Part shown: positions 1 to 64,000 of the stretch, in pieces | Layout: every line of letters starts with the position of its first letter | How positions within the stretch are numbered: the first letter of the stretch is position 1 | Assembly (NCBI GenBank): GCA_053919585.1 | Contig: CM132795.1 | Length of the DNA stretch: 64,000 nucleotides | Origin: Euprymna scolopes | Taxonomy: Eukaryota | Direction: 5' to 3' (one strand) | The notes under the pieces: generated by a model | Databases searched by the model: none | Seen by the model: the letters and a program-made list of their open reading frames with translations, nothing else | Told to the model about the DNA's origin: nothing | Program-made: the position numbers and the translations under genes

Positions 1-364
1 AGAAATTTCACAGGGAACTCATTCATATCTAATATTAATGTTGGCATTCTGTAGATGTTCAGCTTAAATGGAATCTGGTATTATTGTAGCTCATTTGTTA
101 AAATTTCAAAAGTATTTATCTAAGCTAGCAGGGAGGCCCGGCGTAAAGTACGATTTAATATATTTTAATACTTGCAGATTTCGTATATATTATAGAATTA
201 ATTCCCTATCCATTCTTATATTATAAACAGGTCATTTAAAATCGCAAAATATATCCATAGGACTTGTGTATGTACCTTTTGGAACTGAAAACAAAACATA
301 TGAAGAATTCTTTCAAGCGACCGAAATATACATTTGCAATTTACTTAGGACCTCTATCCAGTCA

Positions 365-550
365 TGGCTGACGGAACAAGAACATGCTAGGCCCGTGAAG
401 TAAATAAAGGGTTCCGCTCGAAATTCCCAAGTTCGACAGAAACATTCTAGAGTTCGACAGGATACAGCTGAAGAACGTTGGAGGTTATATTGATCGAAAG
501 GTTGTGAAAAACACAAGATCAGAACAGTAGTCCGATGAATAATACAATTC
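365..550 (+). mobile_element. Short PLE-type repeat (family A) with degenerate minimal hammerhead ribozyme
   Basis: cag-CTGAAGA-acgttggaggttatattgatc-GAAA-ggttgtg followed by ...agtagtccgatgaat; homologous copies at 1610, 5660, 25065, 51005 and 58240. Confidence 0.6.
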
Positions 551-1469
551 TTGATAAATTATTTATTTCAAGAAATGAAAGTCCATAACAATTAAACAAT
601 TCGAAGAAAATAAAACGATTTGTTCTTAAAAGATTTTAAAGTAATGGTTTTAGTAAAAAAAATATTTTTTGCTCATCCGAAAGATAATATTCAACGATTT
701 TTACACTTAAAAGCACAAAAGATCAAGCATCTTAAATTCTGATTTCCAACCCTAAAAATCTAAAATCAGCAGTTTTTTTTGGGGGGAGAGGGTCTTATCT
801 ACAATCCTCACCCATTTACAATATATTTTCAGTTTCTGCTGATTATATTTTAGCATATTTGTAACCACAAATAAAAAGGAATTTTAAGCAAACGATATAT
901 AAAAATATCGATTAAGAAAAAGGTACAGTTACTAAGTTTACTCTTTACTTAGTAATTGGTGAAAATGTCGTATTGATTGAATAATTACTTAATTTTTGGT
1001 AGATATTTAAAGGGACTCCGTAGAAAAAATCTTACTCCCTCCTTCCGTTTTGGGCGTGCCTATATAAAACACAGCGATATGTCTTTTCATGTTTGTTTAT
1101 ATTTTCGTTATCTCCAGTTAAACCAGATTTTGCTCTGACATTAGCATTATTGTGACAGTTTTCTGTCCCTTACTACTTTATCCTTTTCATCGACATGACC
1201 GCCAACGTAAATATTATGCACTTTGTCAAACTCGAGCATCCATCTACTGAACACTGAAATCTGCAGAGAATTTCGAAATTAATTCACGAGTAGCCTGCTC
1301 ACGTTCTTAAAAAATTACAATAATTCACAATTGTATTTTCGGGCACCAACAGTGAAGAATAAACCTTTAAACTTTGCTTTCGTATGAAGATGGTAGCGGT
1401 GATAATCTAGCTATGCGCGCCATTTCATTCGAAATGATTATTATGACAGAAAAAAAAACTTTATCTCCA

Positions 1470-1570
1470 AGGACCCGTGGTGCAGTGGTTAAAGTACTTG
1501 GTAAAATAAAATTGCAAAAGTGGCTTTCTTCTGAAAGTTAAAGGTGCAATCCTTAGTGTGGGCGTCTAAT
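1470..1570 (+). mobile_element. tRNA-derived SINE head
   Basis: A-box TGGTGCAGTGG and degenerate B-box ggtgcaatcc, then agtgtgggcg; homologous to 25247-25335. Confidence 0.55.
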
Positions 1571-1609
1571 TGAAAATTAATTAAAATCCATATTAAAATA
1601 GGGTGTCTA

Positions 1610-1790
1610 TTCGGCCTGGAATGAATGAAGGTATGTTCCCGTAAATTGTTTTTTACAAATTCCCAAGTTCGACAAAAAGATTTCAGAGTTCAAGATGCAC
1701 ACGAAAAAGGTCGGGGGTTACTTTGATCAACACGTTGTAAAAATAACAGGTGACATGAAAATAGTTGTCATAACAACCCAAATAATACGA
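1610..1790 (+). mobile_element. PLE-type repeat family A, decayed copy
   Basis: Shares aaattcccaagttcgaca...agagttc with 421-455; ribozyme core degraded. Confidence 0.5.
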
Positions 1791-2523
1791 ATAACAAATC
1801 TGCACCTCCAAAATCCAGATGCGGGTTGTGAAGATTGTCATACAGGACCAACGGTTTGCTTTTTCATACAGAGCCCTCACTTCACGGTGTAAAAAAAAAA
1901 TTGAACTTGCTTCGTTAAATTTGACAAATTTTGATTTACAAGCGGCTACTTTTACCGGCTAAAAACAAAATCGAACCCAAATCCTCTGTCACACCTTAAG
2001 TCTGGTAGGTGTTTGGCAGAAACCATTCCTCAAACACAGACGAATAATGAATAGAAGTTGATACAAATAACAAAGAAAATATCCGTTGCTTTAATGGGAT
2101 AATTCCTATCTAAAAACTCTCCTGTTCGCGATCACATAGAAGTTTTGAAATAAGTAATTCTGAGTTAATTTAAACTGTCAATGACAACCCCTATTGTAAT
2201 TCTACACAAAATGTACAAAGTAACTAGTCAGTGTAATTTGTCTCGTAGCACGCTCATATAAGATAGATTAATATTAATGCATCCAAAACCAAGCTTCTAT
2301 CTTTTCACCACCAACCCTCTGATATCTTATTTACCTAAATTAAAATTTATCGTCCATGTCTCGAGGGAATGCCTTGCGTTGGCAGTTTTCACGGAATGAC
2401 TATCACTGCTGTTCTGAAATAGAAAGCATTAAATATGTTTAGATCGCTGGAAAATGGCTAGATTTTTTACGGCTCTTACCGTTAAGTACGGAATATGATT
2501 GAGTACTGTTGTCACATCTGGGC

Positions 2524-2764
2524 AGAGCAGATCTGAACGAAAATCACCCCCTACAATTTTAACCGGTAATTTGCGTTTGGCATTTTTTATTTATTTATTT
2601 AAAAAAAATAAAATTTTACGATCTAACCCAGCGAAGTATAAACATCACTAACCTCCCCCCATGTTAAAGGCTTTCAGAATAAACACCCTCCCAACCTTGA
2701 AAACTAAACTACATATTAAAACATAAAAATTATAGGGGTATGGTTCTCGTTCAGGTGCTCCCTG
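2524..2764. mobile_element. Possible MITE with ~38-bp degenerate TIRs
   Basis: cagagcagatctgaacgaaaatcaccccctacaattt versus the reverse complement of aaattataggggtatggttctcgttcaggtgctccctg; no clear TSD. Confidence 0.4.
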
Positions 2765-2779
2765 GGCAGGAGCTGCTCA

Positions 2780-3300
2780 GAGTACGCTTTAATGTATTAC
2801 TAGAATTTAGAACTGGCTACAAAATCTATTCCGCAATGTATATTTCTCCGCCTAATAACCTGTTTCTCATAGCGACGGCGCTGCTCTATCATTTTAATAG
2901 CCTGTAGTAAACTGTCTATACTTGCCACTGCAACACCTCGCAATAAATGCCCATCTAGCTACAGCCACTGTTAAATTCTCCAAAACGTCATATGTGCATT
3001 AAAGTCGCAACTACCATTAACGTTTTCCTAGAAATGTTCCTCTGAAATTCTATACAGCGCGGCTGGTTTAAGCTGACTACAATGTGGTCATTATCGAGTC
3101 CAAAACAAACAAATTGTTGAACCGTCCTCTATCTTCTATTTACCAACCGCCCTTGTTAACTAATTTACATTACTACAGATCATTACATCGTTGTTTTATC
3201 GACCACTTGCCATTCGAAAGCTTTGTTTATAATCGATCCATGAGTGTCCTAGTAATGCAGAGTGAAGCTGGAAAAAAATGCGTAGAGAAATCTATGGCAT
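2780..3300 (-). mobile_element. Decayed LINE apurinic endonuclease (APE) domain
   Basis: Minus strand reads GSCDFNAHMTFW (GDFNAH motif, ~2980-3020) and CGIDFVASS (SxIDL-like motif, ~2810-2840). Confidence 0.5.
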
Positions 3301-3595
3301 TTGTTGAATCCCACAAGAAATAAGGAAAGACAATGCGTCTTCCAAAATTCCGGTGCCAGCCACTTTTACTTATGCTCGGAATCTGATTGAGAGAATACTC
3401 GAAAAGGGAGGTAGCTCTGGGTGCTTTACAACACCAAGGTAAAACGTAAGTGTTATATAATCATTGCTGTCGTTTGGGCGGTTTAATTTTAATGTGACAC
3501 ATTTCCGGCAATGTGTTTCCCATAAGTAGCAATCTGTTATACAAGTTAAATTGAATACTTAAAATAACTGAATTGAAAAAGTATGGATATCAGTC

Positions 3596-3790
3596 TTGGT
3601 GCTAATGAAGAAAGCGATCCGCGCTACTTTTTTAAATCGTATTTCCAAGTTTAAAGTGTTATATGTATTTTTTTTTTATTCAAGTGTAAGGTTAAAGTAC
3701 AGAATAGGTACAAAACACCTTCCCCATGTTAAGAATGGCTTTTTAAATAACGTTATTTCAGCACGGATCACTCTTTGCATGAGTACCATA
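3596..3790 (+). repeat. Dispersed repeat (DNA-transposon-like), copy 1
   Basis: Reverse-complement homologous to 7652-7790 and 6255-6325 (e.g. tacagaataggtacaaaacacc versus ggtgttttgtacctattctgta). Confidence 0.75.
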
Positions 3791-4619
3791 GTCTTTTTTA
3801 GAAATACACTACTAAAAAGTACAGAAATCCGGAACAAAGATGTATTCCAAAAAATCAACGTAAATTACTGTTTTCAACAAATATGTATTTATGACTAAGC
3901 GATACGTCGGAATTTTGGTAAGCTGTGATATTTACCCTGCATGAATGAGACACCCCAAGATTCATTCAGAGTTGAAAATAAGTCTTATAATCGATACTTT
4001 TAGTACTAGAATCTTTAAACATCGAAAATCTTTATTTTATTAAAGAAACACGATCAATTGACGTTATTTATGGAATAACATTCGTTTCCTGACGTATGTA
4101 ATGATATTTGGGTATTTGTCAAACAAGTGTAATTAAGTCCCGATTTCTCTTGATTTAATATTTAATGAATGTTAATCAAACACTACCGTGTTTAAATATA
4201 TGGTTAAGTGGCAGTTTTGTTCATTGAAAACTGCTTTAAAGCTTTACCGCTCTCATTTTTCGACCATATTTCAAACAACTATAACAGATCATAAATAACC
4301 TCCTCAGCTATATAGTGAAAAAAAAACATTCAGTAAAGCACGTTATCAATTTTTTGGTGTTCAAAATCGTAAAATGATGTGAAGTGCGCGACGTTGTTTG
4401 ACTGGTTTCCATAGCAATTACGTCGCTTCGGTGACTACGGTAGCTGCTAATTCACTGCTGTATCGGAAAGAGAAGTAATAATGAAACCGAATGAAAGCAT
4501 GAAAAGGAGATAAGTAGGGATTTTGTTGAAAGCAGACGAGTGCCGTACATTGTGTTTATGGGGCAAAATAAATAAGACAAATTAAACAAAGAACACGCTG
4601 AAGCCTGAGAAAATCATGG

Positions 4620-4936
4620 ATTACAATAGAAATGAAAAGAAATATGGTCAAGCTTAAACATGGAAAAGTAAAGGAGTAGTTAAGACTGGAAATTAAAAAG
4701 GATAAGATAGTCTTGTAAAAATATTTTTTTAAATCCTATCTTGAAATATTGCAGCTGTAAGATTTTAATTCAATTTACAACATAATCAATTCTTAATGCC
4801 ACACTATTTTAAGTTATCAAATATTTTTTACTAGAATAGCTTGTCCTTTTCTTATCCAGTTTTAACTAGTTCTTTTACTTTTCCATATTGAAGCTTAACC
4901 AAATCACTTATAATGCTCGCATTTTTCTATTGTAAT
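4620..4936. repeat. Fold-back inverted repeat, ~110-bp diverged arms
   Basis: attacaatagaaa...aagcttaaacatggaaaagtaaag...gtaaaaatattt (4620-4728) versus aatatttttact...cttttacttttccatattgaagctt...tttctattgtaat (4820-4936). Confidence 0.7.
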
Positions 4937-5369
4937 ATAGTATAGATCACTGGAATTACTTTACCCTCTTCTTTAGTTAAGAGCAAAGGTCTTGTATATT
5001 TAAAATGAAATATGCTGACTATACGAATAACACAATTTTAAAACAATTTTGACATATTTATTTTTCATTAAAGTTTTAGGTACTGTTATCATTTAATAGC
5101 AAGCGCTGTCATTGTGAATATATGTTATTCAAATATTCGGTGATATATTTAAACGGGTGATTTCGCTAATTGTCCTAAGACCGGTTTTGTATTTGGATTA
5201 TTCGCACTCTTGTTCTACTCATAGGTTGGCGACCCGGTCGGTGCGAGTTTTCGTAGCTTTCCTATCGGAACTGCTGCGGCGGAGTAACATTTTTTTCTGG
5301 GGACGAACTAATTTTGGTTTATGACCGCCATCATTATCACCTTTCTTGGGATCTTCTCTTTACTCGGGC

Positions 5370-5655
5370 AACAGACCGTGGACTGAGAAAAGAGCCCAAG
5401 CCGTATCATCGTCCATTTCGACTAAATCAAGGAAAGCCGCATTTTCATTCGTACACCAGCTCCCTGGTATAGACTGCCGCGTGAGGTTGTTACCGCACCA
5501 GCAACGTATCAGTTCGAGATAAAGCTTGTCAAAGTATTTCCGTCCGTATAATTTCTCAGAACCCCCTCCCACTTTGTTTTTTTTTCTTCCCGCGCCTTTA
5601 ACGGTGGCGAAACGTAGTGTTTAATTTATGCCGAATAAATAGAATTGAAATTTGA
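5370..5655 (+). mobile_element. CR1-type LINE 3' end (ORF2 C-terminus plus tail), decayed
   Basis: With frameshifts reads RLNQ-RKAAFS-RTPAPWYRLPREVVTAPATYQFEIKL, matching the CR1 C-terminal FSxRxxxxWNxLPxEVVxAP motif; AATAAA near 5634. Confidence 0.65.
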
Positions 5656-5659
5656 GTAA

Positions 5660-5790
5660 TCTAGAGTGTTATTCGCACAACGTCTCAGCTGATGTAACCT
5701 CCAACTTTCTGCAGATTTATCTTGTGGATCTTTCTCCCAGACGTTGAGAATCTGTACGAAATTACTATTGACCCGTTTATCTAATCCTCG
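5660..5790 (-). mobile_element. PLE-type repeat family A, decayed copy
   Basis: Minus strand ctgcagaaagttggaggttacatcagctgagacgttgtg matches the family A ribozyme region. Confidence 0.5.
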
Positions 5791-6254
5791 GGAGTACAAT
5801 CTTGTTCCGTCGGTTATAATGGCGTGGAACTCTTAAATAATCCACAAATTAATTCTTAGTATCGTCTGAACCGATTGTTTAAACCTTCTACCCTCCCCGC
5901 CCCTTATTATTGTCTCCTAGGACTAGATGATTAAGTACTTGGGTGTACTGTTTGTTCGGAGACCATTTTTTTTTTTTTTTCGAAGTTGCGGACTATATAG
6001 CTCCAGAGATCTCAGCTTATTGTCATCTTAAATTTTTATCCCAGTCACTTTTTTTTTTTTTGAAAGAATCTGTATGTTAGAGCATTTCCTTTTTATTTAC
6101 ATCCCCACGAGGGCATATTTTGACTGGATCTCTTTTATATGAGGAAAAGTCGAGCCCATCCCTCCAAAAAAGAACACTCTTGATCGAAACGAATTTCTCG
6201 TAAATCTCCGGTATAGGTGAACAAAAAGGACGTGTACTTATGCATCTGCTACTA

Positions 6255-6325
6255 TGTTAAAATAACGTTATTTAGAAAGACATTAACATGGAGAAAGTGT
6301 TTTGTAACTATTCTGTAGTTTTAAA
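6255..6325 (-). repeat. Dispersed repeat, partial copy of the 3596 family
   Basis: aataacgttatttag...taacatggagaaagtgttttgtaactattctgta. Confidence 0.6.
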
Positions 6326-7504
6326 AAACAAATATCGTAAGAATTTAATTTTAACATGCAATAAAAAAAACTCAATTTGGGCGAGGTTTTGTGCGTTTTA
6401 ACAGCACCATGCATATTCCGACCGCGATGTCCGGTGCCAATCGAGTCTGAGTGGGCATTTACGAGAAATCTAGTTCGTGATATGCCGAATTACCTACTTC
6501 CGGTTTGTATAAAGTACTAGCCCCACACTCTGAATTGGAACAAAAATAAAATATTTTTCTTCTGAAAACTTTAATCCTTGAAGACAAAATAAAGTGTAAC
6601 ATCAGAGCAAGTGCTACACATTTTTATTTTTATTTTTTTATTTTTTTTTCGCAGTCTAAAGCCTAAGATGATAGTGAAAACCCTTTGTGCATTTATAGGA
6701 GTTCATGTGATAAACTCCCAAAGAGGATATTATTCGTTGTTCTTTTCTTAGTCGGGGTGGGGGAATAATCCAAGAAAGTGAAGAAAAATCGCTTTTCTAT
6801 TTTTTATTTTAGTTTTTTTATTTATTTTAGTTTTTAAATTTCAAAAGCAAAACGGATATTTTAAATAAATAAAAAAAAACGATCTTCACATTTAACGATT
6901 CCGGCTTTCTGTTCTAATTCATCTTTATCCAACTTACCCACTTTTTAACAGAATACATTAACTTTTCATTTTTATTTTTTGCCTTGGTTCCCTAAAATCC
7001 TTTAATCTGAAAAGAGTTTCAAATTTAGAAACAAAAACTGTATACGATTTTATTGGGAACTTTTTTTATTTATTTATCCGTCTTTCTAAATAGAATACGC
7101 TTTTAAAGAATGGTCTAAAAGCTTTTGCTGCCGGTGAGTTCTGTGTTAAGTGAGGTTACTGGATCGACATGGCACACATAATATAAAAATCAATTTCTAC
7201 AAAGTGGGCGTTCAGTTATGAATTCTAAAACCAAGCGAAACGAAGACCCCAGATTTTGTAAATGTAAAATGTTTCACAGCTTTATAACAAAAGAAAATGG
7301 CTTACCTGGTCATTTAAAATATTAATTTACGTTGTTCTATAAATAAGTCTGCACTTATTAAGGATAAAATGTACTCGGGGATAAGAGTAAATACCAATTT
7401 CATACAGAATTGGAAAACGATCTAGTCGTACTTTCAATAATGCAGTGGCTCCTAACCACTCTGTAGCGGCAGGTTGTCGTGCCGCGAACAGATTATAGAT
7501 CCTC

Positions 7505-7533
7505 TACACACACACACGCACACGTGTATATGC

Positions 7534-7575
<42 letters not shown>
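7505..7575. repeat. (CA)n/(TA)n microsatellite
   Basis: Seen directly; other (TA)n tracts lie near 8641, 13602, 13850, 15219, 28848, 30230, 34677, 39538, 46545, 50018, 52609, 55776 and 60636. Confidence 0.95.
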
Positions 7576-7578
<3 letters not shown>

Positions 7579-7651
7579 TGCATATGTATTATAACATTTC
7601 ATTTCTGAACTCTAGCCTCGCTCAATTCCAACTTCAAGTAAAAGAAAAAAA

Positions 7652-7790
7652 AACATTCTTAACATGAGAGGGTGTTTTGTACCTATTCTGTATTTTAAGC
7701 TTACAATCGAATAAAGAAACACATCAAAACTTTAAACTTGGAAATACGATTTTAAATAGCGCGGGTCAGTAAGTGCATCAGCACCAAAAA
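7652..7790 (-). repeat. Dispersed repeat, inverted copy of the 3596 family
   Basis: aaactttaaacttggaaatacgattttaaatagcgcggg matches the reverse complement of ~3618-3658. Confidence 0.75.
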
Positions 7791-7959
7791 AAGCCATCAA
7801 TATCTTAATTACATTCTCATTATGAAATAGGGTATTTTATATTTAATCATTTAAAATTTAAAAAAAAACACGACAGACTTTAAAAAAAAATATTATATAA
7901 AACAATGTTGTGCGTGCGATTTTATTTCCTATCAATTCCAAATGGTTATTTCAACATAA

Positions 7960-8175
7960 TTTAACACGAAGGTACATTATGTGCCTGGCAGTGTTCTAAA
8001 GTTTTGTTTTTTTTCTGAAGCGGAATGCCTTCGATAAGTATGGATTATCGAAATAATCCGATGAAAGAAAATTCAGGTTATTTTGATATGAGTTAACCCT
8101 TACACAGCCAACCATCATAAGTGCATTCGAGAAGCTTTATTACCACAAGGCGAAATTTAATGAGTTATATATAGA
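7960..8175 (-). mobile_element. Non-autonomous Helitron 5' portion (same family as 61084-61791)
   Basis: ttaacacgaaggtacat...ccttacacagcc...aagtgcatt shared with 61596-61791; ends tatagat, i.e. A|TC on the minus strand. Confidence 0.6.
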
Positions 8176-8931
8176 TATATATATAAATTACAGCAGCGTC
8201 TAAGAACTGCATGATTTTTTTAAGAACACAACTGAACCATGATACTTGACTTCTCCATTTTAAAATTAAATGCAAGTCATAGGCACGGCCAAAACAGAAT
8301 GAAGACGTATTTTATAAGTCTCTATATAAATTTAACAAAAATTAATTATCCAATTGATACAAAATGTTCACTGATTAAGTGTAGAATTAAAATAACGGAA
8401 TACTTTTTCTCACAATCGAATTATATAAAATATGCCTACGAACCCCTATGCTATTTGTAATTACAAAAATGCTAAAAATAGTCGGCCGAAACCGAGCAAA
8501 ATATATTGTAGGGAGAGTGAGAATTGTAGATAAAACGAAAAGAACTGTACGTATCAGATGTTTAAACTGAAAATCAGAATTTTGAATGTCTTATTGTTTG
8601 AAGTGTGAAATTCGTTGACTACCTTAATAATTATTCTTGCATATATATATATATATATATAATTTTTACAGAAAAAAACATTTGAAAAATAAATTATTTC
8701 AGTGGACCTAATATTGCTAATGTATCATTAAATTTCTTTGAATTATCGATACCAAGAAAGAAAAATCGATAAATAACTGCTCATTTTGCTAAAAATAGGA
8801 TTTTTCCCCGGCAATTTGCCGTTACGTGATATTACCTCACCTATAATGGACCATACGGCCTGAATACTGTTCCTATTTACAAACGGTTATCTTTCTCTTT
8901 TCCTTTTTGCAATTACTTTCGCTTAACTTAG

Positions 8932-9129
8932 TTTAAAGTGTGGAGGAATTTTGCATCTATCGCACTCTCGTCCAGAAACATTGGCTCTTGATGGCATGGC
9001 AGGGTCAAGACGACCAAGTGTGATACTAAATACGTTGTCTCCAACACATACGGCGCCTAGCATTCCCCAAATGGAAAGCCATATAGCACTGACTAGCCCC
9101 ATCGTTGCTAAACTTCGAGGATTATATAG
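8932..9129 (+). CDS. Candidate isolated coding exon, unknown protein
   Basis: Pyrimidine tract plus cttaacttAG acceptor, 198-nt open frame (LKCGGILHLSHSRPETLALDGMAGSRRPSV...), weak AG|GTAGCT donor; GC higher than flanks. Confidence 0.25.
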
Positions 9130-9484
9130 GTAGCTACAATGTATCGCTTATGAAAACTTGATTCAGTTAATCGTCAAATCAAATGTTAAAAATACATGGT
9201 AATTTACAGGAATGAATAACTTCATGTAAAGGATACCGTAGTTTCTACGAAACTATCGTTAAATTTTCTATATTTTTTACTTCATCACGTGGAAATCATC
9301 CAAAACCTTAATTTGACAAATGATTTTACAAAACCCGATTTAAATGTTTTTTTTTTTTTTTAATTTTAAGAAAATAGAAAATGTTTTCTATTTTGCTAGA
9401 AAAATGTTGCTCAAGAATAACGGATTTAGATATATAAAAATTTATTTAAAAATAACCCTTTCTACTCTTTATTGCTGTGACTAG

Positions 9485-9730
9485 TTGTATATAAAATAAT
9501 TTTATAAAATTGACAGTAGGCTATCTACAGCGCAACGTAGACCATTATGTATTGTAAACTTAGTCACTGCATAAGGCACGTAAACTTCACCCGATGGGTC
9601 ACCAATCAGAGCAATCGATTTAATTGACAAATTGGCGAGTTCACCGATTTTGATGACATCAAAAATATTGGAATCTGAAACATTCGCTGATCATTATTCA
9701 TACTCGAGCAACGTCGGGTCTCCATACTAG
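9485..9730 (+). mobile_element. Non-autonomous Helitron (3' end visible)
   Basis: Hairpin-like ctcgagcaacgtcggg about 10 nt before terminal CTAG|T at 9727-9731; 5' boundary approximate. Confidence 0.55.
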
Positions 9731-11050
9731 TATGGAATAAGATTTAGGAATGTCTGTTTGTCGACATATAGCCACAGTTGTTTAAAAGTACCAAATACAA
9801 CTGATATTCCCCATTTTATTCTCTACTAGGTATTTGATACACAATGTTTATATGAATAAAAATTCTAATACAGTTTTTTCTTCTATTGCGAAAACGTTTT
9901 ATGGTAGAAAATAGTTCTTTTGTGATAAGTAGACCTTGAATTTAAAAAAAAATTGTTTCTCCGTATAAGGTTGTGTAAAACAAAATTATATTTTTAATTT
10001 TGGTAGTATTGACTCGCTTAAAGTTTGACGGCCACCCCAAAATTGACGAAACTTGATATGTTAAAAATGTTCCAATATGTATTATATACTTACGAACTTT
10101 CGAACGGAACCCTTCATTTGATTCATAGGTCTTTTAATCAGCTATGGCTGGGTGGATGTATTAAGTAAATCGCAGTTGTATTTTTAAGTATTTCGTGCAA
10201 TGTTTTAATATTCAACTTCCAGAATTGTAACGCATTAATTTTTACTAAGTACTTTATCCACTACGCCACGAGTTATTATATAATTGCGAATTATATTGGG
10301 CACCTATCCAATCAAGACTGATAGAACAGGAATATGCTGCTCTCGTGTGTTAACTAAAACTTTCGTTTGAAATTCCGTACAGCTCGAGATTGAGACAGAT
10401 ACTACAGTATACGATACGCATGAAAAAGCTCTGAGGTTACTTCGACTAAAACTTAAGAAAGAACGCTCAAGTTGAGAACTGCGATTCAATCAATGTAAAT
10501 AATAGGAATGAGATAGTAGCCTGAATTAGCTGAATATAAGATTCCTTACTGGTTTAGGTTTACATAAATAACAGATTATTCCAATTAAAAAATGTATATT
10601 TTTTTTATACATACATCCGGGCAATTGCAAGCAATTTATCATTTTATTGACAAATACTAGTTCGACTTTAAAACCTCGACCAATCGCATTTGGCCTGAAA
10701 CACCACGTCCCCCTCTGCTATCCCAACTCCATCTCTACTAAAAGCGCATGACTCAGCTCTATCGATGGTGCTATCGATTAGTTCTATTTATGATTCAAAT
10801 TTCCAGATTTTTATGTAGTATGCAGGAACGGATAGGAGTAGAGAGGAGGGGAGGGCTATGGTTTGTTTCTCGGCTAGATTCTTCTGATCGATATTAAAAA
10901 GCAACGATACTATTTTGTAGACACGTAATAGCGTCCGACAACTGGCATCTTAGTAACATCTATTCGTTCAATTTTCTTATATTCATATACCTTGATTTGT
11001 TTGCAGTTCTTCTACTTGAACGCGTGACCATCATCCTTATTTTCTGTTTA

Positions 11051-11776
11051 TTTTTGGTCCCCCCCCTAAAAAAAGGAGGGTGGACCTGTAAATGTACCCT
11101 TTCGTCTGTCTGCACTTTTCACAATAAATACGCCTTGGATGTTTTTTTGTATTTTTTGTTTTTTTTGGGTATTTTTTTTAATTTAAATTTTACAAACATT
11201 AAAAATGAGTAAAAAAAAAAAAAAAAAAAAAAGTAACAGTCGTTTTTTTCCGGGAAAACTCCGGTTGCCCTCTTAGGGGTGCCTTTCGGGTTAAAATGCC
11301 TAGCATTAACACTTTTATGCTTATTTAAAAAAAAACAAAAAAAACATTGACTTTGATTTTTATAAAATTTCTGAAAAGTTGAAACTGATTTCTATATATT
11401 TTTTTTTTTTTTTGTCTATACTTCACCATAACTCTTGGATGTGCCCCAGGGGCTCTTTTAGGGCTAATGAAATCACTTTATTTTGGACTCTTTTACAATA
11501 TTTGTTCAAAACTTAATTTCAATATGTTAAGGTTGTGGGGACTTTGGGGGCTAAATGAGAGGGGAGGGGGCAAATCAACCTAATATTTTTTCTTTGCCTG
11601 GTGCCGAACTCAAATTTACATATTTTAAGGCCGAAAACTGCACTGTTTGTTCGTTTTTATGAGGATTTGACGTCCTCTGGGGACTAAATGGGAAGGGGGG
11701 GAAATGCTTAACTTAGTAATTTTTCTTATGCCTCGCGCACTGTGCACCCACGAGTGATCATGCATTCTTCACTTGT
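11051..11776 (+). mobile_element. Helentron/DINE-1-like non-autonomous element
   Basis: T-rich start, ggtcc...ggacc 5' inverted repeat, gtctgtctg microsatellite, internal ~60-bp duplication (11547/11680), 3' stem-loop acgagtga...tcacttgt. Confidence 0.55.
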
Positions 11777-12439
11777 GTGTTGTATGTGTGTGGGTGGGCA
11801 TGTTCCTACGCCTTTTTAAGTTTATTTCTAAGTAAATCCCTATAACAATTAGGATTTTATCCTTTTCTCTGGCGAATCAACCATTTGTCTGTCGTATATT
11901 TCCTGACCTTACCCTGTCCACTGACCTGACCTAGCGACCTCAGCTATTTTTATGAATTCATTGACTCTCCTCTACGTAAAGAGTTTTCTGTTTTTCACAC
12001 AGCTTTCAAGAAAGTGGAAATTTCGCTTACTTTCGGCAACCTCATTATTTGCGCTTTTTTACAAGGAAGTGCCATCGCTTTTAAGTCCGAAATGCCACTC
12101 GAGGAAGTGTTAATGGATGTTGGGTCTACTGCGAGACTGCGGTGATGATTACTAACGATGGAACGCGAGTACGATTTGATCATTTAAGCGGACTGTTCAA
12201 CAAGAACTTGTTTACATTAGACTTGACAATGAACATTAGTAAGAAGCCCCGTTGCATTGTATTTCACAGACGGACAGTTCTTGCCTTATCTTGTCCTTTA
12301 ATCCCCATATCCCATGAGTGATGTAACAGGTGCCTAGGGAAAGAAGTGCTTTTGCCTGGTCGGAATGTATTTATCAATATATTATGGATCTATACTGATT
12401 GATGAACGTTAGAACTATTTTATTGAATTAAGCTTCTCT

Positions 12440-13193
12440 CTTTTAATCATAATCGCTCTCTCATCAGGCCTCAATTGAAATGAATGGCTCTCGTCTTGGA
12501 AGCATCGTATCAAGTTCCTGGCATTGACTTTCACTTCTAATCTGAAATGGAACGCGTACATAAAGTCTGTTGCCAATATGGCTAGAATGTTTGGGTAATT
12601 CTATCACTCCACTAAGTATCCCCATGCCGATGAAATCCTCTATATGTATAAGAGCCAAGTACGCCCTTAAATGGACTACTCTTTCCACATCTGGCCAGAA
12701 GCTGCTCGGCGCCCCCTATCTTGTCTTCATAGTTGAAAATCTACTTCGAAAGCTCATAGTTTATGCTCTTTCCTCTTCCCTACAACCTCTTTCTAACCGA
12801 AGAGACGTTGAGCCGCTTTCCTCTATCGTTATTTTCATCAGAAGGTATCTAGCTTGCCGGACTTTCGCAAACCCTCTACTAGCTACAACCACTATCAACA
12901 ATTTCACACACCTTGTGTTTAAATCTAAACGCATATTATATTTAAATAAAGCTTTTGTAAAAGTACCGTCTATGGAATACCTTTTCATCAGCTTGCTTTA
13001 AGATTTAAATTTGCTTCCCAGCCGACGTAGCCTTCAGGTCCTATGTAAACAAGTCTTTTAACCGTCTTCTGTAATCAAATTCTACCCAATCTACAACATT
13101 AACGATTACTATACTACCACATTTAATTTATTAAACCTTATCCTCTCGTAGCTTTTGGTCCTTGATAATTTGTTACTTCATTATAAAAAAAAA
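12440..13193 (+). mobile_element. CR1/L2-type LINE 3' fragment, decayed
   Basis: SSLQPLSNRRDV motif (compare LQPLSHRRNV at 33119-33466); A-rich tail at ~13185. Confidence 0.8.
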
Positions 13194-13596
13194 TGGAGAC
13201 TTCTGAACTTTAAAGCACGAAGGTGTGTTCACGATTACTCCGGGCTTAAAATAACAAGTAGTTCCGATACGAATCTGTAAGCAACTCTTGCGTTGTTGCT
13301 AGCCACATTGATCTACCAAAGAATGTTATTTATTTACTAAATTTTAGATAGTATTTGTTTAGGGTACGCCGATAAGGAAATACGAACTTTGTGGCGTTTT
13401 ATTTTGCAGGGTGTTTATCTTTTTAGCTAGACATTTACTGGTGGTTATAAATTCGCAACAAAGTTGTCACTGTTAGTTTTTGCAAGCGAGTGGTGTCCCC
13501 TCACTTACTTCACCTGAAATTTCTTAATGGTGAAAACCTCGCTCAACATTGGCTAGTTTTGATCTAACAAAAACCAATGTCACCAGGATATCAGAT

Positions 13597-13635
<39 letters not shown>

Positions 13636-13637
<2 letters not shown>

Positions 13638-13850
13638 ATACTACATAAGGGTAACTCGTTGTAAACGGATATATTCAAGAGGGACAAGTTGTGTATCGAG
13701 TGAACTGATAAGCAAATGAATAGTTTCAAGTGTAAATAGTCCCTGCTCTTGCAAACCAATTTTTAATATTTTAATTTTTTCTAGAATATCCAAATGCAAG
13801 CAAATTATCTTTCTACCTAGCTCGATAAGTTTTATTTTAAATCTAACACA
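13636..13850 (-). mobile_element. PLE GIY-YIG C-terminal relic between two (TA)n tracts
   Basis: Minus strand NWFARAGTIYT*N resembles the WIxxLxTxxPxGLN terminus of PLE endonucleases; bounded by (TA)n on both sides. Confidence 0.35.
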
Positions 13851-15751
13851 TATATATATATATATATATAAAGAAAACACGTAATGCAAAATCTGTAATT
13901 AGTGTCAGGAAATTGTAGTCAGTTTCGAACCATAGTTGGATTAGTAAATTAATCAAAAACACTAGCATTTAATTGTCTTATGTTAGGCGGGAATCGAGGA
14001 TCGAACTGGATCATTTCAGTTCATCTGAACTGGACAGACTATACTGTACAATTTTAATTGACAAATACTTTAAATATGTAAAAAATACTAAAGTTATACA
14101 GATACGTTGAGAAGCAACATAGGCTGCGTTAGCAATATTTACGGAGCCGTTAGAAACTGAACCCTTAATTCTTTTAACTAAAAATGAAGAGCTACGAGTG
14201 GTGCCATTAAAACGATAGGTGTTTCGACTCCTTCCTTACTATTGTCAATTCAATTTTGCCTGAAATTCAAAAATGTACCTCTGCTTTGGACGCATGTCTA
14301 TGATGAGGGTTGCTTTCTGAGTCTCGCAACGTTAATATCTGAAACAATAGGACGAGACTTTAAGGTCACGAATGCATCAGTTCAGTTGCAGCAATCTAAT
14401 TTGAAATATTCTTCGATTCATTCTGGTAGAATAAATATAGGAATTTCTAGGACGCCTCTCGTATTAGCAATTTATTTTTTACCCCCATTTTGCGCTTTGG
14501 TAGTTATTCTAGAAGACCATTGGATTTTTGCCGACAAATGTGTAATTTCATTCAGTGTCTGTTGCACCACGGAGACAGTCACAGTAAAACGTGTGCAATG
14601 ACTTAAAGCAAAACTTAGGAATGATTTATTTGTATAATTCTACATTTCTCTGGGATATGTCTCAATCAGATTCGAGCTAGGTACGTAGGTCACTTGATGA
14701 TACAGTTTACGTTTTAGGTAGATGGTGCAACAAGATCAGTCGGGGTAGAACTTGGGTAGTGCTAGATTATCTAAATGGACCACTCCAGAGGAGTTTCTTT
14801 TATTAAACTTAAGGACTACCAGGTTACAATAAACTTGAAAGCTGGTGCTACCAGATAAGATTGTCTCAAGATATTAGCTTCCTGAGACGATACACACCAA
14901 AAGTTGCTTTTTTTTTTCCTTTTTGCAAAACCAAATAGAGATCAACAACATACCTTTTACTCCTTTTCGTTCTTCCCATTTCCTCTTGGCTAGTTTTCTA
15001 ACTTAAAATATAGCAAACATTAAAACTGTAACCATTTTCTCTCTCCCATTGCAGAATTCGTTCATGTTTTGAGAAACGGAACAAAAACTATAAAATCCAA
15101 AGTAATCAAACCAAAATAGCGATTGAAGATACGTAAAGGTTGATTTCATTAACTATAAAGTTTGAATATATTTAAAAAATTAGATTGTTAAATTAAGTTG
15201 GTCTAAAATTAAAGGTGTTATATATATATATATATATATATTCAATCGAAATTAGATTGTAAAATTATGATTCAAATTTTAAAGTTAATGAAATCCTTAT
15301 ACTATAAATAAACGTAGGGGGTAGCAAAATGAGAGTTAAACGTGAACTCGTGATGCATATATATTTTTCACTTTCTGTTCAAAGTACAAAATATAAATAC
15401 GTTCTTTTTCGGATTTTTCTTTTGAGCACTCTGCTGGACTTTTTTCCAACAAAAAAAAACTTGTGTGTTCACAAGTGACGGCACGGTCCTTTACAAATTC
15501 GTCCATGCAATTTTGAACACCACCGCCGAATCGACAAACCACAAACAAATACCGTTGAATCGACACACTCGTTCCCAAGCAGGACCGAACAATCTCGCCG
15601 AATCGACACGCCGCGATACGAAAATATAATAACGCGAGACAACTTATCACATCAGTGTATTTCACCCCCCCACACACACACACCGAATCACTTATCGGCT
15701 TGTTCTTTTTATAGCCGTCGGGCGAAATTAAATCCTAACTTTGGGGTAAGA

Positions 15752-15990
15752 TGGGTGTAGTTCATTAGTGGACTTGATTTGTAATCGGAAAGCTCCGGGT
15801 TCGATTTTCATCGCAGTTCGGCTCGACTCGTGCGCTTCCGCACACGCTTGGCACGGACAATAGCATATTCCTTCATGGTTTTGATTCTGGGGTGTGTATC
15901 CGTTGATATATGCGTTTATATCGCGATGTGGTTCTCGGTTGATTAACTGTGCCTAACTCGGTCGGATATATACTCGAACCAAAACAATAT
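15752..15990 (+). mobile_element. tRNA-derived SINE
   Basis: A-box-like gtgtagttcattagtgg and B-box gggttcgattt at tRNA-like spacing; A-rich end. Confidence 0.5.
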
Positions 15991-16394
15991 TTTGACATAG
16001 ACCTAGTCATAAGTAATTTGAGCTATATTCCTTATTCAATATATTAATATAGCGGTGAAAATACAGAAGAAATAAAATCTTAGAACACAGTTTATATAAA
16101 ATGCATTAGAAATGCTTCCACTACTACTGTTAATCTATGGAAACTATTTGTAAGATGTTTATCAAATAATTTCTACAAGTTCAAATACTGTTATTTAAAT
16201 TGTATGTTCAATATCCTGTAGTTGTGTTCCCCTCTCTGGATCACACACTTAGCTGGTGACAGCCGAATGAGAATTGTTCTTGCAGCATAAATCTATACTT
16301 CCCGCAAAATATTTGAAACGAAGACTCGCTTAACCACAACTCTAAATTAGAATTACTCTATTTGTAGTCAGAACTGAAATATTCCATGAGCAGA

Positions 16395-16800
16395 GTTTCT
16401 TTTCTAGAATTTCCTATCTGTAGAACAAAATACAGTAGGGTTGTTTCCTACTTTATTATTACATGGTCATTTCCAAGTATAATAACCGTCTCTTGTTTAA
16501 CCATCCTTTTTTGAAATTCAACCTTAATTTCCATATTATCGACCATAATGATGTTGTCTATCCGAGCATCTGGTACTTATTACCCTTCCACCGCGAGTGA
16601 GCTTTAGTCTTTAATAAACGGTGATCCCTTCTCCCCGTCTTTGTAAGAACAAAAAAAGCCGGCATATCAAGGGCACTGTTATTGAAGTACCCAATCTGAT
16701 TTCGTCGAAACCTTGTAATGAATACTTCCATGAATACGATGCAATAGCCAACTGGGATCTGGCGTGAAGTCATTCAATTCCCATTGTCAGATATTCTCGG
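16395..16800 (+). pseudogene. PIF/Harbinger transposase relic
   Basis: Ordered degenerate motifs PICRTKYSRVVSY, HG-x-FQ, HND...SG, GDPFSP...PAYQG, Q-x-x-F...L and NWDL-EVIQF match the Harbinger DDE domain layout (PICRP..QR.Y / HDS..SG / GDPAYPL..P.QG / VEW.FG). Confidence 0.6.
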
Positions 16801-17274
16801 GTGACGTATCGTATTCGCAAGTATTAACACGTCAAATACATTGTTAGACACGGTAGCAGTTAAATGTTTTGCATTTGTTTTTTGTTTTTTTTTTCTCATT
16901 TTCGTTTTAGGATAGTCTAAAAATCGATAATCTCTCATCGCTAAAGAAACGATGTTTGTTTATTAGGAAAAGGTTAAGGGTCGGCGGTTCACAAATAAAA
17001 AAAATGTGTACACATGTGTGCATATAAATTGTCTAATAGCTGATCTGTCTTTGCTTAATAATATTGCCGTCAGCTGTTGTATATTAAAGTATTAGTTTCT
17101 ATCTCAACTTCGAACATCATTACATTCAAGAGTCGATGTGAAAATCTCTGGTTTAGAGAACTTAAAAATAACGAAACTGGAGCAAGCGATGGTTTTTAAA
17201 TGTCTGGTGTTGGGTGTGGAATCTCTTCAACTAATTGTCTTATCCTTATTTAAAAAAAAGTTGCCATGCATATT

Positions 17275-17720
17275 AAAACTGGGTTGTCTTGTCTAAACAT
17301 TCTTATTAAAACCAGGCAGATTGCCTTGCCCCATCCGCTATTAAAATGGGGTGGGTGACTTACCCCCCCACACACCTTCTTTTAAAAACGAGTAGTGGCT
17401 TACCTTATTACTTATTAAAGCTGGGCATTGACTCCCTCGATATTTTTAATCTTCGATCCAACTTTTTACGAACAACTTGATAGTTTTTCTTTTTAGATTA
17501 AAAAAAAATATATCTATTTTCTGGTAAACGCTTATCGAGTGGCTTTCTGTCTTTCAGCATTGGTGACTTGTAAAAACTGATTATTTGGAAAGCTTGTTGC
17601 CTTAAGAATGGTCTAGATATGCCGGTACAAAGTGGCTTGTCTTGCTCCACCCGCTGTTATTAATAATCATGGGATACTTGGTCTCATCACAGCTGGGCTG
17701 CTTTACACCCTCTGTTTAAA
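17275..17720. repeat. Old degenerate tandem repeat
   Basis: Recurrent (t)aaaactgg(g)-tggcttg(t/c)cttgccccacccgct-like units. Confidence 0.45.
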
Positions 17721-17972
17721 ACGACTTATGCAAAAATTCAACAATTTCTCCTCGATAGGCTATTAATCTCTACCAAATAGCATTTTTTTTTTCAATATAA
17801 TCAGTCACTGCTGTATTTAGTCATTCAACTAACTTTCATGAAACATTTCTGAAGTGTGTACATGAAAATCAATAGATTGAATCCATTATGTCCTGTTCAA
17901 TTAATGGATTACTTGTTTTTATTCTAATTTAATGGGAATAAACAGCATCCAGGTCATGTATTTTATATTATA

Positions 17973-18466
17973 CTAGCAAATGTACCCGCTGATGTCCGGT
18001 ATAAACTGTAACGTACATTTCCTTAAATAAATGAAGTAATAATAAAAACGGAAAGAAACAGACCTGTGCATGAGTACTTTTCCTAAGTAAAAAAAAAAAA
18101 TACCTGAGTTGAGATTGAATTCAAACCAAAACCTAAAATGAGTAAAGTACGATAACCCTTAGGCCAGCTTGTCACAAGTGTTTTCGAACCTTATAATAAA
18201 TAAATGGAAGCTATGTGAACAATTCGCACATGCGCAGTCGTGAAACATTTGGAAAACAGAAAAAATCAAACGCCCCCCCCCGCAAGTGCTAATTTTGTTC
18301 GTTTTGCCACCTTAGCCGCCTCTTTTGTACGGATAGAAAACTTTTTAAAACGTTTTCCACATGTCTGAATACACTATATACCAAGTCAAGTGTGTTGATC
18401 AAATAATCCATGTGACTATATAGGGTGAGTTGTTCTCTCGCACACATTCTCACTTTCATTCATAGA
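17973..18466 (-). mobile_element. Non-autonomous Helitron
   Basis: a|CTAG plus hairpin-like acccgctgatgtccggt at the left end, atagA|t at the right end (5'-TC...CTAG-3' on minus strand, AT target). Confidence 0.65.
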
Positions 18467-18712
18467 TACCATATTTGTTAGTTTGCCTTGTTACTTTTCC
18501 TAGTGCTAACGGTACTTTAAGAACATCGTGTCTTTCAGTGTTGCTGTTAAACTTATTAAGCTAGACAGGTTTATCAATAGAAAAAAAAACTTGTCTCGTT
18601 ACAATGCCAATATCATGTAACGTACTAAAGTTTTGTAACAAATTCGTTAATTAGGAATGTACTGCAAGGAGTCTAAGTTTATTAAACGCACGTTTTAGAA
18701 TATTTTACTAAA

Positions 18713-19155
18713 CTAGCTCGGGTGTCCGGCATTGCGCAGGTGTTTGGAGGTGTTAAAAAAAAAATGGTAGTGGGCAGGCAGGCTCGAACCAGTACCGCGA
18801 AGGAGGGAAAGAACGTACGTGAAAAAAGTGACCTGTTTGCTGTTGCGTCTATCGCCAAACCGGAAGTGACATAGATTTAAATAAAGTCCAGCCAATCGAA
18901 AAGAGGGGATGACTTTAAAAATATCGGCGAAAAATCGACCTCTCCTTGTAGAAAAACGCCCACCTGGGTGTGTAGGAATTAATGTTTGCTTGTGTTTTTT
19001 TTGTTTGTTTTTTGCCAATTTATTGATATTTGTCGTCCGAAGGGTCGTGCTTCAAAACGATACCGATCTCGTAAAAATCCGTCGCCGCTGTCGAAACTTT
19101 CACGCAGACATACATACATACATAATTTAAACACGGGTGAGATTTATATTATATA
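18713..19155 (-). mobile_element. Non-autonomous Helitron, family H1
   Basis: CTAG terminus with subterminal hairpin; high similarity to 29868, 36456, 43384 and 51560 (gccaaaccggaagtgac, atatcggcgaaaa, tttgtcgtccgaagggtc). Confidence 0.85.
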
Positions 19156-19414
19156 TTCTTTCTTGCAAAAAGTTCAGCTACGGACAGGTGTACACACATA
19201 AGGTGCCACTTCTCTTATAAATGAACTATAAAAGTATTAGATAGACCTGCTGCGTCACAACACTATATATTTTTTTTATTTAATTAGAACAATTATAACG
19301 TATGATACATGTTTAAACATTCTTATCCACGCCGCTAAAAACAAGATTAGTTCTCTGTGAAAGCTATAGAAGGGGCATTGTTTTGCATTTTAATTTGCAT
19401 GTGTACGTTGTATA

Positions 19415-19642
19415 GACAATGTGATAAAAACGAAGGTGAAAAGACCTAAAATCTCGACGTTTCGCCAGATTAGTAAGTTGTTTGTATTTTTTTCAAAAGT
19501 ATGCAGAGATTTATTCGTACTCTTGAGTATAACCTTTTCGTCGATACTAATAAATCCCTACATTTTAACTCTTGAGAAAGCCGCACTAAACGAGCGAAAC
19601 GTGGAGTTTTTAGGTCTCTCCCTCCGTTTTTATCTTATCGTC
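19415..19642. mobile_element. Inverted PLE pseudo-LTR fragments with degenerate hammerhead
   Basis: 19423-19465 is the inverted copy of 19594-19634; actc-ttgagaa-agc...gc-GAAA-cgtg-gagt at 19568-19607. Confidence 0.55.
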
Positions 19643-20667
19643 AGATTTTTAAATCCTATTTTAATTATACTCTCAGTATGAAACGCCATTTTTTATATAA
19701 AAAAAAGCTGCGAAAATATACCAGCACACTAATCGCATTCCACTACAACACGACCATGGGACGCTTTCAATTTAAATGCATTGACGAGAAGGTTATACCC
19801 AAAAGTACTAATAAATTCCAATATTTTTAATTTGTTTATATATGGTTAGGTTTTTTTTATCCTATGTTAATTATAGACAATGTAGAAATTAGATAGTCCA
19901 GCATAAGTAACCATTCATCTAGTGTGATATTATCACCACGGTAACAGTATCAAAAATCTTTCTATCATATACAAGCATCTTTGTCTCTGTAAGAGTTCGG
20001 CCTCTATGGATTTAAAAACGAGTGGGCTGGATTAAAAAAAAAATACAAGATTGTATTGACCTGTCTGGGAGTCCCCGTGCGTATGGGTTTATCGGAACGC
20101 ATTTGATAGTATTACTAATCGACAGAAATCCGATTGAAGGAATGTGTATCAAAGTTAACACTTTTATACAACCTAACTTCACAAATGAATTTGAGAATTT
20201 TTTTTTTCACCGCACAAACAGAAATGGACAGCCTATACAACCAACTGTATGTTTTTTTAATGACAGGGGTGCGTTCGAAATGAACGTTTTTTTTTCTTTA
20301 GAGCACAATTGAACCAGGATACTGGACTTTTTGTATTTTAAACTCAACGCGAGTGTCTTATTTACTGATGACTTTATAAAAATCAATAGTTGTTTCTGTA
20401 CAATTCAATGTAAACTACAATGTATTCTGGATTGTCACTGCGGGAAGACGTTTAGCTTTCTCCCGATATATTACGAGATAAAGCAATTAATTTGATTTTA
20501 AAATGTGCGATTTCAGTGATTTCGATGGCAATATGTGTATGGGAGGCTGGAACAGATTTCATTTAATCTAAATTTCAAGTTTTGAATACATTTATATTTT
20601 GTGTTGATTCGCTAACCTTCTGTTTGTATGCGAATCGTTCGTATTGTCATTAAGTTTTCTATAAATA

Positions 20668-21146
20668 CTAGTGAAGAGCGCCTGACCAAGCTGTGAAATG
20701 AGTTTAAATATATTTGAATTTATGCAAATTTTGTATTTGAGCCAATTCTCTATTAAATATTACATTCTACCTAGTACTGATGACAAGATTAAGAAAAAGA
20801 CTTCGATTCTATCAGCTAACATCGAAACAAAAACAATTATAGCTGCCCTTCTTACTGCTTGAGCTACCGACAGGTAGAGAAGTAAAACTTAGTGAAGTTA
20901 CTAAGTTATTAATTTGCGCATGCGTAAAAATAAAACATATCCGTAAGTTGAAATCATTTTGCATTTAAACTTGATGTATTTCTCTACCTGTTAATCCAAT
21001 CAAAGATTAGGTGTTATAAACCGTCCTTTGTGTGTGATTACATTTTCCTGTTAATTTTAGTGTTATGTGACGAGTAGATTAAGGGTTTATCGGTTAAATA
21101 TTTAGATACGCGCACATACAGACCTCAACTGCTATATATTAATAGA
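20668..21146 (-). mobile_element. Non-autonomous Helitron
   Basis: a|CTAG left end, tatattaataga right end, tgcgcatgcgtaaaaa shared with the 27110 family. Confidence 0.55.
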
Positions 21147-21584
21147 AAAGTGGATTCGGGGTTCAGTTTCAGTATCTTCAAAACTCCATCTTCCCGTACT
21201 GTCTTTTATTTCTCACATTCCAAGAGTGATGTTTCTAGCGAAAGGGGGAGAATTGGTGTTTTCTGGTTTAGACTTTATCAATCTAACACTTATAGGAACA
21301 TGCCTTTTTAATGTAGCATGTATTTAAGCAAACCACACGCACATCCATACATATATCTTTTAACCAACGCATCAGTTGTCACCCCTGTGGTAACCTCCAC
21401 TTTGCCCAACAGGTGGTGCTCCCTTTTTCTTCTTCCGTTTTCTTTCTTTACACTCGAGACGGTTGACAACACGTGTTTGCCTTCAATTCAAACCTCAAAT
21501 ATGCGTGGTACGCAAGTTCGTCCACGCCTCGATAGGGCGTTTATCGTTTCTGAAAAAGGGTTCGTGCAAACAAAATCTAACACA

Positions 21585-21670
21585 CACAATGAACTTCGAA
21601 GTTATGCTTCTATGAACTCTTGCATACACAATGAACTTCAAAGTTATGCTTTGACGAACTCTTGCATACA
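21585..21670. repeat. 42-bp tandem duplication
   Basis: cacaatgaacttc(g/a)aagttatgct...gaactcttgcata, two copies. Confidence 0.9.
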
Positions 21671-21728
21671 TTCATACACGCAACGAACGTTTATCTACAT
21701 GCATGCTAGTTTATAAACACACAAACAC

Positions 21729-23060
21729 TGTGACGTTCGTAACCTTCCCGTATAAATAACTATTCCTTGTTCATATGTAAATATATATGATCCAGTTTCA
21801 GCGTGCTTTATTTATATTTCTTAAATGTACTCATAACACGCGGGATTACTGCTGATTGGTTTCTTTATTATGCTCTCCTAGTAACAACGATCTCCAACAA
21901 TCCAGCTTATTGAACACGCAGCGTATTCGCGTGGCCGGTTCATATGCGCAGCGTATTCGCGTGGCCGGTTCATATGCGCAGCGTATTCGCGTGGCCGGTT
22001 CATATGCGCAGCGTATTCGCGTGGCCGGTTCATATGCGCAGCGTATTCGCGTGGCCGGTTCATATGCGCAGCGTATTCGCGTGGCCGGTTCATATGCGCA
22101 GCGTATTCGCGTGGCCGGTTCATATGCGCAGCGTATTCGCGTGGCCGGTTCATATGCGCAGCGTATTCGCGTGGCCGGTTCATATGCGCAGCGTATTCGC
22201 GTGGCCGGTTCATATGCGCAGCGTATTCGCGTGGCCGGTTCATATGCGCAGCGTATTCGCGTGGCCGGTTCATATGCGCAGCGTATTCGCGTGGCCGGTT
22301 CATATGCGCAGCGTATTCGCGTGGCCGGTTCATATGCGCAGCGTATTCGCGTGGCCGGTTCATATGCGCAGCGTATTCGCGTGGCCGGTTCATATGCGCA
22401 GCGTATTCGCGTGGCCGGTTCATATGCGCAGCGTATTCGCGTGGCCGGTTCATATGCGCAGCGTATTCGCGTGGCCGGTTCATATGCGCAGCGTATTCGC
22501 GTGGCCGGTTCATATGCGCAGCGTATTCGCGTGGCCGGTTCATATGCGCAGCGTATTCGCGTGGCCGGTTCATATGCGCAGCGTATTCGCGTGGCCGGTT
22601 CATATGCGCAGCGTATTCGCGTGGCCGGTTCATATGCGCAGCGTATTCGCGTGGCCGGTTCATATGCGCAGCGTATTCGCGTGGCCGGTTCATATGCGCA
22701 GCGTATTCGCGTGGCCGGTTCATATGCGCAGCGTATTCGCGTGGCCGGTTCATATGCGCAGCGTATTCGCGTGGCCGGTTCATATGCGCAGCGTATTCGC
22801 GTGGCCGGTTCATATGCGCAGCGTATTCGCGTGGCCGGTTCATATGCGCAGCGTATTCGCGTGGCCGGTTCATATGCGCAGCGTATTCGCGTGGCCGGTT
22901 CATATGCGCAGCGTATTCGCGTGGCCGGTTCATATGCGCAGCGTATTCGCGTGGCCGGTTCATATGCGCAGCGTATTAGCGTGGCCGGTTCATATGCGCA
23001 GCCTAAAGAGGGGATCCAGGTATACAACCGGTATATAAACTACACACCGGGTCACCTACA
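21729..23060 (-). mobile_element. Possible solo LTR containing the 30-bp array
   Basis: Bounded by TGT...ACA; two AATAAA signals on the minus strand downstream of the array; no convincing 4-6 bp TSD. Confidence 0.35.
21917..23002. repeat. Near-perfect 30-bp minisatellite, ~36.2 copies
   Basis: Unit cgcagcgtattcgcgtggccggttcatatg; single substitution seen at 22978. Confidence 0.99.
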
Positions 23061-23914
23061 CACTTATCATTTGTTGGATTTGTACTTCAGCAAGTTTTTT
23101 TTTTTTTTTTTTTTAGTTATCTGTATCGAGTAGTTTAATGACTAGTCTGGAGGGATTTTCATAAATATCTTATTAGGTTAGAATGTCAATGAAAAAGAAC
23201 TATTTTCTTGCGGATTTTTTCACTTCATTACATTATTTACTCCTATAACTAGGATTGAGACTTGTATACCTTGGCTATGAGTAATAAGCAGAAAAACAAG
23301 TTTAGCATAACTGGGACTTACTGTTAGTATCTTAAATCTGTTAGCTGTAAGTAATATTTTAATAAGACAATTCTGTGTAGATTTTTCATTTGTTATCTGT
23401 CTATTTATTTCTCCTACATGACGTATATTTTTTAGTTTAAAAAAATCTACAAAATCGGGATATTAAAGTAAGAAACCTGAATACTGTATTTTTCATTTAT
23501 GGATAAAGAACTGCTTTAGGTAGAAAAGAAAGGCCTTTGTCTTGCGCAGCAAGTATAGTGGACCTCGTAAATAGCTGGCCTGGTTATCTGAACTACGTCA
23601 TTCTCGAGCTAGAGACAAGCAAAGTCTGAATATTTACTGTCGATAATGAAAGCGTTTAACGAAAACAAAACATTTTTAAAATGCCTTGAAAAAAGAAAGA
23701 TAAGGAGGCCGATTTACACCGAGTCTGAGCTTTTTGAATTTGTTTTGAAAAGTGAAAAAGAATTTATTCAAAAGGGGAAATTATATTTTCTGCTAAGGAG
23801 CATTGTCAAACGTTTCGTTGCTTGAATGTAAAAAAACTAAAATTTTTGGCGCAGTTTATAGAGATGTTGAATCTCTACAGTTTCAGGTGGGAATTGTCTG
23901 AAGATAGCCGTTTC

Positions 23915-24110
23915 AATCCTACCCAAGGACGGCCAGAAGTTTACTTGGCCAAAACGTGGTGAGACAACAACTATAGAAGACAGTAATTGCAGTAAATGCA
24001 GTTAAGAGATTCGGAGTTTCTATCCCGTCACGGTTACCACCTGACGAAGGCCAGATGAATAGTTGGCTGAAACGTCGTGAAACAACTACGAAAAGATAAG
24101 TCCACAAAAA
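23915..24110 (+). ncRNA. Minimal type I hammerhead ribozyme (24037-24079) preceded by a decayed second copy (~23920-23961)
   Basis: cac-CTGACGA-a-ggccag atgaatag ttggct-GAAA-cgtc-gtg: intact core, stem II and GUC cleavage triplet. Confidence 0.75.
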
Positions 24111-25064
24111 ATTAAACTAATAATATTCATCTCAATAATGAATTCCAATTAAAATAACATACATTTGGTATATTTAAAACAAATACATAAAAAAAGAAAC
24201 GAAAACTATTCAACCTATACTGAACTTGAATTATATTCAAATTTAAAATTATGTAAGTAAAATCTAACCTATTTTTGAAATAGACTAATTCTGAAAAACA
24301 TTAAATTATGAATTTAGCAAGTAGTCATTAAAACTGAATACGTTTCAATAGTTTTAAAACAAAAATAGTCTTAGGTGCCGAACTGTTTTTAAATCAAGCT
24401 TATAGAAAAGTCTGTAAAATTTATATTAAGAAAATGGTTCAACATAACGTCAGTTTTTTTTTTAAACTATTTGCAAATATAAACAGTTCAGTTTACATGT
24501 ATTTTACGTGTAGTATTTTGTTTGACTTTTTGAACGATCATAACTCTTATTATTGAACGTATTGGATATAAATTAACTTGCTGGGAAAAATAATAACCGT
24601 GGAGGTTTTTATACAAAATGTTTTAATGAAATTGATTAAAAAAAATTCAAACTCTCATCGTAGATCTCGGTGGTAGTTAAATTTTTGCTACGTTTATTGT
24701 ACTCCAACATGGAAAGTTAAATGTTTAAAAGATATGAATAATGTGAGTTTATTTTTGAAAGCACAGACTGGAAACAATCTTGACGAAGGTTTAAAAAAAC
24801 AAGTCAGTAACTTTCTTACCAAGAAAAGCTCGTTTTTAGATCCAGAAATAAAATAATTCAATGCCTGCTGTATTATTGAATAGAAAGAAAATCATTAAAC
24901 AATTTAGAAACTGCTACATGAATTAAAGTTGAGAGTGAATTAAATACACGTGAAAATAAAAATGTAAAATATTTGGACAGTTTTACCCCCTTTTTGATGG
25001 CGCGTACTGAAATTTAAACTTTTTCTTTCAATTTAAGAAAAAATAATTTTTAGACTTTTGTTAT

Positions 25065-25243
25065 TCGTATTCATCGGGTTACTGTGCTCATCTTGAATGT
25101 CATTTTCAACAACGTTTCGGTTGATGTATCTTCCGACCTTCTTCGGGTGTATTTTGTCGGACTTGAGAATTTGGACGAAATTCGGACCATAACCGTTCAT
25201 TCACTTCACGGGGGTATGGTCATGCTCTCGTTCCGGCAGCCAG
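25065..25243 (-). mobile_element. PLE-type repeat family A with hammerhead
   Basis: Minus strand cac-CCGAAGA-a-ggtcg gaagatacat caacc-GAAA-cgtt-gtt; homologous to 365-550. Confidence 0.65.
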
Positions 25244-25246
25244 AAC

Positions 25247-25335
25247 TTGTGGTGCAGTGATTAGAATACTTGCAAAGAAAATCGATTGTGAAAGTGACGT
25301 TGTCTTGAAGGGTCAAGTCTCAGTGTGGGCGATTG
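25247..25335 (+). mobile_element. tRNA-derived SINE head
   Basis: gtggtgcagtga...gggtcaagtctcagtgtgggcg, homologous to 1470-1570. Confidence 0.55.
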
Positions 25336-25619
25336 TAAAATACTACTGCAAATAACTTAACCTCTATCCTGGACAGAAGTCCGATGAATCCAAATAATAT
25401 TTAAGACGGTTTTCTTAAACACCTCGGCAATTTCTCTAAAAACTGACATTGAAATTTCGTAATAGTTCGTACTGTGGCAGTTCTATTTATTTTATGACGT
25501 TAGCAGGTTATGTGACTTGGTAATACCGCCTTCTATTCTCGAATTATTTACACACTTAACAGCCGGACTGACGTATAACCATTTGTCTTTATAATTCCCG
25601 TCAATGTACTTAGTTTGAA

Positions 25620-26100
25620 CTGAATAGCTAGTCTTCCTTCTGAAGCTTTACTAGTCTACATTACGGGCAACGAGAGATTAAGAAACCCCACCATGTTACA
25701 AAACTAAAATATTCTGAACCCCAATTTAGAAAAGGCAAATATGTGCATATTTTTTGTTTGTATCATAAAGACTTAGACGTTGCAGGAAAACGTTATAATA
25801 GGCATGGCGTTGTCTGTGGTGATGCAAAAGTTATATTCTATCACAAATCATTCACTGTAATGTACCGAGAGGACTTGTTTTTGCTATCAATTTTGCTTCT
25901 TTTTTTTCAGAAAACCTAGGTTCTAGGTAAAACGCATAGTTACAAATTTACTAACTTCTGAGATGGTGCAAAAATTAGAAACATTTCCTGGGACCAATCT
26001 CATTTTATCAAGTAATGTCAGACTACCTGGCTCTGCGGAAATTGCTCTCTTCAACTAGATTCCAACAAAGAAAATAGGGTTTGAGCATAAAAATATAAAC
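25620..26100 (+). pseudogene. Chapaev3-like (CMC) transposase relic
   Basis: Frameshifted motifs LK(A)LL-H-GN, VCGDAKVI, TERTCFC and FPGTN...IAL...KIGF follow the order of LKAVLLHNGN / CGDLKV / YTK..CFLC / PG..N / PPLHIKLGL. Confidence 0.45.
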
Positions 26101-27109
26101 TAATTGCGCTTTCCCCCGGGAACACTCGTTGGGAGTGCATGTTGAACTGTAATTAATCTTGGCTTTCATTAATTTGTATTGCACTTTTTTGTAAAAATAA
26201 CAAAGCTGGAATTATGCTTCTTTGCCAAGGAAATAAAAAACGAATATCTTTAAAATTGTTTCTATTTTTATTTAAATTATGAATGTCGATTAGTAATCAA
26301 AACCAAACCTGGACAACAGAAAATAAGAATTTTTATATTACTTTTGTGCTTAAGGAAACAAACGGTTTTCCTTTCTCGAGATGTTTTTTTTTATTTTTTA
26401 TTTTTTATATTTTTGCTCATAAAGAGCAGCTGATGACATGACCAAAACTAATACTAGAATGCTTAGAGAGAGGCATAACTTAGAGACATAGAGGAGAGGA
26501 TTGTTTTCATATCCTGACATTACCTAGAAGAGAGGCCTCAGCTAGTTTCACGTTTTCCGGTATTTGAGCAATTTCAGAATGTTAGAAAATAAGTCCCTTT
26601 CTTTTCACAGACTTTACGGCACCTAGCCGTGTGAGCTGTGGGATAGGTGTGTGTGTTATGCTTTTTAATGTCATATCCCTTGGCAAGCATTTGCATCATT
26701 CTTTAAAAGAAAAAAGCTGTGCGTTTATGTTTGCCCCCTTTCGCCATTCTCATTACTGTTCTATAAAAAAAAAATGTCGGTTAAACTTGCGAAATAATTT
26801 CATCAGTTGTACAAAAATATTCCGGGCGACATTTTAAAAATCAAAATTCGATTTTTCTTCTTATCTTGAATTTAAAATCATTGGCTACAATTCAACAATT
26901 CCTCTTCGACATTTTCTTAAAATATTGATTTTTTTTGGTGTCAAGGCTACACTTGTCGATTTGAAAATTGCGCCCTTTAAAACGAAAAGAATAAGTAAAA
27001 ATAAAATACAAAGCTTCAGATTAATGTGGCTGTGTTTTCCTATTTGATGCTTGTCTATATGCGAATATGGACTCGCCATGTTTGCGTGCGTCTCTTCATG
27101 GAGAAGTTA

Positions 27110-27867
27110 CTAGTAGACCTCCCTGCGTTGCACGGCCTTCAAATACCCTTATATTTTAAACTAGCATTTCAACCCGGCGTTTCCCGGGTGTTTGGATGTG
27201 TATGTTGAGCAAAAAGAAAAAAGCGGTATTTTTTTTTTTTAAACCTTGACCCGTATTATGGCTCCTTAACATTTATTGGTTGGGGCTCGAATCAAGTTAA
27301 GATAGATGTCCAAGGAACCTATATCTAAAATTTGAAGTGTTTAGACTCAAAATTGGCGGAGTTTGGTAGAGTTCTCACAGGTCAAATCGTTGAACTTTGA
27401 TCCCCTTTACAGCCAAATTTCTGGCCGAAAACGGATTACAAAGATGTTTCCAAATCTCAATACCCTGTATATCAAATTTCGAGTCTTTAGACTTAAAATT
27501 GACTGTTATTGCGTAGAGAAATATACACACAGACACGTTCACTTTTATAGATATAGATTCAGGAAGATTTTTTTTATGCATCAGAAAGTATTTATTATAT
27601 TGTATCTTTTCTATTATGATTTCCAAAAATGATAAATAAAAAATATACATCAGCTAGAATCAAAACTAAACGAATACCAGACTTATTCGTTACCGGCTGA
27701 AAAAAAATCCGTACACATTGAAAAACAAATGTCCTTAAATATATAAATGCTTATTTGCGCATGCGTAAAAATTACTTTAGTGAACTTACGCCTGGCAAGT
27801 CCCAATTTCAACACCTAACCTTAACAACTTTTTCCCCCCGGATAAAAACCAAACCGAATAGATTGTA
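27110..27867 (-). mobile_element. Non-autonomous Helitron family H2, interrupted by a nested Helitron
   Basis: ctagtagacctccctgcgttgcacgg end; 27620-27860 homologous to 27950-28172. Confidence 0.7.
27161..27557 (-). mobile_element. Nested non-autonomous Helitron family H3
   Basis: a|CTAG, hairpin cccgg-cgtttc-ccggg, right end tatagA|t; homologous to 43900-44215. Confidence 0.85.
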
Positions 27868-28207
27868 CTAGTAGACTTCCCTACGTTGCCCGGTCGTAAA
27901 ATACATTTCGAGGAGAGTTCGCATTATAAAGCCGATAAATAGTGTACTTCCCAAAATGATAAATAAAATAAAATAAAATGACTTCGTAAGATCAGCTTGA
28001 ATCGAAACTAAACGAATACCTCTAGAGACTTACTCGTTACCGTCTGGCTAAAACAAAACAAAATAACGTCCTTAAATGCGTAGAAATAACTTTAGTTAAC
28101 TTACGCCTGCCAGGTTCGAATTTCAATAATTCTAACGTTAACGGCTTTTTTCCAGATAAAACAACATATCGAATGTTACATATGCCCATATTCCCTATCT
28201 ATTAAGT
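27868..28207 (-). mobile_element. Non-autonomous Helitron family H2, second tandem copy
   Basis: ctagtagacttccctacgttgcccgg end; direct repeat of the 27110 element. Confidence 0.7.
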
Positions 28208-28304
28208 TTAAACCATGTATACTAGTAATCAAGTGTTGTATGTACGGTTCCCTACACATAAAGTTATATTATTACATTTTGTTAGTGGTGTTCGTCTTTG
28301 TGTT

Positions 28305-28847
28305 CCATTTACGAGCATTTGTGTTCAGACATGGCTTACATGCCATAATTATTTGTTTTTTACTAATGTATAAGTTTAAAACGTTTATTCGATCCATATG
28401 GTTTGACTGTAGTCAAGATCAACAGAACTAGCAGTTTCGTTGTTCATTGTTTTCGCTGGCGATGTTACATCCTGTTAGATGCCAGACATTAACTCCTTAC
28501 CGCATACATTCGAACGTTAAGATCTTTTAAGATTTTAATCGCCACTTTAAGTGCGTTTGTTTGGATCTGTTTGTCACTTGGTTTACAGAGTTTATTTGCC
28601 AGGTAATTGTCAAAATTATTTTTCATGGGTTCAGTTTCTCCTATGATTCCTTAAATGGAGATCTTAAGATTCCTGTTTCTTTCCATTTCGTGCATAAATA
28701 CCTTGATATTTGATCTCTTCCTTTTTGAGCTCTGTTTAATTCGACATCATTGGAGATGCAGACTTTTCTTATAACTCATTTCTTGTGGTTACGAAGCTTA
28801 GGGATTACATAAGGTGATGTACCGCTTCTTCCTAACTGGTTCTTCAG
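28305..28847 (-). mobile_element. PLE 3' ORF relic (linker plus GIY-YIG region) abutting (TA)n
   Basis: Minus-strand motifs IP-FVTTRN (PFVTTxNP), MKIILT (NLKxxLT) and KQIIMACKPCLN (IxxxKPxLN). Confidence 0.5.
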
Positions 28848-29867
28848 ATATATATATATATATACACACACACACGCAGAACTTGCATCTACATTCGATA
28901 GATAACTTTTTACAGATGGTGCAGTGGAGAATGTTATTACCATGAATGCGTCAGTCAGAATTTCTTTCTCTTCTCTGCAATCTAAACTAATGTGCAATAC
29001 TAAAAGAACGAATAAAACATGCCTGTGGTGAATTTGTGAACATTCCTTATGACTAAACTTTTCTTTTTTTTTTTTTTGTGGGAGTGGGGTAGCTGAATAT
29101 CATTTGCATATACTTGGGGCATTCCAAAATAACGCCTGCTATCATTTTATTCCGCCTGAATGTATCAAAAACGAATGGAAATTCATTTTTATGATGACAG
29201 AACTTATGCATTCGCGGCCTGAATATTTAATCTGTTACAGATATTGGCAGTGCAATGCGATGAAATCGAGCCGAGTCATTGACGTGCGTCAGTAGCAAAG
29301 GTGTATACTTAAATTTTTGGCAAAAGTGCATTGAGAATGGTGATGATTGTGAGCAAAATAAATTCCGAGACACAAATGGTCGCTCGTTCCTTATGTACAA
29401 TTCGCGTCGTCGAAGGTCTTTAACTTTTAGAGTTAAAAATAACACGGTTTAGTTTAGGAACGACACTCTGATATATTGTACCAGTTATAAAACCACCGGT
29501 TCCATAATAAAACATCTATATATTTTACCGATCGAATTTCTCGTCTATTTTTGTTCGTTTTAGCTAATCATGTTCCTTTTTATCATCCTCTAGGACAACA
29601 ACCCCAATTAATGAAAATAAAGTGTCGTTTCCATTTATCCACTGCCATTATTATAACGCCTTCTAACTCCTCGTGCCATAACCTTACGTGTGTCTACATT
29701 GTCAACAGCTGGTCAATTTTCGTTTATAATTCATGTTTATCTTGCGTGGAATGAATTACATTGTTTGATAATAATTACAACATTAAAACATGCAGACTGG
29801 ATGGTATTGGATTCAAATGTTATTTACAGGCTTGTTTTAGAAAAGATCGAACCTGGGGGCCCTATTT

Positions 29868-30205
29868 TGTCCGGGTGTGTGGAGATGTTAAAAAAAAAAA
29901 AAGTATGTAGGCAGGTTCGAACCCGTACCGCAAAGGTGGAAATAACGTAACGTCTTTGCTGTTGCACCCATCGCCAAACCGGAAGTGACCTAGGTTTAAA
30001 TTAAGGCTAGCCAGTCAGAAAGAGGTGATGATTTTCGAAAATATCGGCGAAAAAAGCGACCCCTCCCTATTGAAAACTTCCCAGTTATAGGTGTAGGAAT
30101 TGATGTTTTTAGCCAATTCTTCGATATTTGTCGTCCGAAGGGTCAAGGTTCAAAACAATACCAGTTTGGTGAAAAGCCGTTGCATCTGTCGAAATTCTAA
30201 GGCAA

Positions 30206-30246
<41 letters not shown>

Positions 30247-30250
30247 CATA
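29868..30250 (-). mobile_element. Non-autonomous Helitron family H1, termini eroded
   Basis: Homologous to 18713-19155. Confidence 0.8.
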
Positions 30251-32505
30251 TGGCATTTTTGTGTCGCATCGAAAAAAAATTGGTTTATACCCCTCGCAAT
30301 TATATAATGCTCAATTCCAAGAATCCAGCTTCATATACCGGCGCTTTAATAGCGTACCCCTACTTTTTTGTTTATAAAATTGTTCTACATAAACATTTTG
30401 AACTCTATCTGCCCGTGTCTTATTTAGCGCCGCACGTACGCTGTGACTCCTTGTGCGCCGTGTATGTGCCTTATTTTAGGTTAGTGTAAATCTCTTTTAC
30501 ACTTAGTTTGAAATCGCATATCAACGTATTTGGTGGGAATAACCTCATATAAGCAATATATTATTTTACATTGCTCGTGACATTCCGTAGTTAAAGACCA
30601 CCGATCGTAAATAGACATGCCCTATCATGTCAGAAGGTGGTTTTTCCGTTCTCCATGCACTTACGATCAGTTTTATTCTGATAACAAAAAATAAAAATAA
30701 AATCCTTTTTTCTCCAAATAAAATAAAATTAAATCCTTTTTTCTCCAAATAAAACTCGAGAATCAACAAAACAATTGTATGTCGTGTTTTCCCCTATTCC
30801 TATTCAGCATGTGTCAATGATAATCAAGAAATACTAATATGTGTCAAGAATAGGGATGAATTGACATCTTAAAAGTTTTTCTCCTACCGAAACGAATAAC
30901 TATGATGTATGATAACGTAACACGATCATGCATAATATTTTGTCCTCCCAAACACGTATACACTGGTTTGACAAAACCTTTAATTTTATACACACTCGTG
31001 AGGGTACCGGAATTGTATTTTCTTGGTTGTCACTTCGTTAGAAAGCCATTGGGCATCATCCATCGGTTTGACTGATGCTCTTCTTGGTGACATGTTAAAC
31101 TCTGTACTCGTGTTTAATAAGGACCGTACTATGGTTGGATATACGGAATAATTCACGTTTACGCCCCTGTCCTCGTCAAATCACCAAAATTAAACAACGT
31201 TAATATTGGTCAATATTCAATGTGACCAATTGGAAATTCAAAGGTCTGTATATTCTTTAGATTTATCCGGACATTGTTTCCAGTCGTCCAGCACTTTGTC
31301 ACTGTACTCCATCGGTGCCGATTTAGGAGAGATATGGTTGTTTCTTGCAGAACCTGTGTCTTATTACACATCCAGCTACCCATACAGGGATATCCATTCT
31401 ATCCCGAGACTGATCGAAGTCATCGAATTTACCGTTGGGATTTTCCGGGCCATTTAAATTAAATGGCAAAATGTGAAATGCTGAGCCAATGGAATCCTAG
31501 GTTCAACCTCTTTAGCACCACCTTTGATTTTTTTTCATGCATAAAAATATGTATCATTCGAACAAAACAAAGAGCTAAAAATCATAAGCCATTCTTTTTC
31601 TGTTATTCAGTAATGTAATTTAATTTGCAATGTGAGTTGGTTTACTTAGTCGTACTTAAAGTTACAATCTTATATTTATACTCTAATGTTCACTGCTTTA
31701 TATACGGCATACTCACGTTTACACATAGGTTCGTGTCCGATCACAGAAGGTAAGCAACGTTGAGCCTGGTAAGTACTATGAGTGCCTATTTGGGAATTCC
31801 AGGAAGTGTATGAGTTCTGCTTTTGTCTCGGCATTGTTTCCTTTCGTCTAGCAATTCTCCGTACCACTGGATTCAGTTTCGATTCGAAAGTGTTTGGTGT
31901 CTCACAGCGCTTGCCTCGGAAGTATTCGCGCAGCTACACTCACAGTAGTTTTCCATTGTCACTTGAGCCTGAACGGAGGCATCGATTTAATTTACTAGAG
32001 TTTTGCCAACATTGTCTAATTACTCATTGTATTTATTTTATTACAGCACAAAGGAATATTACTCAAATTTTTCAATTTTTCATTTTATAATCTTCGCAAT
32101 AACAACTTTTTATTGTGTATATTGGTCGGCACTTTCACAAAACTCGTTTTGCATCTTCCACCTTTTTTATGTAAAGTACCAAGAAAACATCGAAAAGTAT
32201 ATGTCTGCTAGATTTCCCTTTTTTTATCTGATGTGTAACAGGTCACGGATTTGCCCGCGTTGTTAGAAATTTTATGTTGGGTCTATAGAGAAATTTATAA
32301 ATGAGCATTATAAATACATCGACAAGTTGAAATGCCAAACGTTAATTTCAACTTGATGCCATCGGGTTTTCTCCTGCGCTAGTTCATTCATAGCTTAGTT
32401 AATAAATTTTAAATCTGATCTTTTTTGATAGCAACATCAATAGGGAATACGGCTGGAGGGCTAAATGTTTGGGTTTCGATTCTAACTTGTGGCACTCGCA
32501 TTATA

Positions 32506-32581
32506 CAGGGTGTTTCAAAACTCTTGGGAACATTACAATATTATTAATGCTGTAATGTTCCCAAGACTTTGAAACACCCTG
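32506..32581. mobile_element. 76-bp Tc1/mariner-type micro-MITE
   Basis: TA|cagggtgtttcaaaactcttgggaacattaca ... tgtaatgttcccaagactttgaaacaccctg|ca; ~31-bp TIRs around a 13-bp spacer. Confidence 0.85.
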
Positions 32582-33021
32582 CATTTTATCTTATAATACC
32601 AATAATATTATGTTTAATGAAATTGTCAATAGAAAATTGGCTCTCTAATAAAATGAAATATGCATTCCTATTCAAATATATTTAAACGTATTTCACGTAA
32701 ATAAATGAATGAGAATAGTATAAGTATTTTATCTGTGAGCAAAATGTGAATTTCGTATTTTTCCTTTTGATTGGCTTTGTGGCAGTTTTTTTTGTTTCTT
32801 TAAGACTGTGAGGAGACGGTCGCTGAATTTATTCAATGTTTTTGACACGGATGGATATAGCAGCGAGAAACTAAATTATAAAATGATTTCCTAAGATTAA
32901 ACTGCTAATATAATGAAAATGAGACAAAGACGGACAGACACCGAAGTTGCAGGTGACTCTGATTATTCTTCATTATTTGGCTATATATCATTCGCACTAC
33001 TTCTTGGATAAGTGATTGCAA

Positions 33022-33518
33022 TTTTTTTTTTTTTTTTTAATTACATTTTCACCCCAAACAAGGCACATTGCCACTTTAATGTAGGGGGCTACTATCAGGG
33101 GAAACATCTACTGGGGTACTATGTAGGGATTAGGGCAGCGAGATGTTGGTTCACGTTGCACTTGAACTTATGCATGTCAGTACAGTTGGGGAAGCAGTGA
33201 CCTGGAATGGAATTCCAAAGTCTAGCAGTTCTGGGGAAGAAACTACTGGAGTAGAAAGATCTTTTACATCTAGGGATCTCTACAGTGTGGGGGTGGGATT
33301 TTGTAGCTTGTCGGGTCTGTCGAGGGTGTTCACGTCGTGGGGGCACAAGTGCTTGCAGTTCTTCAGAGCATTCACCATTATAATACTTGTAGAACAGGCA
33401 GAGGGATGCAACGTTTCGACGATGGGACAGAGGCTGAAGTTTTGATGCCAGTTTAGGGCCTATCACATTTGCGACTCTCTTTTGAACCCTGTCAAGGAGC
33501 GAGAGACTAGTAGCCGAC
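33022..33518 (-). mobile_element. 5'-truncated CR1/L2-type LINE, young copy with open ORF2 C-terminus and poly(A)
   Basis: Uninterrupted LLDRVQKRVANVIGPKLASKLQPLSHRRNVASLCLFYKYYNG...FFPRTARLWNSIP...FKCNVN; T-run at 33022-33038. Confidence 0.9.
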
Positions 33519-34674
33519 GTGACGTGACGTTATGACATTATTCGACTGTAGTTTTGTGTAAGGCGTTTGACCTTCCCCATCTTTCATTTAACCTTGATCA
33601 TAGTTCAATTTCAGAAATCAGGGTTACCTTGACATGTACTAACAGCGATCCTTGGAAAACCCCATAGTGGCTCACGATATCAACATACAGGTGTAGCCCT
33701 CATCTTATATGTAATACTATTACTTTCAATAAATGTTTCTTTCCTCGTTGTTATTACAGCATTATAACTATTTTCTTTTTCGTCTACTTGCAGGTAAGTC
33801 CACATAAAACTCGATATTAGACAGTGAAAGCCAACCAATATAAAACGAACAAAGGTCAGTCTCTTCTCAACATAATTAAATGTAACTATTTCTTTTGCAC
33901 CTGAGAATCTTTTGCAAGCACTGAACGGAACGAAACCTGACGTTTGACACTCGAGCCATACCAGCACTTTTGTCTCGTCATACTGAACTTTGAAATGCCC
34001 GCTCTTCACAAGACAGAACGTTTGCTTAGCCTGAAGCCATTCAGTTTGACCTGACACTTGATATTTGTCTGTTTGAAAATGTCAGAATTCAGCTGTTCTC
34101 TCCAAACAATACTCGCTGAGACTGCAGAAGCATAGTTTTCTAACATTTTTGAAGTAAATATTTCTTTCCCAAGTACATCAGTTTGTCATCAGGTAGCATC
34201 ACTCGTAATTCATTACAGAAGCTGGTATGGTGATACGATATACCTATATACAGTTGAGTTGTTATTCGCAACGATAGTGGATGTTAAGTCAACTTTAATA
34301 TTGGTATTTAATTTCTTATCTACAAATGCAATATGTGGCACAAGATCACTTTATGTAGGAGGAACTAGCTCCCCCTAAAAGTGTCTCTGGAAGTCAGTAA
34401 AATTTCGCCTTAGTATAGAAGGATTACCCAACACTAAGGAAAAATGTACTTATATATAACATCATTGGAGATACTTGGATCTTAAAATAATTAAAACAAA
34501 GCTCTTAATATATTTTCAAAGATATGCAAACGATTAACAAGTGAACTAATTGGTATTATTTTTAATATAGAAGTTCAATTAATTAGTAAATTTATATGGT
34601 TTATTAGATTATTGGTTATGTTAACATCTATTCATGAATAGTTTCCACATTGTGAACAATTCGATTACACACAC

Positions 34675-34721
<47 letters not shown>

Positions 34722-34995
34722 CCTTGTCTGTGTACGAAATGGTCTCCTCTAAACTCCTTTTTCAAACTTATGTATAGAATGTTGATATATAGGGGGTTTA
34801 GATCTGCGGAAAAAGAAACGAATCGTCTTAATATATTTAGGAATATTTTACGGCAAGAAACGCCATTCAACATGTTAGTGTGCGTATATATAATATATAT
34901 ATATATGTGTGTGTGTGTGTGTTACTAGTAAGCAGATTGAATCATGATCAGTGTTTTCAATCTAATATCTTCGTCACCGAAATCAATGAAATTTA

Positions 34996-35227
34996 CCGAA
35001 TATTTCGGCGTATAAGACGACGTTTAAAGTTTAAAAAAAAAAAAAAACTTTAAAAAGCAAAACTTCAAAAGACACTAAGTGTTGCAACTTCTAACCCCCG
35101 GCTAATCAAACCTTGTTGCATAATTTAGTAGTCGTCTTATACAACGAATATAATAAATTTATTAAAATTTGCTCCAATTTTATTTCTCGTCTTATCCGAC
35201 GGTCGCCTTAGGGGCCGAAATATACAG
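34996..35227. mobile_element. pogo/Tc2-like MITE
   Basis: TA|ccgaatatttcggcgtataagacgac ... gtcgccttaggggccgaaatatacag|TA, with internal gtcgtcttat subterminal repeats. Confidence 0.65.
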
Positions 35228-36455
35228 TAGTAGATTGATTTTCTGCTCGGCTCGGGGACCCATCATTGCATACCGAGAGGAAGCTTAGCATGCCTCCCTA
35301 CAGTGACGTAATCCCAAATTCATTGTATTTGATATTGCACTGTAAAGAACGTACAGTTTAATTTATAACATTACCTCATATATTTACTTTTAATCAATTA
35401 TCACGGTTTAAGTGAATTGAACACACATTCATTTCGAATATACTCGTAGCCGAGTCTTTCTAATTTTGTGGTAATGAAACTGCTTAGATTTACTTCTAAT
35501 ATAAGATATAAGGTGTTAAGTTTAGTCAAAATTCTGTTTCTTCAGTCGATTTTTTTTCGATTATTAATTATCGATAATTTTCGAAGACGTTTTAATACAA
35601 AACTTATCTAAGAGCAGTACCCACACATGAAACATATTTGTGTAAAATAAAAAACACATCGGTCCAGCCGTGTTGGAATTCGTGTAAGATATCGACGGCT
35701 AATAAAATTGAATGAATAAAGATGTTTATTAATATAAAAATAAAATTAAAACAAATTATGAAAATTTTCACAATTAGGATGTCTTTATTATTATAGAAAG
35801 TATTGAACTTAATTGCTCAAATTTAAACAAGGATTTTATATCCCACTTCACAATTCATCCAAATTCACATAATGAGACCTGTTCCTTCTAGATCCTAAAA
35901 AAAGCTCTCTATTTAAATCCCACGAATACTGATGTTTTTATTTTTTAAAAGTAAAATTGAAACAAAAAGGAAAATAAATATGGATTTTGGAATACTGAAA
36001 CCTATCAGCCAATAAACCCTAAAAAGTAATTGAGTTTTGCATGTCAGAAGCCACTGGAATAAATGCATAACGCATTAAAACCTTTTATCGAACTGTTAAA
36101 TTTCGTGTCAGTTGTTTCCTGTAAAACGAACAACTGATGAGTATGCATTCGCATTTTGTTTTAACTGTGACCTGCCCACGGCGATTGTCAGCGTATCTAT
36201 TCAAACGCACAAAATGTAGAACTTTTTATAACTAACGTGATTGGCGGCAACTTCAATAAAAGAATTGCGCGTTTCTTTAATTTTTTACATACAAGAATTT
36301 CTTAAATTCTCTCTTCGGCGTCATTTGAAACACGTCTCAATCTCCTTATCCACAAAAGTAAATCATTAGTTTGGACCTACTAGCATTATATTTGGTTACT
36401 TCCAGAAATATTTATGCTCGCCTCGTTAGTGTTTCTCACATATTTTAACCCGTCA

Positions 36456-36859
36456 TCTAGAGTATAAATCTCACCTGCCTGTGGAAAGTTTTAGGCAGAC
36501 ATAAAAAAAAACCTACATCCATGCATGTAAAAAAGATGACCGATTTTCAAGAAATCGGTATCGTTTGTAAGCTAGACGTCTCGGACAACAAATATCGAAA
36601 AATTGGCCCCAAACCTTAATTCCTTCACTCTCAACTGGGCAGTTTTATACATTGACGGGCCGATATTTTGCGAGCTATTTTTGCTGCAAGTCCTTGTATT
36701 GGTCGGTTGACTTATCCTTATTTCAACGTTATGAACTTCTCGTCGCGTCATAGAGTAGCCGTCGCATCACTGGTTCGAGCCTGCCTGCCTACTACCACGT
36801 TTTGTTTTTGCTCAACACACAACTACAAACACCTGGGCAACGCCGGGAAACCAGACTTG
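36456..36859 (+). mobile_element. Non-autonomous Helitron, H1-related
   Basis: a|TCtagagtataaatctcacc start, hairpin cctgggcaacgccggg and CTTG|t end. Confidence 0.75.
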
Positions 36860-38047
36860 TAATCTATATATTGTGCGTAATAGATTGTTAGATTACGTTT
36901 CGTTTTATAAGTTTTTAGAAGTGTTTGGATGATTTGAATTATTAGGATATTTCTGCCGGTTTCTGAACAGATGTTCGAGCGGGACCCATTGTCTAATAGA
37001 CAAGGATATAGTTCTGTTTTCTGAAGCATCACCAGGTAGAAGTATTAAGCAGTTCTGCAATTTATTGAGTCACTCGCACTAAAGATTGTATTTTTACGTC
37101 GAAAATCGTGTTACAATTTAATAACTAAGTATTTCATCCACTGCGACGCGAGTGTTGTTGAACTCGGCGGAAAGATTTGAGTGTTCAACACGATTAGTTT
37201 ACGTCGGCCGAAACTTTGTATAAATAAAAATCATGAGAAAATTAGTCCGAACTTGCAGTTGGGGGGGGGTCCCGGCTTTACCCAATTGTAAAATACGCTT
37301 AAATATATTAAGGTTTCGTTATATTATTATAGTTGTGATTTCAAAAGTAAAAGTGTTTTCTAAATAAGATAATACGAATTATCAATCCTCATTTGAATCG
37401 AAAATTGATTGCAACTCTATGAAAACAATTTCAATAAGAATTTACTTTAGTATGTAATTTTTCTACGGCGTAGCTTAGAAGCACGTACTTACATAGATCC
37501 TCTTTTTTCCTTTTCCTTTCATCAAAAAACAAATGGTATATCTTCGGGTGCTACACTTAAGTCTGAACTGGATTAATGAATGAGACCATTTTTAGCCTAG
37601 ACAATTATTGTCTTGGTCCAACGTTCCTTCTAGAAATGCTGTCTATTACCCCCCCCCAGGAAATCCTCCTCGTATCTAACTTGTTTAGTGCATCGAGAAA
37701 TTAATATGGATTCTACCCTCTCCCGCTCATGTAGTCTCCTTTTTATTGCACATTTTATTTACCTATTTTATTTGCATTGAACTTTTTAGGCTGTCTGAAA
37801 ATGTCCGCTTTTTAACTTAAGATGCATCAACCATTTATGTGTTTTTATTTACCTTTTCGCTAATGAAATTGAACTGCATGAATAAATATTTCAAGAACTT
37901 GGCGCATCAGGACTTTCCCCAAAACTACTAGATTTATATTAAGGTGATTTTATTGCTTGATCGTCAATTTGTATAGTGTAATGCGTTATAGGCATTTTGC
38001 TTAGCGTTTAAAGTATTCTTCGTAGCTCCCAGAAAGAAATGTATCTA

Positions 38048-38560
38048 TTTTTGGTCGCGTGCAAGCGACTCTGTAAGTCACTCCGTCTGTCTGTCTATAA
38101 CACTTTTGTGTTTGGCCTTTTTGGTTAAGATCAAAGGTCTGTTAATAGATGCTGTTCTTAGCTTTTCAAGCTTTTCCTGCCCTTTTGGCTAAAATCAAAG
38201 TGTAGTATCTGTTTTTACTACATGAGTTACTTACGTTTGTAACTTTGTGATATAAAGTGGGGGATCACTTTTCTCTATTAAGTTAATGTAAAATGATCAC
38301 CCACTTTACAACCAGTCAGTCTCAAAGCCATTCAAGTCATTCTCCAGATCATTCAAGTTGTTTTTGAAGGAGTCCAGTTATTTTTCAGCATTCAATTCAT
38401 CCTTAAGTTCATTAAAGTCATTCTAAGTTATTAACTCAAGTAATTTCAGCCCATTTTTTCGGTCATTTTAGTTTATCTTTAAGAATTTTATGTCAATCTT
38501 ACATTCACGCATTCATTCATTACAGGAGAGCACGCGACTAATGGCTATCGGCATTGTTTT
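38048..38560 (+). mobile_element. Helentron/DINE-1-like element carrying U2 snRNA fragments
   Basis: subTIRs gtcgcgtgc (38054-38062) and gcacgcgac (38530-38538), gtctgtctgtct microsatellite, internal cattcaagt-type repeats, 3' stem-loop aatggctatcggcatt, T-rich flanks. Confidence 0.75.
38114..38217 (+). pseudogene. U2: Two tandem 5' fragments of U2 snRNA
   Basis: ccttttggctaaaatcaaagtgtagtatctgttttta (38181-38217) and ggcctttttggttaagatcaaag (38114-38136) match the U2 5' region GGCCUUUUGGCUAAGAUCAA(A)GUGUAGUAUCUGUUCUUA. Confidence 0.85.
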
Positions 38561-38824
38561 CAAGAAAAATTGGTAGTTTTGTTCACTTCTAGAAACCATT
38601 GTTATCCAGTATGTTATAACTTTAGTGTATATGGGAAAGTTTACCCAGGGGGTCACTGCGATTGAGGTTGATCGCTCGTGTACTGCTGCTCCAAGGTCCG
38701 AACCCTTTATCATTTTGAATGTTCTATAATTTAAGTCTTGCATACATATATGCATAATTTATACAGGAAGGTTGCGTTAGATCTTCACAGGATTTGTGGA
38801 AATGATCCGGAATGATAAATATAT

Positions 38825-38990
38825 TAAACCACTCTTTATCTGTGCCTAAACCTAAACGTAGATTCCATGAACAGTTTCTTTCTTAGAACTGCAAGCCTGT
38901 AGAATTCAGTTTTCCTGCTTTCTGGCTGACTACAATATGGTTGCCTTAAAGTCTAACGTAAACAAGTTCTTGATGAGCCGTTCCATATGA
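38825..38990 (+). mobile_element. CR1/L2-type LINE 3' fragment
   Basis: gtgcctaaa...gattccatgaaca...ttcttagaactgca; same family as 44790-44950 and 48367-48660. Confidence 0.65.
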
Positions 38991-39533
38991 GTTAACAAAT
39001 TTACCGAATTGATAACTATATTGTCAAATTTCTACTGTACACTCTTAAACCTTATCCTCGAGTGGCCTCTTGGCCTTGATACTATCCCTGTGTAGAAAAA
39101 AAAATCGGCGAATATGTTGCTAAAGCATGTTTTTTTTTTCTGGACAGCGCTAAGAATTAGTTTGTTTTTATTGTTTCTGCACAGAAATCTCAACACATAG
39201 AAAATAAGTTTAACATGTCTATGAAAATAGGGTGCGTTGTAGTTTAAATATAAAATCGCTAGGAGATAAAATATAAAGTTCTGATACATTCTCAGAAAGT
39301 AATGTGCTACATAGTTCAATACAAATAGTGAAATCAAATGGTGGCAATTTTTAATTTACTTCAGTCCAGCACCCTTTTGCATACAATGTTCTGTTTTGAC
39401 CTGTTTCTTTCGAATGTTCCTTTTTATTACGAAACTTTTCAAATATTTCTATGGTTCAAAACTGCACGTCGAAATGACTGCGAGTTTATCTCTCGCACAG
39501 TTACAACAATGACTATATATTAGTGCTGAAATG

Positions 39534-39571
<38 letters not shown>

Positions 39572-39589
39572 GCCCTTGTATGATCTTCA

Positions 39590-39970
39590 GACATTTAGTG
39601 AGACACAATTTGGGGCTCTAAGTACATGGAATTGCCTCTTAGTAACCATTTCTCTCCGGATCACTTTGTTCCGGAGTTATAATACCTGTTAGGGAACTGG
39701 TGTAACCAGATCGAGTTGCATGGCGGTACTAGCTTCCTGGCCCCCAAAAATCAAACCTTGATAATAATTGTGTTCCTTTCTCTTAGCAACACTCGGTCGT
39801 ACTCAAAAAGTCAAAAGCGTTACGTTTCTTCCACAAAGCAATCGATTCAAATATCTTTAATAAATATTTGAAGATATAAAGAGATTAAACCATAAAAAAA
39901 TTAAATTCCTGGATTTGTTATTAAATAACCAAAAATGGTCGATATATCGTAAAACGCCCAAACCAAACGA
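39590..39970 (+). mobile_element. Decayed SINE (same family as 62452-63322)
   Basis: ccggagttataatacctgttaggg core and aataacc...gatatatcgtaaaac...aaaccaaac tail. Confidence 0.5.
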
Positions 39971-41899
39971 AACTAGTTCAAATGCTTTTTTTTTTTTTTT
40001 TTTTCGTTTAGTAAGTCTAGAAGTGTAAGCCATGTTTAGTTTCAGAACAGTTTCCGATGGTTGGTCTACACAAGTCCTGATAGGTGACTGGCTTGCAGTA
40101 GACAGTTGCACACGGCAAAAGATTCTTACCGTGTCGAGACGGAAAAAAAAGATGCGAAATTGCTACAGAAAAGGTGTAATATTTATGGAGCAATTCTGGT
40201 TTCTGATTGGTTGGTAGCAGAGCGTGAATTCGATTCGTCAGTTCCTAGCAGCATCGTTTATAAACAGAATCGCTCGACTGCGTGGTATCATACGCCATAC
40301 TCCAAAATATTGTAACAGTAAGAAGCCTGCTCGTGATTCTGTTCTCTATAACGTTATATCTATAATATGAGAAATCACATTTCTTCGATAATTAAAGTGA
40401 CAGGACAGTGTAAAATTGACTGAAGACAAAAGAATGCTTCATCAACTTTGTCGCCAATATATTATCTGGAAATGGATATTGTGATTTATCCACTCCCAGA
40501 AAAGAAAATTATGAACTGCAGAAACAGATTACATTGTTCCCGATTACGTATGAAATACACATTTCTATAAATCTGTTGAAGCCGTACTTATTTTGACTTC
40601 CGCGGAAGTGGGCACGTATCTGAGCATTACTATTTGGTCAAGTTTTGGCTTGCAGTATTAGTTTGCATATTCTACAGTGCCATCTGAGGAGATAGCGACT
40701 ATGGCAATGTGTCCTACAAATATTTTGACTAATATGGGTTGGAGGTGATGCAAATTGGAAATAATTAAATAACTTCTTCAGAAAATCAACAGGTGTCTGC
40801 TCATTTCAAGTCTATCTTGAGTTTAACTTGGAGACGTTTCATTCAGAATTTTCAGGTATTGTGCTCACGTATAGCAAAATTAGAATACACAGGAAAAAAA
40901 AACGAAAACTCGAGGTTGAAAATTCGATTCTGTATCGGCGATATTAAAAAAATTCAGATGAGTTTTATTTGAAGACCAATTTCTATATTGGGTGAGCACG
41001 TGTTCTATGTTAACAAAAAGCTCAATTACCTTTTCTTTCTAGATTACGCGGATGCTCGGTAGAATTCATTAAGAATCTGCTTACGTATATTCAAACACGC
41101 AAGGCAACCTTTGTGTAAAATAGAAACTGTTCGATTAATCGTCAACAACAACAGGTTTAGAATAGCATAACTTTCTCCATTGAATTAATACAAACCTTTC
41201 TTAAACGTTTTCATTTCAGCCAATATAAACTCCGAACGTTTTCAAGTATATTCTGTGGAACTCGCGATTCCTTCTCTTAATTAGAACACTAGTATGAATT
41301 AGCTAAATTATCAATTCTCATCTCGAAAATTTATGAATAAACTAAATTCCTTTTCTAGGAAACAAACAAAACTAATTGTGGTGAAGCCTATGAATAAATG
41401 CGGTTTGAACAAGGGTTTGTGGTATCTTGCTTTTTCGAGATATCCTATTACTGAAATCGCACGAATCTCAAAAAACTTAATAATTCTGTAAACTTTAGTA
41501 TTTGATAAATGCACTTTTAGAAAATGTCTTGAAAATAGGTTACGTGTAAACCTATATTTTCTGAACATAAAAAAATGAAGATGAAAGCTCGGGATTCGTA
41601 TGCGTAACCACAATTTAATATGACCTTCTAAAACCTTATCTTGCAGTTTATTTCTAAGGTGTAATATAAGTAAATCTAGTATAGCAGGTAATTTCATTCG
41701 CACCACTTTTTCCAAACATTTTACTCGTTGTGTTCCCCAACCCCTCAGATTACGTAGTTTTTTCCCCACGTATAAAAAAAAATCATGATTTTATATTTTT
41801 AACCACACGCTCCCTTGATTATAAATGATTGTCGCATCACATATTCCAGTGTCTAGCTTGGGACTTATGTTGCTGAATTTTGTGGCCAGAGAGGACCAT

Positions 41900-41967
41900 C
41901 CCCTTGTACATGACCAGACAGGATACGCCCCTTGTACATGACCAGACAGGATATGCCCCTTGTACAT
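41900..41967. repeat. 28-bp tandem repeat, ~2.4 copies
   Basis: Unit ccccttgtacatgaccagacaggata(c/t)g. Confidence 0.9.
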
Positions 41968-43228
41968 AGGACAGAAAGACTCGTTTTTATACTGCAGCAT
42001 TAAATTCTTGTAGTTTGGTATTGTATTCGTGTTTTTTTTTGTTTTTGTTTTTTTTAATCGACGTCAATTTTCAAATTGTACACAATTTTCTAAACCCAAC
42101 TTTAACACAATCGTTTTGCCCGTTGCTGAACACTCGCTAATCGTCCTCACAAGTACTTTCCTACTGAAATAGCTTGTAATTTATGTAAAACTTGACGACA
42201 GACTCCTTGCCGTGTTCACAGCTTCCAGACATTTGACGCATTGTTCTTAATTTGCAATTTTACTGACTGTGAGTTAATCAGACAGCGGTTAATGTGGTAG
42301 TAATTACTTTATATTAAATAACCTTTTAGGAAGTCAGATCTGCGATCAAATTAATTTTGAAAAATGCGCCCAAAATTCATGTTCCTTTGCCCTTTTCTAA
42401 ACCGGCATATTCCTCATTCAAAAACAAAAACAAATTTCCTATCTAAAAATTATCAAACCAAAATCCATGATCAAATATATAACGATTTCAATCATAAAAA
42501 CATTAAATATTATTCGATTGGGTATAAAATATCTCGAAAAGGGTTGATATACCGTATAACGAAACCAAACTACATAGTGAAATACAAGTTTTACTTAAAT
42601 ATAAATTCTTGTCCTTTAACCTACATGGAAAAAAACGCGTATCAAATATCTGTTCACCGATATGTCATTTTCCGGAAACTGTATCCGAATTTGTTTGAAT
42701 ACTCCAATGATCACTTGTCTTTTTTTCCTGGAAATGGAACTCTGAGGTATTCGCTGAACATTGGCATGTCAGTAGACTTGTTATTCACATAACACGATAT
42801 ATCTGCAAGTCGACTATGCCTTGGATATTTCTCATCTGTTTATCATCGGTTGACAATGTTAATCAAAATAGTTTAGACAGTGACTCGTGAAGAATGCATT
42901 TGACCATAGTTTTTCAGCACACAATGCCAGACATCAGCGGGAATATCCGTCCCCTCCGCAATCACACATGCACAACTACACCAGATAGCAGATACGTACT
43001 CATGCTACAATGAATTCCATTGTGGTCACATCGAAGTGTATATTCAAATACAGATACATTATGACTAAAAGGAGAAATAATGTTATAACTATAGACAGAA
43101 AAGCAATTCCTACTGCGGCCATTGGACTGAACAATATAAAGTTTATATAACTTTATGCAAGTTTGCGAATACTTTACCTCATTTATAATGTTTACGTATT
43201 AATACATCAATAATAGCACTAAGTATTT

Positions 43229-43300
43229 CGTAGCTTCGGTAATGAAATCGTTTCGTGCGTAGCTTCGGTAATGAAATCGTTTCGTGCGTAGCTTCGGTAA
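43229..43300. repeat. 29-bp perfect tandem repeat, ~2.5 copies
   Basis: Unit cgtagcttcggtaatgaaatcgtttcgtg. Confidence 0.9.
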
Positions 43301-43383
43301 CGCTTAACCCTGGTTCGGTTTATTTATTAGATAAATTGCTAAGAAATATCAATATTCATGTCAATAATTGATTTTTTTATATA

Positions 43384-43772
43384 CTACCATTTCATCCCGG
43401 CGTTGTCCGGTTGTTTTGAGGTGTATTTTTAGCAAACAAAAAAAGTGATAGTAGGAAGGCAGACTCGAAGGAGGAAAAGAACGGAAAAAACGTGAAGTCT
43501 TTGCTGTTACGACCACCGCCAAACCGGAAGTGACGTAGGTTTAAATTGAGGCTAGACAATCGAAAAGAGACTTTCGAAAATATCGGTGAAAAAAAAGCCA
43601 CCCTTCCTGTAGGAAAGTGCAGTTGAGGGTAAAGAAATTGTTTTTAACCAATTTTTCGGTATTTGTCGTCTGAAGGGTCGAGCTCCCAAACGATACTGAT
43701 CTTGGTAAAATCCGTCGCCTCTGTCGAAAGTTTTAGGTAGACATGCAGGCATATATACATACATTTATATAT
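43384..43772 (-). mobile_element. Non-autonomous Helitron family H1
   Basis: Hairpin ccggcgttgtccgg; homologous to 18713-19155. Confidence 0.8.
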
Positions 43773-43899
43773 TGGTTGCACAAATTTTCAACCCAAACCG
43801 ATTAAAAAGCTTGCCCTATTTCTGAATAAATTTTATGTAAAATTTCAAATATTTGGATCAGAAATTGTCTGAGTAATTTGGTAGAGATAACAGAGGTTA

Positions 43900-44215
43900 A
43901 TTTTTTTTTTAACTTTGATCCCTTGACATTCTGTTTGGGGTCCCAATCAAGTTAAGTTAGATACACGACCAACGAACTTATATCTTTAATTTCAACTGTT
44001 TAGACCCAAAATTAGCGGAGGGGTTTGGTAGAGTTCTCAAAGGTCAAATCGTTGATCCTTGACCCCTTAACAGCCAAGTTTCTGGCCGAAAACCGATTAC
44101 AAAATTTGCCAAAATGTCAGTACCCTGTATATAAAATTTCGAGTCTGTAGACTGAAAATTGACAGTTATTGCGTAAGGAAATGTACAGACACGTTCACAT
44201 TTATAGATATATAGA
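43900..44215 (-). mobile_element. Non-autonomous Helitron family H3, 5' part
   Basis: Closely similar to 27235-27557; ends tatagA|t. Confidence 0.8.
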
Positions 44216-44789
44216 TTATCATTTTTGCTCGCTTAATTAACCTAAGTTCGTTTTATGAATCGATTTTATAATCTATTCCAGGCAGTAAGTTAAATTTGGG
44301 ATTATTTTACTTTGACGGATGTCTTATTCTTTTAACTTTATTTTCAGCTAAGGAACGTGGTACGTTTTTATTCTGTACATCTTGGCTTATAGGATGGATT
44401 GACATATATTTGATAAAATGTATAAATAGCTGTTTATAAAATAACGTTATTTATACCTGTTTGAGTATAATTTTCTCATATTTTGTTTCTGTATGCCTAC
44501 GTCACGAGAACTTCCGAATAATCAGTAATCGATCAAATGATTCAGTTTTTAGACTGATGCACTATTCATAATCGAATATTAACTTAAATCAATATAGACC
44601 AAACTGACTACCTACAAATCCATAAATATTTGAGGAGTAGTATATTTTCTAGTGAAAAACACGTCTCTACATGTCGGTATCTTTTCTATTTTGTGTGTAC
44701 CTGTCTAATTTTCTATTTTGTTTGTACCTTAAATTAAACAATATAGTAATCGTTAGTAATAGAAATTCGGTAAATTTGTTCACTTATAT

Positions 44790-44950
44790 AGAACGGCTAA
44801 TCAAAAACTAGTTTACGTTAGACTTGAAGACAACCATATTGTAGTAAGCAGGAAAACTGAAGACAATTCCATAGGCGTGCAGTTCTAAGAAAGACGCTTT
44901 ACTCATGGAATCTACGCTTAGGTTTAGGCACAGATAAAGAGCGGGGTAAA
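44790..44950 (-). mobile_element. CR1/L2-type LINE 3' fragment
   Basis: Reverse-complement homologous to 38825-38990. Confidence 0.65.
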
Positions 44951-46119
44951 TTATTGAGTGTTTTCTGCAAGACTGGTATTTCTTGTGAAAGTTTAGCGAG
45001 GAGGACTATAGATTGGAGCTCAGCCGAGCACTTCCCATGAAAATAACGATAAAGCAGAGACGAACATGACCGGTTTAGTTATTTGGGCTGTAGGAGTTTT
45101 ACACACACACAAACACACACACACACACGCTACTACTTTCTATATATGTAGATGAGATGTTTCTCTCTAAAGCTTTTTTTCTTTACATTTTAATCTAAAA
45201 TATACAAACTTACATTTTAAAAACTCACATTTTCGACGCTTTTCAGCGGCTTATCTCTTACTGTATTTTAGTCTATTATGCTCAGCTTTCTCAAGTTATG
45301 TATATCCAGCAGCGCTTACTTATCCTGTAACTCTCCCCCATTATTTATTAACAGTCAAATAATATAAAGCAACCGGAATGAGAATGCAACATACGTATCG
45401 ACCTTTAACCCATGTAGACGTGTATATCTTCTAGATTATTTTCCACACATTCTATGTGGACCTATACTCATTTTCTACAAATGAAAGACGTTCATTATAT
45501 CATGTATGTATGTATGTATGTATGTATGTATATGTCCATTCTGAAAAGTGCATTTAACTATTTCCTACATTCCCCTCATTCCATCGAACACGAGTCTCTT
45601 TCATCTGCCATTTTTCTAGCCAAAAAATATGCAATTCGATCCGTGCTATCGTGTGTGCACGTTCTTGGCGTCTGATTAGTGGCATATCGATTGTTTTTAC
45701 TTACACTACAAACGCACCTAATCATAGTTGATCGGTCGTCATTCGATCGGAACTGCCAGCGTTTTTTTTTGTCTGTTTGTTTGTTTGTTTTTTTTACAGT
45801 CTAGACTCTTAAGATAGAAAACATGCCGAACGAAGTTTGTGCGCACTTCCGTCGTTCAGAAAAAAGAATGCTGTGACAGACTACGTAACTTTACGATCCT
45901 AGGACGGGGAAGTCGTGACGAGCGAATATTTTACACGTAATGAAGCCTGCATTATTTCTATTGAACATATCTGGATAAAATTAAACAACCCTAGGGCGTC
46001 TTCCTTTTATTTATATAAATGTTATTTATGTAGATAGTCATATTTTGCTACCGTTCTTGTCAGTATTGAATTCCTCGGACAAGAATTTAAAAAGTAAAAC
46101 AAAAAAAAATGGAAAACTT

Positions 46120-46539
46120 TAATTTTAGAGGAGGAAATATTTTGCCATGTCTAACGTGTAGTATGGTTTGAAGATCTTATGATATTAAATCGAAAGCGTG
46201 ACTTTTACTTCTTTTCCGTTTAGAAGGGGGATTTTTTTGTGGAGATGATGTATAGAAATAAGGGGAGTGAGAGGAAAGTTTAAGAAGTTCGTGTAGACGA
46301 TTACAGATAAAAAAATTCGAAGATGTACAAATTAATGAGAAGCGATATGAGGAAAGTCTGAAACAATATTACAGACAATTTACATTAGGTGAGGTGGGGT
46401 GTATTTATCAATTAGGAGCAGTTCTACGAATTTGAGTTAGGGTCAATCCATCTCTCAAACTCTGGAACTTTTATTTTAGAATCTTGCGTTTTTTTTTCAA
46501 GATTAAGTCGACCCCTTAAAAGTAAACTTATCTCTCTCG

Positions 46540-46606
<67 letters not shown>

Positions 46607-49370
46607 ACTCGGTTCTGAGGTTACTAGGGGCACAGATTAATTAATCGTGCCATATCAAGTCTTACATGATGTTTTTAGAAAGTAAAATAAGACCATCTTA
46701 GCGAAAAAGAAAATACCTCAATACACTTGATAGAGCTAATGGAATTGTTTTGTAGTTTAAATTTCATTAAGAAAACCCGAATACATTTCCCGTCATTTAG
46801 TTGTTATACTCCCTGTCTGAAGTGTCCACCGAACTAGTTTCCAGCAGACTTAATGAGCTTAAGGATTTTTTCCAAAGCAAGTTTTGCCATTTAAATGAAA
46901 AAGTGTGGGCAATCTAATTTTCCATTCTTTTATTTCTGGGTGTTTGACTGTATGATTTAGGTTGGATATATGCTAGTCTGTATTTTGTATTCATTGTATT
47001 TAAGTGCTTTATCATGGAACGGATTATGAGTATTAAAAATTGCAACACTAGAGAAATTATTTCTTATTCTTTTACTGATGGAATTTAGCATGTATGTTAT
47101 GGATTTTTGATGTTTTGAGTGAATTTACATATATGGGGTCGGCATTTTCTTTTTTGTAGGGGTGCACACGTTTTATTGAAATATAGTTACATCTAATAAA
47201 TGAACTATTTTGATATTTTATGCAACTGCCACTTTTAAACTAATTCTTCAACCATTGTTAATTATCCTTAATTTTTTTTATATTTAGGGTCATTGGAGCC
47301 TCTTATAAGTACATAGTCTCTGTACAATCCTGTATCTTTTCCAATTTTGTCCTAGGTTAAATTATACAAGATATATAATCCACAAGGTCAGCCCCGCCGA
47401 GTTTAGGGATCCAAAGAAAAAGGCCAACCCGATCTTTAAATTCATTGTCCTACATGGCTTAGTACAGTTGTTCTGCAGCTCTTTATAATTTCTTGTTCAT
47501 CATCTGATATATCTTTAGTAAGAGTTGTAAATTCCAATACTTTCTATAAAAGCTCTTTGGTAATTGAAGGCTAGTACATTTCTATGTCGAATTAGTTTGA
47601 AGCGGATTTCTATTTATATTCAATGTTCGAGAAATTATTGATCGTTTCAGTTGAATAAATCCAGAGTTTAAGTTTATAAGCAGTTTGATTTGTGCATTGA
47701 TTCTCTAAAGAATTTTACTAATTTTTCCAATTTCCTTCTGGTGAGATTTATCAAGCTAGTCGAGGGTTTATGCAGGAAATTTAGTTTATATTTTATTGGT
47801 ATATTTCTGTCCTTTTAGTGCAGCATATTTAACCCATCGTTAATATCTAGTTTATCAGTTACTGTTTTACAATCAGTTTATTTTCTGAACGATATCAGTT
47901 TTTTTGTAAGTTGGTTGGTATGTTTTGTTGAAGCAATTTTTTGCATTCAAGTTTTTACAGTTTATAGAAGTTACGGGTTCATCTGCTTTTGTACAGATGA
48001 ATTAAGATTTGATAATTTCCTTGACTGTTTTGTCCGGTTGCTTTTCGAAATGATTTTTTCTTAAACTAAAAAAACTTAACTTATCATTGTCATTGAATCA
48101 TGTTTAAAATCCCCAAGTTGTCAACAGATGGTGGTCTCTTAGCTCTTAAATCCGAAGAAGTTCTCGTTTTTAGTCGGTGATCGATTTAAATAAAAGTAAG
48201 CCTTCTACTTTATTCTCCTCAGCAATTCCTGTTTTCATTATAGGAATAATTAAGTACCAGTTTTTTGTGATGGCTATATTTTCTGATGTGTTCAAGTTCT
48301 TTCCCATATTTACCAATACTGATACGTTTGATAGCGCTCAGCTGTAAGGAGCATGTATTTTTTCCAGTTTATTTTTACACGGTGGTCACCACTTATCAAG
48401 GCCCGGAAGCCACTCGGGGATAAGGGTTATTGCAAGTACAGTACGTTAGTGTGGAGATTTGAAGTGTTTACTTAAGGAGGCGGTTAATTAGGAATTTGTA
48501 AACGTTGGACTTGAACACATCCAAGTTGTAGTCAGGTGGGAAGCAGGAAGACGGAACAGTTTCACAGGCGTGCAGTTCTAAGAAAGAAGCTTTGTTCATG
48601 GAATCCACGTTTTGATTTAGGCACATATTAAGAGTGAGGGAAATTTTCATTCAGCTAGACGGGTGTTGAAAATATTTGAAAGATTAGAATAATTGAATTC
48701 AAACAAGGTTCTTTGATAGTGCTCGAGGAGAGCACATTATTTCTATTTTAAATGTAAATATAGTTAGATCTTGCTACGATGTGCAGAACGTTTCGATCAT
48801 TGTTGATCTCATTAGGCAAAAAAAAAAAAGAATTAAAAAAAAAATTAAAACTTTCTTTTACTTTTAGAGAAGCAATTATTTTGCCATGTCTAACGTGTAG
48901 CATGGTTTAAAGACGTGAGGACAGATCGGCCCTGCTCCGAATTCGGTGAGCTGCCTCTAATTGATAAATGTACCACATCTCCATATGAACTTGAAATCAT
49001 AATTTTCATTTTTTTTTTCCGTTAAGAAAAAAGGTTACAAACATTTGTTGGCGGGGAATAATGCCTAGAGATTAAAGTGGATGTGACAATAAACGGTGTT
49101 CGAGAGGAAGGTTTTAGCAAAGGATTCGTGGAGACAGTTACAGAGAGGTAGAAATAAAAAAAAGGAACCGATACAAATTAATATGAGAAGGTCTTAAACA
49201 ATATTTGAATTAGGTACATGGTGGAGATAGGGGGTAGATTTATCGATTAGGAGCATTTCACCTAATTTGAATCAGGGGCGATCTGTCTCTCCAAACTCCT
49301 GGGAACTGAAACTTTTTGTGTAGAATCTTATAACTTCTTTAAAAGATTAAATCTACTTTTTTAGGGAACG
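46120..49370 (-). mobile_element. Highly decayed Penelope-like retroelement in partial-tandem arrangement
   Basis: Direct repeat 46120-46525 / 48860-49370; minus-strand relics AQIKLLINLNSGF, TYKRLQ-DP, VAIFNTHNPFHDKAL (DVxxLYTNIP-like), FHLNGK and RFSLICTS (thumb); degenerate hammerhead at 48782-48818. Confidence 0.55.
48367..48660 (-). mobile_element. CR1/L2-type LINE 3' end inserted in the PLE relic
   Basis: VPSSCFPPDYNLDVFKSNVYKFL C-terminus; similar to 38825 and 44790 copies. Confidence 0.75.
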
Positions 49371-49981
49371 AATTCAATTCCAATGTTTATACTTATGTGG
49401 TAATTAAATCAGTTTTCTTTTGTATGTTAAGGAGTTTATGCATTTAGGAAACTTACTAGATATTTACTTTAATTTGTTTATAAAGAGATCCGTAATCTTA
49501 AGCGTTTTCCAAAGTGTCCGAAATGCTATTTAAAATCACTTGTGATATATTTATTTACGTGAATATAATACTATCCCGTTTTTGCGTTCCTGATTTATCT
49601 TTATTTATTTTTTTTCAATAATCATGCCACCTTTCATCAACTGATTTCTTTTAAGTTTTCTTAAATACATTGTCAAGTAATAAGCGTATTTAAGCTTGAA
49701 TAATATACAGAAACGTATTGCATTTTCTTCCGCAGAATTTTTAGTATCAGATAAATTTAAATTCCTAAAACTAATATAAGTCAATGAGTAAATAACTGAA
49801 GAGGCATAATGAGGACAATAGAATAGAAATTGAGTTAATTTGAAGTTAAGTCGAGAAACTTTCTTGCAAATATCGATAGACCAGAAATAGTCGCCTCTCC
49901 TCTTATCAATATATATGTACGATATATTTTGCAATAAGGACACCACCTACGATCCCGGCGTTATAAATTGTCGAAGCACAA

Positions 49982-50053
<72 letters not shown>

Positions 50054-51004
50054 TAGTAACAATGCTGCATTTTAGGACGTAGTTAGCTCTCATAAATAGA
50101 AGATATCCAGGTGTATTATCTTCTGTAGCAGTAGAATGGCACAGCTATTTAACAGGCGATCCTGGCAATGGCTTTGATATAAATATTCTATTTCAGGTAA
50201 AACGTAAGTCAATCACAGGGGCTTTTCAATGAAGGGTTCTTACTAAAGTCAAGAGTCGTTGATTTCAATTAAAACTAAATCGGAATCGGAGCGTGGGTGA
50301 CGAAAAGATTTCGTAAAATAAATGCATTTTCGTAACTGTTCTGCGCCTGTGTTCCATTTTGTTTTTAACGACAGTGCCACAGCTGGTAGCAATTTAAATA
50401 ACACATAAGACCAAATTCCTTGTATGTCAACAAGTTTTTAAAGAATTTCGTTAATGACCGAGTGAAGACTAAAAGACACCATTGATAAACACTGGAACGC
50501 ATTGTGCGTATGTCTTGACAAATGCATTTCTTTTTCTGTATTTTTTTTTATTCAATCCTGATATCTTTTCAGAATGAGATTTTTAGAGACGGCGTTCCTG
50601 TTTAATAACTTATATTCGGCTGCTAAAAGTCTGTCACGTGTACATGGCGTCTATTTCCGAAAATAGAATAGAATGCGTCGTTTTGGATTCGTAGATGAAT
50701 TTTATTTAGAGATATGCTTATTTTTTTGCTTAGCCATGCAAAGTATGAAGACTTCGAAAGAGTGAATCCTTTTTACGCTGGCGGAATTGCACTAACGGAT
50801 AATGTGGTCATTTCCGGACAGCAAAAATGTACCTCTTAATTATTGACACTAAGTTATTTAAAAATAAAACGAAATCCAATTATTTTTCATCATACTTGGT
50901 ATAGTTGTATTAAGAGAAAGACTAACATCTTATCACCAGTACACGACAATATTTAATGCAATACAACGTTTGAACTTTTGAGATAAGGAATGATAATTCG
51001 CATT

Positions 51005-51100
51005 TGTCTCCTTCGGACTACTGTTTTCATCTTGTTATTTACAAGGTATTCGATCGATGTTAGCTCCTAGTTTCTCGGTTGTATCTTGTCGAACTCTAAG
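51005..51100 (-). mobile_element. PLE-type repeat family A, decayed copy
   Basis: cggactactgttttcatcttg...tgtatcttgtcgaactcta matches the reverse complement of ~447-535. Confidence 0.55.
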
Positions 51101-51559
51101 CACTACAGTTGTGGTTCTTCCACAAGGATCGTTGGCGGAGTTGGTAAGGTATTTGATAATTTTAAGTTCTAAATGCAAATCTTGCAATCATTAATGTGGT
51201 TGTCTCTTAAAATACAACGGCGAATTAATAAGGACGTTTACACACATGACAAACTGAACAACATCGTGGATTATATAAATATTCCCTTCGAAATTTATAG
51301 ATTAGTTCATCAAAGTAAACATTAGAAGTTCTGAGATTTTATCAACCTTAAGCTTGCGAGAATTACTCTACATATAAACAAGTACAAAAGATCCAAATAA
51401 TTCTAAGTCCGCGAAAGTCAATTCTCATGAGATGGACACATTGGTATAAATTATAATTAACGAAATCATATTCATCAGCAAAGATTTATAGATATAGGAG
51501 TGAAATATCTTATAATAGAACTGTACTCCTTTCTCCACATAAACTTTTATATTCATATA

Positions 51560-51965
51560 CTAGCCTAGTTGCCCGCATGTTTGGAGGTGAGTTGAGCCAA
51601 ACAAAAAAGTGGTAATAGGAAGGCAGGCTCGAACCCTTACGGTAAAAGAGGGAAAGAACATGAAAAATGTCACGTCTTTGCCATTTCGTTTATTGTCAAA
51701 CCAGAAGTGTCGAAGGTTTAAATTAAGGCCAGTTAATCGAAAAGGGAGGGGGTGACGTTAAAAAATATCGGCGAAAAAAGCGGTCTCTCCTGGTAGAAAA
51801 GAACTCAGTTGAGGACTAAGGAATTAATGTTTTTAGTCAATTCTCGAAATTTGTCGTTCGAAGGGTCGTGCTAAAATAACGATTTTGTGAAAATCCGCAT
51901 CGTCTGTCGAAAGTTTAGGCAGACATGCATACATGTAAACAGACAGGGGAGATTTATATCATAGA
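51560..51965 (-). mobile_element. Non-autonomous Helitron family H1
   Basis: a|CTAG end, H1 core and gagatttatatcataGA 5' end. Confidence 0.85.
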
Positions 51966-52633
51966 CTAGCGAGGGTGCCCGGGTGTTTGGAGTTGAAAAC
52001 AAACTTTTCGTAGGTAAGTAAGCTCGAACCCGAACCGTTGAGGTTAATATGTTGATGACTTACCGCCACGCTACACTGGCAGAGAACTGAAAATGTGAAA
52101 TGAAACAAATAGTAAAACAATTACTGTGACAGGTGGGTCAATTAAATGAGGTCAACCATCACGCCATAGGGAATGAAACGCACTTAACTTTGGCTGCAAG
52201 CCAGTTTCTGCGTATGTTGTTAGCTTCCCACATGATGTTTGGGAAAACCAGCTCCCCATTTAAAGGGGAGTGTAGTAATGAACATCAATTCTGATATAAC
52301 GAAATATGGCCGCATTGATCAAACTTCGTTGCTTTCTGGACGTCCGCAGTACGGAGGCTAATTTTGCTACGACTCAGTTTCGCTTATATACGACAAAGCG
52401 AAAGAAACACGCGAAGAGTAAAAAAAATATCGCTAAAATAGCGTGTTAAAGTCGCCCAAATAAGATGCACACCCCTCTCTTTCGTAATTCGTATATATCA
52501 TAATATAGGTAGCATATCAAAAGAATGAGCGATCAACGCAATAAGCAGCCGGTAAAAAAAAAACTTTGGACATACTGAAAAAATGGTCACACGCACAAAT
52601 TTTCGCTTTATATATATATATATATATATATGA
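51966..52633 (-). mobile_element. Non-autonomous Helitron fused head-to-tail with the preceding one
   Basis: CTAG at 51966 directly abuts the 5' end of the neighbour; right end (TA)n-tGA|t. Confidence 0.7.
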
Positions 52634-53840
52634 TTTTCCTCCCTGTCTCGCTGTTCAGATATCGCTTTAACCTCTGAAATTGTAATAGCTTAGTGTCATA
52701 GCATACTAAAAGCATTGTTACTTATGTGCGGATAATCTAATACTTAAAAAATAGCATATCTTATCTAGGAGAGATCTTTTTCTGAAATCATTTATCATAG
52801 ACATTAACTGACATAAAAATAGTGAAGTATCGGAACCAATATCAGTTTGCTCAAAGGGAAAGGCCAAGATCTCAATGTAAAGAGGCTGGAGTGGTAGAAA
52901 GATGTCGAGGGAAAAATGCTTAAATTGTAGATATTGACATTTGATAGAAACTCTATACTTAGCGAGAACAAAATTTAAAACATAATTCATGGCACTTTTC
53001 AATAACTTAATGTAATTGAATAATATGTAATTGAATTATATGCAATAAATGACAAAGCAATACAAACTTATTGCCATCTAATTTGAATAAATATTTGAAT
53101 ACTGTAAGTGACATAGCGTTGCTGAAACATTTCTAGTTCGTCTAAATGTTCAGAGGTCTTTAGTTTTAATAAAGCGGTTGTAAGAGGTGAGCGAAATAAA
53201 TAAACCGCAATATTCATTAAATTTTAAATAACTGGTAAATATAAATTGTTTAGTTTTTCAGTCTTTTGTGTTACCAGATAAGACTGTCAAAATTTTCTTA
53301 AATTGAGTGCACAGACATTGATATTTTATTTCCATTTGCTAAACTCAATGCAAACAATCTCTTTACGAGATCTAGACATTCCAGTAAAATTCTCCTTTAT
53401 ATCTCAAGCCCTGAATTTGTAAAGAGGTTGAGAACATTTCCTCTTACAACATAGTTAAATGGTTAATTTGTATCTTTCTTGTGGCCTGTGTATTACTGGA
53501 TTCCAGGACCATAATTTATCTAGTCTGGTTGAGTATCTATCTTCGTGCTGTTAATTCAGGTAACATCACTTGGTGAGCGTGCACCATCCCTTTTAAAAGC
53601 CACTGTTAATTCGCCACACCGAGGAGATCTTAGTTGGGCCTCGGGTTACTATTATTGAAAAGCGTCCCTATGCCGGATTGTCATAATAAGGCATGTATAG
53701 AGGGACCCTGGACGTCGATGATATTGTCTAGTAGGCATTCAAGTTCTCCTGTGTTTGGCTTAAAAGCAGTGACTATTATATGTATATATACATGTCACTG
53801 TTGTTGCCGGGTTCAAATCTATCGACTGGTGTTAATCGTG

Positions 53841-53893
53841 ATACCCTGCACTGATGATTCCTGAAAGGATGAAACACTAGTGTCTGTAGGTAT
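53841..53893 (+). ncRNA. Type I hammerhead ribozyme with palindromic stem-loop III
   Basis: Stem I cctgca/tgtagg; CTGATGA 53851-53857; stem II tcct-gaa-agga; GAAA 53871-53874; palindrome cactagtg; GUC cleavage after 53884. Confidence 0.8.
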
Positions 53894-54148
53894 TTAATAA
53901 TTATAACAGTAAATAATTATGTTAGCCTCTTCAAGTTGAAGTAGAAGTCGGTCAATTTAGCTCATATGCGCAGATCATCGTATAATGATTAGATCACGCT
54001 GAAAGAAGGTAAAAACTTGTTAAAAAATGTTTAAATGTCAACAGTATTTTTCGCGATTAACGGAAGCCGAATGGATTGGGTCCTTGCTAGTGAAGCCAGA
54101 CCTGGCTTCTGTTGCCAGGTTCGAATCTGTCGACTAGTTTTTACCGTG

Positions 54149-54201
54149 ACCTACTTTACTAATGATTCCCGCAAGGATGAAACACTAGTGTATGTAGGTA
54201 T
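54149..54201 (+). ncRNA. Second hammerhead copy, core mutated (CTAATGA)
   Basis: ctaatga-ttcc cgcaa ggat-gaaa-cactagtg-ta-tgtaggta; GUA site at 54190-54192. Confidence 0.6.
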
Positions 54202-56549
54202 TTAATAATTATAATTGTAAATAATTATATATGTACACACACACACACTTCCATGCACTTACTATTGATATAATCTGTAAATGTGGACATATCGAGTAAA
54301 CGGAGTTGCTGTTTAATCCGTTTTGTTTGTGCAGAACTTCTGTCATCGTCGTCGAGGGCATCAAGTGTGTTTACTCGAGAGTTTCTGTATTTACGTTGCA
54401 TGAGAGCAGTTTTTCATGCAGTCTTCAAGCAGATCAGAAGGAGAGTACGGCGAAGCTGCACAACCACAGCATTCAATGAGCAAGGCGCGTGCGTGAAAGA
54501 GATTAATCGAATCTGTGCATGGAAATCTGACAAGGAATCTGGTGCAGAACAGAATCATCATCGGAATATAATTGAGGTGAAAATATGAATTGAAAGAAAA
54601 TCGATGTGGGTGAAATAAAATATGGGAGAAATGAGACAGAAAAGGCTTACAATCTAAATATTAGTCGCTGAAAATATAAGATTTAAAATAAAACGAAAAA
54701 GGTTGGATTATGTAAGGAAAAACATGGGAATATATTCTTGTAAAAATATTGGGTTAGATCAAATTTACACTTGTGTAGTGTCAATTGTGGAAATAAAACG
54801 CAAAAAAGTGAAAAAAATTATTTTTAAAAAATTACAAATTGGAAATGCACCGCTTCATTTAAAAGAAAACCGTATTTTAGTTAAAATGAACTGCCAGTAA
54901 TTCAATTATTTTTATTTTATTTTATTTATGCATTTTATTTATTTATTTTTTTTTCGGAATATTCACCTTTAGGTGTAGTATAATCAGCGCCGTCTTGCAT
55001 TAGGGCGCTTGGGCCGCGGCCGCCGTGCTGGCTGTGATTAGCAGGAGATAAATAATTTCGAAAAATTGGACATTTATCGATGCATACATTTACCGGCGCG
55101 GGTTAATTTTCATTTAATACATTATACTATTTTATTTTACTTCACTTTAAAATTTTGCTTATCAATTGGCATTTTCCGAGGCTATCATTTCTACATAACA
55201 ATTAGTGTCCAACAAAAAATGGATCTTTATATCTCAAACGTTGACTTAGTAAAAAAAAAAGTAGAAAAACATTAAAAATTCATCTTCAAGTTACCATTTA
55301 TTTAAAAGATTTAGATGAGCCGCTGAATACGTAATGATCGGAACTGTCTTGTTTTATTTCTCCAGTGGAATTGCTGACTCAATTGCCAGGGGGAAAACTC
55401 TTTTGCCAGTCCAAGGGCAATAACCCTTTTTTTCCTCAGGTGGACTCTAATACTTTCAAACGACAATACTTTTATATTATAATTTTATATTATAATACAG
55501 ATCGATACTAAAATTAAGGTTTTGACTTCTCCAAAAGTATTGTTTTTTTTGTTTTTTTGTTTTTTTACTTTTGACATACATTTTTCCGATGATGAAAATA
55601 GTTAAATATCTTAATGATGTTTGCACATTCTTGATATAACTTAAAAAAGAAAAAAAAACTTTACGCTCATTACAGCGAATAAATAGAAAAATGCGTTAAA
55701 GATAAAACTAATTAGCAAAGATACCCGCGCTTTCTGCAGGACTTTCAACAAAACTGCTCGCTATTAGAATACAAGATATATATATATATATATATATATA
55801 TAAATGGAACGAAATCCCATACATAATATTGAATGTCACATGAAAACAACGGTATCTTCCTACTATTCCTTGTATTAAGATTATATCCAAAGATTATGAA
55901 AATCGATAAGGTAAAAAATTATTTACTAAAAAAAAAGAAAATAGAATTTAGGGAAAATGAGAATCAGACTGTTCAAAATGGGAAGTAATTTTTTGTTTTG
56001 ATTTAAACAAGATGGCTGTTATTCTTTAATAATTTAGTAATATTAAGGAAAATCTGCTGCATAATTTGGAAGCTTCCATTTTAACTTATTAAAATTGACG
56101 AAAAAAAACAGTTGAAACCATTGTTTTTTTTTCTGAAAACTCCATTTATCGACAAAATCTCGCTTTTATTCTGTAGTGGCGCCAAACTTAGATTTAAAAC
56201 CGCAATTAACAATACACACATCAAAGTATTAAAAGATCGAGCCCAGAAAATGTAAAATGCGTCTGTCAAATCTTGGTGATTTTTAATTTTCCGCCAACCA
56301 TTTTGATTGTCTAATAATTGATCGAAAACGAAAGAGAAAACGCACATATCATTGCTCTGCGATTTTCTAACGATATCCGAGGTATTATTCGCACTTTAGG
56401 CAAATGCGACTTATGCGTTGTAACCAGACGCGAACGGTTCGCATCGTTTGCTTTACTTTTTTCTCGACGTTTGGCTGTTTAATTTATCGCTAGCAGAGCG
56501 TTGTAATGAATTATTAAAAAAAAGACGATTGGTTCATAAAGTATAAGAA

Positions 56550-56950
56550 AAAATGAATACAAATTATCAACGGAATAACTGGGTTACATAGACAATAAAA
56601 TCGGAAGAGATTTGTAAACGAAAGACATCACATTTGCTTTAGCGCATTTTACATGTTAATGCATGTTGGATGCCTTCTAGTAATTGACTTCCAAACTAAC
56701 ATATGGACAGAGCTATACTTACTGTCTTATATTACATATTCCGTGGTGTTGCTTGGGCCTGCTATATCGACGATTGTTTTTTTGGCATGAGCAACGCCGG
56801 AAAGTAAACTATTCGATTATCATGATTGTTTCGTAAGTTTCAAATTGACTGCCCCTTAAAATATTGTTTTCAAATGAAATATGCATTTACAATAAAGTTG
56901 GAATTTTAAGTCCTAGTAGCTACGAAATTTCTAGAAAAACATTTTCGATT
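56550..56950 (+). mobile_element. PLE-type reverse transcriptase relic
   Basis: WACYIDDCFF (YIDD at 56763-56774) followed by YAFTIKLE...KFL (IKFTxE...FLD-like). Confidence 0.45.
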
Positions 56951-58239
56951 GCGTAAAAATATCAGATCTTAGTGCTACGAGTATTTAGACGTAATCACAC
57001 AGGGAGATAGTTGTCTAATACTTGTAGAGTCAGAATTCGAGGGAGGCAGTTGTTGAAGAGTCCAGGAAGTCGCGCCAACTAGTCGTAATAGCTTGGTGCC
57101 CCCAGAGGAGCGCAAGGGGTTCAACGTCTATAAAATGTAATGAAAGTAGGACAGCGTACACCTTTTGAAATGGGGAAACGGTCAGAAAAAAAGTTGCTGA
57201 AAATACAACTGCAAGTTCTAGCTTCTCGGGGGTGATTTATCTTGCAGATTTTCCAATACCGTTAAAACAAGACCAAGATGGATGTTTCTATATTTGTCGG
57301 TGTTAAATCACCAGGAAACAGTTATCTGTTCCTTTTTGATCTTAAATGTTATAAGTTCGGTGATCTGTATTTGTAAATATAAAAACACGTACAAACATGA
57401 GTACACAAGACGATCATAGACACTCCAAAGGTATGAATCCATGTTATATACAATCTGAAGCTTATCTATTCGTTCAATGTAGAAAATTTCCAACTACATA
57501 AATCTCCCTATATTGCCTCCATTTAATCTCCCTCCGAGATTATCAGATCTAAGCGAATCTTTAAGATTCACATTACATTTATAACTCATTTCCACAAAAA
57601 AAGGTATGCCGCTCACACGTGGCTGATATTAAATTTTAATTGGCTGTAATTTGATAGTAAGCTATGGGGAACTTGGCGGGTTAATAAGTTTTATATTCAA
57701 CACCGCTTTTAATGTGTTTGATCAAGCTTCTTGTAAGTTCTAATAGGTTATTTGATGTGCAGCTTAAATTCCAACGGAAGTATTGCACGACACGCAGAGT
57801 AGGCAGAACCCGCGGGTATTATATCCTCATGTACATAAACGCAACGAAATTTAGAGCTAAAATTGTTTAGACTAGTTACGTATTTTCATATGTGACATTT
57901 CAACTAATTTTATTTTGTTGAAAGTTTACAATCGATGCCCCTACCCGGCGTTGTGCAGAATTAAGCAATTTATTAGTATTAAGTAATGCATTTATAAACT
58001 AAAAACGCGGAATTCCGAGAGTAGATCGAAACGGGACTTGATATTTTATCTTCAATCTAAGTTGTATACAGCTGGTTGATGTGATCATGTGACCTCGTAA
58101 AAATTCTAATATACGACCGCTATTGTTTGCTATTAGTGAAATCTGTATCCATTCTTGAAGTATTTATGGGATACAGTTTTAGATAATGGAAATTGACCTG
58201 AGTTTTTGTTTTAGATTATTTGGCAAATACTCATGTTGA

Positions 58240-58345
58240 GTGCTCGAAATTCCGGTATACTCGAGAGTTCGATAGGAAAAACCAATTGCACTCAGTGAAA
58301 AGTCGAAGGTTACATCGGCCGAAATGTTCGAGAAAATATTACCAA
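58240..58345 (+). mobile_element. PLE-type repeat family A, decayed copy
   Basis: gctcgaaattcc...agagttcga...aggttacatcggccgaaatgtt. Confidence 0.55.
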
Positions 58346-59399
58346 TCGTCACTCGTCTAAAAAAAAAAAAAAAAAAAATTTTTTTTTTATGGGAACAATA
58401 AAATGAAAATAAAATGTGTGTCTCGGTTCATCGATCACGTAAATAATTACTTTTCTTAGATTACATATATAATTAATCTTTTTTCCTGAATCAAACTCGA
58501 TTACGATTTATTTCGACTCTAACTACAGCACGTGCTTCGACTCATAACAGATGAGAAAATCTAACACAAATTAACAAACCTCGGTTACTTTTATTATTAG
58601 CTTCATTTGTGTCGTAACGATTTTAGGATTCTCTGGAATCACTCATTTCAGAACCGTATGTTGCGTCTATGCTCTTCCGATATTCCAATCCAGCCATATA
58701 CAAAACAGCAAGTCGTTGGGATGTTCCCCAAAATTGAAATTAAAAAGTATATCCATCTTTTTTGCGCACTTAACTAGATAGTCTGTATACGATGTTTACT
58801 TGAAAATTTAGCCTTAGTTTTTCTATCACGCACATTTTATTTACATAGATATACGTTGTTTACATGTTTGAGTAAGCATCAAATTACAAAACCTTGTCTG
58901 AATATGAGAAAGGAAGGAACTTGTACAAGAGGAAATATCCGCCATTTCTCTAGTTTTTAACGTTATTAGAATGCGGGTTTACTTTGATAACTTAATGCTT
59001 TCCAAATTTTCCGGCCGTTAAATGATTTTTTTTTTTTCAGAATTTTTCTGCAATATATCCTGTTTTCTCTTCATCGCTTCGCTGTGTGTGTGTGCGAGCG
59101 CGCGCACGCGCGTGATGGTCGGGAGCTTGGGTATTTATTGTCGGCTTGTTTTGACATGTTGCGATAACTCTGGAATCCGCCGACTTTAAAAGCTTTTTTA
59201 TGGCTATATAATTCTAGAGAAAAGCCGAAGTTAGTGCAATTACTTACATGGCTGGAATCACTTGTTTTGAAATAAACTGTAATTATCCATTTCTCGGTAT
59301 TTTATTTCCCACTAAACTGACAATGTTGTTTTGGCAATATACATAGATACTATTGTTAATTGAATGGTTTAATCGAATGTTATTATAAATCGTACTGAT

Positions 59400-59700
59400 G
59401 AGTGAGGGTAGTGTGTGGGTTGCGGTGAACATCTATTTTATAACGCTGCAGACGTCTAAAGCTTACAGCATTTACGCGAACCTTCAACGATCTATTCCAG
59501 GCCCAAGTCTATTCCTTATCGCCAACGATTTCCCAAATCCTATTCTAAAATCGTCTGGCGACTTTTATGCAAACGACACTTACATCTATGGCAATATTTT
59601 AGTTTGGCAATAACAATGTTTCTGATTTTATTACATTTTAGTCCGTTGTAAAATATTGGAAAACGCGGCTGGTCAGCTTTAATGCGTCCACCACTCACCA
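59400..59700 (+). mobile_element. CR1/L2-type RT core relic
   Basis: LQRSIPGPSLFLIANDFP...FYANDT corresponds to PQGSxLGPxLFLxxxND...YADDT. Confidence 0.75.
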
Positions 59701-60632
59701 CTTTGATCTGATCCTCATTTTGTCTCCATAAAAAAAAAAAATAAAAAAAACGTCTGCCGTCTTTTACTAAGACAAGCTTCTAGTCTGATCTTCGTTCCTG
59801 GCATGTAGTTTAGATCTGTTGCTATTGTGGCTGGAGGAAATAGAATGCGTTCTGTGTGTTAACTATTTCCGATCAGTTTTTTTGCTCTGTCGTTTTGATA
59901 ACCGATCAGTTTTGACACTGAAGTCACTAAGCGTAAGCCTCTAACACCATGGGGGCAGAGCATGGCTCATTTGGGTTTAGTGCCAGGCTGTACAAGGCTA
60001 TTAAATATTAAGAATTGATGGTCAAAATCTAGAAAAAAAATATGTTAATGGTTCTGAGACTAAACATGACTAATTAATCTGCAATTGACTTTTGAGGTTT
60101 AATCAAATAAATTAGTAGCGTGACTGTGGTTAGGATTATGTAATATCAGAATCCATTTCTATACTATCTGCATAAAAGAAAATCGGTTTAATTTATTAAT
60201 AAACATGTATTTTAGTGAAGTCTTTCAACGGTCAGCTTTTGTTTTGCATTTGGTTTATCCAGATTACTGGTCGCAAATTATTTTCACAACTTATCGATCA
60301 ATATTACATTTGAACATTTAAGGTGTACATTTAACTTTTTTGTTCTTTTTTTTTTTTTGTCGAACCCAATAATTTGCTGGAAATTGCGAACAAAACCCAT
60401 TATCTTAATCGCATGGCTTGCATGTTTTGTTCCTTCAGCCATGATGGTGCACAAGTCAGAAGGAATTTGCGGTTGTCACTCGCAGTGACATTTTAACTGC
60501 CAGAAAAGTGTAAATAAATAATGGATTTTTACCAATTACTTTATCCATGACGAAACCTTTGGGTGCGGGTTAATTTCTTAATGATTTGGATTTACATGTT
60601 TACAACTTCTCGCTGTGCATCCCTTTTTATTA

Positions 60633-60677
<45 letters not shown>

Positions 60678-60685
60678 GTATATAT

Positions 60686-60960
60686 GACCGGGATCTTAAT
60701 TTTCGGCATTTCACGGTAAAATGAAAAGTCGGTCACTTAAGCTCCGTACGCAGATCATAAAATAATTTAATCACTCTCGATTTTTTTAATAGTATTTATG
60801 ATTTATATCCATTATAACACTGCCCACTCGGTTTGTTCCTTGCTAGTTGGTCTCCTGGCGGGGTCCGAATATTTCGACCAGTGTTAATCGTGACTCCCTT
60901 CAGAAATGATGCCTGAAATGATGAAACCCTTGCCTGTAGGTACTAAAAATAATTATATAT
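60686..60960 (+). mobile_element. Family B monomer (decayed hammerhead) inserted in (TA)n
   Basis: aagtcggtca...gcagatcat, ccttgctagt and gtgttaatcgtga...cctgaaa.gatgaaac...ctgtaggta shared with 53797-54230. Confidence 0.7.
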
Positions 60961-61083
60961 ACATACGTTGTGAAAATAACATAATTAGATGAAGTCTGAA
61001 TAAACAAGGTAATAGCACTTATCAATACTAAAGTCGAAAACTCAGAAAAATGAAAGGCTTTTTCATTTTAAATTTGCCGAAAA

Positions 61084-61791
61084 ACTAGAAAAGTTCACCC
61101 CTCAGAACAAATAACATTCCTCAAACAGCTTAAGCGATTTTATAACGAAATCTAAATTCACGGCGCTTCCTTAATTAATGGCTTATGAGCAGATTAAATT
61201 GAATGTAAATCTGAAATATTTGAACCGTTATGCCGTGTAACATTTTTAAGTTACACCACAATACTGAAATTTCAGAAATATTTATTGAGGTCTTACGCCT
61301 AGAAAATTTCAAAATAATCGGAACTATCCGGATATTCATGTTGCACTTAGATTTATCTTTATACTCCTAAAAAAAATAGGCGTAATGTACGTTATTTTAG
61401 TCTGCAAGCCGTTACAAATTGATAAAATTAATTTAGGATAAATCGTGTACGCCCAAAAAGCAAATATACAAAAATTTGATTTGAAAATGCAGAAAACCGA
61501 ATAATGTAATCTCTCTACATTTTTCATATAAAAAGAACTTTGTGTAAACGAGTTCCCTGTGCACTGGAAAACGGCTAGGCTGATATTTATGGAATTTAAC
61601 ACGAAGGTACATCATTCGCCTGTCAGTGTTCTTCTATAGGAATGTCTTCGATAAAGGATAATCGAAATATGATAAAAGAAACTGGCGATTTTAACCAAAG
61701 TAACACCTTACACAGCCTGACATCACAAGTGCATTTGCTAATTTTTCTTACCAACTAGGCCGAATGGCTTGACATATCAATCTATTATAGA
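61084..61791 (-). mobile_element. Non-autonomous Helitron
   Basis: a|CTAG left end, tatagA|t right end; homology to 7960-8175. Confidence 0.55.
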
Positions 61792-62451
61792 TTTTATGAC
61801 AAAGGCGTGCTCAAAATGCAGGTTTTTGTTAAAAGAACAATTGCTCTAACACTACGACGTCGATGGCAATGAAAATATGAATCGTTGGTTGATCAGGATG
61901 CAACCCCAGACATTAGGTCTTCCTGCTGGTATTTATTAATTAAAACGCATTTTTTCCGGAAAAAAAATGTTGTGAAAGAAACATAATTATAGAACGTTTA
62001 TTATTTTTTTTCTTTAAATGAAAAATTCGCATGAACCACGGCAATGCCCATCCATTCAGAATTCATACGAGTCGTCAATAACAAAGACAAACATACCTTT
62101 CCCCCCGAGGCTTGACTCCTTGGGGTTATACAAGCATGGAAATAGAAAGAAAACTCTTTTGTAAAATTTGTTTTAGCAACGAAAGCTTCAGCAAGATTTT
62201 AATCATTTAATAACTTATAACCTTATACGTTTTTTAACAGATTCAGATTAAACTTAGCTAATTTCACAGATACTCCTGCAGGTGTTAGTGCTGTGCATTC
62301 TCAACCTACTATTATGTACACTTATTTAGGGGTAGGTAATCGTACACCAAGAAATTATTCCAATTGTCTGCATATGAGTATAATAGTTGTATATCTGGTT
62401 GTTGGTAAACAGGATACGTCATATATGACGTCATAGCAGAGGACACCATAG

Positions 62452-63322
62452 AGATGTGGCGTTATGGCGAAAAGAGTTTAAATAGACGGGCAGCAAAAAG
62501 AAACGTAAAGATTCCCGAGCGAGGCCTATACACAAATAGCCGCTTTGTTGCTTTCAGGAAAGTTTTTTTTATTCTAATCAACTCGAGGAATGCCCTGATC
62601 CTACCAGATCAGGCTGTCTGAAGATATTCGCTTCCTGAGATGAGGACCTAAAACTATATCCGATGTTGAGGCCCCACCTTGCGGGCCTTGGAGTGTGGAG
62701 CCACCCTTTAATTGCAATTGCTCCCAGGTCCACTCTGACCCGGAGTGGTAGTACCTCTTAGGGTCACAACTATGGGTTAAATAGAATCTGACTTAAAAAA
62801 ATATATATATACTCCATTAAAAATCGTTCCTCAAAATAACTACAGGGTGGTCAAAAAGTCAGGTAACATGTTAAAGGTAGACAAAACAATATGATCCATT
62901 ATAATCTCTATTCGTTTAATATTATTTGTTAAAATATTTGAGTGTAATATATAAACTACCCCTCCTGATTTCTGGCTTTGGGGCTATGTAAAGGATAGCG
63001 TTTATGGCAAGAAGCCTGATACAATAGCGTCTTTAAAGTTATTTATTGAAGAGGAGATTGCGCGGATATCAGCTGACATGATTACACGTGTTAAACAATC
63101 AGTGGTTAATCGCTTCCAGCGATTGATAGAGAGAAATGGACGACAATTAACAAAATAAACATATTTCATGTTTGTTTCTTTTTATATTTCAATGTATGGT
63201 ACTTAAATATACGTGTATTGCTAATATCGTTTTTCTTTAAAATGTTACCTGACTTTTTGACCACCCTGTAGATTCGGGATAACCTGAAAAAGGTTGATAT
63301 GCCGTAAAACAAAACCAACCAA
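62452..63322 (+). mobile_element. tRNA-derived SINE with conserved core, split by a Tc1/mariner insertion
   Basis: A-box-like tggcgttatgg, core ctcccaggtccactctgacccggagtggtagtacct..tagggtc, tail ggttgatatgccgtaaaacaaaaccaacc; related pieces at 39590 and 63693-63740. Confidence 0.65.
62843..63268 (+). mobile_element. Internally deleted Tc1/mariner element (426 bp)
   Basis: Perfect 27-bp TIRs cagggtggtcaaaaagtcaggtaacat with TA TSDs; retains transposase C-terminus PPDFWLWGYVKDSVYGKKPDTIASLKLFIEEEIARISADMITRVKQSVVNRFQRLIERNGRQLTK* (62961-63158). Confidence 0.95.
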
Positions 63323-64000
63323 TCCCGAGATGAAATGCACCTAACATTAATCCTTTTGTTTTTCTACTTATTTTGTCAAAACTTAATTATGTTCTCCAAA
63401 ATTAAAAACAACTTTTCCATCTTCTCGTTTGCTATTTCTCTTTCTCTCTCCCCTATTCCTGTCTGGTTTTCTAACTTGGTGTACCAATCATTAATACTGT
63501 AACCCTTTTCTTTCACCCATTGAAAACTTATTCGTAAGAACATGGAACAAAAACAATAAAATCCACTATAAACCAGCCAAACAAAACACAACAAACTACC
63601 GACTGAATATACAAAGCGCTTGAAGAATTCACACCTCTGCAACATAATTTAATACAACATGAATAATAGTTCCAAAATAACAATTCAGCATTAAATAACC
63701 CGAAAAGGGTTGATAGGCCGGTAAATGAAACCAATACAAACATGTCCCCCTGTCAGATATTACCTTCTCCCTAATAACTGGGTAAGTTTATTGTGCATAT
63801 ATATATATAATGAAGACGTTCTTAACGGGAAATCCGCACTGGGGTGCTTAATACTTTAAATTTGTGAGTTGGCAAAATTTGTTGCTGCCGACATCGCATT
63901 TGTGTCTATTGCCTTGCTAGGAGGAAAGTAATATTTTATTAATATGCGAGGTGTCTTAAAAATATACCTACACTTCGAATGGCTATAAAACGTTTATTTA

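What the first reader, a model, noticed from the sequence alone, without database searches (positions are those of the whole stretch)
38048..38560. Helentron/DINE-1-type element carrying duplicated U2 snRNA 5' ends, including the branch-point recognition sequence
Seen: two tandem U2 5' fragments sit just after the GTCT microsatellite, inside an element bounded by subTIRs and a 3' stem-loop. The second fragment retains stem I, the U6-pairing region and GUAGUA (38202-38207), but there is no Sm site or 3' half. Inference: a rolling-circle element captured U2 sequence and may be amplifying it. Such copies could be landing pads for U2-targeting retrotransposons (Utopia, Keno), or antisense to U2 or branch-point-like in the opposite orientation (TACTACAC on the minus strand).
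Basis: partly seen in the sequence, partly recalled or inferred. Interest (0 to 1): 0.7.

Follow-up and report, generated by a model that had tools for sequence, protein, structure and literature searches.

The report
Rolling-circle-type transposon carrying U2 RNA pieces
This 511-base stretch is one unoccupied copy of a DNA transposon family with about 6,000-7,000 copies in a mollusc genome; every copy carries two pieces of the front end of the U2 splicing-RNA gene, and in many other copies short retroelements have landed at those pieces.

Summary
Window 38048-38558 (up to 38560) is one copy of a high-copy non-coding repeat. It has 12-nt subterminal inverted repeats, a 5' T-string, a (GTCT)n microsatellite, 21-bp central repeats and no target-site duplication, and it sits in T-runs. 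This is the published architecture of non-autonomous Helentrons (HINE/DINE-1, oyster Cg_HINE).

It carries two head-to-tail U2 5' pieces. Piece A (38114-38164) matches U2 nt 11-56 and is degenerate. Piece B (38170-38217) matches U2 nt 4-49 at 42/46 and includes GUAGUA. B shares the host U2's lineage-specific extra A. Both pieces are family-wide, not a one-off: 5,876 copies keep the junction from B into the 3' part, against 6,797 copies of the 3' terminus.

The landing-pad idea is supported in other copies. In 359 copies a retroposon tail abuts U2 nt 38/39 of B, the published Keno/Utopia site. About 80% of the least-diverged copies hold 1-10 U2-headed SINEU-like retroposons directly upstream of B. 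That retroposon family has about 33,000 copies. The window copy is empty.

Not shown: the autonomous Helentron partner, the LINE partner, how the U2 pieces were acquired, and any antisense or branch-point role. The 3' stem-loop is weak.

This scan had already met the family on other pieces of this genome.

The parts
38048..38558 (+). One copy (511 bp) of the non-autonomous Helentron-type (HINE) family. It is the 'short', retroposon-free form. Ts at 38559-38560 may be element or target.
   Evidence: Bounds come from 29 aligned copies. The copy is 94.3% identical to the family majority. An independent DNA-run contig bridges the left flank into the element (record 2).
38048..38052 (+). 5' T-string (TTTTT)
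   Evidence: Present in 27 of 29 copies. Published HINEs carry 2-5 boundary Ts.
38051..38062 (+). 5' subterminal inverted repeat (TTGGTCGCGTGC; family majority TTAGTCGCGTGC)
   Evidence: the repeat finder pair I7, 12 nt, 92% complementary. Conserved across copies.
38054..38069 (+). 5' short palindrome: GTCGC / GCGAC, the inverted repeat complementary to the subTIR
   Evidence: Fold result. The same feature is described for DINE-1 and Cg_HINE.
38085..38096 (+). (GTCT)3 microsatellite. Other copies have (GTCG/GTCT/GTCC) in 3-10 units.
   Evidence: GTCY/GTCK microsatellites are typical of HINE left flanks.
38114..38164 (+). U2-like piece A: a degenerate copy of U2 nt 11-56 with three small insertions
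   Evidence: Local alignment to the host U2 scores 49 against a shuffle mean of 20.6, z 7.7, 0 of 500 shuffles. Conserved in all copies.
38170..38217 (+). U2-like piece B: U2 nt 4-49, covering stem-loop I, the U6-pairing stretch and the branch-point recognition GUAGUA at 38202-38207
   Evidence: 42/46 identical to the host U2. Rfam U2 39.1 bits here and 46-57 bits in other copies. Shares the host-specific extra A in GAUCAAAGUGUAG.
38207..38208 (+). Position equivalent to U2 nt 38/39, the canonical insertion point of U2-homing non-LTR elements. It is unoccupied in this copy.
   Evidence: 359 other copies have a retroposon tail joined here. The published 3' flank of Utopia/Keno starts at U2 nt 39.
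38169..38170 (+). Boundary between the spacer and the 5' edge of B. In other copies this is the site of retroposon stacks. It is unoccupied here.
   Evidence: L025 has a 40-nt 5'-truncated unit exactly here. L030-L039 and L072 have 1-7 units here.
38253..38308 (+). Internal hairpin with 19-nt arms, family-conserved, role unknown
   Evidence: pair I1. Fold -13.4 kcal/mol, z -4.2, 0 of 200 shuffles.
38314..38434 (+). Central 21-bp tandem repeats (two short arrays, 38314-38358 and 38389-38434)
   Evidence: TRF and direct-repeat family D1. Copy number varies among family members.
38530..38541 (+). 3' subterminal inverted repeat (GCACGCGACTAA)
38542..38558 (+). 3' tail after the subTIR (TGGCTATCGGCATTGTT), with at most a 3-4-bp palindrome
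   Evidence: Conserved end in 29 copies. The fold is not better than shuffles.

Best explanation
Window 38048-38558 is a moderately old, immobile, non-coding copy of a non-autonomous Helentron-type transposon (HINE). The family has about 6,000-7,000 copies in this 5.9-Gb mollusc genome.

Inferred from the family architecture: copies were made in trans by a Helentron Rep/helicase-endonuclease that recognises the subterminal inverted repeats and the 3' end. A single strand was peeled off and pasted into runs of T, leaving no target-site duplication.

Shown: every copy carries two head-to-tail fragments of the host lineage's U2 snRNA 5' end as passengers. A is about nt 11-56 and degenerate. B is nt 4-49. 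Neither has an Sm site or a 3' half, so no functional U2 can be made. The transposon has multiplied this U2 fragment to several times the number of real U2 genes, which number about 1,200 in a 764-bp tandem array.

Shown in other copies: the fragment holds the nt 38/39 site used by U2-homing non-LTR retrotransposons. Short U2-headed, SINEU-like retroposons (about 33,000 copies genome-wide) are found joined to that site in at least 359 copies. They are also piled, with varied 5' truncations, directly against the 5' edge of B in most low-divergence copies. Some of these piles were then spread further by the transposon itself.

The copy in this window is the empty form. How the U2 pieces first entered the element is not resolved. 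The two candidates are DNA capture, and inheritance from a U2-headed retroposon with a template-switch 5' extension.
For: Family and bounds.
- 3,687-4,815 first-look candidates; 40 scored copies at 81-90% identity to the window copy.
- Counts with at most 3 mismatches and zero hits to the reversed control: 3' terminus 6,797, junction from B into the 3' part 5,876, junction from the spacer into the U2 head 4,628.

HINE hallmarks.
- subTIRs, 5' palindrome, GTCY microsatellite and T-string ends, 21-bp central repeats.
- No TSD in 29 copies.
- Three paralogous empty sites, all T-runs.
- No ORF of 150 aa or more in the element.
- These are the criteria of PMC4067079 and PMC7492417.

U2 origin.
- The host U2 scores 161 bits against Rfam and sits in a 764-bp array with 1,187 pattern hits.
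- B is 42/46 identical to it. A has z 7.7.
- The extra A after GAUCAA is shared by the host U2 and the element.

Retroposons.
- The head-to-body junction has 32,769 hits.
- Solo copies have ordinary TSDs at non-U2 sites: L071 and L074.
- 9 of 10 sampled copies lie outside HINEs.
- Inside HINEs, L025 has a 40-nt truncated unit at the spacer|B boundary. L072 has 7 units with 5 different truncation points. Six loci on six chromosomes share the same two-unit architecture.
- Spacing between the spacer-to-head junction and the B junction among perfect-match copies: 3-4 of 21 are short, the rest are 266-3,976 bp.
- Tail joined to ATCTGTTCTTAC-TACATG: 359 hits. All 100 listed are the HINE type. The published Utopia/Keno 3' flank starts at U2 nt 39.

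Other.
- The family is very abundant in DNA runs of three coded organisms.
Against: - No autonomous Helentron with the same termini was found. The only Rep family I could examine is a canonical Helitron: Rep plus PIF1 helicase with no endonuclease domain, a 5' TC end inside (TA)n, and no similarity to the element.
- The 3' palindrome expected of HINEs is weak.
- The exact cleavage positions are ambiguous because both element ends and the targets are T-rich.
- The 359 nt-38/39 junctions could descend from one insertion that the transposon then amplified, rather than from many independent landings. I had no sequences of those copies.
- Most stacks abut the 5' edge of B, not nt 38/39. The enzyme and rule behind that second site are unknown, and unequal recombination may contribute to array length.
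- My loci were chosen by similarity to the window copy or by perfect pattern matches, so the proportions are biased.
Confidence: 0.8

Rival explanations
1. The U2 pieces were never captured from the U2 gene as DNA. On this reading they are what remains of a U2-headed (SINEU-like) retroposon that landed in the progenitor element. The A-before-B tandem is then a 5' extension added by template switching onto a U2 snRNA, as described for crocodilian SINEU-2.
For: - U2-headed retroposons are about five times more numerous than the element and demonstrably insert into it.
- A (ending near U2 nt 56) is followed directly by B (starting at nt 1-4). That arrangement cannot come from the 764-bp genomic array. 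It is the arrangement Kojima reports for repeated 5' addition of snRNA sequence (PMC4494074).
- The family majority of B shares CTTGGCC and GGCCAAG with the retroposon heads found inside the element, where the host U2 has CTCGGCC and GGCTAAG.
Against: - The element's sequence after B shows no similarity to any of three retroposon body types (z below 1).
- No retroposon tail lies downstream of B in the element.
- B runs to CTGTTCTTA (U2 nt 49), which is three U2 bases further than the main retroposon head, CTGTTC|CGGCAG.
- CTCGG to CTTGG is a CpG decay that can arise in parallel.
Confidence: 0.3
2. The element is not a Helentron derivative. It belongs to some other, possibly undescribed, class of non-autonomous DNA element that merely shares the subTIR, microsatellite and T-rich-target layout.
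For: - No autonomous partner was found.
- The 3' palindrome is weak.
- Classification rests on structure only.
Against: - Five structural hallmarks match the published definition, including the very specific GTCY microsatellite next to a subTIR plus its complementary repeat.
- The oyster Cg_HINE families were classified on the same basis, also without a matched partner.
- No TSD and T-run empty sites.
Confidence: 0.1
3. The U2 segments are kept because they do something. In antisense transcripts (TACTACAC and about 45 nt complementary to the U2 5' end) they might sponge or misdirect U2 snRNP. In sense transcripts they might mimic the U2 5' end.
For: - The branch-point recognition sequence and the U6-pairing stretch are intact in most copies.
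- About 6,000 element copies plus about 33,000 retroposon copies could give many intronic transcripts.
Against: - Column conservation of A (0.97) and B (0.95) is the same as the rest of the element (0.93-0.96), so there is no sign of extra constraint.
- The window copy has already lost stem I pairing (GCCC in place of GGCC).
- No expression evidence: the runs available were contigs only.
- Orientation bias in introns could not be tested.
Confidence: 0.04
4. The resemblance to U2 is chance, or this is a single retroposed U2 pseudogene fragment at this locus.
For: The Rfam score of the window copy is below the gathering threshold.
Against: - 42/46 identity to the host U2, with 0.00 hits expected by chance.
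- Other copies reach 46-57 bits.
- The segment is present in thousands of copies.
Confidence: 0.01

Closest known systems
HINE / DINE-1, the non-autonomous Helentrons (Thomas et al. 2014, PMC4067079; Yang & Barbash 2008, PMC2374699)
   Same: 12-13-nt subterminal inverted repeats, a short complementary repeat next to the 5' subTIR, a GTCY microsatellite, central repeats, boundary T-strings, insertion into T-rich sites without target-site change, non-coding, thousands of copies, and the ability to carry gene fragments.
   Different: No sequence similarity to those families was tested or expected. The 3' palindrome is weak here. No matched autonomous Helentron was found. The passenger is a U2 snRNA 5' fragment, which those papers do not describe; no paper in the held library contains both 'Helentron' and 'U2 snRNA'.
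Cg_HINE elements of the Pacific oyster, which carry satellite-like central repeats (Vojvoda Zeljko et al. 2020, PMC7492417)
   Same: A mollusc host. The same left-flank grammar (subTIR, complementary repeat, GTCY/GTCK microsatellite) and the same right-flank grammar. A central array of 140-240-bp units always in one orientation. No partner could be matched there either.
   Different: Here the central units are recognisable retroposons: U2-derived head, structured body, AAATAAATAC tail, and varied 5' truncations. They also exist as about 33,000 dispersed copies with their own TSDs. The oyster arrays are described as satellite-like repeats of unknown origin.
SINEU with Mariner-N4_AMi and Tx1-Mar in crocodilians (Kojima 2015, PMC4494074)
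   Same: Short retroposons whose heads derive from U2 snRNA. Repeated 5' addition of snRNA sequence. Marked preference for inserting into one family of non-autonomous DNA transposon. Dimeric forms.
   Different: A different phylum; in the held library I found SINEU described only from crocodilians. The carrier is a Helentron-type element, not a Mariner. Here the carrier itself contains a U2 fragment, which offers an explanation for the preference. I did not identify the LINE partner.
Utopia and Keno, the U2 snRNA gene-targeting non-LTR retrotransposons (Kojima & Jurka 2015, PMC4640811)
   Same: The 3' junction of retroposons in 359 element copies, and in dispersed retroposon arrays, is at U2 nt 38/39 (…|ATCTGTTC…). 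This is the same site as the published 3' flank, which starts at nt 39. Tandem insertions at the site occur, as they do for Utopia-1_NVit.
   Different: I saw only non-coding short elements, no RT-encoding LINE. Among the 100 listed junctions none lies in a real U2 gene. A second, more frequent insertion point at the 5' edge of the U2 fragment is not described for Utopia or Keno.

Membership tests
HINE (non-autonomous Helentron) | 11-15-nt subterminal inverted repeats, a few nt from the 5' end and tens of nt from the 3' end | tested here: met
   38051-38062 and 38530-38541, 12 nt with 11/12 complementary. They lie 3 nt from the 5' end and 17 nt from the 3' end and are conserved in 29 copies.
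HINE (non-autonomous Helentron) | Short inverted repeat complementary to the 5' subTIR, followed by a GTCY-type microsatellite in the left flank | tested here: met
   GTCGC/GCGAC at 38054-38069. (GTCT)3 at 38085-38096, variable (GTCK)n in other copies. Criteria.
HINE (non-autonomous Helentron) | No target-site duplication; insertion into oligo-T / TT; boundary T-strings | tested here: met
   No TSD in 29 copies. 5' TTTTT in 27 of 29. First 3' flank base is T in 18 of 29. Three paralogous empty sites are T-runs. The exact cut is ambiguous.
HINE (non-autonomous Helentron) | Palindrome (stem-loop) between the 3' subTIR and the 3' end | tested here: inconclusive
   Only a 3-4-bp stem is possible. 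Fold z -0.5 for the window copy and +0.3 for L005.
HINE (non-autonomous Helentron) | Central tandem repeats; no coding capacity | tested here: met
   21-bp repeats. Retroposon arrays in other copies. No ORF of 150 aa or more.
HINE (non-autonomous Helentron) | An autonomous Helentron (Rep-helicase-endonuclease) sharing the termini | tested here: inconclusive
   The abundant Rep family examined is a canonical Helitron with no endonuclease domain and unrelated ends.
U2 spliceosomal RNA gene (Rfam RF00004) | Full-length match at or above the gathering score, with an Sm site and 3' stem-loops III/IV | tested here: not met
   39.1 bits against a threshold of 46; only nt 4-49 align convincingly. The real host genes score 161 bits. 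This is a fragment, not a gene.
SINEU-like retroposon (U2-headed SINE) | An snRNA-derived head at the 5' end of a short unit that ends in a LINE-type tail and is flanked by TSDs | tested here: not met
   The window element has no tail and no TSD, and its body is unlike the retroposon bodies. The feature is met by the separate 33,000-copy family seen in L071-L080, which is not present in this window.
Target of U2-homing non-LTR retrotransposons (Keno/Utopia type) | Insertions whose 3' flank starts at U2 nt 39 | tested here: met
   359 genomic junctions of tail|ATCTGTTCTTAC-TACATG in element copies. Published site. The site is unoccupied in the window copy. I did not observe the LINE itself.

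The most novel reading that the evidence does not exclude
The element works as a genome-wide decoy or safe harbour for U2-homing retroelements. By spreading the U2 target to thousands of harmless sites it draws insertions away from the real U2 array: 359 tail junctions lie in element copies and none in real U2 genes among the 100 listed. On this reading the 'central satellite' arrays typical of mollusc HINEs arise in general by serial site-specific retroposition into a target carried by the element.
Probability: 0.12. Interest if true: 0.8.

Novelty: new variant of a known kind. Interest (0 to 1): 0.5.

Why it matters
Three known things meet in one element. Helentron-type transposons ferry host fragments and tandem arrays. 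Retroposons can have snRNA-derived heads; in the held library these are described only from crocodilians. And there are retroelements that home into one site of the U2 gene.

If the reading holds, a DNA transposon has copied the homing site of a site-specific retroelement to about 6,000 places. That shows how a gene-specific parasite can escape the limit set by its target's copy number. It also offers a concrete origin for the satellite-like cores of mollusc HINEs.

For genome annotation it explains thousands of spurious U2 hits. The copy in this window is itself an ordinary, empty, decaying member with no sign of function.

Tried and rejected
1. Chance resemblance or a one-off retroposed U2 fragment. 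Rejected.

2. U2 similarity continuing past nt 49. The Rfam alignment runs on to the stem IIb region, but a shuffle test gives z 1.4. Rejected.

3. The element's post-B body being a retroposon body. z is below 1 against three body types. Rejected.

4. The abundant Helitron_like_N family as the partner (6,421 candidates, 1,603-aa ORFs). Rejected: 5' TC ends inside (TA)n, Rep plus PIF1 only, and no shared sequence with the element.

5. A strong 3'-terminal stem-loop. Not supported.

6. The retroposons being strictly U2-site-specific. L071 and L074 have ordinary TSDs at non-U2 sites, and 9 of 10 sampled copies are outside the element.

7. The 354-codon ORF next to a retroposon array in L076 as a LINE. 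It has no Pfam hit and no RT, so it is no evidence for a LINE.

8. Rfam U2 search over the whole genome. It failed twice; a typed U2 pattern was used instead.

9. Fetching the roughly 8-kb gaps in the U2 array, more Rep loci, and an unbiased sample of element copies.

10. Reads. Only contigs were available, so nothing can be said on transcription, strand or polymorphism.

Full report
**What is at the coordinates**

Comparison with the window's own genome (G000, 5.9 Gb, 925 contigs) shows that it is one copy of a high-copy repeat. There were 3,687-4,815 first-look candidates, and the 40 scored copies are 81-90% identical to the window copy. Aligning 26-29 copies with their flanks fixes the element at window 38048-38558. 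The two Ts at 38559-38560 may be element or target. The window copy is 94.3% identical to the family majority; the sampled copies have a mean K2P of about 0.05. A contig from an independent DNA run of the same coded organism bridges the left flank into the element.

**Anatomy**

From 5' to 3':
- a T5 string (38048-38052);
- a 12-nt subterminal inverted repeat (38051-38062) whose partner lies at 38530-38541;
- a 5-bp palindrome GTCGC/GCGAC complementary to that repeat;
- a (GTCT)3 microsatellite (38085-38096), which is (GTCG/GTCT/GTCC) in 3-10 units in other copies;
- U2-like piece A (38114-38164);
- a short spacer;
- U2-like piece B (38170-38217);
- a strong internal hairpin (38253-38308; z -4.2);
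- two short arrays of 21-bp repeats;
- the 3' inverted repeat;
- a 17-nt tail ending in CTTGTT.

None of 29 copies has a target-site duplication. 27 of 29 start with the T-string, and the first base after the element is T in 18 of 29. Three copies sit in older repeats for which an uninterrupted paralogue was among my loci. All three empty sites are runs of T. There is no ORF in the element.

**The U2 pieces**

The real U2 genes of this genome form a 764-bp tandem array on contig C9 (1,187 hits to a U2 nt 33-68 pattern). They score 161 bits against Rfam U2. The host U2 has an extra A (GAUCAAAGUGUAG) relative to the Rfam consensus, and the element's piece B has the same extra A. The piece therefore derives from this lineage's U2.

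B aligns to host U2 nt 4-49 with 42/46 identities and a 2-nt insertion. GTAGTA is at 38202-38207. Rfam gives 39.1 bits (E 3e-6) for the window copy and 46-57 bits for better-preserved copies. A 22-nt U2 probe hits the 64-kb window once against 0.00 hits expected.

A is a degenerate copy of nt 11-56 with three small insertions (z 7.7; 0 of 500 shuffles). The Infernal alignment runs on past nt 49, but a shuffle test of that region gives z 1.4, so I do not accept it. There is no Sm site and no 3' half.

**Is the U2 segment a one-off?**

No. All aligned copies have A and B. Genome-wide, with at most 3 mismatches and zero hits to the reversed control:
- the junction from B into the 3' part occurs 5,876 times;
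- the 3' terminus occurs 6,797 times;
- the junction from the spacer into the U2 head occurs 4,628 times.

A and B are no better conserved than the rest of the element: column identity is 0.97 and 0.95, against 0.93-0.96 elsewhere. That fits a passenger, not a constrained part.

**What kind of element is it?**

The features match the published definition of HINEs, the non-autonomous Helentrons that include DINE-1. That definition lists subTIRs, a complementary repeat beside the 5' subTIR, a GTCY microsatellite, central repeats, boundary T-strings, T-rich targets and no target-site change (PMC4067079). They also match the mollusc Cg_HINE families, which have the same left- and right-flank grammar (PMC7492417).

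Two defining features are not secured: the 3' palindrome, and a matched autonomous partner. The genome is full of Helitron_like_N copies (6,421 candidates, ORFs up to 1,603 aa, copies 99% alike). That family begins with TC inside (TA)n, encodes Rep plus PIF1 helicase without an endonuclease, and shares nothing with the element. It is a canonical Helitron and not the partner. The oyster study likewise could not match partners. I file the element as a HINE on structure, with about 0.85 confidence in that assignment.

**Longer copies and the landing-pad idea**

Eleven of the 40 best genomic matches share only the part from B onward. Upstream of B they carry one or more units of about 235 nt. Each unit has a U2-like head (nt 4-44), three hairpins, and a tail ending ...GGAGCAAATAAATAC.

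The head-to-body junction of this unit occurs 32,769 times in the genome. Of ten copies sampled along contig C1, nine lie outside any HINE. Two are solo insertions with ordinary target-site duplications at non-U2 sites: L071 with TTCTCGGCTTTC and L074 with CTTGCCTTTTT. The unit is therefore an abundant retroposon in its own right. It is built like the SINEU elements (U1/U2-headed SINEs) that the held library describes only from crocodilians (PMC4494074). At least three body types share the head.

In dispersed arrays the next unit regularly starts at ATCTGTTC directly after the previous tail, which is U2 nt 38/39.

Inside HINEs I see two insertion points.

The first is the 5' edge of B.
- L025 has a 40-nt, heavily 5'-truncated unit exactly between the spacer and B.
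- L072 has seven units with five different truncation points. Simple tandem duplication cannot produce that.
- Six loci on six chromosomes share the same 'full unit plus unit truncated at CAACCCCACAT' architecture. Stacks, once formed, were therefore carried along when the element transposed.
- Among copies with perfect matches to two of my three patterns on contigs C1 and C2, only 3-4 of 21 have the short spacing of the window copy. The others have spacings of 266-3,976 bp, roughly one to more than ten units.

The second is U2 nt 38/39 within B. The string 'tail + ATCTGTTCTTAC + TACATG...' occurs 359 times (at most 2 mismatches, control 0). The pattern was written to accept either the element's continuation or the real U2's. 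All 100 listed matches are of the element type and none lies in the U2 array. The published 3' flank of Utopia and Keno insertions starts at U2 nt 39 (PMC4640811).

I did not see an RT-encoding LINE. I cannot tell how many of the 359 are independent events.

**How the U2 pieces got in**

Helentrons are known to transduce gene fragments, so direct DNA capture is possible.

The rival is that A and B come from a U2-headed retroposon. A ending near nt 56 and followed at once by B starting at nt 1-4 cannot come from the 764-bp array. It looks like the template-switch 5' extensions described for SINEU-2.

Against the rival: the element's body after B resembles none of the retroposon bodies (z below 1). 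There is no tail downstream of B. B extends three U2 bases further than the retroposon head. I leave this open, at about 0.3 for the retroposon route.

**Function**

I found no evidence for the antisense, branch-point-mimic or U2-decoy RNA ideas, and the lack of extra conservation speaks against them. The available runs were contigs only, so transcription and strand could not be read. Orientation bias in introns needs a gene annotation that I do not have.

**Known or new**

No paper in the held library contains both 'Helentron' and 'U2 snRNA'. Searches for cephalopod TEs with U2, or Helitron capture of snRNA, gave nothing relevant. The parts are all known kinds: HINEs, gene-fragment carriage, snRNA-headed SINEs with a preference for one DNA transposon, and U2-homing elements. 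What is new is the combination, in which the carrier transposon itself bears the homing site, and the mollusc host.

This scan had already reported the family from other pieces of this genome. My counts and anatomy agree with those notes. One note's statement that the small retroelements insert only into U2 sequence is contradicted by the solo copies with ordinary TSDs.

**Verdict**

The copy in this window is an ordinary, empty, decaying member of an interesting family.

Noticed in passing
G000 contig C9, about 168.865-168.970 Mb (loci L045-L053): The real U2 snRNA genes form a tandem array with a 764-bp period (1,187 pattern hits genome-wide). At least four places in the listed part show spacings of about 7.8-8.3 kb instead of 764 bp. 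These could be LINE insertions in U2 genes.
   Followed up: partly
L066:6756-10000, L067, L068, L069 (G000 contigs C46, C25, C1, C34): A very young canonical Helitron family. Copies are 99% identical, ORFs reach 1,603 aa (Rep plus PIF1 helicase), there are 6,421 first-look candidates, and the 5' TC ends are inserted in (TA)n microsatellites. It looks recently or currently active.
   Followed up: partly
window 38778-39179: An extremely abundant repeat just right of the element, with the highest summed contig depth of the stretch in all four runs. Many copies elsewhere end in poly(A) (loose ends at 39081). It is probably a poly(A)-tailed SINE. Further repeats lie at 36500-36900, 37170-37437 and 39984-40385.
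   Followed up: no
L071-L080 (G000 contig C1): The U2-headed retroposons come in at least three body types that share the head and mostly the tail. One type has an internal (CTATGACTAG)n microsatellite. They form head-to-tail arrays in which each unit starts at U2 nt 38 (ATCTGTTC).
   Followed up: partly
L042 (C2), L043 and L044 (C4, an inverted pair about 27 kb apart), L041 (C17): Dispersed U2 variants outside the main array with a different stem IIb and 3' half. L041 scores 91.6 bits against Rfam. They may be variant U2 genes or pseudogenes.
   Followed up: no
L076:1971-3032: An open frame of 354 codons beside a retroposon array. It is arginine/glutamate-rich and then cysteine-rich, has no Pfam hit, and runs off the end of the locus.
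   Followed up: partly
window 38215 joined back to 38183 in contigs of runs X1 and X7: Some family copies in two organisms carry an extra partial duplication of the U2 head. It goes back 33 nt, which matches the 93-nt spacing class seen in the genome.
   Followed up: no
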